IMG/VR virus record: IMGVR_UViG_3300045980_000027
Coordinates: 1 to 28,130 of that record
Origin: a virus
Lineage: Duplodnaviria; Caudoviricetes
Strand: one strand, 5' to 3'
DNA length: 28,130 nucleotides
Position 1 is the first letter of the stretch. Each line of letters starts with the position of its first letter. A model generated the notes under the pieces. It searched no databases. It worked only from the letters and a program-made list of their open reading frames with translations, and had not been told where the DNA came from. Of this stretch, positions 1 to 28,130 are shown one piece after another. A program made the position numbers and the translations under genes.

Positions 1-54
1 CCGGGTACCAGCGGACCTATCGCGGACCCGACCGAGAGTGAGACACTGGGCGGC

Positions 55-702
55 ATGTGCGGCAGATTCGCGCTCAGCGCCGAGACCGACGAGCTCATCC
101 GGGAATACGTCGCCCAGGGAGGGCGGCCGCAGGACTGGCGGCCGTCGTACTCGATCGCGCCGACCGACCGTGCGCCGATCGTGCGGCGGCACGACGAGGC
201 GCGCGAGCTCGTGCTCGCCGGGTGGGACATCCCCATGCCGGCGGCAGCTCACGGCCGACCGGGGATCAACGCGCGGATCGAGAAGCTCGGCGGCGGATGG
301 TGGGCGCCGTCGTTCCGGGAGCGGCGGGCTCTCGTACCCATGACGGGCTACTACGAGTGGACCGGCACCAAGAGTCCGAAGACGGCGCATTTCATCCACG
401 GGGACGGGCTCCTCACCGCCGCGGGCCTGTGGCGCGACGTCGACGGCGAGCCGCGATTCGCCGTCATCACCCGCGAGGCCCGCGACGCGTCAGGCGAGGT
501 CCACGACCGCATGCCCGCTTTCCTGCCCGCCGAGGCGTGGGACGACTGGCTCACCGGCCCGGGCGATGCCGGGCTGCAGCAGATGCTTACCGACGTGTCC
601 GACACCGTCGCGAGCACGCTGCACACGCACATCGTCGACAGCAAGGTCAACAGCGTGCAGCGCGTCGACCCGTCCGACCCCTCGCTCATCGAGCCGACAT
701 GA
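55..702 (+). CDS. SOS response-associated peptidase (SRAP/YedK/HMCES family, abasic-site protection)
   Basis: N-terminal MCGRF (catalytic Cys2), INARIE, GYYEW and EVHDRMP motifs typical of SRAP. Confidence 0.93.
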   Translation: MCGRFALSAETDELIREYVAQGGRPQDWRPSYSIAPTDRAPIVRRHDEARELVLAGWDIPMPAAAHGRPGINARIEKLGGGWWAPSFRERRALVPMTGYYEWTGTKSPKTAHFIHGDGLLTAAGLWRDVDGEPRFAVITREARDASGEVHDRMPAFLPAEAWDDWLTGPGDAGLQQMLTDVSDTVASTLHTHIVDSKVNSVQRVDPSDPSLIEPT

Positions 703-851
703 GCCCTGAGCGGCCCCGTGACCTCCTGGCCGACGTTGTCGAGCCGCATTGCCCGTCGTGTGGCACGGTGCTGCACTGGCATCCGCGGGGATGGTGGTGC
801 CGGGGATGCGACATCGAGTGGGCCGAGGGGCTCGTGCAGTACGGGGAGTGA
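699..851 (+). CDS. Small Zn-ribbon protein (50 aa, MSPERPRDLLADVVEPHCPSCGTVLHWHPRGWWCRGCDIEW...)
   Basis: ATGA overlap with the SRAP stop; two CxxC pairs. Confidence 0.6.
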   Translation: MSPERPRDLLADVVEPHCPSCGTVLHWHPRGWWCRGCDIEWAEGLVQYGE

Positions 852-869
852 TCCTCTTTCCCCACACGC

Positions 870-898
870 TTGCACTTTCCTTTTTGGTAGGTTATGCT
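870..898 (+). promoter_or_regulatory. SigA-type promoter TTGCAC-N17-TATGCT
   Basis: -35 at 870-875, -10 at 893-898, 17-bp AT-rich spacer in a GC-rich background; imperfect inverted repeat ACTTTCC/GGTAGGT across the spacer. Confidence 0.75.
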
Positions 899-950
899 GG
901 TGGTAGAGCGAGGGAGACAAGCTCCCAGCCACACAGATAGGACATCTGAC

Positions 951-1136
951 ATGACCACCATCGCCGCACTCGCTACCGCCTTCGACATCGAGCAGCACGA
1001 GGTGCTCGCCTCCCTCGACATCACCGATCAGGCCGTCACCGGGGACACCGACATCGACAGCATCGATGGCTGGACCGAGGCAGAGGCGCGCGAGGTTCTC
1101 ACCACGCTCGCCGAGCAGGCCGCGGACCGCGTCTGA
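951..1136 (+). CDS. Small acidic hypothetical protein (61 aa), candidate anti-CRISPR/anti-defence protein
   Basis: ATG at 951 after AGGA RBS; 14 D/E versus 2 R and 0 K; first gene after the strong promoter and upstream of an Aca2-like HTH. Confidence 0.7.
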   Translation: MTTIAALATAFDIEQHEVLASLDITDQAVTGDTDIDSIDGWTEAEAREVLTTLAEQAADRV

Positions 1137-1144
1137 GACACGAC

Positions 1145-1175
1145 AAGCGCCCCACCCGATCAGGGTGGGGCGCTT
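1145..1175 (+). terminator. Stem-loop (terminator/attenuator) between the small acidic gene and the HTH gene
   Basis: Perfect 13-bp inverted repeat AAGCGCCCCACCC-GATCA-GGGTGGGGCGCTT; only a short U tract. Confidence 0.7.
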
Positions 1176-1191
1176 TCGAGAGGAGCCCATC

Positions 1192-1518
1192 ATGACCGAC
1201 CGGATGACCGGGGCGGAGATCGCAGCGACTCGCCACCTCATCGGCCTCACCCAGAATGAGTTCGCCGACGAGCTCAGCGTGTCCCGTCAGGCGGTGAAGG
1301 ACTGGGAACGCGGACGGTTCGCCGCACGCGAAGGCGTCTGCGCGGACATCGGCGAGCTGCGTCGCCGGCACGACCGGGAGGTCGCCCGGCTCGCCGAGGG
1401 CGCCGGCGGCGGCGTCATCATCAGCCTCCCCGACGGCCCCCGGCCCCGCGGCTGGTATCTCGCCCTCGGCGCCCGCCTCGTTGACCGGGTGCCCGACGCG
1501 ATGCTCGACTGGGCATGA
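1192..1518 (+). CDS. XRE-family HTH regulator, Aca2/YdiL (DUF1870)-like architecture (108 aa)
   Basis: GAGGAG RBS; MTGAEIAATRHLIGLTQNEFADELSVSRQAVKDWERG is a classic XRE HTH, followed by a long helix and a GWYLALGARL segment. Confidence 0.8.
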   Translation: MTDRMTGAEIAATRHLIGLTQNEFADELSVSRQAVKDWERGRFAAREGVCADIGELRRRHDREVARLAEGAGGGVIISLPDGPRPRGWYLALGARLVDRVPDAMLDWA

Positions 1519-2351
1519 CCAGGCGCACCGACGACGCCACCGCGGAGGAGATCGCCCGCCTTCACGCGGTTGGTCTCTCGCGGCGGCGGATCGCGGCGCT
1601 CGTGGACGTGCCCGCCTCGACCGTGCAGGCCGTCCTCACCCGGACAGGGACCGTCGCACCTGCACAGCGGCCGCGTCGTGACGCGGAGATCCTGCCGCTA
1701 CTCGATGAGGGCCTCACCTACCAGGCCATCTCGGACCGCCTCAGCGTGTCCCTCGCGACCGTGCACGGGGCAGCGAAGCGCGCCGGACGGGACACCGGCG
1801 CCCGCAGCCGGTGGACGCCCGCACGCGACCAGACGCTGCGGACGCGGTTCGCGGCCGGTGACACCTACGACCAGATCGCCGTGGCGCTCGGAGTGTCCTC
1901 GACGACGATCGGCACGCGCGTGCGCGCGCTCGGCCTCACCCGCCAGGCCCCCACCCGCATCATCCACGGCCGGCCCGTCTGCTGGCAGACCGGATGCATG
2001 CACCCCGTGTGCGTCGCCGCGCGCAGCGAGTACAAGCGCGACGAACGCGAGCGCGGCATCGCCCGCGGCCCCGTCACCCACGGCCTTGGCGGCTACCACC
2101 GCGGGTGCCACTGCGACATCTGCCAGGCCGCGCACGACGCGTCCATGCGCGAGCGGCAGGACCGCACCCGCCAGACCGCCGTCAGCCACGGCGAGCCCTG
2201 GAGAGCCGACGAAGACGACGCGGTCATGGACCGCTCCCGCCGCATCGAAGACATCGCCGCCGACCTCGGCCGCACCTACGCCGCCGTCGACAACCGCCGC
2301 CGACTCCTCACCCGCACCCGCCACGCGCAGCAGTCGGGAGAAGCATCGTGA
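1515..2351 (+). CDS. Multi-HTH DNA-binding protein with two Cys/His Zn-binding motifs
   Basis: Three HTH-like repeats (GLSRRRIAALV, GLTYQAISDRL, GDTYDQIAVAL), HG..CWQTGCMHPVC and HGLGGYHRGCHCDIC motifs, C-terminal W..DED...IAADLGRTYAAV; ATGA overlap with upstream gene. Confidence 0.75.
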   Translation: MTRRTDDATAEEIARLHAVGLSRRRIAALVDVPASTVQAVLTRTGTVAPAQRPRRDAEILPLLDEGLTYQAISDRLSVSLATVHGAAKRAGRDTGARSRWTPARDQTLRTRFAAGDTYDQIAVALGVSSTTIGTRVRALGLTRQAPTRIIHGRPVCWQTGCMHPVCVAARSEYKRDERERGIARGPVTHGLGGYHRGCHCDICQAAHDASMRERQDRTRQTAVSHGEPWRADEDDAVMDRSRRIEDIAADLGRTYAAVDNRRRLLTRTRHAQQSGEAS

Positions 2352-3526
2352 GCGAGCCCCGCTACGGCGAGCGCGACGGGTGGGGGCGGTACGGGCTCCT
2401 CGCCACCGACGGGAAAGGGCGCCTGGTGTGCCACGACTGCGGGGAGGGGTTCGACAGCCTGGGCACTCACGCGCGACACGCGCATGGCATGAACGCGGCG
2501 GAGTACCGCGCCCGACACGGGCTCGGACGAACAACCAAGCTCGTCTCCGGCTCCCTCGCCGCCCGGATGCAGGACGCCTGGCAAGAGCGAGCAGACACCC
2601 ACCTCGCCACCCTCGCGGCAAACCGACCACGGAACCCCAACCGCCCCGGCCGCACTCCCCCGCCCCCAGCGGCGCGGACTGCTGGGCGGCGGCAAGCGGC
2701 TGGCGATTATGACTGGGAGGAACGGCTGGCGGACGTGGTCGCGTGGCGGGCGGCGCGGGGACGACTCCCGAAGAACTCCGCCCGCGCGGAACCGTCCGAA
2801 GCGTCACTCGGCGCATGGGTCACCGAGCAGCGCCGACAGCACAACGCCGGCCGCCTCCGCCTGGACCGCATCCAGCTCCTCGACAAGTCCCTCCCCGGGT
2901 GGGAAGCGGCCGACCGGCGACAGCAATGGAAACAGACCGCCCTCGACCTCTCCGCCCTCTACCAACAGATCGGCCACCTCCCCCGCCAGCGCCCACCCCA
3001 GGGCGCCCCGCACCGTGAGGAAGAGCAGCGCCTGGGTCGATGGCTGGAGCGGCAACGGCGAGCCGCCCGAGCCGCCACGCTCAGCGCCGCCCGACGCCGT
3101 ACCCTCGACCAGGTCGCGCCCGGATGGGACCACACCACGTCCATCGCCCGCGACTGGTCCCGACACCACCAGGGCATCCTCGACCGACTCCACGACGAAG
3201 CCACCGCGGCCAGATACCCCGACCTCCGCGCGTGGATGATCGCGCTGCACGAGCAAGGACTCCCCATGCGCGCCACCGCGGCCGTCCTCGGCATCACCAC
3301 CCACCGCGTCGGACGCCTCATCCACGAACTCGACATCCCCTGGAACCCCGTCACCACCCCCAACCCCCCGGACGGGCCACTCGTCGAGCTCGCGCTACGC
3401 CTGGAGCACCGCAAGACACTCCCCCGCCCCGACTCCACCAACCCCACCGACCGCCGACTAATCGAATGGCTCATCCGCCACCCCGACGCCCGCACCCGAC
3501 TGCGCCGCATCTACGGCGCTCGCTGA
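2348..3526 (+). CDS. MucR/Ros-type Zn finger + helicase-associated (HA) domains + HTH protein (392 aa)
   Basis: GTGA overlap start; LVCHDCGEGFDSLGTHARHAHGMNAAEYRARHGL (MucR-like); two HA-like repeats (WEERLADVVAWRAARGRLP...LGAWVTEQRR...LPGW and QWKQTALDL...LGRWLERQRR...APGW). Confidence 0.75.
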   Translation: MSEPRYGERDGWGRYGLLATDGKGRLVCHDCGEGFDSLGTHARHAHGMNAAEYRARHGLGRTTKLVSGSLAARMQDAWQERADTHLATLAANRPRNPNRPGRTPPPPAARTAGRRQAAGDYDWEERLADVVAWRAARGRLPKNSARAEPSEASLGAWVTEQRRQHNAGRLRLDRIQLLDKSLPGWEAADRRQQWKQTALDLSALYQQIGHLPRQRPPQGAPHREEEQRLGRWLERQRRAARAATLSAARRRTLDQVAPGWDHTTSIARDWSRHHQGILDRLHDEATAARYPDLRAWMIALHEQGLPMRATAAVLGITTHRVGRLIHELDIPWNPVTTPNPPDGPLVELALRLEHRKTLPRPDSTNPTDRRLIEWLIRHPDARTRLRRIYGAR

Positions 3527-3573
3527 CCCACACGAAGCGGCCCCGACGAGCTCGAAGCCTCGCAACGCACGAA

Positions 3574-3634
3574 ACCGCCCCTCCCGGGGAGCTCGCCGCC
3601 GGTTGGCGTCGGAAGCTCACCCAGGAGGGGCGGT
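3574..3634. terminator. Long hairpin between convergent operons (probable bidirectional terminator)
   Basis: ACCGCCCCTCC (3574-3584) pairs with GGAGGGGCGGT (3624-3634); inner GAGCT/AGCTC pairing. Confidence 0.6.
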
Positions 3635-3644
3635 GCTGTTGTGG

Positions 3645-3839
3645 TCAGGCGTCGAGGGCGGAGCGCACGGCGGCGTCCTTGGCTTCGAGGAGCTTGCGCA
3701 GAGCGGTCGACTTCTCGGGCCCGTCGGGCAGGGAGCCGTCGATGTCGCTCGCGAGCGACGCGAACAGCTCGGACGTGTCGCGCAGCGGCCCTGCGGGCAG
3801 GTGCGCGTACGTGAAGTAGCGCAGGATCGGCGCGGCCAT
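3645..3839 (-). CDS. Small helical-hairpin protein (64 aa), possibly Acb2/Tad1-like
   Basis: TGATG coupling to the holin; ILRYFTYAHLP...LPDGPEKSTALRKLLEAKDAAVRSAL. Confidence 0.75.
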   Translation of the reverse strand: MAAPILRYFTYAHLPAGPLRDTSELFASLASDIDGSLPDGPEKSTALRKLLEAKDAAVRSALDA

Positions 3840-4081
3840 CAGACGCGCGTCTTCGTGGGCACGTTGGGCGTGGTGACGGCGAGACCGAAAACGCCGGCGA
3901 GGAAGCCGTACACGGCCGTCACAGGCGTGGTGATCTCGGACAGGTCGACCGCAGGGGAGGCGACGTCGAAGACGATGGTCGCGCCGACGAGGATGCCGAC
4001 GACGCCGAGAACGATGTTCGCGCCCTTCCGGATCGCCGGGTTCTCGACGATGACGTTCGGGGTCGGGCTGGGAGTGGTCAT
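3839..4081 (-). CDS. Holin-like 2-TM membrane protein (80 aa)
   Basis: GAAAGGA RBS; two hydrophobic segments; C-terminal LAVTTPNVP; in the lysis cassette. Confidence 0.75.
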   Translation of the reverse strand: MTTPSPTPNVIVENPAIRKGANIVLGVVGILVGATIVFDVASPAVDLSEITTPVTAVYGFLAGVFGLAVTTPNVPTKTRV

Positions 4082-4428
4082 AGGGTGGTGTCCTTTCGAG
4101 ATCTCCGGATCCATGCCGGAGGGATGGTGTCTTCGACCTCCGCGATGTCGAGGGGGTCGAGGTTGGGGCCGTGCGCGTCGCCCCACTGGTCAGCGATCGC
4201 GCGGAGGATGCGGGCGAACGCTGAAGAGCGGCGCACGGCGAGACGTTCCACGTCGTCGAGGCGCGTGTAGACGCGGTCAAGTTCCGCTTTCACTCGCGCG
4301 TCGATTCGGGCGTCGAGGGAGGTCTTCACCGCTCCTCGGGTCTCACCCCGCTTGCCGAGCAGCAGGAACAGGCCGCAGAGGACCGTTCCGACGGTGCCGA
4401 TGATGCCGAGGATGATTTCCGGGGTCAC
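4078..4428 (-). CDS. Lysis-cassette membrane protein, 1 N-terminal TM + coiled coil (116 aa)
   Basis: GTG start overlapping upstream stop; IILGIIGTVGTVLCGLFLLLG followed by a heptad-like charged helix. Confidence 0.7.
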   Translation of the reverse strand: MTPEIILGIIGTVGTVLCGLFLLLGKRGETRGAVKTSLDARIDARVKAELDRVYTRLDDVERLAVRRSSAFARILRAIADQWGDAHGPNLDPLDIAEVEDTIPPAWIRRSRKDTTL

Positions 4429-4889
4429 GGTGCGTCTCCTCTGGCCTGGCTTTCCTTCCACTCCTCCCCGATCAGCCCGAGCCGGAACAGGGGTAGGGGG
4501 AGGGCGAGGGCGATCATGCACACGACGAACCAGTTCGTCTCTCCCTCGGCGGGGAACAGGACGATCGCGGCGATGTAGCCGATGAGCATGCCCACGAGCA
4601 CGCACTTCGCGACCGCTTCGACGGGCCACAGTCGAGGGAAGGCGACCCCGATCAGACAGACCGTCGCGGCCGTGAGGAACGTTGCCCCGATGGTGTCGGT
4701 CCACGGGTGCCCGAAGATGCGGTCGAGGAGCCGTGAACCGAACACGAGTGCCGTGATGCCCACGGCCACCGCGATCACGTCGTAGAGGGGCAACCAGACC
4801 CGTTTCAGGTTGCGGTAGGCGTGCTCGTCGGGATCGATCGCGTCGGGATGCCACACCGACGCCCGCCACAGTCGGCGCAGCGCGCGCAT
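4425..4889 (-). CDS. Lysis-cassette 4-TM membrane protein (154 aa)
   Basis: TGATG coupling to endolysin; four hydrophobic stretches. Confidence 0.75.
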   Translation of the reverse strand: MRALRRLWRASVWHPDAIDPDEHAYRNLKRVWLPLYDVIAVAVGITALVFGSRLLDRIFGHPWTDTIGATFLTAATVCLIGVAFPRLWPVEAVAKCVLVGMLIGYIAAIVLFPAEGETNWFVVCMIALALPLPLFRLGLIGEEWKESQARGDAP

Positions 4890-5707
4890 CAGGGGGTCTT
4901 GCCGCCGGCCTGGTGGAACGCGGCCCGCGCCCAGCTCCAGACACCGCCGCGGATCTTCTTGCCCGTGCCGGGGTCGAGCACGTGCCCGGTCTTGAAGTCC
5001 ACGACGTTCTGGGGGATGCCGAAGCTGTCGAGCTGCTGCTTGAACTCCGTCTCGCTCACACCGATCCACTTGTCGTCCGCGGCGACGATGTTCCGCGAGA
5101 GAGTCGCGGCCTTCGCGTTGTTCAGGTGGGAGATGAAGCCCGTTCCCACGAGGTAGAGGTGGTCGCGCCACTTGATCGGATATGCCATTTCGTCCTCCTC
5201 AGACGTTGCGGGCAGCGCGCCGCCCTGGTCGGTTCCCGCGGGCGCTTCGCCGGCCCACGGGTTGCCGAGATAGGTGATGTGCCACGGCTCGTCGAACGTG
5301 AAGCCGTCGGGGTTGAAGCCATGGGAGCGGGCGTTCGCGCGGATCCAGTTCGACCGCGCGTTGTTCCACCGGGTCACACCCGGCGTGGAGCCGGAGTCGC
5401 GGATGTCGAGCGCGTGACCGGACCCATGGTTGGACGTGCCGGGCACAGCGACCGTTCCGCCGGGCTGCGTGCGCCCCCACCGGACACCGTTCCACCAGCG
5501 ATAGTCGCCGTAGGGAGAGTGCGCATTCGGGCGGTACCGCTGCCGGAATATCGTCTCCTGCTCTGCAGCGCTCCGGTACCCGGAGTACACGTGCAGCGTG
5601 ATCCCGGGGAACGCGCGCTCGAAAGCGGGCTTGAGTCGGGTGAGGAAGGCGTGCGCGGTCCCCGCAGCGACCGGCCAACCATCGACCCTCACGATGTTCT
5701 CGGCCAT
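4889..5707 (-). CDS. Endolysin, M15 (VanY-like) zinc peptidase N-terminal domain
   Basis: SGYRS, PGTSNHGSGHALD (SxHxxGxAxD) and EPWH motifs; AAGGAGG RBS; upstream of membrane genes. Confidence 0.9.
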   Translation of the reverse strand: MAENIVRVDGWPVAAGTAHAFLTRLKPAFERAFPGITLHVYSGYRSAAEQETIFRQRYRPNAHSPYGDYRWWNGVRWGRTQPGGTVAVPGTSNHGSGHALDIRDSGSTPGVTRWNNARSNWIRANARSHGFNPDGFTFDEPWHITYLGNPWAGEAPAGTDQGGALPATSEEDEMAYPIKWRDHLYLVGTGFISHLNNAKAATLSRNIVAADDKWIGVSETEFKQQLDSFGIPQNVVDFKTGHVLDPGTGKKIRGGVWSWARAAFHQAGGKTP

Positions 5708-5780
5708 GCGGCCTCCTTCCTTCTGGGAATGACGAAGCCCCGCGCCTCACGAGGAGGGGCGGCCCTGAATAGTGGATGAG

Positions 5781-6995
5781 TCAGTCTTCGTCGGCTCCAC
5801 GGGAGCCCATGAACCCGAACAACCAGATGTTCGAGGACGGGTAGCGGGTCGTGGTGAGCGCGGCGGGGTCCCACTTGATCTGACCGCCACCGCGAGAGAT
5901 GAAGAACCGCATGCCCGAAGAGGGGCCCGTCGCCGGAGTCGGCCCACCGCCGCCGTGAGTGACGCCCAGGCGCATGTTGGCGTTCGGGGAGGTGAGGAGG
6001 TTCCCGGCCGCGTCGACGAACTCGATGTCCACCGCCGCCGGCCGCGTCGCGGAGACCAGGGGCGTAGCGACACCGGAGGCGCCACGGCGCGGGGACAGGG
6101 ACGTGCGCAGCGCCGCCATCGCCGACAGCGACGCCGACGGGTGCCCGAGAGTGAGCTTCGACGACGCCCACGACGTCGTGAAGACGCCGTTCTGTGACAC
6201 GAACTGGGTGCCGTCCCAGTACACGTAGTCGGACACGGCGCGCTGCTGCTCACGCACCATCAGCCGCAGCAGCCGCGAATCGACCGGGCTGGTGCCCTCG
6301 TCGACGACCGCGTCATGCGTCGTCCCACGCGGGCTGAGCGAGACGGCCATGTTCGCCTCGGACGGGATCGGGGGGTGCGAGAGCGTCAGCAGCGGCGGCG
6401 TGAAGTTGTCAACGGTGATGTTGCCCCACTGGGACCGCCACTGCGTGCCATCGAAGTACACGTAATCCGAGTAGCCCATCAGCGACTGCGAGATGCGGAT
6501 GTCCATGTAGTTCGACGCGACCGACGTGCCCACCGCGAAACCATTCGCCGCGAGGGTCTCATCCGGCAGCGCCGCGCCGAGAACGGTCATGTTCGCGCCC
6601 ATGTCGTAGTGCACGCGAATATAGCCACCGCCGGCGTCCTCGCTTGCGGGGATCGTCTCCACCCCGGTGATGTTCACCGGACGGTGATTCGTCGACGTCG
6701 GCAGCGCATACCAACCCGCCCCGTCGTTACGGATCACGCCCGCGAAGAACCGATACGAGCGCCCATCACGTGCAGCCGGCATGCCCAGCTGCATGATCGA
6801 CCGCCACGCCGGGGAATCCGCCGCGGAGATGTTGTCCGCGATCGCCTGCGCCGTCGGCACAGCGTTCGTGCCCGGAAGACCCCGATCACCGGCCGGACCC
6901 GGCAGGCCCCGCAGACCCCGCGGGCCGACAGGACCTGCGGGGCCGGGCTGGCCCCGCAGGTTCGCGAACCGCGCCGCCCATGCTGGAAGAGCCAT
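5781..6995 (-). CDS. Tail fibre/receptor-binding protein with a short collagen-like segment
   Basis: Gly-X-Y run (GQPGPAGPVGPRGLRGLPGPAGDRGLPG); position at the end of the tail module; internal repeats SDYVY(F/W)DGTQ. Confidence 0.75.
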   Translation of the reverse strand: MALPAWAARFANLRGQPGPAGPVGPRGLRGLPGPAGDRGLPGTNAVPTAQAIADNISAADSPAWRSIMQLGMPAARDGRSYRFFAGVIRNDGAGWYALPTSTNHRPVNITGVETIPASEDAGGGYIRVHYDMGANMTVLGAALPDETLAANGFAVGTSVASNYMDIRISQSLMGYSDYVYFDGTQWRSQWGNITVDNFTPPLLTLSHPPIPSEANMAVSLSPRGTTHDAVVDEGTSPVDSRLLRLMVREQQRAVSDYVYWDGTQFVSQNGVFTTSWASSKLTLGHPSASLSAMAALRTSLSPRRGASGVATPLVSATRPAAVDIEFVDAAGNLLTSPNANMRLGVTHGGGGPTPATGPSSGMRFFISRGGGQIKWDPAALTTTRYPSSNIWLFGFMGSRGADED

Positions 6996-6997
6996 AT

Positions 6998-7459
6998 TCA
7001 GATCCCCGTCCCGATCTCGCAGTAGCCGACGTCATCGGTCGTGACATCGAAGTAGACCCCCGGCGTTCCCGCCGCCGGCCACGGAGGCCCGATATACAAA
7101 TCGATCGGCAAGGCCTCACCCATACCAGCGACCGGGCCGCCACCCGGCCGCGCCGTGAAGAGCCACTGGTTCGCGCCGGAGAACCAGTCCGCGCCCGACA
7201 CGGTCCGATCGAACAGGGCCAGCTCCAGCACGTACCGCACGCCCACACTCCCCCGTAGAGCACGGAGCTCGTGGGACGGGATCAGCTGCATGTTGAACAC
7301 GCCGCCCGGCTCTACCGTCACCGGCACTCGCGCATCCGACACCAGACCATCCGGGCCGAAGCACTCCGCCTCCGGACGCACCGACAAGAACGGGCGCCGA
7401 TCCGCGAGGACATGCACCCCGATATCGGTCAACGTCCCCGAATACCACGCTTGAGACAC
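6998..7459 (-). CDS. Minor tail protein (fibre-associated, 153 aa)
   Basis: Beta-rich ORF with GAGGGGG RBS directly upstream of the fibre gene; ends in LYIGPPWP...GVYFDVTT. Confidence 0.65.
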   Translation of the reverse strand: MSQAWYSGTLTDIGVHVLADRRPFLSVRPEAECFGPDGLVSDARVPVTVEPGGVFNMQLIPSHELRALRGSVGVRYVLELALFDRTVSGADWFSGANQWLFTARPGGGPVAGMGEALPIDLYIGPPWPAAGTPGVYFDVTTDDVGYCEIGTGI

Positions 7460-7487
7460 AACGCCCCCTCTCGCTCCGACAACTCGC

Positions 7488-7500
7488 TACCCTTACGGGC
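7488..7500 (+). promoter_or_regulatory. Putative -10 box for a leaderless lipoprotein transcript
   Basis: TACCCT (TANNNT) at 7488-7493, 7 nt before ATG 7501; no SD sequence. Confidence 0.45.
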
Positions 7501-7947
7501 ATGAGAAAGATCGCGGCCGCAACAGCCGCCGTGCTCGCCGCACTCACCCTCACCGCATGCGGCACCGACGACGCCCCCGTCCAGGCCCCGACACCCTCCA
7601 TGACCGTCGGACCCGCCACACCCACACCCAGCGAGACCGCAGAGAGCGCGCGCGAACCGTCTGTGACGCCCGGACCCGTGCAAGTCACCCCACAGGACGA
7701 CGACGCTCCAGCGGATCCCACCGAAGGGATGACCGCCGAAGAGCGGTACATCTACTACGCCGACCAGTCGCTCCAGGCATGGGGCGTAGACCTCACCGAC
7801 GAGGAGCTACTGTCCGCCGGGCTCTACGTCTGCGAGCAGTTGGCCGCGGAAGTCGTGCGCGGAGACATCGTCGCGCTGGAAGGCGCGGAGATGCTCATCA
7901 ACGAAGGCGTCGTGCTCAACGCTGACGAATACCTCTGCGGGGCCTAG
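7501..7947 (+). CDS. Lipoprotein, DUF732-like C-terminal domain, antisense to the tail genes
   Basis: Signal peptide and lipobox LTAC; Pro/Thr linker; GLYVCEQL...ADEYLC two-Cys domain. Confidence 0.8.
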   Translation: MRKIAAATAAVLAALTLTACGTDDAPVQAPTPSMTVGPATPTPSETAESAREPSVTPGPVQVTPQDDDAPADPTEGMTAEERYIYYADQSLQAWGVDLTDEELLSAGLYVCEQLAAEVVRGDIVALEGAEMLINEGVVLNADEYLCGA

Positions 7948-8138
7948 GTCGCGGTGACGACGAGCGCGCCGTCTTCGAGTCGAGCGATGTCGGGGATGCC
8001 GTTCGGATAGCGCAGTTCGACTTCGCCGTGCTCTTCGCATGCGGCGATGATGCGAGCGCGCAGCTGCTCGTCGTGCAGCTCGGGGTCCGCCCCGGGAGGA
8101 GCGATGTCGACATCGATCACATGCATGATGGCTCTCAT
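7944..8138 (-). CDS. Small hypothetical protein (64 aa)
   Basis: ATGA overlap with the M23 tail gene stop; MRAIMHVIDVDIAPPGADPELHDEQLRARII... Confidence 0.55.
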   Translation of the reverse strand: MRAIMHVIDVDIAPPGADPELHDEQLRARIIAACEEHGEVELRYPNGIPDIARLEDGALVVTAT

Positions 8139-9379
8139 TCTGGCCCGTACGCGGCCATGAAGCTGCGCGGATTGATATGCGTGCCGTAGGTGGTTCCCAC
8201 CCACGTCTCGAAGTGCAGGTGCGCGCCGTAGCTGTTTCCGGTGTTCCCGACGTAGCCGATGATCTGGCCCTTCGTCACCGGGGCACCGACGCCTACTGCG
8301 CTCGGAGTGACCATGTGCGCGTACAGCGTGGATAGCATCCGGCCGCCGACGTTATGCGTCAGGCGCACGTAGTTTCCCCAGCCTGCCGAGTATGTGTTAA
8401 CAGCTACCACGCCATCGCCGGCGGCGATGATCGGAGCGCCCGCGACAGCGGGCGCTAGGCCGAAGTCGATGCCCTCGTGGATCCGTCCCCATCGGGGCCC
8501 GTATTCGCTCGTGACCGTGCTATTCGGGTTGAACGGCCATTGGAAGTTTCCGAGATCCTCACCCGGCTCAGGATCGCCGCCTCCGCCCACGCCCGCCGAT
8601 CGATAGACCTTCCCGTCGACGCCAATCACCAGGTACTGCGCATCGGTGCTTGTAGGCAGCTCGGGAACCTGCGTGAGCGTCAGATCATCCGGTCGCAACA
8701 GAATCGCTCGCCCGTTGGGCCCCATGAGCTGGACGAGGTTGTCGCGGATCGTGGCGACGTTAGCCCCGTTGCCGGAGACGAGCTCCACCTGCCCACCCGT
8801 CGCGGAGAAGATCTCCGCACCGTTGTCGAACCGGACGGCACCGCCGCCCCGCGTGGGGTCGATGGTGAGACTGCCAGCGCGGACGCGGCCCGTGTCGCCC
8901 TCGATGACGACTCGCGCCGCGCCGACGCCGACGGTGACCCTGCCACCAGACCCGGGCGTGATGATCACGTTGCCGACCTTGATGCGGCCACCACCGAGGA
9001 CCTCGAAGTCTCCGGTGAGGTCAACATCACCGGCGATGTCGCCGTCACCGTTGAATTCCCACTCGCCGTTCTGCGTCCACTTCCCCTCAGCGACCACGTC
9101 GCCCGTGATCGCCCCGTTGCCAGAGAACCGCCAGTCCCCGGTGACGTTGAGGAGACCGCGGATCGTGACCGGGCCGGTGATGTTCGTGGTGCCCTCAACC
9201 TGCAGGAATCCGACGATCTCCACACGGCCACCAGAGTCCACGCGGAGGGTGCCGCCAATGAAGCGCATGCGACCGGAGGTGATCGAGGAGTTGCCGAGCT
9301 GCGCGCCGGACTCGAGACGCTCGATCCGGCGGACGATCTGCTGGATCCACCCCCACGCGTCCTTGAGGTTACGCAGCAC
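8135..9379 (-). CDS. Minor tail protein with beta-repeat shaft and C-terminal M23 peptidase
   Basis: IVRRIERLE N-terminal helix, Gly-rich beta repeats, HEGIDF / YAHM / GNTGNSYGAHLHFE M23 motifs. Confidence 0.88.
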   Translation of the reverse strand: MLRNLKDAWGWIQQIVRRIERLESGAQLGNSSITSGRMRFIGGTLRVDSGGRVEIVGFLQVEGTTNITGPVTIRGLLNVTGDWRFSGNGAITGDVVAEGKWTQNGEWEFNGDGDIAGDVDLTGDFEVLGGGRIKVGNVIITPGSGGRVTVGVGAARVVIEGDTGRVRAGSLTIDPTRGGGAVRFDNGAEIFSATGGQVELVSGNGANVATIRDNLVQLMGPNGRAILLRPDDLTLTQVPELPTSTDAQYLVIGVDGKVYRSAGVGGGGDPEPGEDLGNFQWPFNPNSTVTSEYGPRWGRIHEGIDFGLAPAVAGAPIIAAGDGVVAVNTYSAGWGNYVRLTHNVGGRMLSTLYAHMVTPSAVGVGAPVTKGQIIGYVGNTGNSYGAHLHFETWVGTTYGTHINPRSFMAAYGPE

Positions 9380-10430
9380 GCTGCACCTCCACCTCGATCG
9401 CGTTGGACGTGACGTTGCCTCGGGATGAGATCACCCGGAGTTCGTGCGTCCCGTCGGGGATGATGACGTCTCCCTTGGAGTAGATCGCCCATCCGCGGCC
9501 GGGTAGAGCATGCTCGGACGACCATTCCTCGCTGATGAGGAACCGTCCCACCGACCACTGAACGAGCGGGTCTTGATCCTCCGCGAGGCCCGCGTTAGTG
9601 GCCTGCTGGAGGCGGGTGCCGACGAGGTCGGGGTAGGCCTTCTTCGTGTCACGGATGATGATGTCCTGACCAGTGGTAGACCCCGCCCACGCGACCTTCT
9701 GGTCCTGTTCCATCCCGTCGCCGAGGCCCTGCACGCCGGTGACCTCGATCGACCCATCGACGGTGTACGAGATGTGGTCGATAGGGAGCTCTGCGGCTTG
9801 CAGCATGAACGTCGTCCGCCCCAGCCGGATCCGAGACGACACGATCGTCTCGAAGCGGATCTGGTTGCCGGCCTTCCGGGGCCGGAAGTAGATTTCGTAC
9901 CCTTCCTCCTCGATCTGCTGGAGGAGGTCGGAGATGCGCAGCTTGCGCCAGAACTCCCACGTCTGTGAGATCAGTCCCGCCGTGTCGGCGGGAAGGTCGA
10001 TTGGGAGCGCCCATTCGGATGACCACTGCATCGCTCGGGCGAGGATCGCGCGCACTGCTCCAGCCGCGGACTTCGCGACGATCGACAGGGTGCCCTGCTC
10101 GTAGACGTTCACCCCGTAGGTGAGCCGCCACAGCATCTCTGCCCGGATCTCCACCGTGGAGACCGCGAGGTTCTGCGCGTCGCGGTCGTACGCCCAGGAC
10201 TCGATCTTCCCGGCGTACTCGACGACATCACCCCACAAGACAGCGAGCCCACGAGCATTCGGCCGGAACGTGGCCGCAACGTTCGTCAGTGGGTGCTCGG
10301 CGTCGTCGGTCTTGAATGTCGCCGTCGACGACCCCTCACCCTTCAGCCCGGTCTCCCAGGGGTGGTCGTAGGGCCTGACTCTGCGGATCAGGTTCCCGGT
10401 GCGCATGTCGAACAGCCACGTCTGATGCAC
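9369..10430 (-). CDS. Minor tail/baseplate hub protein (353 aa)
   Basis: GTG start (VHQTWLFD) after GAGGAG RBS; position after Dit. Confidence 0.75.
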   Translation of the reverse strand: MHQTWLFDMRTGNLIRRVRPYDHPWETGLKGEGSSTATFKTDDAEHPLTNVAATFRPNARGLAVLWGDVVEYAGKIESWAYDRDAQNLAVSTVEIRAEMLWRLTYGVNVYEQGTLSIVAKSAAGAVRAILARAMQWSSEWALPIDLPADTAGLISQTWEFWRKLRISDLLQQIEEEGYEIYFRPRKAGNQIRFETIVSSRIRLGRTTFMLQAAELPIDHISYTVDGSIEVTGVQGLGDGMEQDQKVAWAGSTTGQDIIIRDTKKAYPDLVGTRLQQATNAGLAEDQDPLVQWSVGRFLISEEWSSEHALPGRGWAIYSKGDVIIPDGTHELRVISSRGNVTSNAIEVEVQRAA

Positions 10431-10441
10431 GATGACTCCTC

Positions 10442-11203
10442 TCAGACGTAGGTGGTGGGCAGCAGCAGCCGTCCGCCTGAGGGCAGCGTGTGCGCCCATG
10501 AGCCGCCGACGGGCACCGCCCAGAGGTCGCCGATGATGGTTGCGGTGTCGGTGATGTCGACGCCGTTGCGCGTGAGCCGGCCTGTGCGCATGTCGAACCG
10601 GTGCGTTCCGCCGGCGGGCGCACCAGACACCTGCAGGGTCCCGCCTGGGCTCGACGCGGTCCACGACACCGGAGCGCCCGGGATCTCGATCACCGGATGC
10701 GCCGGGAAGTTCCCGAACTGGTGCGCGGGCTCCCCGCCCGCGAATTGCTCGACCGTTCCGTACTTCCGGGGGTCCGCGAACACGAGCTGCAGTTGCCCCG
10801 ACGATCGCAGCCAGCGCCGCCACCTGACGCCCTGGTCCTCGGCCACGCCGATCAGGCGTCGGCCGGTGGCGTGAAGCGTCTGCTCCTGATGGTCGACCGT
10901 GACGAGCGTGCGGCCGCCGTCGGCTCCCACTCCGGTGAGGATCTGGGAGAACGAGCGCAGTCTCCCGAGGGTGCTCGCGATGATCCACACGTCGATCGTC
11001 ACGACGCGGGCGCCGAGGTAGGTGGGCACATCATGCTCGCCGTGCTCCACCGCCCGCGCGACCTGCTCTCGCCGGGCGTCAGAGATACCCTCCCACCCCT
11101 GGAAGCCATGCGGCTTGATGAAGATTCCGTCGGGCTGCTCGGGGGTCGGGCAGCCACGGATGACTGCCCGACCCGCCCGGATCTCGGTGATTCCCTGCAT
11201 CAC
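10442..11203 (-). CDS. Distal tail protein (Dit-like)
   Basis: Immediately after tape measure; GFQGW..., GARVVTI, LVFADPRKY motifs typical of actinophage Dit. Confidence 0.8.
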   Translation of the reverse strand: MMQGITEIRAGRAVIRGCPTPEQPDGIFIKPHGFQGWEGISDARREQVARAVEHGEHDVPTYLGARVVTIDVWIIASTLGRLRSFSQILTGVGADGGRTLVTVDHQEQTLHATGRRLIGVAEDQGVRWRRWLRSSGQLQLVFADPRKYGTVEQFAGGEPAHQFGNFPAHPVIEIPGAPVSWTASSPGGTLQVSGAPAGGTHRFDMRTGRLTRNGVDITDTATIIGDLWAVPVGGSWAHTLPSGGRLLLPTTYV

Positions 11204-14200
11204 ACCCCCACTCGACGCGCGGCCGACGCCAACTGCTGACCCGCCGAGGTGATCACCACCTCGGGATCCATATGATCCATCTGGAATGTCTGCTGCACGG
11301 TGACCCCACCAGCACCCGCGGGAGGTGGCGGACCGTTGCCGGCGCCCGGCAGGCGGCGGGACGAGGTGACCGCTGTGCTGACCTCGGTGGAGACGGTGCC
11401 CATCGCGCTCTGCGCGCGCTTGGACGCCTTCTTCGCCATGGTGACCAGGGAGTCCGCGAACGCGCGTTCCTCGTCTTCCACGCCGCCGACGGCGCCTTCG
11501 ACGAGGTTCACTCCCGCGCCGCGCATCAGGCGCGACGGGGACTGGATCCCGAAGAAGGACGTGAACCCGTCCCAGGCCGAGGAGGCGAGGTCGCCGATCA
11601 TGTCGCCGAGGTTGCCGATCATCGAGCCGAGCCCGTCGATCAGGCCCTGCACGATGTCCTTACCCAGCTGCGCCCAGTCGATGTCTGCGAGGCCGTTCCA
11701 GATCGCATCGACGATCTGGGGCAGCATCTCCAGGATCTGCGGGATCGCGGAGATCAGCCCGGTGATCAGTGCGATCACCAGGGTCACGCCTGCCTCGATC
11801 AACTGCGGCAGCATCGTGATCAGACCGGCGACGAGCTGGATCACCATCTGCACCGCGGCGACGATCAGATCCGGGAGAGCGCCCAACAGCCCCGTCACGA
11901 GGGACAGCAGCAGTTGGATGCCCGCCTGGATCAGCATCGGCAGGTTCTCGATGAGCGCGCCCAGCAGCCCGGTGATCAGCTGCAGAGCCGCCTCCAGCAG
12001 CATCGGCAGCGCGCCGATGAGACCGGTCACCAGCGCCAGCAGGAGCTGGATGCCGCCCTGGATGATCACCGGCAGCAGGTTCACGATCGCGGTCAGCAGA
12101 CCGGTCACCAGCTGCACGGCGCCCTGCACGAGCATCGGCAGCGCGAGCACGATTCCCTGGATGAGGGTCATGACGAGCTTGATCGCCGCGAGCACGATTA
12201 TCGGCAGGTTCGCCACCAGCCCGGCGACGAGACCGTCGACCAGGGCGAGCGCCCCGTCGACGAGCATCGGCACCGCGGTGACCAGCCCGAGGACGAACTC
12301 ACCCACGATCGTCGTCGCAGCCGCAAGCAGCTGCGGCACTGCCGAGAGGATCCCGTCGACGATGCCCGGTACGGCGGCCGTGACCGCGTCGATCACGCCC
12401 GGCAGCGCCGAGGTGATCCGCCCGATGATGTCGGAGATCCCGGACGCCAGAGCGTCCGCGTCCCCACCGGTGGCGAAGAATGCCGCCAGCGCGGCTGCCG
12501 CGATCCCCAACGGCCCGCCCAGGGCGGCGAGAGGGCCGGTGAGTCCGCCGAGCATCCCGCCCAGCAGCGGGATCCGGGTGAGCAGCGCCGCCAGCCCGCC
12601 CGAGCCGAGCGCGGCCAGGCCGGCGGCGACGGGTGCGAGAACGCCGGACAGGCCGGAGAAGCTCTCTGCCAGGCCGGATGTGCCGTCCCCGATGGAGTTG
12701 AGGAGGTTCGTGAGCCAGTCCATCGCCGGGCCGACCACGCGCAGCAGCACGCCGCCGAAAGCCTTGGCCTTCTCCTCGACGGGACCGAGCGCGTTCGTCG
12801 CTGCCGCGATGAGTGGGCCGATCTTGGAGTAGACGCCCTCGAGCGCGTTCGCGCCGATGCGGCCCATCGCGGCGAGGAAGTTCTTCGCCGCGCCGGGGAC
12901 GGTCTTGCCCATCTCTTCCGCGACGGTGCCGGCTGCCTTCTCGGCGGCCGCGGAGAACGTCTCGAAGTCGATCTTGCCCTCGGAGGCCATCTTGAAGACC
13001 TCGCCGGCGGTGACGCCGAGCTGGTCCGCGAGCGCCTGGTAGATCGGGATGCCCCGATCCGCGAGCTGGCTGATGACGTCGTTCTGGACGCCGTTGGCCT
13101 GGGTCGCGGCCCGATTGAAGATGGAGCCCATCTCCTCCATCGACAGGCCCGCCGCGGAGGCGTTGTTCGCGATCCGCTTCAGGTGCGTCTGGAGCTGCTG
13201 TCCAGGGCGGATGTTCGCCGCGACGGCGGAAGCGGCGACGGTCGCAGCCTCGCCGAGCCCGAAGCTCGTCCCCTTCACCGAGGCGAGCGCATCGCCCATG
13301 ATCGCCTTGACGTCGTCAGCACTGTTGCCGAGTCCGGTCAGCTTCGCCCGGGCGGTGTCAATGGCCGTGAGACGGCCAACGCCCTTCGCGAACGCGACAC
13401 CGATACCGGCCGCCGCCGCGGTGACGCCCGCTGTCGCGGCGGACTTGATCCCCGATCCGAGCGCAGACCCGATGCTCGACGCAGCCGCCCCGACCGTCCG
13501 GGCCAGCCCCGCCAGCGCGGTGCCCGCCGAGGACGCCATCCCAGCCAGGCCGCGGCCGAACGTCGACGTCATTAGCGACGCGCCCCGGCCGGCGATCGGC
13601 CCGAGCTTCGCGAACAGTCCCGACACCTGCGTGGTGACCGGACGCATCCACGTCGCTACCGACGAGCCGAGACGACGGAACGGGGAGAACGCGAGCGTCG
13701 CGGCCGCGGACACGTACTGCGCCATCGGGGCGAAAGCGCCCCTGACTGTGGAGCCGATGCCGCCCAGCCACGACCGGGTACGACCCCAAGCCTTCGCGAG
13801 GCCGCCGCCGACCATCGTCGCCAGCGACGTGAACGCCTTCGACGCCTGCAGGGCGCCCATCCGGGCCAGCCGGCCCAGCGCGCTCAGGCCGCTGACATCG
13901 GACACGGCGCGCAGCACGCCGCCGATGGACCCGGCCATCCCGGTGAACGCCGACGTCGCCGCGCGCGCGTCAGTCCACCCGGCATGCAGGTTCTGCGCCA
14001 TCAGCCGCAGACCGCCGGCCGATGCCGTGGTCTGGGTGGTGATCTGCCGGGCCGCTTCCGCGGCGGCATCCTGCGCGGCCCTCAGCCGGCTCGTCGCCGC
14101 GGTGACTGCGTCGATCGCGGTCTGCTGCTTGCGCCGGGCGGACTCCAGCCGCTCCTCCGCGGCCACGGCCTGCGAAGACCCCTCCCCGGACTTCTCGACC

Positions 14201-14532
14201 GCTTCCCGCAGCCGGGTCTCCGCGACCCGCACACGGCCGGCCTCGTCCTGCTGACGCAGACGCGCCTTCGACAGCGCCGCCGACGCGGACGCCACCTTGC
14301 CGTTCAGCTTCCCCAGCGCCGCCGCGCCGAGGTCGCCCGCGGAAGTCGTCAGGGACTGCTTCATGTCGCGGCCGAGGGTGCGACCGGTCCTGCGGCCCAC
14401 GCCCTTGAAGCCACCCTCGACGCCCTTCGCGCCGGCGACACCCGCCCCGCGCGCCTCCTTCACAACGGCGCTGCGGAACCCGGGCATCGTCGGGAAGATG
14501 CTGAAGTGACCGGCACCGACCTCGGAGGACAT
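11200..14532 (-). CDS. Tape measure protein (alternative GTG start at 14538)
   Basis: About 1110 aa Ala/Gly-rich; tape-measure N-domain (AKLTGLG...ASVKGTSFGLGEAA), amphipathic LP.LI..G.QL repeats, FGIQSPSRLM. Confidence 0.95.
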   Translation of the reverse strand: MSSEVGAGHFSIFPTMPGFRSAVVKEARGAGVAGAKGVEGGFKGVGRRTGRTLGRDMKQSLTTSAGDLGAAALGKLNGKVASASAALSKARLRQQDEAGRVRVAETRLREAVEKSGEGSSQAVAAEERLESARRKQQTAIDAVTAATSRLRAAQDAAAEAARQITTQTTASAGGLRLMAQNLHAGWTDARAATSAFTGMAGSIGGVLRAVSDVSGLSALGRLARMGALQASKAFTSLATMVGGGLAKAWGRTRSWLGGIGSTVRGAFAPMAQYVSAAATLAFSPFRRLGSSVATWMRPVTTQVSGLFAKLGPIAGRGASLMTSTFGRGLAGMASSAGTALAGLARTVGAAASSIGSALGSGIKSAATAGVTAAAAGIGVAFAKGVGRLTAIDTARAKLTGLGNSADDVKAIMGDALASVKGTSFGLGEAATVAASAVAANIRPGQQLQTHLKRIANNASAAGLSMEEMGSIFNRAATQANGVQNDVISQLADRGIPIYQALADQLGVTAGEVFKMASEGKIDFETFSAAAEKAAGTVAEEMGKTVPGAAKNFLAAMGRIGANALEGVYSKIGPLIAAATNALGPVEEKAKAFGGVLLRVVGPAMDWLTNLLNSIGDGTSGLAESFSGLSGVLAPVAAGLAALGSGGLAALLTRIPLLGGMLGGLTGPLAALGGPLGIAAAALAAFFATGGDADALASGISDIIGRITSALPGVIDAVTAAVPGIVDGILSAVPQLLAAATTIVGEFVLGLVTAVPMLVDGALALVDGLVAGLVANLPIIVLAAIKLVMTLIQGIVLALPMLVQGAVQLVTGLLTAIVNLLPVIIQGGIQLLLALVTGLIGALPMLLEAALQLITGLLGALIENLPMLIQAGIQLLLSLVTGLLGALPDLIVAAVQMVIQLVAGLITMLPQLIEAGVTLVIALITGLISAIPQILEMLPQIVDAIWNGLADIDWAQLGKDIVQGLIDGLGSMIGNLGDMIGDLASSAWDGFTSFFGIQSPSRLMRGAGVNLVEGAVGGVEDEERAFADSLVTMAKKASKRAQSAMGTVSTEVSTAVTSSRRLPGAGNGPPPPAGAGGVTVQQTFQMDHMDPEVVITSAGQQLASAARRVGV

Positions 14533-14543
14533 GGCCACCCCCT

Positions 14544-14903
14544 CTACTGGAAGACGATCTCGTCCTCAAGCGCCGCATCGGCTGCGGCGATCTCATCAGG
14601 CGTCGCCTGCGGCCGGTCCTGATTCAGCGCCCACGGCATCACGCGCCGCGACGCACGCTCGTCGCCGATCTGCGCGACCAAGCCCAGCAGCGCCGGCATG
14701 GTCGCGGGGTACGCCCACCCGGCCAGCTCCGCGCCCATCCATGTGCCGCCGTCTCCGGCGGCCTGCTCGATGAGGATCTTCGCCTCACCCCACAGCAGGG
14801 CGCCGCCCAGGTCCGAGAGCCCGACCCCGAACGTCTCGCGCAGCGTGCGCGCGGCCGCAGTGCGGTGCTCCCGGATGGTCTGGGCGACGCTCAGGATTCC
14901 GGG
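14544..14903 (-). CDS. Tail assembly chaperone, frameshifted (GT) C-terminal extension
   Basis: -1 frame is open from the end of the TAC ORF: GILSVAQTIREHRTAAARTLRETFGVGLSDLGGALLWGEA...EDEIVFQ. Confidence 0.75.
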   Translation of the reverse strand, partial: PGILSVAQTIREHRTAAARTLRETFGVGLSDLGGALLWGEAKILIEQAAGDGGTWMGAELAGWAYPATMPALLGLVAQIGDERASRRVMPWALNQDRPQATPDEIAAADAALEDEIVFQ

Positions 14904-15271
14904 AACGCCGCCTGCTGCACCTTGCCGAGCGTGCGGAAGTACTTCTCCGCCATGATCGCCGTCTCGATCAGGTCGTGCGCGGTGAACTTCGCCGCCGCCT
15001 CGTCACCACCGAGGGTGCGCAGGATCGCCTTGAACTGATCCACCGGCGTCGGATAGTCCGCCTGCAGCTCGTCGACATCGTCGAGACTGAGGGTGAGGGG
15101 CACCTCGACGATGTCACCGTCAGCGAAGCGGCCGATGAAGCGACGCTCCACGACGATGTGCCTCACATCGGGCACGGCGGCGAGGATCGCCTTCGCCTCG
15201 TCCTCCTCCGTCCAGTTGTCGAAGTCGTACTCGGGAGCCGCCGGAGCGGTCTTAGTCGTGCGTGCAGCCAT
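14891..15271 (-). CDS. Tail assembly chaperone (G) (126 aa)
   Basis: GAAGGAGG RBS; between major tail and tape measure; ends at C-CCG-GAA-TCC-TGA. Confidence 0.8.
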   Translation of the reverse strand: MAARTTKTAPAAPEYDFDNWTEEDEAKAILAAVPDVRHIVVERRFIGRFADGDIVEVPLTLSLDDVDELQADYPTPVDQFKAILRTLGGDEAAAKFTAHDLIETAIMAEKYFRTLGKVQQAAFPES

Positions 15272-15323
15272 GATGGCCTCCTTCATCGGGGTTCTCGGGT
15301 TGTCGGGTTCGGGAGTGAAGGCT

Positions 15324-15352
15324 GGCCGGGGCGACCCGATAGCGCCCCGGCC
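15324..15352 (-). terminator. Stem-loop after the major tail gene
   Basis: GGCCGGGGCG-N9-CGCCCCGGCC perfect 10-bp stem. Confidence 0.5.
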
Positions 15353-15372
15353 GGCCGGTCAGATGGGAACGG

Positions 15373-15999
15373 TCAGTCGTCCGTCGCGCCGGCGAGGGTC
15401 GTCTGCGTCGTGAATCGCGCCGACGCGCCCCCCACGCCGCCGGCGGGCGGGACGAGCCAGTCACGGAAGAAACCGCCGATGGTGTCGTCGTAGATCCACT
15501 CGAACGTCGTCGATCGGCCGTTCACCTCGCCACGGGTCTCCTGATCAAACTCGATCTCCGAGATCCGCGCGAAACCGTTGCGGCGCCTGGACCACCCGTT
15601 CTTGTACTTCGTCGCCACGAACAGCGGGAACGTGCTGTCCGGGGTGAGGCCGTCCACGACGATCATCCCGTTCGCGTCCGGCGTCTTCCCGGTCGTGAGG
15701 CGGCGCACGATCTCATCGAACTGCGCCAGGTTGATCTGGATGGTCATCGTCGAGTCCCCAGCGAGCTTGTAGCCCGACTGGAAGAACTCGATCGCCTCAC
15801 CGGCCTCGCCACCCTCCTGCGGGCCACCGTCGACCTTGAACAGGCCGACCTTCTGATACCCGCTGGGCAGGGCAAGGGGGGTCTCCGCTCCGTCCGTGCT
15901 CGACACGAACGTCGGACCGCCCGTGAGCTGCACGGCCGCGAACCCGGTGATCGGGACGCCAACCGCGCCGATGTCGTTGCCTTCGGCGTCTGCCGCCAT
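15373..15999 (-). CDS. Major tail (tube) protein
   Basis: MAADAEGNDIGAVGVPITG..., GLFKVDGGP; size and position. Confidence 0.85.
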   Translation of the reverse strand: MAADAEGNDIGAVGVPITGFAAVQLTGGPTFVSSTDGAETPLALPSGYQKVGLFKVDGGPQEGGEAGEAIEFFQSGYKLAGDSTMTIQINLAQFDEIVRRLTTGKTPDANGMIVVDGLTPDSTFPLFVATKYKNGWSRRRNGFARISEIEFDQETRGEVNGRSTTFEWIYDDTIGGFFRDWLVPPAGGVGGASARFTTQTTLAGATDD

Positions 16000-16019
16000 T
16001 TCTCCTCCTTCAAGAGAAA

Positions 16020-16043
16020 AGGACCACCCGGCCGGATGGTCCT
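16020..16043 (-). terminator. Intrinsic-terminator-like hairpin before the major tail gene
   Basis: Minus strand AGGACCATCCGGCCGGGTGGTCCT followed by TTTCTCTT. Confidence 0.5.
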
Positions 16044-16063
16044 CATGGGTGGGTTGGCGTCGG

Positions 16064-16486
16064 TCACCAGGTGCCGACGACCGTGTACTGCGCCGTCATG
16101 TAGCGGCGCGCCACGTCGAGGGGATCGTCCACGGGGTACGGGCCGTTGAACCCGTCCCACTCCACGGACGCGATGGGGCTGCCGGGGGCGTCGACGATCG
16201 CGTCGTCCATCAGCACCGCGAGCAGCCAGCGGGCGAGGTCGTTGACCGGCTTCGCGTTCAGCTTGGATCCGCCCAGCACCGTCGCGCCGACCGACCGGTC
16301 GAACGTGGGGTAATCCCGGCGTGCACCGGAGTCATCGCGGATGACGATCAGGGGCCGGGCGAGCGGCAACTGCAGCGCTTGGGGCTCCTTGTTGCCCACC
16401 GTGAGCGCGTGGCCGTCCGATGCGGCGCAAGAGCGCACGTACCCAGTGAGCCAGTGCTCCAGATCCGGCGGGGTGACCCTAGCCAC
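16064..16486 (-). CDS. Tail terminator protein
   Basis: PPDLE.WL, LIVIRDDSG; position just before major tail. Confidence 0.75.
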   Translation of the reverse strand: MARVTPPDLEHWLTGYVRSCAASDGHALTVGNKEPQALQLPLARPLIVIRDDSGARRDYPTFDRSVGATVLGGSKLNAKPVNDLARWLLAVLMDDAIVDAPGSPIASVEWDGFNGPYPVDDPLDVARRYMTAQYTVVGTW

Positions 16487-16778
16487 GGCGGGTGAGGGAC
16501 TTCAGGGCGCGGGCGAGGATCCCGAGCCGCGACTCGATGAGCAGCGTCTTCCGGTCCCGGCCCACCACGCGCCACACGGTGCGGTACCGCGACTCGCGGC
16601 GCTCCAGCCGCAGCCCCCGCTTGTAGTCGCCAGTGAGCTCCGGCGCGGATCCTCGGGCGGCGTCGAGGCCGCTCTCGGCGATCTGCCGGGTTGCCTCGAC
16701 CACCTTCGGGCGCCGGAGGATCCCTTCGAGGGTGGCGTCGTTGAACTCGATGTCCATCTCGCCGCTGCGCCTGACCAT
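16479..16778 (-). CDS. HK97 gp10-like tail completion/neck protein
   Basis: AP.LTGDYKRGL and LLIESRLGILARAL motifs. Confidence 0.75.
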   Translation of the reverse strand: MVRRSGEMDIEFNDATLEGILRRPKVVEATRQIAESGLDAARGSAPELTGDYKRGLRLERRESRYRTVWRVVGRDRKTLLIESRLGILARALKSLTRRG

Positions 16779-16793
16779 TCCTCTGTCCTCTCC

Positions 16794-17207
16794 TCAGCCG
16801 ACCGCGCGGGTCAGCGGGATCTCCCGATCCGGCGTCCACCCTGTCCAGGGGTTCGTGTCCGCCGCCGGCGGGATACCGTCGATCGTGTATGTCGCGCCGG
16901 TCATCGTCGTGCCGCCGGGGATCCTGTCCGCTCCCTCGGGCAGGGGCGGGTCGAAGGCGCCGTCGAAGACGCGGTCGCCCTTCTGCACGTCGAGGTCGCC
17001 GCCGCAGTAGAGCGACTTCGATTCGAGCGCCTGCTCGCGGGTGGCGTTTGTGAGCATCGACGTCGACGAGTGCGCCACGAACGCGCCCGCGAGCGCGAGC
17101 ACCTCGGGGTCGTTCCAGTCCCCGGGGATCAGCTCGTCCGGGTTGTAGGGGTCGGGGATCATCAAGGCGCGCAGACGGAACACCGTGCGCCCGAACGGGA
17201 AGCTCAT
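16794..17207 (-). CDS. Head-to-tail stopper (137 aa)
   Basis: ATGA overlap; DPYNP..DW, DVQKGDRV, NPWTGW. Confidence 0.75.
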   Translation of the reverse strand: MSFPFGRTVFRLRALMIPDPYNPDELIPGDWNDPEVLALAGAFVAHSSTSMLTNATREQALESKSLYCGGDLDVQKGDRVFDGAFDPPLPEGADRIPGGTTMTGATYTIDGIPPAADTNPWTGWTPDREIPLTRAVG

Positions 17208-17560
17208 CGGTACGTCTCCGGCCACAGTCGACTGACGGGACGCTCCGCCGGGAAGCTGCCGCGCGGCATCCCTCCCGTCGGCCTCGCGACGCACAACGCC
17301 CGCAGGGCACGGGTGGGCTGGCCGTCGAAAGCGGACCGGACAGCGACGTCGTACTCGACGCGTGCCGGGCCGATCGACTGGCCCTTCACGAAACGCTCAC
17401 CGCGTCTGTCCGCCGACTTGAACACGCGTCGCAGGATCGCGAGCGCGTTCTTCTCGTCCTCCCCGGTCAGGGAGTCGAGGCAGGGGGCGATGTCGCGAGC
17501 GATGATGAGGACCTCGCGAGCAAGATCCTCATCAGCACCGACCAAGTCGTGCGTGATCAC
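17204..17560 (-). CDS. Head-to-tail adaptor
   Basis: ARDIAPCL...AILR...QSIGP...LRALC pattern; position after capsid. Confidence 0.75.
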   Translation of the reverse strand: MITHDLVGADEDLAREVLIIARDIAPCLDSLTGEDEKNALAILRRVFKSADRRGERFVKGQSIGPARVEYDVAVRSAFDGQPTRALRALCVARPTGGMPRGSFPAERPVSRLWPETYR

Positions 17561-17579
17561 GGCACCGCCCCCCTTCCGG

Positions 17580-17930
17580 TCAGGACGCCAGCGGCGTCTG
17601 CTTCGCGCCCACGGTCTTCGCGGGCGCCTTGGCCTTGGCCTCAGCGGAGGCCTTCTCGGCTGCGGCCTTGCGGTCGGCTTCCTCGGCGGCGCGCTTCTCA
17701 GCGTCCGCCTTCTCGGCTGCGGCCAGCGCGGCGACCTCGTCAGCGCTGGGCGGGTCCTCGACCTCGACGCGCTCGATGAGGCCGCGCTCGATGAGCCGTT
17801 CGAGTTGCTCCGCGGCGATGCCCTCGGGGACGACGTCGCCGCGGCGCAGGAGCGCTGCGACCCGATTGCCGCCCTGGCCCCCGATGGACACCTTCGCGGC
17901 AGCGGCGGTCACGATGTGCTGGCTGCTCAT
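17580..17930 (-). CDS. Small capsid-associated protein with Ala/Lys/Glu-rich tail (116 aa)
   Basis: TGATG coupling to capsid gene; RGDVVP...LERLIERGLIE. Confidence 0.7.
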   Translation of the reverse strand: MSSQHIVTAAAAKVSIGGQGGNRVAALLRRGDVVPEGIAAEQLERLIERGLIERVEVEDPPSADEVAALAAAEKADAEKRAAEEADRKAAAEKASAEAKAKAPAKTVGAKQTPLAS

Positions 17931-18844
17931 CAGGGTGCCTCCGTTCCGGTGAGGTAGAACCCGGCGAGCGGGTCGGTGACGATCGGCACGTGCACATTGC
18001 GCGCCTGCAGGCGGGTCTTCTCCGCCTTCCCCTCGCGGATCGCGGCGATCTCGACGCCGGTGTCGCCGCCGACGTGACGCATCTCCGGGGTGGGGATCTG
18101 CTCGCGTGCGATGCCACCGAGGCGGCGGCGGTCCACGAACAGGGGGTCCGTGATGTCGTCGCCGTCGTCGGAAATCCACGTGAGCCCGGCGATGGTGGGG
18201 AACCCGTCCGTGAGGGCCTGACCGCTGTCCTTGGGGAGGATGTCGAGCAGCTCGGGAATCACCTCGGCGTACTGCTCCCCGGGGAGCACCACGGTGTCGA
18301 CGTCGTAGCCGAGCTTCTGACGGCGAGTGCGCGCCTTCACGCGCAGCGCGTCCTTGTAGATCTGCTTTGCGCTCGTCCACGGTGCGCCGGCGGCGACCGT
18401 GTTCGTGACCGACGATGCGACGACGCCGAGCGCCATCTCATTCGCCGAGAAAACGAGCTCGGTCTGCAGGAAGGTGAACGCGTCATCGATCGGCTGCCGC
18501 AGGAGACGACCGATCTGCTCGTCGGTGACCTCGGTCGCGAGGCCATCCTTCATCGCCGAGTAGAACTCGTACTCCTCGGCCGACATCGGCGTGAGCTTGT
18601 ACTCCGAGCCCGGAGCGACGATCTCCGAACCGCGCACGGCACGGATGACTTCGTTGATCGGGACACCGATGGCGCCGCCGGTGATCGTGAAGCGCTTCTG
18701 CATCAGGAACAGTCCGAGGAGCTGCTGCGCCTGCAGGATCTCCCCGAATCGGCGAGCGACGAGCGTCGGCGACTTCAGGAACGCGATCAGGTCGGCCGCC
18801 GAGACGTCAGCGAGCTGGCTCGGCGTGAGCGGGTAAGTCTGCAT
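17930..18844 (-). CDS. Major capsid protein
   Basis: 304 aa; VAPGSEY, K.GL..EVTDE, G.DVDTVVL; position after decoration gene. Confidence 0.88.
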   Translation of the reverse strand: MQTYPLTPSQLADVSAADLIAFLKSPTLVARRFGEILQAQQLLGLFLMQKRFTITGGAIGVPINEVIRAVRGSEIVAPGSEYKLTPMSAEEYEFYSAMKDGLATEVTDEQIGRLLRQPIDDAFTFLQTELVFSANEMALGVVASSVTNTVAAGAPWTSAKQIYKDALRVKARTRRQKLGYDVDTVVLPGEQYAEVIPELLDILPKDSGQALTDGFPTIAGLTWISDDGDDITDPLFVDRRRLGGIAREQIPTPEMRHVGGDTGVEIAAIREGKAEKTRLQARNVHVPIVTDPLAGFYLTGTEAP

Positions 18845-18858
18845 CGTGCTCTCCTTTC

Positions 18859-19221
18859 TCAGAGCTGAATGGCGCGCACGAGCGCGCCGTCTGCGGCGGA
18901 CGTGAGGGCGAGGAAGATCTCCGTGCCCTCGGCGAGGGTGCGGACGCCTCCGCCGGCGGCTGCCTCGAGCCGGTCCCCGCGCGTGACAGCGCCGACCGCC
19001 TTGAGCTCGTGGATGGGCTTGCCGACCTCGACGGTCAGCTTGTCGCCAACCTTCGCGTCGTGGCCGGCGACGCCGACGACCTTCTCGGACCCGGCTGCCG
19101 CAGGCGCGACCGAGGAGTCGGCCGTGCCGACCTCCACGACCTGGCCTGCGGCGACGTCAGTGGTCACACCGAAGGTGACGGTGTCGCCGGGACGGAACAG
19201 GGGCAGGTAGCTCTTCGCCAC
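18859..19221 (-). CDS. Capsid decoration/cement protein (DUF2190-like)
   Basis: Ala/Gly-rich, VVGVAGHDAKVGD; between protease/scaffold and capsid. Confidence 0.8.
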   Translation of the reverse strand: MAKSYLPLFRPGDTVTFGVTTDVAAGQVVEVGTADSSVAPAAAGSEKVVGVAGHDAKVGDKLTVEVGKPIHELKAVGAVTRGDRLEAAAGGGVRTLAEGTEIFLALTSAADGALVRAIQL

Positions 19222-19223
19222 GA

Positions 19224-20423
19224 TCAGGCCTCCTTCTGGGTGGAGCCGAAGACGCTGCCGTACAGCGAGTCCTCAGCGCTGGTGAGGGTGTCGGAGTGCC
19301 CGATCTCCTCGACAGGGATGGTGTTCTTCGCGAGCGAGGCGAGCAGCGTGCTGGCGCCCTCTTCGTCCTTGTCGAGGTGCGCGCGCCACGCGTCCCGCGA
19401 TGCCGCGGTGATTCGGCCCTCACGCAGCGCGGTCGCGACGATGCCGTCACGGCGCGCCCGGTCCTGCTCAGCGCGGGCTTCTACACCCTGACGGGCGTTC
19501 GCCTGCAGTTCGGCCAGGACGGTCGCGTCGATCGTGACCGCGCCCTCGGGCAGCGCGTTGGTGGCAGCCGGGGCCGCCGGGATGTCGGGCTGTTCCGCGA
19601 GTGCCTCGTCGAGTGCGGCCAGGACCGCCTCGTCGGTGACGTCGGCGTCGGTCATGCCGAGCCGCTCACGGATACCAGCCACGAAGTCGCCGTGCTCCAC
19701 GACGTTCTCCTTTCGGTTGGGGTCACCCGGCTCGGACGAGACCGGGAGTTCAGGGATCTCCACACGGGGCGCGTTCGCCCGGGCGGCGGCAGAGAACACG
19801 GCTGGGTCGAACCGGGCCGTCGGTGCCCGGTTCTCCGCCGCCGAGGACGGGGCATCCGCCCACTCGTCGGCAAGGCCCGCGTCGACGGCTTCCTCGGCCG
19901 TGTACCAGGACTCCGCCTGCATGAGTGCCCGCCAGTGCGCCCGGTCCTCACCCGCACGGGCCGCATAGACGTCGGCGATCGAGTCGGACAGCTTGTGGAG
20001 GATCTCCGCCGTCTCCTCCATCAGCTCGGCGTTTCCCCACGCGCCACCAGAGGCGTCGTGGATCATCATCTGCGCCCCACGGTTCATGGTGATGTGGTCG
20101 CCGGCCATCGCGATCACCGACGCCGCGGACGCGGCCAGCCCGTCGACGATCACCTCGACGCGCGCCTTGTGGCGGCGCAGCGCGTTCATGATCGTGATGC
20201 CGTCCCACGCCGCCCCGCCGGGGCTATTCACATGGAGGTAGATCGTGTCCACGTCGAGGTCGTCGAGCTGCTGAGCCATCGACCGGGCCCCGACACCGCC
20301 TCCGTACCAGCGTTCGCCGATCTCGTCATAGATGTACACGTCCGCCGATGACGAGCTCTCCTCGTCATCGGCGGCGCGCGCCTGGATCTTGAACCAGTCG
20401 CGTACAGGTGCGCTCGTCGTCAT
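19224..20423 (-). CDS. ClpP-type head maturation protease fused to scaffold domain
   Basis: IYDEIG, VNSPGG, DGLAASAASVIAMAGD, MMIHDA, ESWYTAEEAVDAGLAD; helical C-terminal scaffold. Confidence 0.92.
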   Translation of the reverse strand: MTTSAPVRDWFKIQARAADDEESSSSADVYIYDEIGERWYGGGVGARSMAQQLDDLDVDTIYLHVNSPGGAAWDGITIMNALRRHKARVEVIVDGLAASAASVIAMAGDHITMNRGAQMMIHDASGGAWGNAELMEETAEILHKLSDSIADVYAARAGEDRAHWRALMQAESWYTAEEAVDAGLADEWADAPSSAAENRAPTARFDPAVFSAAARANAPRVEIPELPVSSEPGDPNRKENVVEHGDFVAGIRERLGMTDADVTDEAVLAALDEALAEQPDIPAAPAATNALPEGAVTIDATVLAELQANARQGVEARAEQDRARRDGIVATALREGRITAASRDAWRAHLDKDEEGASTLLASLAKNTIPVEEIGHSDTLTSAEDSLYGSVFGSTQKEA

Positions 20424-21856
20424 GCTGCAGCCTCCTCGGGCTCGGTCGATGGGATCCGGCTCACGTCCGGGCCGTCCCCGGCGAGCTCCGCGCCAGCACG
20501 ACGGATAATCTCCCGTGCTTCTTCCTGCCGCAGTGGCGGCTTGTCCGTCGCGAGGTACACCTTCTGCGCCACCTCGGCGGCAGACCGTGCCACTTCCCGG
20601 CCCGCGGCGTCGTCGTCATCCGTCCCGACGAGGTCTTCGACCGGCAGGCCGTACTTGTCCCGCATGTACGCACGCAGCGGATCGTCGACCACAACCGCGC
20701 CGGCCTCGATCAGCGCCTTAATCGCTTCGGCGGTGACTTGCTGCTGCTCTCCGATCGCCGACGGAACCAGCCGAGGAGCCGGCTCCGTCGGTCCCCAGTT
20801 CTTGTCGACGAGGTCTTCGATCACGTGTTGGTTGAAGACCTCTGCGATGTGCTGCGCGACAGCGTTCAGCGAGTCGGTGAAGAAGTTCGCGAATGTCGAC
20901 CCGAGCGCCCACGAACCCGTCTCGGTGCCGAGGTTCAGGAAATGCGCGAGTACCGCGCGCGCGATCTGCTCGTCGTAGTAGCGGATCGGACCGTCCGTGT
21001 CGGGCAGCTTCCCGTCGACACCGACGAACTTCAGCGTGGCGCCGTACGGCAGCGACACCCCCGCAGCGTCGCCGGCGCGAGCGTTCTTCGCGATCGCGAG
21101 CCCGTTCTTGATCTGCTCGTCGAGCCACTTCACAGCGTCTTCGAACGAGTCGGTCTCCGGCGGCTCCGCGCTGGTTACCACCGGCAGGCCGAGGCCGTTG
21201 CGCTCGGCGGTCAGCGCCTGGATGCGCAGCAGCCTGTCCTTGAGGACGAACATCTTGTACGCGGCGCGTAACAGCGACTCGCCGACCCAGTTCGCGCCCT
21301 CACGCTCGTTGACATACGCGACGAGCCGGTCCACGGGAATCCGCACGTCACGCTTGCCAGATGTGCCGTACTGCTGCACCGAAACAAGGCCACCGTCCCG
21401 CGCGACCTCGATGTCGGAGATCGTGCGCGGCGGCCGCCATGCGAGCTTCGCGAGATGCGTTTGCCCCGTCGACTGGTCATACACCTGCTCAAAAAAGCTG
21501 TGACCGTAGACGAGTTCGAGCAGCGCGAGCCTCAGGTGCTCCTTCATGGAGAACCGGCCCTTGGTGCGCAGCGGCGCGACGAACGCCCGCCCCTTCACGG
21601 GCACGCCGAGATCCTTCGCGACGTGCCCGATGACCTCATCCCGACACCCGGCGCCATCGAGCGTCCACTCCGTGCGCATGATCGGGAGAGTCACCGCCCG
21701 CAGCACAGACTTCACCTGCGGGTCTTCGCGACGCATCCGATCGAACACGTTGATCGATCGCGGCCATTGCAGGTCCGGGTTCTCCTCGTGCGTCTCCGCG
21801 ACGAGCGACCCCCACGACAGCAGAGTCCCGTCCGTCTGATATCCGATCTCAGCCAA
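20420..21856 (-). CDS. Portal protein (DUF935/Mu gp29-like)
   Basis: YGHSFFEQVY, GESLLRAAY, ERNGLGLP, FLNLG...GSWALG. Confidence 0.9.
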   Translation of the reverse strand: MAEIGYQTDGTLLSWGSLVAETHEENPDLQWPRSINVFDRMRREDPQVKSVLRAVTLPIMRTEWTLDGAGCRDEVIGHVAKDLGVPVKGRAFVAPLRTKGRFSMKEHLRLALLELVYGHSFFEQVYDQSTGQTHLAKLAWRPPRTISDIEVARDGGLVSVQQYGTSGKRDVRIPVDRLVAYVNEREGANWVGESLLRAAYKMFVLKDRLLRIQALTAERNGLGLPVVTSAEPPETDSFEDAVKWLDEQIKNGLAIAKNARAGDAAGVSLPYGATLKFVGVDGKLPDTDGPIRYYDEQIARAVLAHFLNLGTETGSWALGSTFANFFTDSLNAVAQHIAEVFNQHVIEDLVDKNWGPTEPAPRLVPSAIGEQQQVTAEAIKALIEAGAVVVDDPLRAYMRDKYGLPVEDLVGTDDDDAAGREVARSAAEVAQKVYLATDKPPLRQEEAREIIRRAGAELAGDGPDVSRIPSTEPEEAAA

Positions 21857-21872
21857 CGGGATCTCCTCTGCG

Positions 21873-23465
21873 TCAGAAGTGGAGCGTGCGTAGATCCGCT
21901 TCGTCGTGTGTGACGTCGTCGCGCGTCAGGACTTGTGCGGCCGGCGGAGGAGGGGTGCGCTTCTTCGGCGACGCCTCGGACTTGAGCACGCCCCACAGCG
22001 CCCACGTCACCGCCTGCGCCTGGCTGACCGGCTTCGTCGGATCCGACTGCTCCCACGTCATGCCGGCACGCCCGATGTTGCGCGTCGTCGCCAACTCGAG
22101 CGACTTCGTCACCTCGGCCTGATCACGGTGCGGCACGAGGCCGGCGTTGACGTGCTCGATGAACAGGGTGTGCGCGGCGGCGATCTCGTCGAGGTTCATC
22201 GCGAGGTACTTGATGCCGGCGGCGTCCAGGGCGCCGATCACGGCGGCGGCGTTCTTCGCGTCGAGCACGACGAGCGCGTTGCCGTACTGCGCCTTGAGCT
22301 CCTTCAGCTTCGGCGCGATCCACCGTGTGCCGCTCTCGGTGTGCAGGTGCTCGACAGCGATCGAGTCGGAGTCGACTCGCACGGCGGCACCAATCGTGCC
22401 GTACCCGCCACCTCGGCCCAGCGCGAGCGACAGCACCACGCCGTCGCCGGCGACTGCGGCGTCGTCTCGGGCGTGCCGCTTCCACACCTCGATGTCGAGC
22501 TCGGACAGCTTCGCCGCGACCTCGGGGCGCCGGCTCGGCCAGATCGAGCAACGCTGACGAGCGAACGCCTCCGGGTTCGTCTGGCCCATGCGGTCCCAGG
22601 CGTCCTGCACGGTCTTCCATGCCAGCCGGATCCCGAGCCCCGGGTTCGCCTCCCGCCATGTCTGCGGGGAGCCGAGGTCGATCTTCGCGGCGGTGTCGGG
22701 ATCATCCGACCCTTCCGGAGTGTGCTCGATCCATCCGGTGCGCTCCTGGCCACCGGCGCGGCCGCGATCGCGGATGCCCTCGAAGTACTCGCCGTCCTGG
22801 TCCTCCTTCGGGACCGTGCCGGTGAACAGCACCTGCAGGTTCGGGCTCGCGTCCGACGCCGGCAGCAGCGCCTCAAGGATGCTCAGCGGCGAGTGCTGCG
22901 CCTCGTCCACAATCAGCACGTCGAAGGAAATGCCCACGCCGGCCGCGCCCGTCCTGGTGAAGAAGACCAGGCGGTTGCCGTTCTTCAGCTCGATCGCCCA
23001 GTTGCCGTTCCCGGTCGAGATGCCGGTGACGCCCTGTGCCGTCTGCTTGCCACCGCCGACGAGCTCCGCGCGGAGAATCGGCGAGGCGAGGATCGTCCGC
23101 CGCGCGCGGCGGAACGCCTCACGCGCCGTGGGGCCTTCGTGGGCGGTGTGTCCGATCAGCTTCGGCGCGCCGTCCGCGCGCGGCCAGAGGAACAGGTGAG
23201 CCAGTTCGTACGGCAGCAGGATATTGCCCTTGCCCTGCTGCCGTGAGACGAGCACCCCGAACTCGGTCGCCGCCCACTGGCCGTCGGCGTCGATAGACGC
23301 GATCGCTTCGAGCGCGCCCTCCTGCCACGGGTCACACCGGATGTTCGCCAGGTCGGAGATGTCGAGGATGTCATCGATCAGCGAGTCGACACGACTAAGA
23401 GGCAGCGCCCTCACTCTGGGCTCTTGCAGCCCGAGCAGCACGGGCCTGGGCGAGTTGCTCGGCAA
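21873..23465 (-). CDS. Terminase large subunit
   Basis: PWQ, Walker A variant SRQQGKG, Walker B LIVDEAQ, FTGTVP, WREANPGLG; TTG start after GAAGGAG. Confidence 0.92.
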   Translation of the reverse strand: MPSNSPRPVLLGLQEPRVRALPLSRVDSLIDDILDISDLANIRCDPWQEGALEAIASIDADGQWAATEFGVLVSRQQGKGNILLPYELAHLFLWPRADGAPKLIGHTAHEGPTAREAFRRARRTILASPILRAELVGGGKQTAQGVTGISTGNGNWAIELKNGNRLVFFTRTGAAGVGISFDVLIVDEAQHSPLSILEALLPASDASPNLQVLFTGTVPKEDQDGEYFEGIRDRGRAGGQERTGWIEHTPEGSDDPDTAAKIDLGSPQTWREANPGLGIRLAWKTVQDAWDRMGQTNPEAFARQRCSIWPSRRPEVAAKLSELDIEVWKRHARDDAAVAGDGVVLSLALGRGGGYGTIGAAVRVDSDSIAVEHLHTESGTRWIAPKLKELKAQYGNALVVLDAKNAAAVIGALDAAGIKYLAMNLDEIAAAHTLFIEHVNAGLVPHRDQAEVTKSLELATTRNIGRAGMTWEQSDPTKPVSQAQAVTWALWGVLKSEASPKKRTPPPPAAQVLTRDDVTHDEADLRTLHF

Positions 23466-23805
23466 GGGTCAACTCCTTCGGCGGCTCCGCCGGACCGCGC
23501 GTCGCTTCGACCGCGGCCCGGAACTCACGCGCGATCGGCGCGACCCTCGTCGGATCCTTCTCCGCCACCGTCTTGAACGCGGTTCGCAGCGTCGAGACGA
23601 TCAGCTCAAGGTCGTCCATGTCCGGCGGCTCGGGTGCCGGTGCCGGTGCCGGTGCCGCGTCGACCGGCGCGGTCGCAGGCGAGCGCCGACGGGCACGTTG
23701 CGCGTCGGCATGAGCTTCGCGGCACGCGTCGTCCACAACCTCGCCGTTTCGGAGGTGACGGCGGTACGCCGAGTCGGTCCCACAGGGGGCCTTGGGCCGT
23801 CCCAT
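23395..23805 (-). CDS. Terminase small subunit (probable)
   Basis: Directly upstream of and overlapping TerL; CGT.SAYRRH...C N-terminus and helical APIAREFR..V.. Confidence 0.7.
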   Translation of the reverse strand: MGRPKAPCGTDSAYRRHLRNGEVVDDACREAHADAQRARRRSPATAPVDAAPAPAPAPEPPDMDDLELIVSTLRTAFKTVAEKDPTRVAPIAREFRAAVEATRGPAEPPKELTLAEQLAQARAARAARAQSEGAAS

Positions 23806-23929
23806 TCACCCCACCCCCCGAATTCCCCCACATTCGTCAAATTCACCCGCGGAGAGAGCCGCCAGGACCGCGCGGGAGACTGGCAGTGATCGGCCATCGC
23901 TGGATTTTCTGGCGATGGCGGGGCGGCGG

Positions 23930-24250
23930 TCAGGCTGAGGGGCAATTGCCCTTGCAGTGCGTCGGCCCTGCCTGGCATGGGCACGGGGCGCAGGTGTGCG
24001 CGGTGCTCGTCCTGGGTGACTCGGTGACAGTGGGGACAAGCTCGTCCGGCATCTGCTCGCACGTGATCGTCACGCCCGTCTCCGGGTGCACCCACGTGTG
24101 CCACATGGCGTCGTGCTCGAAGTCGGTGGGCTGCGCTCCCATGCACACGGGGCAGGAGCGGCCCCGTGTGCGGTCGAAGCGGAGGCGCTGCCACCATGTG
24201 CGGGGCGGTCGGTGCTCGACGCAGGCCGGGTCGGTGCGTCGGTGCCTCAC
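23930..24250 (-). CDS. Cys/His-rich hypothetical protein (106 aa)
   Basis: GTGA overlap with upstream stop; CPVC and CAPCPC...HCKGNC. Confidence 0.5.
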   Translation of the reverse strand: MRHRRTDPACVEHRPPRTWWQRLRFDRTRGRSCPVCMGAQPTDFEHDAMWHTWVHPETGVTITCEQMPDELVPTVTESPRTSTAHTCAPCPCQAGPTHCKGNCPSA

Positions 24251-24546
24251 GGTGCGTCCCTCGTGGCCCAGTGCCAGGGGTGCCCCTTCGGGATACGGAA
24301 CCACCGCCGCCGTGTCGCGAGGCGCTTTCCGGTTCGTGTCCGCCGCATGAGCGCGCGTCCGTCGGGTCCGGGTACCGGCGTCGTGCCGACGAGGAACAGG
24401 CCAAGGACGCGATGGCACGGGTAGTCGGAGAGGATGCCCCGGCGCAACCCAGGCCCGTGCAGGTCGAGGGCGCCCGTGATCGCTTCCACCAGGGCGCCGT
24501 TGGCTTGGGTGTGGTCCACATGTGCGCGGAGCGCGAGGTTGCTCAT
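24247..24546 (-). CDS. Hypothetical protein (99 aa)
   Basis: ATGA overlap with HNH stop; GGAGG RBS. Confidence 0.55.
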   Translation of the reverse strand: MSNLALRAHVDHTQANGALVEAITGALDLHGPGLRRGILSDYPCHRVLGLFLVGTTPVPGPDGRALMRRTRTGKRLATRRRWFRIPKGHPWHWATRDAP

Positions 24547-24845
24547 GATGCCTCCCAGATCTCGACCGCGGCATGGTCGCTCTTACGGCTGTTACAGGAC
24601 AGGTGCATCGGGACGAGTGGACCAAGGAGCTTCCCGCCATTGCCGAGCGCGGTGTCGTGGTCAGCCGTGAAGCTCATGCGGTGCGTTGACGGGAGCGTCG
24701 TATCGATCGGCTCCCCACATCCCCACCCGTGGGTAGATCCATACCCGCACGGCAGGTCCTCGATCTGAGTTCGCCGCTTCAGCGCGGCCTGCCGACGACG
24801 GTAGGCGCGGTGCCCCTTGCCGTCACGGACCGGGTGCGACCCCAT
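24543..24845 (-). CDS. HNH endonuclease (packaging-associated)
   Basis: C...CGEPID...SFTADH...GG...H.SCNSRK. Confidence 0.88.
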   Translation of the reverse strand: MGSHPVRDGKGHRAYRRRQAALKRRTQIEDLPCGYGSTHGWGCGEPIDTTLPSTHRMSFTADHDTALGNGGKLLGPLVPMHLSCNSRKSDHAAVEIWEAS

Positions 24846-24958
24846 CAGTTGAGGCCCCGCTCACCTTCGCACCGCTCCTCGCAGGCGAGGACTTCGGACC
24901 AGGAAGGGCACTCTGCGCCGCAGTACCCGCACGTCGGGCGCACACCAGGATCAGTCAC
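24845..24958 (-). CDS. Tiny Cys-rich protein (37 aa, VTDPGVRPTCGYCGAECPSWSEVLACEERC...)
   Basis: GAGGGGG RBS; TGATG coupling to HNH. Confidence 0.5.
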   Translation of the reverse strand: MTDPGVRPTCGYCGAECPSWSEVLACEERCEGERGLN

Positions 24959-25083
24959 GATGCCCCCTCGATGGTGAAGAGCTCCGGCCTGCTCGGCTCG
25001 CGCGTGCGAGAGTCTCGGCGAGGGCAGGCCGGGAAGAACGTGAGCCGGCCGCGTGGCGCGCACAGCACCCAGAAACGCGGAAA

Positions 25084-25107
25084 GGCCCCGGAATCTCTTC
25101 CAGGGCC
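25084..25107 (-). terminator. Hairpin with U-rich tail downstream of the putative late promoter
   Basis: Minus strand GGCCCTGGAA-GAGA-TTCCGGGGCC followed by TTTCCGCGTTTCT. Confidence 0.55.
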
Positions 25108-25125
25108 AATTGTGGCTCACGCGTA

Positions 25126-25161
25126 AGCGTATCAGTTCACCGTGCAGAGGGATGCAGAGGG
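25126..25161 (-). promoter_or_regulatory. Putative late promoter: -10 TACGCT with tandem CCCTCTGCA direct repeats upstream
   Basis: TACGCT at 25126-25131 (minus); 9-bp repeats at 25143-25151 and 25153-25161; first intergenic region before the packaging genes. Confidence 0.45.
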
Positions 25162-25352
25162 TCACCATCGGCGGGTCGCACTCCCGCATGCATCCGCTCC
25201 CGCATCCTCTTGTCCGCCTCCACCACGTCCGACTCCCGCACCCGACCCACCAGCACCGTGATCTCTCCCCGCTGCCGCCACGCCTTGATCGTGCGCACCG
25301 ACTTCCCCACACGCTCAGCCGCCTCCGCGATCGACAACCACCTATCCGACAT
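25137..25352 (-). CDS. Small MerR/excisionase-like winged HTH protein (71 aa)
   Basis: WLSIAEAAERVGKSVRTIKAWRQRG; GGAGG RBS inside the recombinase 3' end. Confidence 0.8.
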   Translation of the reverse strand: MSDRWLSIAEAAERVGKSVRTIKAWRQRGEITVLVGRVRESDVVEADKRMRERMHAGVRPADGDPLHPSAR

Positions 25353-26169
25353 CTGCCCTCCACTCGATCGCCTCCACCATCTTGCGCATCTCCCGCCGAT
25401 CCAGCTCGATGTACCGGCGGGTCGTCGACGGGGACGCATGACCGAGGAGCTCCTGCACCAGCAGCAGATCCGACTGGTGCGCGTACGCTCTCGTCGCACA
25501 CCGGTGCCGCAGCGTGTGCATCGTCCACCCCTCCGGCAGGAGATCGCGGATCAGCGTCCCCACCGTCGCCGGCGCGAGATGCCCCCGACCCCACTGCCCC
25601 GGGAACGCGAACCCGCGAGGGAGGTCCTGGATCGTGCGGGCGATCGTGCCCGGCAACGGCACCAGCCGCTCACGATCCCCCTTCCCGTGCACAACCAGGG
25701 ACCATCCGACGAGGTCGTCGAGGAGATCGTCGGTGTGCACCTGCGCGACCTCCGCGCGCCGCAGGCCCACCTCGGCGGCGAGGCGCAGCATGAGCGTCTC
25801 CCGCGGCGGCGCGGCCAACAGCGCCGCGCGGTACACGTGGTCGGGCGCCGGGCGAGGTCGAGGGGCTGCCGCCTTGATCCTCGGCAACGCCTCCGCCACC
25901 ACCCTGTCGACACGCTCGGTCGCGACACCCCACCGCCAGAACGCGAGGAACGTCGCCCGCCGAGACCGGCGCGTCTCCCGCGCCCACTCCTGCCGGCCCG
26001 CGTACGCCGTGAGGTCCTCCTCCGACAGCTCCCACGGTCCCACCTCGACCCGGCGGGCGAGGTGCTCGAGATGCTCACGGCGAGCGCGGCACGTCGTCGG
26101 CGGCTTCCCGCCGGCCTTCTGGTGCTCCAGAAACGCGGCGATCACCACATCCCACTCCTCAGTCAGCAC
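25342..26169 (-). CDS. Tyrosine recombinase, short XerC/D-like (275 aa)
   Basis: Full catalytic set: GLRRAE (R), HGKG (K), HTLRH (HxxR), LGH, TTRRY (Y); GTG start after GAGGAGG; no arm-binding N-domain evident. Confidence 0.92.
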   Translation of the reverse strand: MLTEEWDVVIAAFLEHQKAGGKPPTTCRARREHLEHLARRVEVGPWELSEEDLTAYAGRQEWARETRRSRRATFLAFWRWGVATERVDRVVAEALPRIKAAAPRPRPAPDHVYRAALLAAPPRETLMLRLAAEVGLRRAEVAQVHTDDLLDDLVGWSLVVHGKGDRERLVPLPGTIARTIQDLPRGFAFPGQWGRGHLAPATVGTLIRDLLPEGWTMHTLRHRCATRAYAHQSDLLLVQELLGHASPSTTRRYIELDRREMRKMVEAIEWRADVG

Positions 26170-26383
26170 GGCCCCTCCTCTCGTCTCCGTCCGTGACGGC
26201 ACGGCCGATCTCGAAGGTGTGCAGCCCCTCGTGCAGCGGCTCCCGGAAGCACCCCTCCGTCCGCTCTGGATTGACGGCCATGCAGAGCCCATGGCTGTCG
26301 AGGCAGCCGAGCGCGCCACACACGTCGCACGCCTCACACACGCGCATGGTCGCGTAGGGCGTGGGGATCACCGTGACGCTCAC
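26159..26383 (-). CDS. Small Cys-rich hypothetical protein (74 aa)
   Basis: GTGA overlap; CEACDVCGALGC...C...C...H.G.H. Confidence 0.6.
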   Translation of the reverse strand: MSVTVIPTPYATMRVCEACDVCGALGCLDSHGLCMAVNPERTEGCFREPLHEGLHTFEIGRAVTDGDERRGRAD

Positions 26384-26586
26384 GACGATGGCCGTTCGTC
26401 GCTCGTCTCGATCAGGTGTGCCGAGCACGGCGGGTACTCCTCCGACGGCCACAAGTAGCGACCGCCCCAGAGGGGCCAATGCCTGGCGCACAGCGGGATA
26501 TCCTCATCCCCGTCCACGTCTCGGTCACCCGTCGCATCCGCGACGCAGATGCGGCAGACCTCCACGGGAGTCTCGGTCACGCTCAT
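26380..26586 (-). CDS. Small Zn-binding hypothetical protein (68 aa)
   Basis: ATGA overlap; CRIC...LCARH. Confidence 0.6.
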   Translation of the reverse strand: MSVTETPVEVCRICVADATGDRDVDGDEDIPLCARHWPLWGGRYLWPSEEYPPCSAHLIETSDERPSS

Positions 26587-26738
26587 CTCTCGCCCTTCCG
26601 CTTCTCGTCTTCCGCGGAGCACGCCTGGTTGTGCTCCGCGGCGTCCGTATCGGCCGCGCTGAAGAACGTTCGCGGCGGGCCTTCCCACCCGCAGTCGAAG
26701 CAACACCCCTGGTGGACACTTTCAACATGCGCGCTCAT
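26583..26738 (-). CDS. Small Zn-finger-like protein (51 aa, MSAHVESVHQGCCFDCGWEGPPR...AAEHNQAC...), absent from the ORF track
   Basis: Translated by hand; GAGGAG RBS; stop overlaps next ATG. Confidence 0.65.
   Translation of the reverse strand: MSAHVESVHQGCCFDCGWEGPPRTFFSAADTDAAEHNQACSAEDEKRKGER
26595..26615 (-). repeat. Gene-junction repeat, degenerate (GCGGAAGACGAGAAGCGGAAG)
   Basis: 17/21 identity to consensus, same junction position. Confidence 0.7.
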
Positions 26739-26925
26739 GCCTGCTCCTCTCGTCCCGAACCTCGCGCTTCACGGTCAGCACGTGGGTGCCGTTCGCGTGG
26801 GCCTGCACGCTGTCGAGGTATCGGTTCCCCGCGCACAGCACGAGGTAGTCGTCATCGAGCACGCGCTCCTCCAGCACCTCGCCCGTCCCCGGGTCACTCA
26901 CCGTCACCTTGATCGGATCAGCCAT
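26722..26925 (-). CDS. Small hypothetical protein (67 aa, MADPIKVTVSDP...)
   Basis: GGAGG RBS supplied by the junction repeat. Confidence 0.7.
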   Translation of the reverse strand: MADPIKVTVSDPGTGEVLEERVLDDDYLVLCAGNRYLDSVQAHANGTHVLTVKREVRDERSRHERAC

Positions 26926-27286
26926 CGGTCACCCTCCGGTTCTCGACATCCGCCTGCGTGATGCGCGTCAGGTAGCAGAGCGAGCAGCGGTCGAGTGGAC
27001 GCTCCCGCATCGGTTTCCACTCGTGCTCGTGCTTGACCGCCACGACCTCGCGCCCTTGCAGGAAGTTGACCAGAAGGCCCCAGCACGGATCACAGAGCGG
27101 GGCTTCCTCGTCGGATCGCATCATGCCCCTGTCGTCATGTCGAATGGTCGCGCAGGCGACCCGGACGGACCTCCGGGTTGTGGTCTCGACCTTCTGCTGG
27201 ACGATGCCCCAGAACGAGTAGCCGAGTATGTTGTCGATCGTCTCGACCGCCTCGCCGCATCGACGGCACTTCGCCTTGTCACTCAT
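26918..27286 (-). CDS. Zn-binding hypothetical protein (122 aa, MSDKAKCRRCG...)
   Basis: Three CxxC motifs; RBS from repeat; ends in ADVENRR. Confidence 0.7.
   Translation of the reverse strand: MSDKAKCRRCGEAVETIDNILGYSFWGIVQQKVETTTRRSVRVACATIRHDDRGMMRSDEEAPLCDPCWGLLVNFLQGREVVAVKHEHEWKPMRERPLDRCSLCYLTRITQADVENRRVTDG
26933..26954 (-). repeat. Gene-junction repeat, exact copy (GGCGGATGTCGAGAACCGGAGG)
   Basis: Identical to 27292-27313 and 28031-28052. Confidence 0.9.
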
Positions 27287-27480
27287 GACTGCCTCCGGTT
27301 CTCGACATCCGCCGACTTGTGCGCTCCGAACTCCACGCATCCACCGCAGTAGTCACGACCACCCGGCAGCTCGGTGCGTCCTCCCATCGCCCGAACATCG
27401 GCGCGCGCCTTGGTCGAGGTGTGCGACGCGGCGATCAGTCGCCCGCAGCCGTCACAGATGATCGCGCGCTCGATGCTCAT
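27283..27480 (-). CDS. Small Zn-ribbon protein (65 aa, MSIERAIICDGCG...DYCGGC...)
   Basis: Two CxxC motifs; ATGA overlaps; ends in ADVENRR. Confidence 0.7.
   Translation of the reverse strand: MSIERAIICDGCGRLIAASHTSTKARADVRAMGGRTELPGGRDYCGGCVEFGAHKSADVENRRQS
27292..27391. repeat. 100-bp exact direct repeat, copy 1 (includes junction motif)
   Basis: Base-for-base identical to 28031-28130. Confidence 0.92.
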
Positions 27481-27854
27481 CGCTCGCTCCGAATCTCGAC
27501 ATCTGCCGAAGGCTGAATCTCGAACCACCAGCTGTCGTCTTCCCACTCGACGCGGATGGGGTACGTCCCGAGCGGCAGCCCGCCGAAGTACTCCGCGTCG
27601 GTCGCGTTCTCGAAGACGTAGGCGAGGGCGCAGGTATCCGACTCGACCAGCCAATCACCGTCGCGGTAGTAGTGGTCCTTGCCGTGTCTCACGCGCTCGT
27701 CGCCGGGGTCGTACTCCGGGTTCATCGCCTGGCACGCCTGGCGCTTGCACCGCCGCAAGGTGGCACAGTCGGCACCGTGCGTGCCGCCGAACTCATACCC
27801 GTAGTCGTCGCTCTCCTCGTCGGGGAGTCGGGTGATTGTGACCGTGTGGCTCAT
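27477..27854 (-). CDS. Acidic Cys-containing hypothetical protein (125 aa, MSHTVTITRLPDEES...)
   Basis: GGAGGGG RBS; ends in ADVEIRS. Confidence 0.7.
   Translation of the reverse strand: MSHTVTITRLPDEESDDYGYEFGGTHGADCATLRRCKRQACQAMNPEYDPGDERVRHGKDHYYRDGDWLVESDTCALAYVFENATDAEYFGGLPLGTYPIRVEWEDDSWWFEIQPSADVEIRSER
27487..27507 (-). repeat. Gene-junction repeat, variant (GGCAGATGTCGAGATTCGGAG)
   Basis: Same position relative to stop/start; 3 mismatches to the exact copies. Confidence 0.85.
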
Positions 27855-27888
27855 GGCTGGCCCCTCCGAATCTCGTGCTTCGTCTCGG

Positions 27889-28023
27889 TCATTGGTTCTT
27901 CTCCCAGATATTGAAGGCGCGACGAAACTCCGGGGTATCGTCCTTGCCCTCCCGTGTGAGCCGGTCGAGATACTCGTCCAACTCGGCCTGCGAAAGCTCT
28001 TGCGGGTCAATGCGTTCGGCCAT
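27889..28023 (-). CDS. Small acidic helical protein (44 aa, MAERIDPQELSQAELDEY...)
   Basis: GGAGG RBS from repeat. Confidence 0.6.
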   Translation of the reverse strand: MAERIDPQELSQAELDEYLDRLTREGKDDTPEFRRAFNIWEKNQ

Positions 28024-28130
28024 CGCCGTCCCTCCGGTTCTCGACATCCGCCGACTTGTGCGCTCCGAACTCCACGCATCCACCGCAGTAGTCACGACCA
28101 CCCGGCAGCTCGGTGCGTCCTCCCATCGCC
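28007..28130 (-). CDS. 3' part of a second copy of the 27283-27480 Zn-ribbon gene (runs off the window)
   Basis: ...AMGGRTELPGGRDYCGGCVEFGAHKSADVENRRDGDGRTH*. Confidence 0.65.
   Translation of the reverse strand, partial: AMGGRTELPGGRDYCGGCVEFGAHKSADVENRRDGDGRTH
28031..28130. repeat. 100-bp exact direct repeat, copy 2 (truncated by window end)
   Basis: Identical to 27292-27391. Confidence 0.92.

Follow-up and report, generated by a model that had tools for sequence, protein, structure and literature searches.

The repeat that punctuates an array of small genes in a phage genome fragment appears, on balance, to be a two-armed site shaped like the attachment (att) sites of BPs-type arm-less tyrosine integrases and to mark the exchange of whole genes, an exchange that an integrase of the kind encoded beside the array likely catalyses. 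Because the repeat shares the shape of the docking sites of this integrase family, such an enzyme likely doubles as a cassette shuffler. The DNA analysed, referred to as the window, is the whole stretch of 28,130 nt of the Caudoviricetes record IMGVR_UViG_3300045980_000027.

The array was composed of nine complete, short, co-oriented ORFs of 13–125 aa with overlapping stops and starts, as originally predicted, and its features are detailed in Table 1. Beyond the HTH gene the window carries HNH, terminase and other virion genes. No function was obtained for the cassette genes from Pfam, PHROGs or the protein atlas. The search against cultured-phage DNA yielded a single short gene match, with 11 records each covering at most 9% of the query; the region 26192-26378 showed a 73–74% DNA match to the cultured Microbacterium phages Kozie and MO526. 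Hairpin, promoter (sigma-70-type scan) and terminator signals were not found in the array, and RNA runs contained 18–68% of the words of the region, a figure of word content alone from which expression is not claimed.

Table 1. Features of the small-gene array of the window and of the adjoining genes.
Feature	Position	Strand	Basis
3' end of upstream gene X copy, truncated by contig end	28007..28130	-	ORF
Site 1 (X|A): left arm CGGCGGAT, spacer GTCGAG, right arm AACCGGAG	28032..28053	-	
Cassette gene A, 44 aa	27889..28023	-	ORF
Site 2: left arm AGACGAAG, spacer CACGAG, right arm ATTCGGAG	27864..27885	-	
Mini-ORF, 13 codons, contains site 2	27851..27892	-	ORF
Cassette gene B, 125 aa, without match to a family	27477..27854	-	ORF and family searches
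Site 3 (B|X): left arm CGGCAGAT, spacer GTCGAG, right arm ATTCGGAG	27487..27508	-	
207-bp unit in two copies, site core to site core	27292..27498	-	Read depth
Gene X, 65 aa, two CxxC	27283-27480	-	Inside 207-bp unit
Site 4 (X|C): left arm CGGCGGAT, spacer GTCGAG, right arm AACCGGAG	27293..27314	-	
Cassette gene C, 122 aa	26918..27286	-	ORF and L245 match
Site 5 (C|D): left arm AGGCGGAT, spacer GTCGAG, right arm AACCGGAG	26934..26955	-	
Gene D, 67 aa	26722..26925	-	ORF
Weak site (D|E), under profile threshold: CCGTGAAG, CGCGAG, GTTCGGGA	26753..26774	-	
Gene E, 51 aa	26583..26738	-	ORF
Degenerate site (E|F): CCGCGGAA, GACGAG, AAGCGGAA	26596..26617	-	
Gene F, 68 aa, 3' end without site	26380..26586	-	ORF
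Gene G, 74 aa, site at 3' end a trace at most	26159..26383	-	ORF
Arm-less tyrosine recombinase, BPs/cluster G integrase family, 275 aa	25342..26169	-	Profile, sequence and structure comparison
HTH gene, overlaps recombinase stop	25137..25352	-	Family searches

The core CGAGAWYCGGAG occurs five times in the window, always within the array (mean after shuffling 0.05), and the spacer GTCGAG is common to four of the five strong sites. A profile from related loci recognised six copies, adding those at 27487 and 27864 and a weak one at 26596, and a profile scan of the window for scattered copies gave none outside the array. The exact 21-mers first noticed on the minus strand (28031-28051, 27292-27312 and 26933-26953) were all verified. 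The variants proposed at 27487, 27864 and, weakly, 26596 were retained, whereas those at 26755 and 26174 were not, their arms-only scores being 2.9 and 1.3, below threshold. Since these two miss the threshold and the junction at 26380, described as lacking a clear copy, indeed has none, the decay of the copies towards the recombinase end is confirmed.

The final 100 nt of the contig (28031-28130) are an exact copy of 27292-27391, because gene X has two copies, the upstream one being cut by the break of the assembly; of the three exact 21-mers, two are therefore not independent. Read depth of the 207-bp unit was 24.4 versus 11.9 and 13.9 in run X1, and 9.4 versus 6.6 and 5.5 in run X3, and in independent assemblies the upstream gene neighbouring the upstream X copy differs. 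Related loci retrieved gave no counterpart of the gene upstream of the first X copy; locus L043 carries a 55% homologue of the X unit, likewise flanked by sites. Neither alternative gene orders nor circle junctions were found in the contigs of four runs, and contigs drop rare variants.

The recombinase has an intact catalytic set (R138, K163, H218, R221, H244, Y253), aligns from residue 1–5 to the BPs family and lacks the N-terminal arm-binding domain. Its nearest relatives are phage integrases, it is 46% identical to those of cluster G, and IntI4 was the weakest of its ten structure matches (E 2e-4). Integrases 67–74% identical to it belong to prophages of about 16 kb integrated at tRNA-Arg, and in these relatives the identity of attL and attR stops at the right edge of the spacer CTTCTG. 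The overlap of the Brujita integrase is reportedly six bases, as given by Lunt and Hatfull in 2016. The annotated attP of BPs reads CCCCCAAC CTTCTG TTTAGGAG, and in G229 att is situated in the repressor gene, at its 3' end. The integration-dependent immunity of mycobacteriophages BPs and Brujita, with its arm-less tyrosine integrases, is treated in passages of PMC3694055, PMC7194413, PMC8138268 and the CyranoPS preprint 10.64898/2026.10.29.762952. No att core, repressor or terminal site is present in the window, which ends inside the array, the upstream DNA being absent.

The repeat was resolved as a dyad, CNRAY-6 bp-RTYNG, and a register test gave arms at -7..-3 and 4..8 around a 6-bp spacer as the best among 302. 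An arms-only profile, derived from 75 copies of 23 arrays without this integrase, scored nine of 11 att sites at 8–12 bits, ranking them in the top 2e-5 to 1.2e-4 of 919,396 positions; the attP of G229 and L004 scored just -4 and -2. In the reverse direction, an att-only model from 22 att sites reached at least 3 in 87% of 97 repeats versus 0.4% of 227 control junctions, and its left arm fitted at spacer length 6 (mean 3.6), weakly at 7 and not at 4, 5 or 8; site 3 was the best fit of the window. Position 4 is free in each arm. The tRNA-Arg(ACG) ranked first of 44 host tRNAs at the dyad register and tRNA-Lys(CTT) scored nearly the same; part of the match is therefore generic to tRNA anticodon arms. 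The cassette spacers are absent from all host tRNAs of G328. Cassette right arms resembled the attP arm of their own element more than those of others (5.5 versus 4.9 of 8, p 6.5e-4, sites hand-picked), and, as the copies are related by descent, the p-values of this study are inflated accordingly. Judged by sequence, the cassette arms match att and their 6-bp spacer differs from the att spacer. Spacers of other lineages with kept arms were CGCGAG (three times), CGACCG (three) and CACTCG (two); the invariant CGAG of the copies is imposed by the search patterns. In G253, three junction sites bear the att spacer itself. A link to the recombinase is better supported than could be seen at first, because the repeat has the att geometry and arm sequence of its integrase family.

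The repeat was found in 28 distinct small-gene arrays, mostly in Microbacterium prophages and satellites. Arrays were accepted if they had at least two copies, a GC content no lower than 58% and a start codon after the repeat; this left 61 loci, which make up the 28 distinct arrays, and removed most matches of the collection scans, these being lone chance matches. A loose genus-wide pattern, present in 286 of 401 genomes, was discarded as swamped by ordinary host ribosome-binding sites; an ATT-type pattern occurred in 29 of 401 (reversed control, 1), and its follow-up revealed arrays in eight of 20 regions retrieved. Nearly all copies lie 2–12 nt before a start codon. The Ile codon ATT was used in 68 of 97 copies, versus 7% of Ile codons in window genes.

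The integrase clade adjoins just four of the 28 arrays, and in 20 others no clade member occurs in a downstream flank of 3.8 kb or more; the near-complete phages L022, L025 and L053 have long integrases only. Three large phages carry this integrase beside such arrays, together with other recombinases. In small prophages the array sits between attP and int, the order in G292 being attL, six sites and int. All four relatives with at least 70% identity and available upstream DNA carry sites, and in six elements the last site has no start codon and lies 88–136 nt before int. At least two candidate sites were present in just 10 of 49 viral integrase loci, a raw count uncorrected for chance.

Homologues of the genes in other elements begin and end at the repeat and are surrounded by different genes, in agreement with the order changes expected at the motif. 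The gene C cassette matches L245 from site to site (347/347 nt, 83.6%) amid different neighbours; the homologue of gene F in L023 is not site-flanked. Homology broke at 34 of 37 repeat junctions versus 27 of 36 ordinary ones (p 0.06). Among nine close pairs sharing the upstream gene, the left arm was identical in eight, the spacer in eight and the right arm in four, and among nine sharing the downstream gene in none, four and six, respectively. The left arm and the spacer go along with the gene upstream, the right arm mostly with the one downstream. A cassette is the right arm with its ribosome-binding site, the gene, and the left arm and spacer that encode its last codons. The spacers were unlike in five of the nine same-downstream pairs, against a strict overlap-homology rule. 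The predicted swapping of genes at the repeats is supported in part, as whole-gene exchange; active recombination at the repeat itself is putative.

A phage-borne cassette system resembling loxP or pdif and worked by arm-less integrases, in cis or in trans, is considered slightly more probable than not from the sequences compared. The integrase, of a family that needs neither arm sites nor a directionality factor, would bind the repeat arms, and cassette sites would recombine with one another in the fashion of loxP variants, the differing spacer separating them from attP and attB. It would act in cis where int flanks the array, as in the window and the small prophages; on co-resident prophages and satellites its action would be in trans. 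Sites with unlike spacers would need a single strand exchange, followed by resolution by a resolvase or through replication. Further events probably come from homologous recombination, e.g., through the 207-bp duplication. The many arrays with no such integrase nearby, the unlike spacers of exchanged sites and the frequent breaks at ordinary junctions all speak against this system. Also against it, decay is greatest in the copies closest to int, and AAC-type right arms fit att poorly (the three of the window score -2.2 in the att model, and copy 26596 scores -5.0).

The repeats could instead be att-derived relics serving as mere boundary sequences, with short-homology recombination by phage single-strand annealing proteins or RecA and selection for frame and ribosome-binding site, an explanation that is the main rival and that we regard as rather unlikely. 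The lack of the integrase in cis from most arrays, the apparent position of several arrays within early operons, upstream of a putative exonuclease gene, the ordinary junctions that break almost as often, and the exchange of mismatched spacers are consistent with it, as are the higher likeness of copies within an array than between arrays (0.79 versus 0.74, p 4e-4) and the three 22-nt identical copies of the window, which span both arms; moreover, such a model is already published, in passages of PMC3233612, PMC2839356 and PMC3945230. However, when copies within an array were compared, their longest stretch of identity had a median of 9 nt and reached 23 in seven of 150 pairs, mostly far under the minimal pairing lengths quoted in PMC3945230 (23–27 bp for Red-beta, 31–34 bp for RecA), although decay since the events is possible. 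In addition, conservation is position-specific and mirrors the att half-site, in place of block-wise decay, and the arms persist between lineages while the spacer changes.

A regulatory role of the repeat, as a repressor operator or a start-associated sequence (SAS) that overlaps the ribosome-binding site, with incidental gene swapping, is improbable. The distance of the copies to the start codons would suit it, SAS motifs occur in Microbacterium phages according to parts of PMC7302621, and the GT-type left part matches the 12-bp palindromic BPs operator CGACATATGTCG (PMC4557955) at 10 of 12 positions in 14 copies. Nevertheless, those 14 of 98 are all the copies with two mismatches or fewer, no CA-type copy comes within three (34 of 34 have 4–9), the repeat is common to elements with visibly different repressor sequences, the window has its copies in the array alone, no start codon follows the terminal copies, and the motifs printed in the passages of PMC7302621 all differ from the repeat. 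That the repeat is an assembly artefact or encodes a conserved C-terminal peptide tag (ADVEIRR) is scarcely credible: the reading frame is the same in 96 of 98 copies and the contig ends in an exact repeat, but the rare ATT codon is kept though residues vary, the G253 sites lie in another frame, and the repeat recurs in independent assemblies and 27 other arrays, so that codon use and independent loci already largely refute it. A likeness to the L5 stoperator was rejected, the copies being array-confined and the CA-type copies not fitting.

How phage genomes come to be mosaic down to single genes is an old question; the usual alternatives, as in passages of PMC3233612, are boundary-sequence homology and illegitimate recombination plus selection. 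The present loci suggest a third possibility, in which a phage integrase exchanges genes site-specifically, and which could be tested with one 275-aa protein and sites of 22 bp. Should it be true, mobile accessory genes of phages would form a pool open to searching, and a natural loxP-like site set, with differing spacers, would be available for actinobacteria; if only the boundary-sequence explanation holds, such sequences would still gain a traceable att-site origin. More broadly, and with not quite even confidence, actinobacterial temperate phages may have an integron-like system of their own, in which the tRNA-Arg arm-less integrase would also excise, insert and reorder single small genes at att-like sites, 6-bp spacers would define separate compatibility groups, large phages would retain a spare enzyme for this task, and one common cassette pool would be drawn on in trans by co-resident prophages and satellites.

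The literature search, which covered main texts, gave no description of att-like junction arrays, nor did the passages considered on arm-less integrases. Integrons (IntI, attI, attC) are similar in having co-oriented one-gene cassettes next to a tyrosine recombinase, with duplications and reordering, and an array of co-oriented mobile gene cassettes is found here as well. The differences from an integron are several: hairpin attC sites are absent (folding mean z 0.16 and 0.12 on the two strands, with three of 98 copies below -2), the recombinase is of BPs type and not IntI, the site has just 22 bp within coding sequence, and most arrays have no such integrase adjoining. By these sequence features, the array is not an integron.

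Lambdoid boundary or linker sequences and T4-type PeSL cassettes, as presented in parts of PMC3233612 and PMC2839356, are also short conserved junctions exchanging small non-essential phage genes, and here too homology between phages begins and ends in a conserved junction. Those are ascribed to homologous recombination, and the passages concerned describe nothing comparable to the dyad and the att match; a promoter plus stem-loop per unit, as in PeSLs, was not found by the sigma-70-type promoter scan and folding. The SAS of cluster K mycobacteriophages and cluster EF Microbacterium phages (passages of PMC7302621) similarly place a conserved motif over small-gene ribosome-binding sites. They differ in sequence and are intergenic and cluster-specific, whereas the present repeat lies in the tail of the upstream gene and is common to unrelated phages and satellites.

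The pdif modules of Acinetobacter plasmids (parts of PMC9771954) share genes between simple tyrosine-recombinase sites, a short spacer and a supposed site-specific shuffling. They use the host XerCD and dif-like arms, in contrast to the phage att-like arms found here; the dif core TAA-N6-TTA was present in none of 98 repeats, and a host dif-like site occurred once in each of three genomes. Inversely oriented pdif sites are reported in a title cited by PMC9771954, whereas all sites of the present arrays have one orientation and double as gene ends and ribosome-binding sites. The arm-less integrases of BPs and Brujita are alike in enzyme, in the tRNA-Arg location of the relatives and in att half-sites that match the cassette arms. 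In BPs, int directly follows the repressor gene; here, att-like sites with other spacers, and cargo genes, separate int from attP or occur within large phages.

The window is a complete 28-kb viral contig encoding siphophage virion genes, with the array at the contig end, followed by the tyrosine recombinase, an HTH gene, HNH and the terminase. Its terminase and portal were 88% and 76% identical to those of a Microbacterium prophage (genome G330), and its DNA was found, among public runs, in ant-metagenome runs. The three exact 21-mers of the original prediction were present, together with three of its five listed variants; the decay of sites towards the recombinase was borne out, with the remaining two variants under threshold. 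Five copies of the repeat core were observed in the window against 0.05 expected. In the assembled contigs of metagenome runs X1 and X3, the 207-nt unit listed below formed a piece of its own at about twice the depth of its neighbours, and in those of runs X11 and X18 it was joined to cassette gene A, with an unfamiliar gene upstream. The simplest reading is the layout U-X-A-B-X-C, a duplication with its ends inside two repeat cores, although the contig data may also be read as an A-B-X circle at equal copy number.

Features of the window and of related loci by position
Sequence	Position	Feature	Reading
Window	55-2351	SRAP peptidase and two HTH genes, opposite strand, facing lysis module	
Window	24984-25037	54 nt of late-gene leader, 98% identical to the same place in the otherwise distant, co-occurring L024	Possibly common late regulatory element or recent exchange
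Window	25340-25358	Recombinase/HTH gene junction, GATGTC; in small prophages this is the conserved end of the integrase gene, with another gene beginning at the same ATG	Integrase may have been spliced into the window's large phage here
Window	26159-27480	CxxC motifs in five of the array's nine small genes	Motifs suggest zinc-binding proteins
Window	26174	Listed variant	Under threshold
Window	26596	Listed variant	Present
Window	26755	Listed variant	Under threshold
Window	27292-27391	Second copy forms terminal 100 nt of contig	
Window	27292-27498	Unit followed in metagenome runs	
Window	27487	Listed variant	Present
Window	27864	Listed variant	Present
L024	250-340	Gene end and site in common with L315 (same sample series)	After the site, one of the two phages runs into an array, the other directly into an HTH gene
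L315	1-331	As L024	
L425 (G253)	19005, 19918	10-12-codon mini-ORFs ending attP-like, resembling viral repressor tail, downstream of spare short integrase	
L426 (G253)	756	As L425	

When viral contigs, genomes and metagenomes were scanned for repeat patterns, 28 distinct arrays emerged, including that of the window, with 98 repeat copies; the invariant CGAG was built into the scan patterns and carries no evidential weight. Where a host was named it was Microbacterium, and the arrays were placed in early operons, ahead of late genes, in small prophages of about 16 kb and in satellites. The single reading frame described for the window held in 96 of the 98 copies; since codons across the repeat are rare and the encoded residues vary between copies, the constraint acts on DNA. 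Satellite-like elements with the repeat (L021, L034, L243) lie at tRNA-Val beside aceE; L021/L034 has a distant arm-less integrase and a repressor whose end seems to be the att core. Other recurrent gene-end families (TTEQ-G, EGEKR, GGVR) in the small-gene regions of L049, L048, L244 and L245 suggest additional junction linker types.

Genes were exchanged at the repeat. The cassette of window gene C recurs in L245 from site to site (347/347 nt) with new neighbours, as do other cassettes between L022 and both L032 (98%) and L023, and between L117 and L245. Two loci of one genome, L242 and L243, have common site-to-site cassettes at 96-99%, likewise among different neighbours, and L242 has the layout X-a-b-X, as in the window. 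Breaks in homology fell at 34 of 37 junctions with the repeat and 27 of 36 without it, compared with 10 of 103 points in mid-gene. With breaks frequent at both kinds of junction, the regions are mosaic with or without the repeat, which contributes no more than a marginal excess (p 0.06). Whole cassettes are exchanged at the motif as predicted, but changes are not confined to it. The left flank of the repeat goes with the upstream gene, and the stretch before the start codon with the downstream gene (equal length in 13 of 13 pairs versus 25%); the crossover falls between the left and right arms.

The window recombinase is a member of the arm-less BPs family, at 46-50% identity to cultured-phage integrases; it keeps all six catalytic residues and has a weak structure match to PDB 5vfz Gp33, the Brujita integrase. 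Its relatives at 67-74% are integrases of small prophages flanked by 36-52-bp repeats of the 3' part of tRNA-Arg. Lunt and Hatfull are said to have described a 6-base overlap in 2016. The att site of this family consists of CCCC(C/T)AAC, the spacer CTTCTG and a right arm, for instance GTTGGGAG, TTTCGGAG or ATCCGTAG; that of the annotated BPs attP is TTTAGGAG. The family works without arm sites and without directional control, according to PMC3694055, PMC7194413, PMC8138268 and the CyranoPS preprint.

The repeat has the same plan as att, with 5-bp arms around a 6-bp spacer, the best among 302 dyad registers. With an arms-only profile from 23 arrays without this integrase, 9 of 11 att sites ranked within the top 2e-5 to 1.2e-4 among 919,396 positions, and the same nine within the top 2e-4 to 4e-3 once ribosome-binding bases were removed; two attP sites scored poorly. 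Conversely, a model built from 22 att sites passed 87% of 97 repeats versus 0.4% of 227 control junctions. The AAC-type arms of the window fitted att poorly. Among 44 host tRNAs, the integrase target ranked first and tRNA-Lys(CTT) a close second. The common ancestry of the copies leaves few of all these comparisons effectively independent.

In genome G292, six sites lie between attL and the integrase gene; sites were present in four of four relatives (at least 70% identity, upstream DNA present), and six elements have a final site without start codon ahead of the integrase gene. The large prophage G253 also encodes a separate long integrase; downstream of its short one lie three junction sites that carry the att spacer. 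At least two candidate sites were found in 10 of 49 viral integrase loci with upstream DNA examined (80 loci in all), one candidate being attP itself in three loci; many others have att near the integrase and no array. Additionally, free-spacer scans showed further lineages carrying sites with spacers of their own. Upstream of the integrase gene in L473, L476, L480, L483 and L488, spacer types seemingly follow a fixed order from att to integrase (CTTCTG, C-AGAG, CAC--G, CACACG, CGACCG-like), as if in typed slots.

Cassette exchange by the arm-less integrase at att-like sites, including in trans and across mismatched spacers, is considered somewhat probable. The integrase would bind the sites and catalyse the exchange, and cassette right arms resembled the attP arm of their own element (p 6.5e-4; 10 elements, hand-picked sites). 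Its clade adjoins only 4 of the 28 arrays; four elements have distant short integrases (26-34% identity) and three near-complete phages long integrases only. Action in trans would serve arrays elsewhere. Elements without this integrase bore arrays in 2 of 7 genomes carrying it elsewhere versus 5 of 394 genomes without it (p 0.005, counts compiled by hand), and one IMG genome number is common to L053 and L002. Spacers were unlike in five of nine close pairs, and a single strand exchange might let such mismatches through, much as in the Xer-exploiting phages described in PMC5357621.

No recombination product was seen at the repeat. A less probable alternative is that the repeats are att-derived linkers between which genes are shuffled by short-homology recombination. 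The median identity run was 9 nt, short of the 23-34 bp that PMC3945230 gives as minimal lengths, though longer identity may since have decayed. That the repeat is a regulatory site is improbable.

Exchange by the integrase may be compared with known systems. The array works similarly to pdif modules, but its repeat failed the dif test. It also works like an integron, as originally proposed, but the attC and IntI tests were negative. The repeat agrees with boundary sequences as described in PMC3233612 and PMC2839356. No description of repeat arrays tied to an integrase att site was found in the literature searched, mostly without subscription papers. The repeat system is real and widespread, and its form of cassette shuffling has a specific, testable candidate enzyme.
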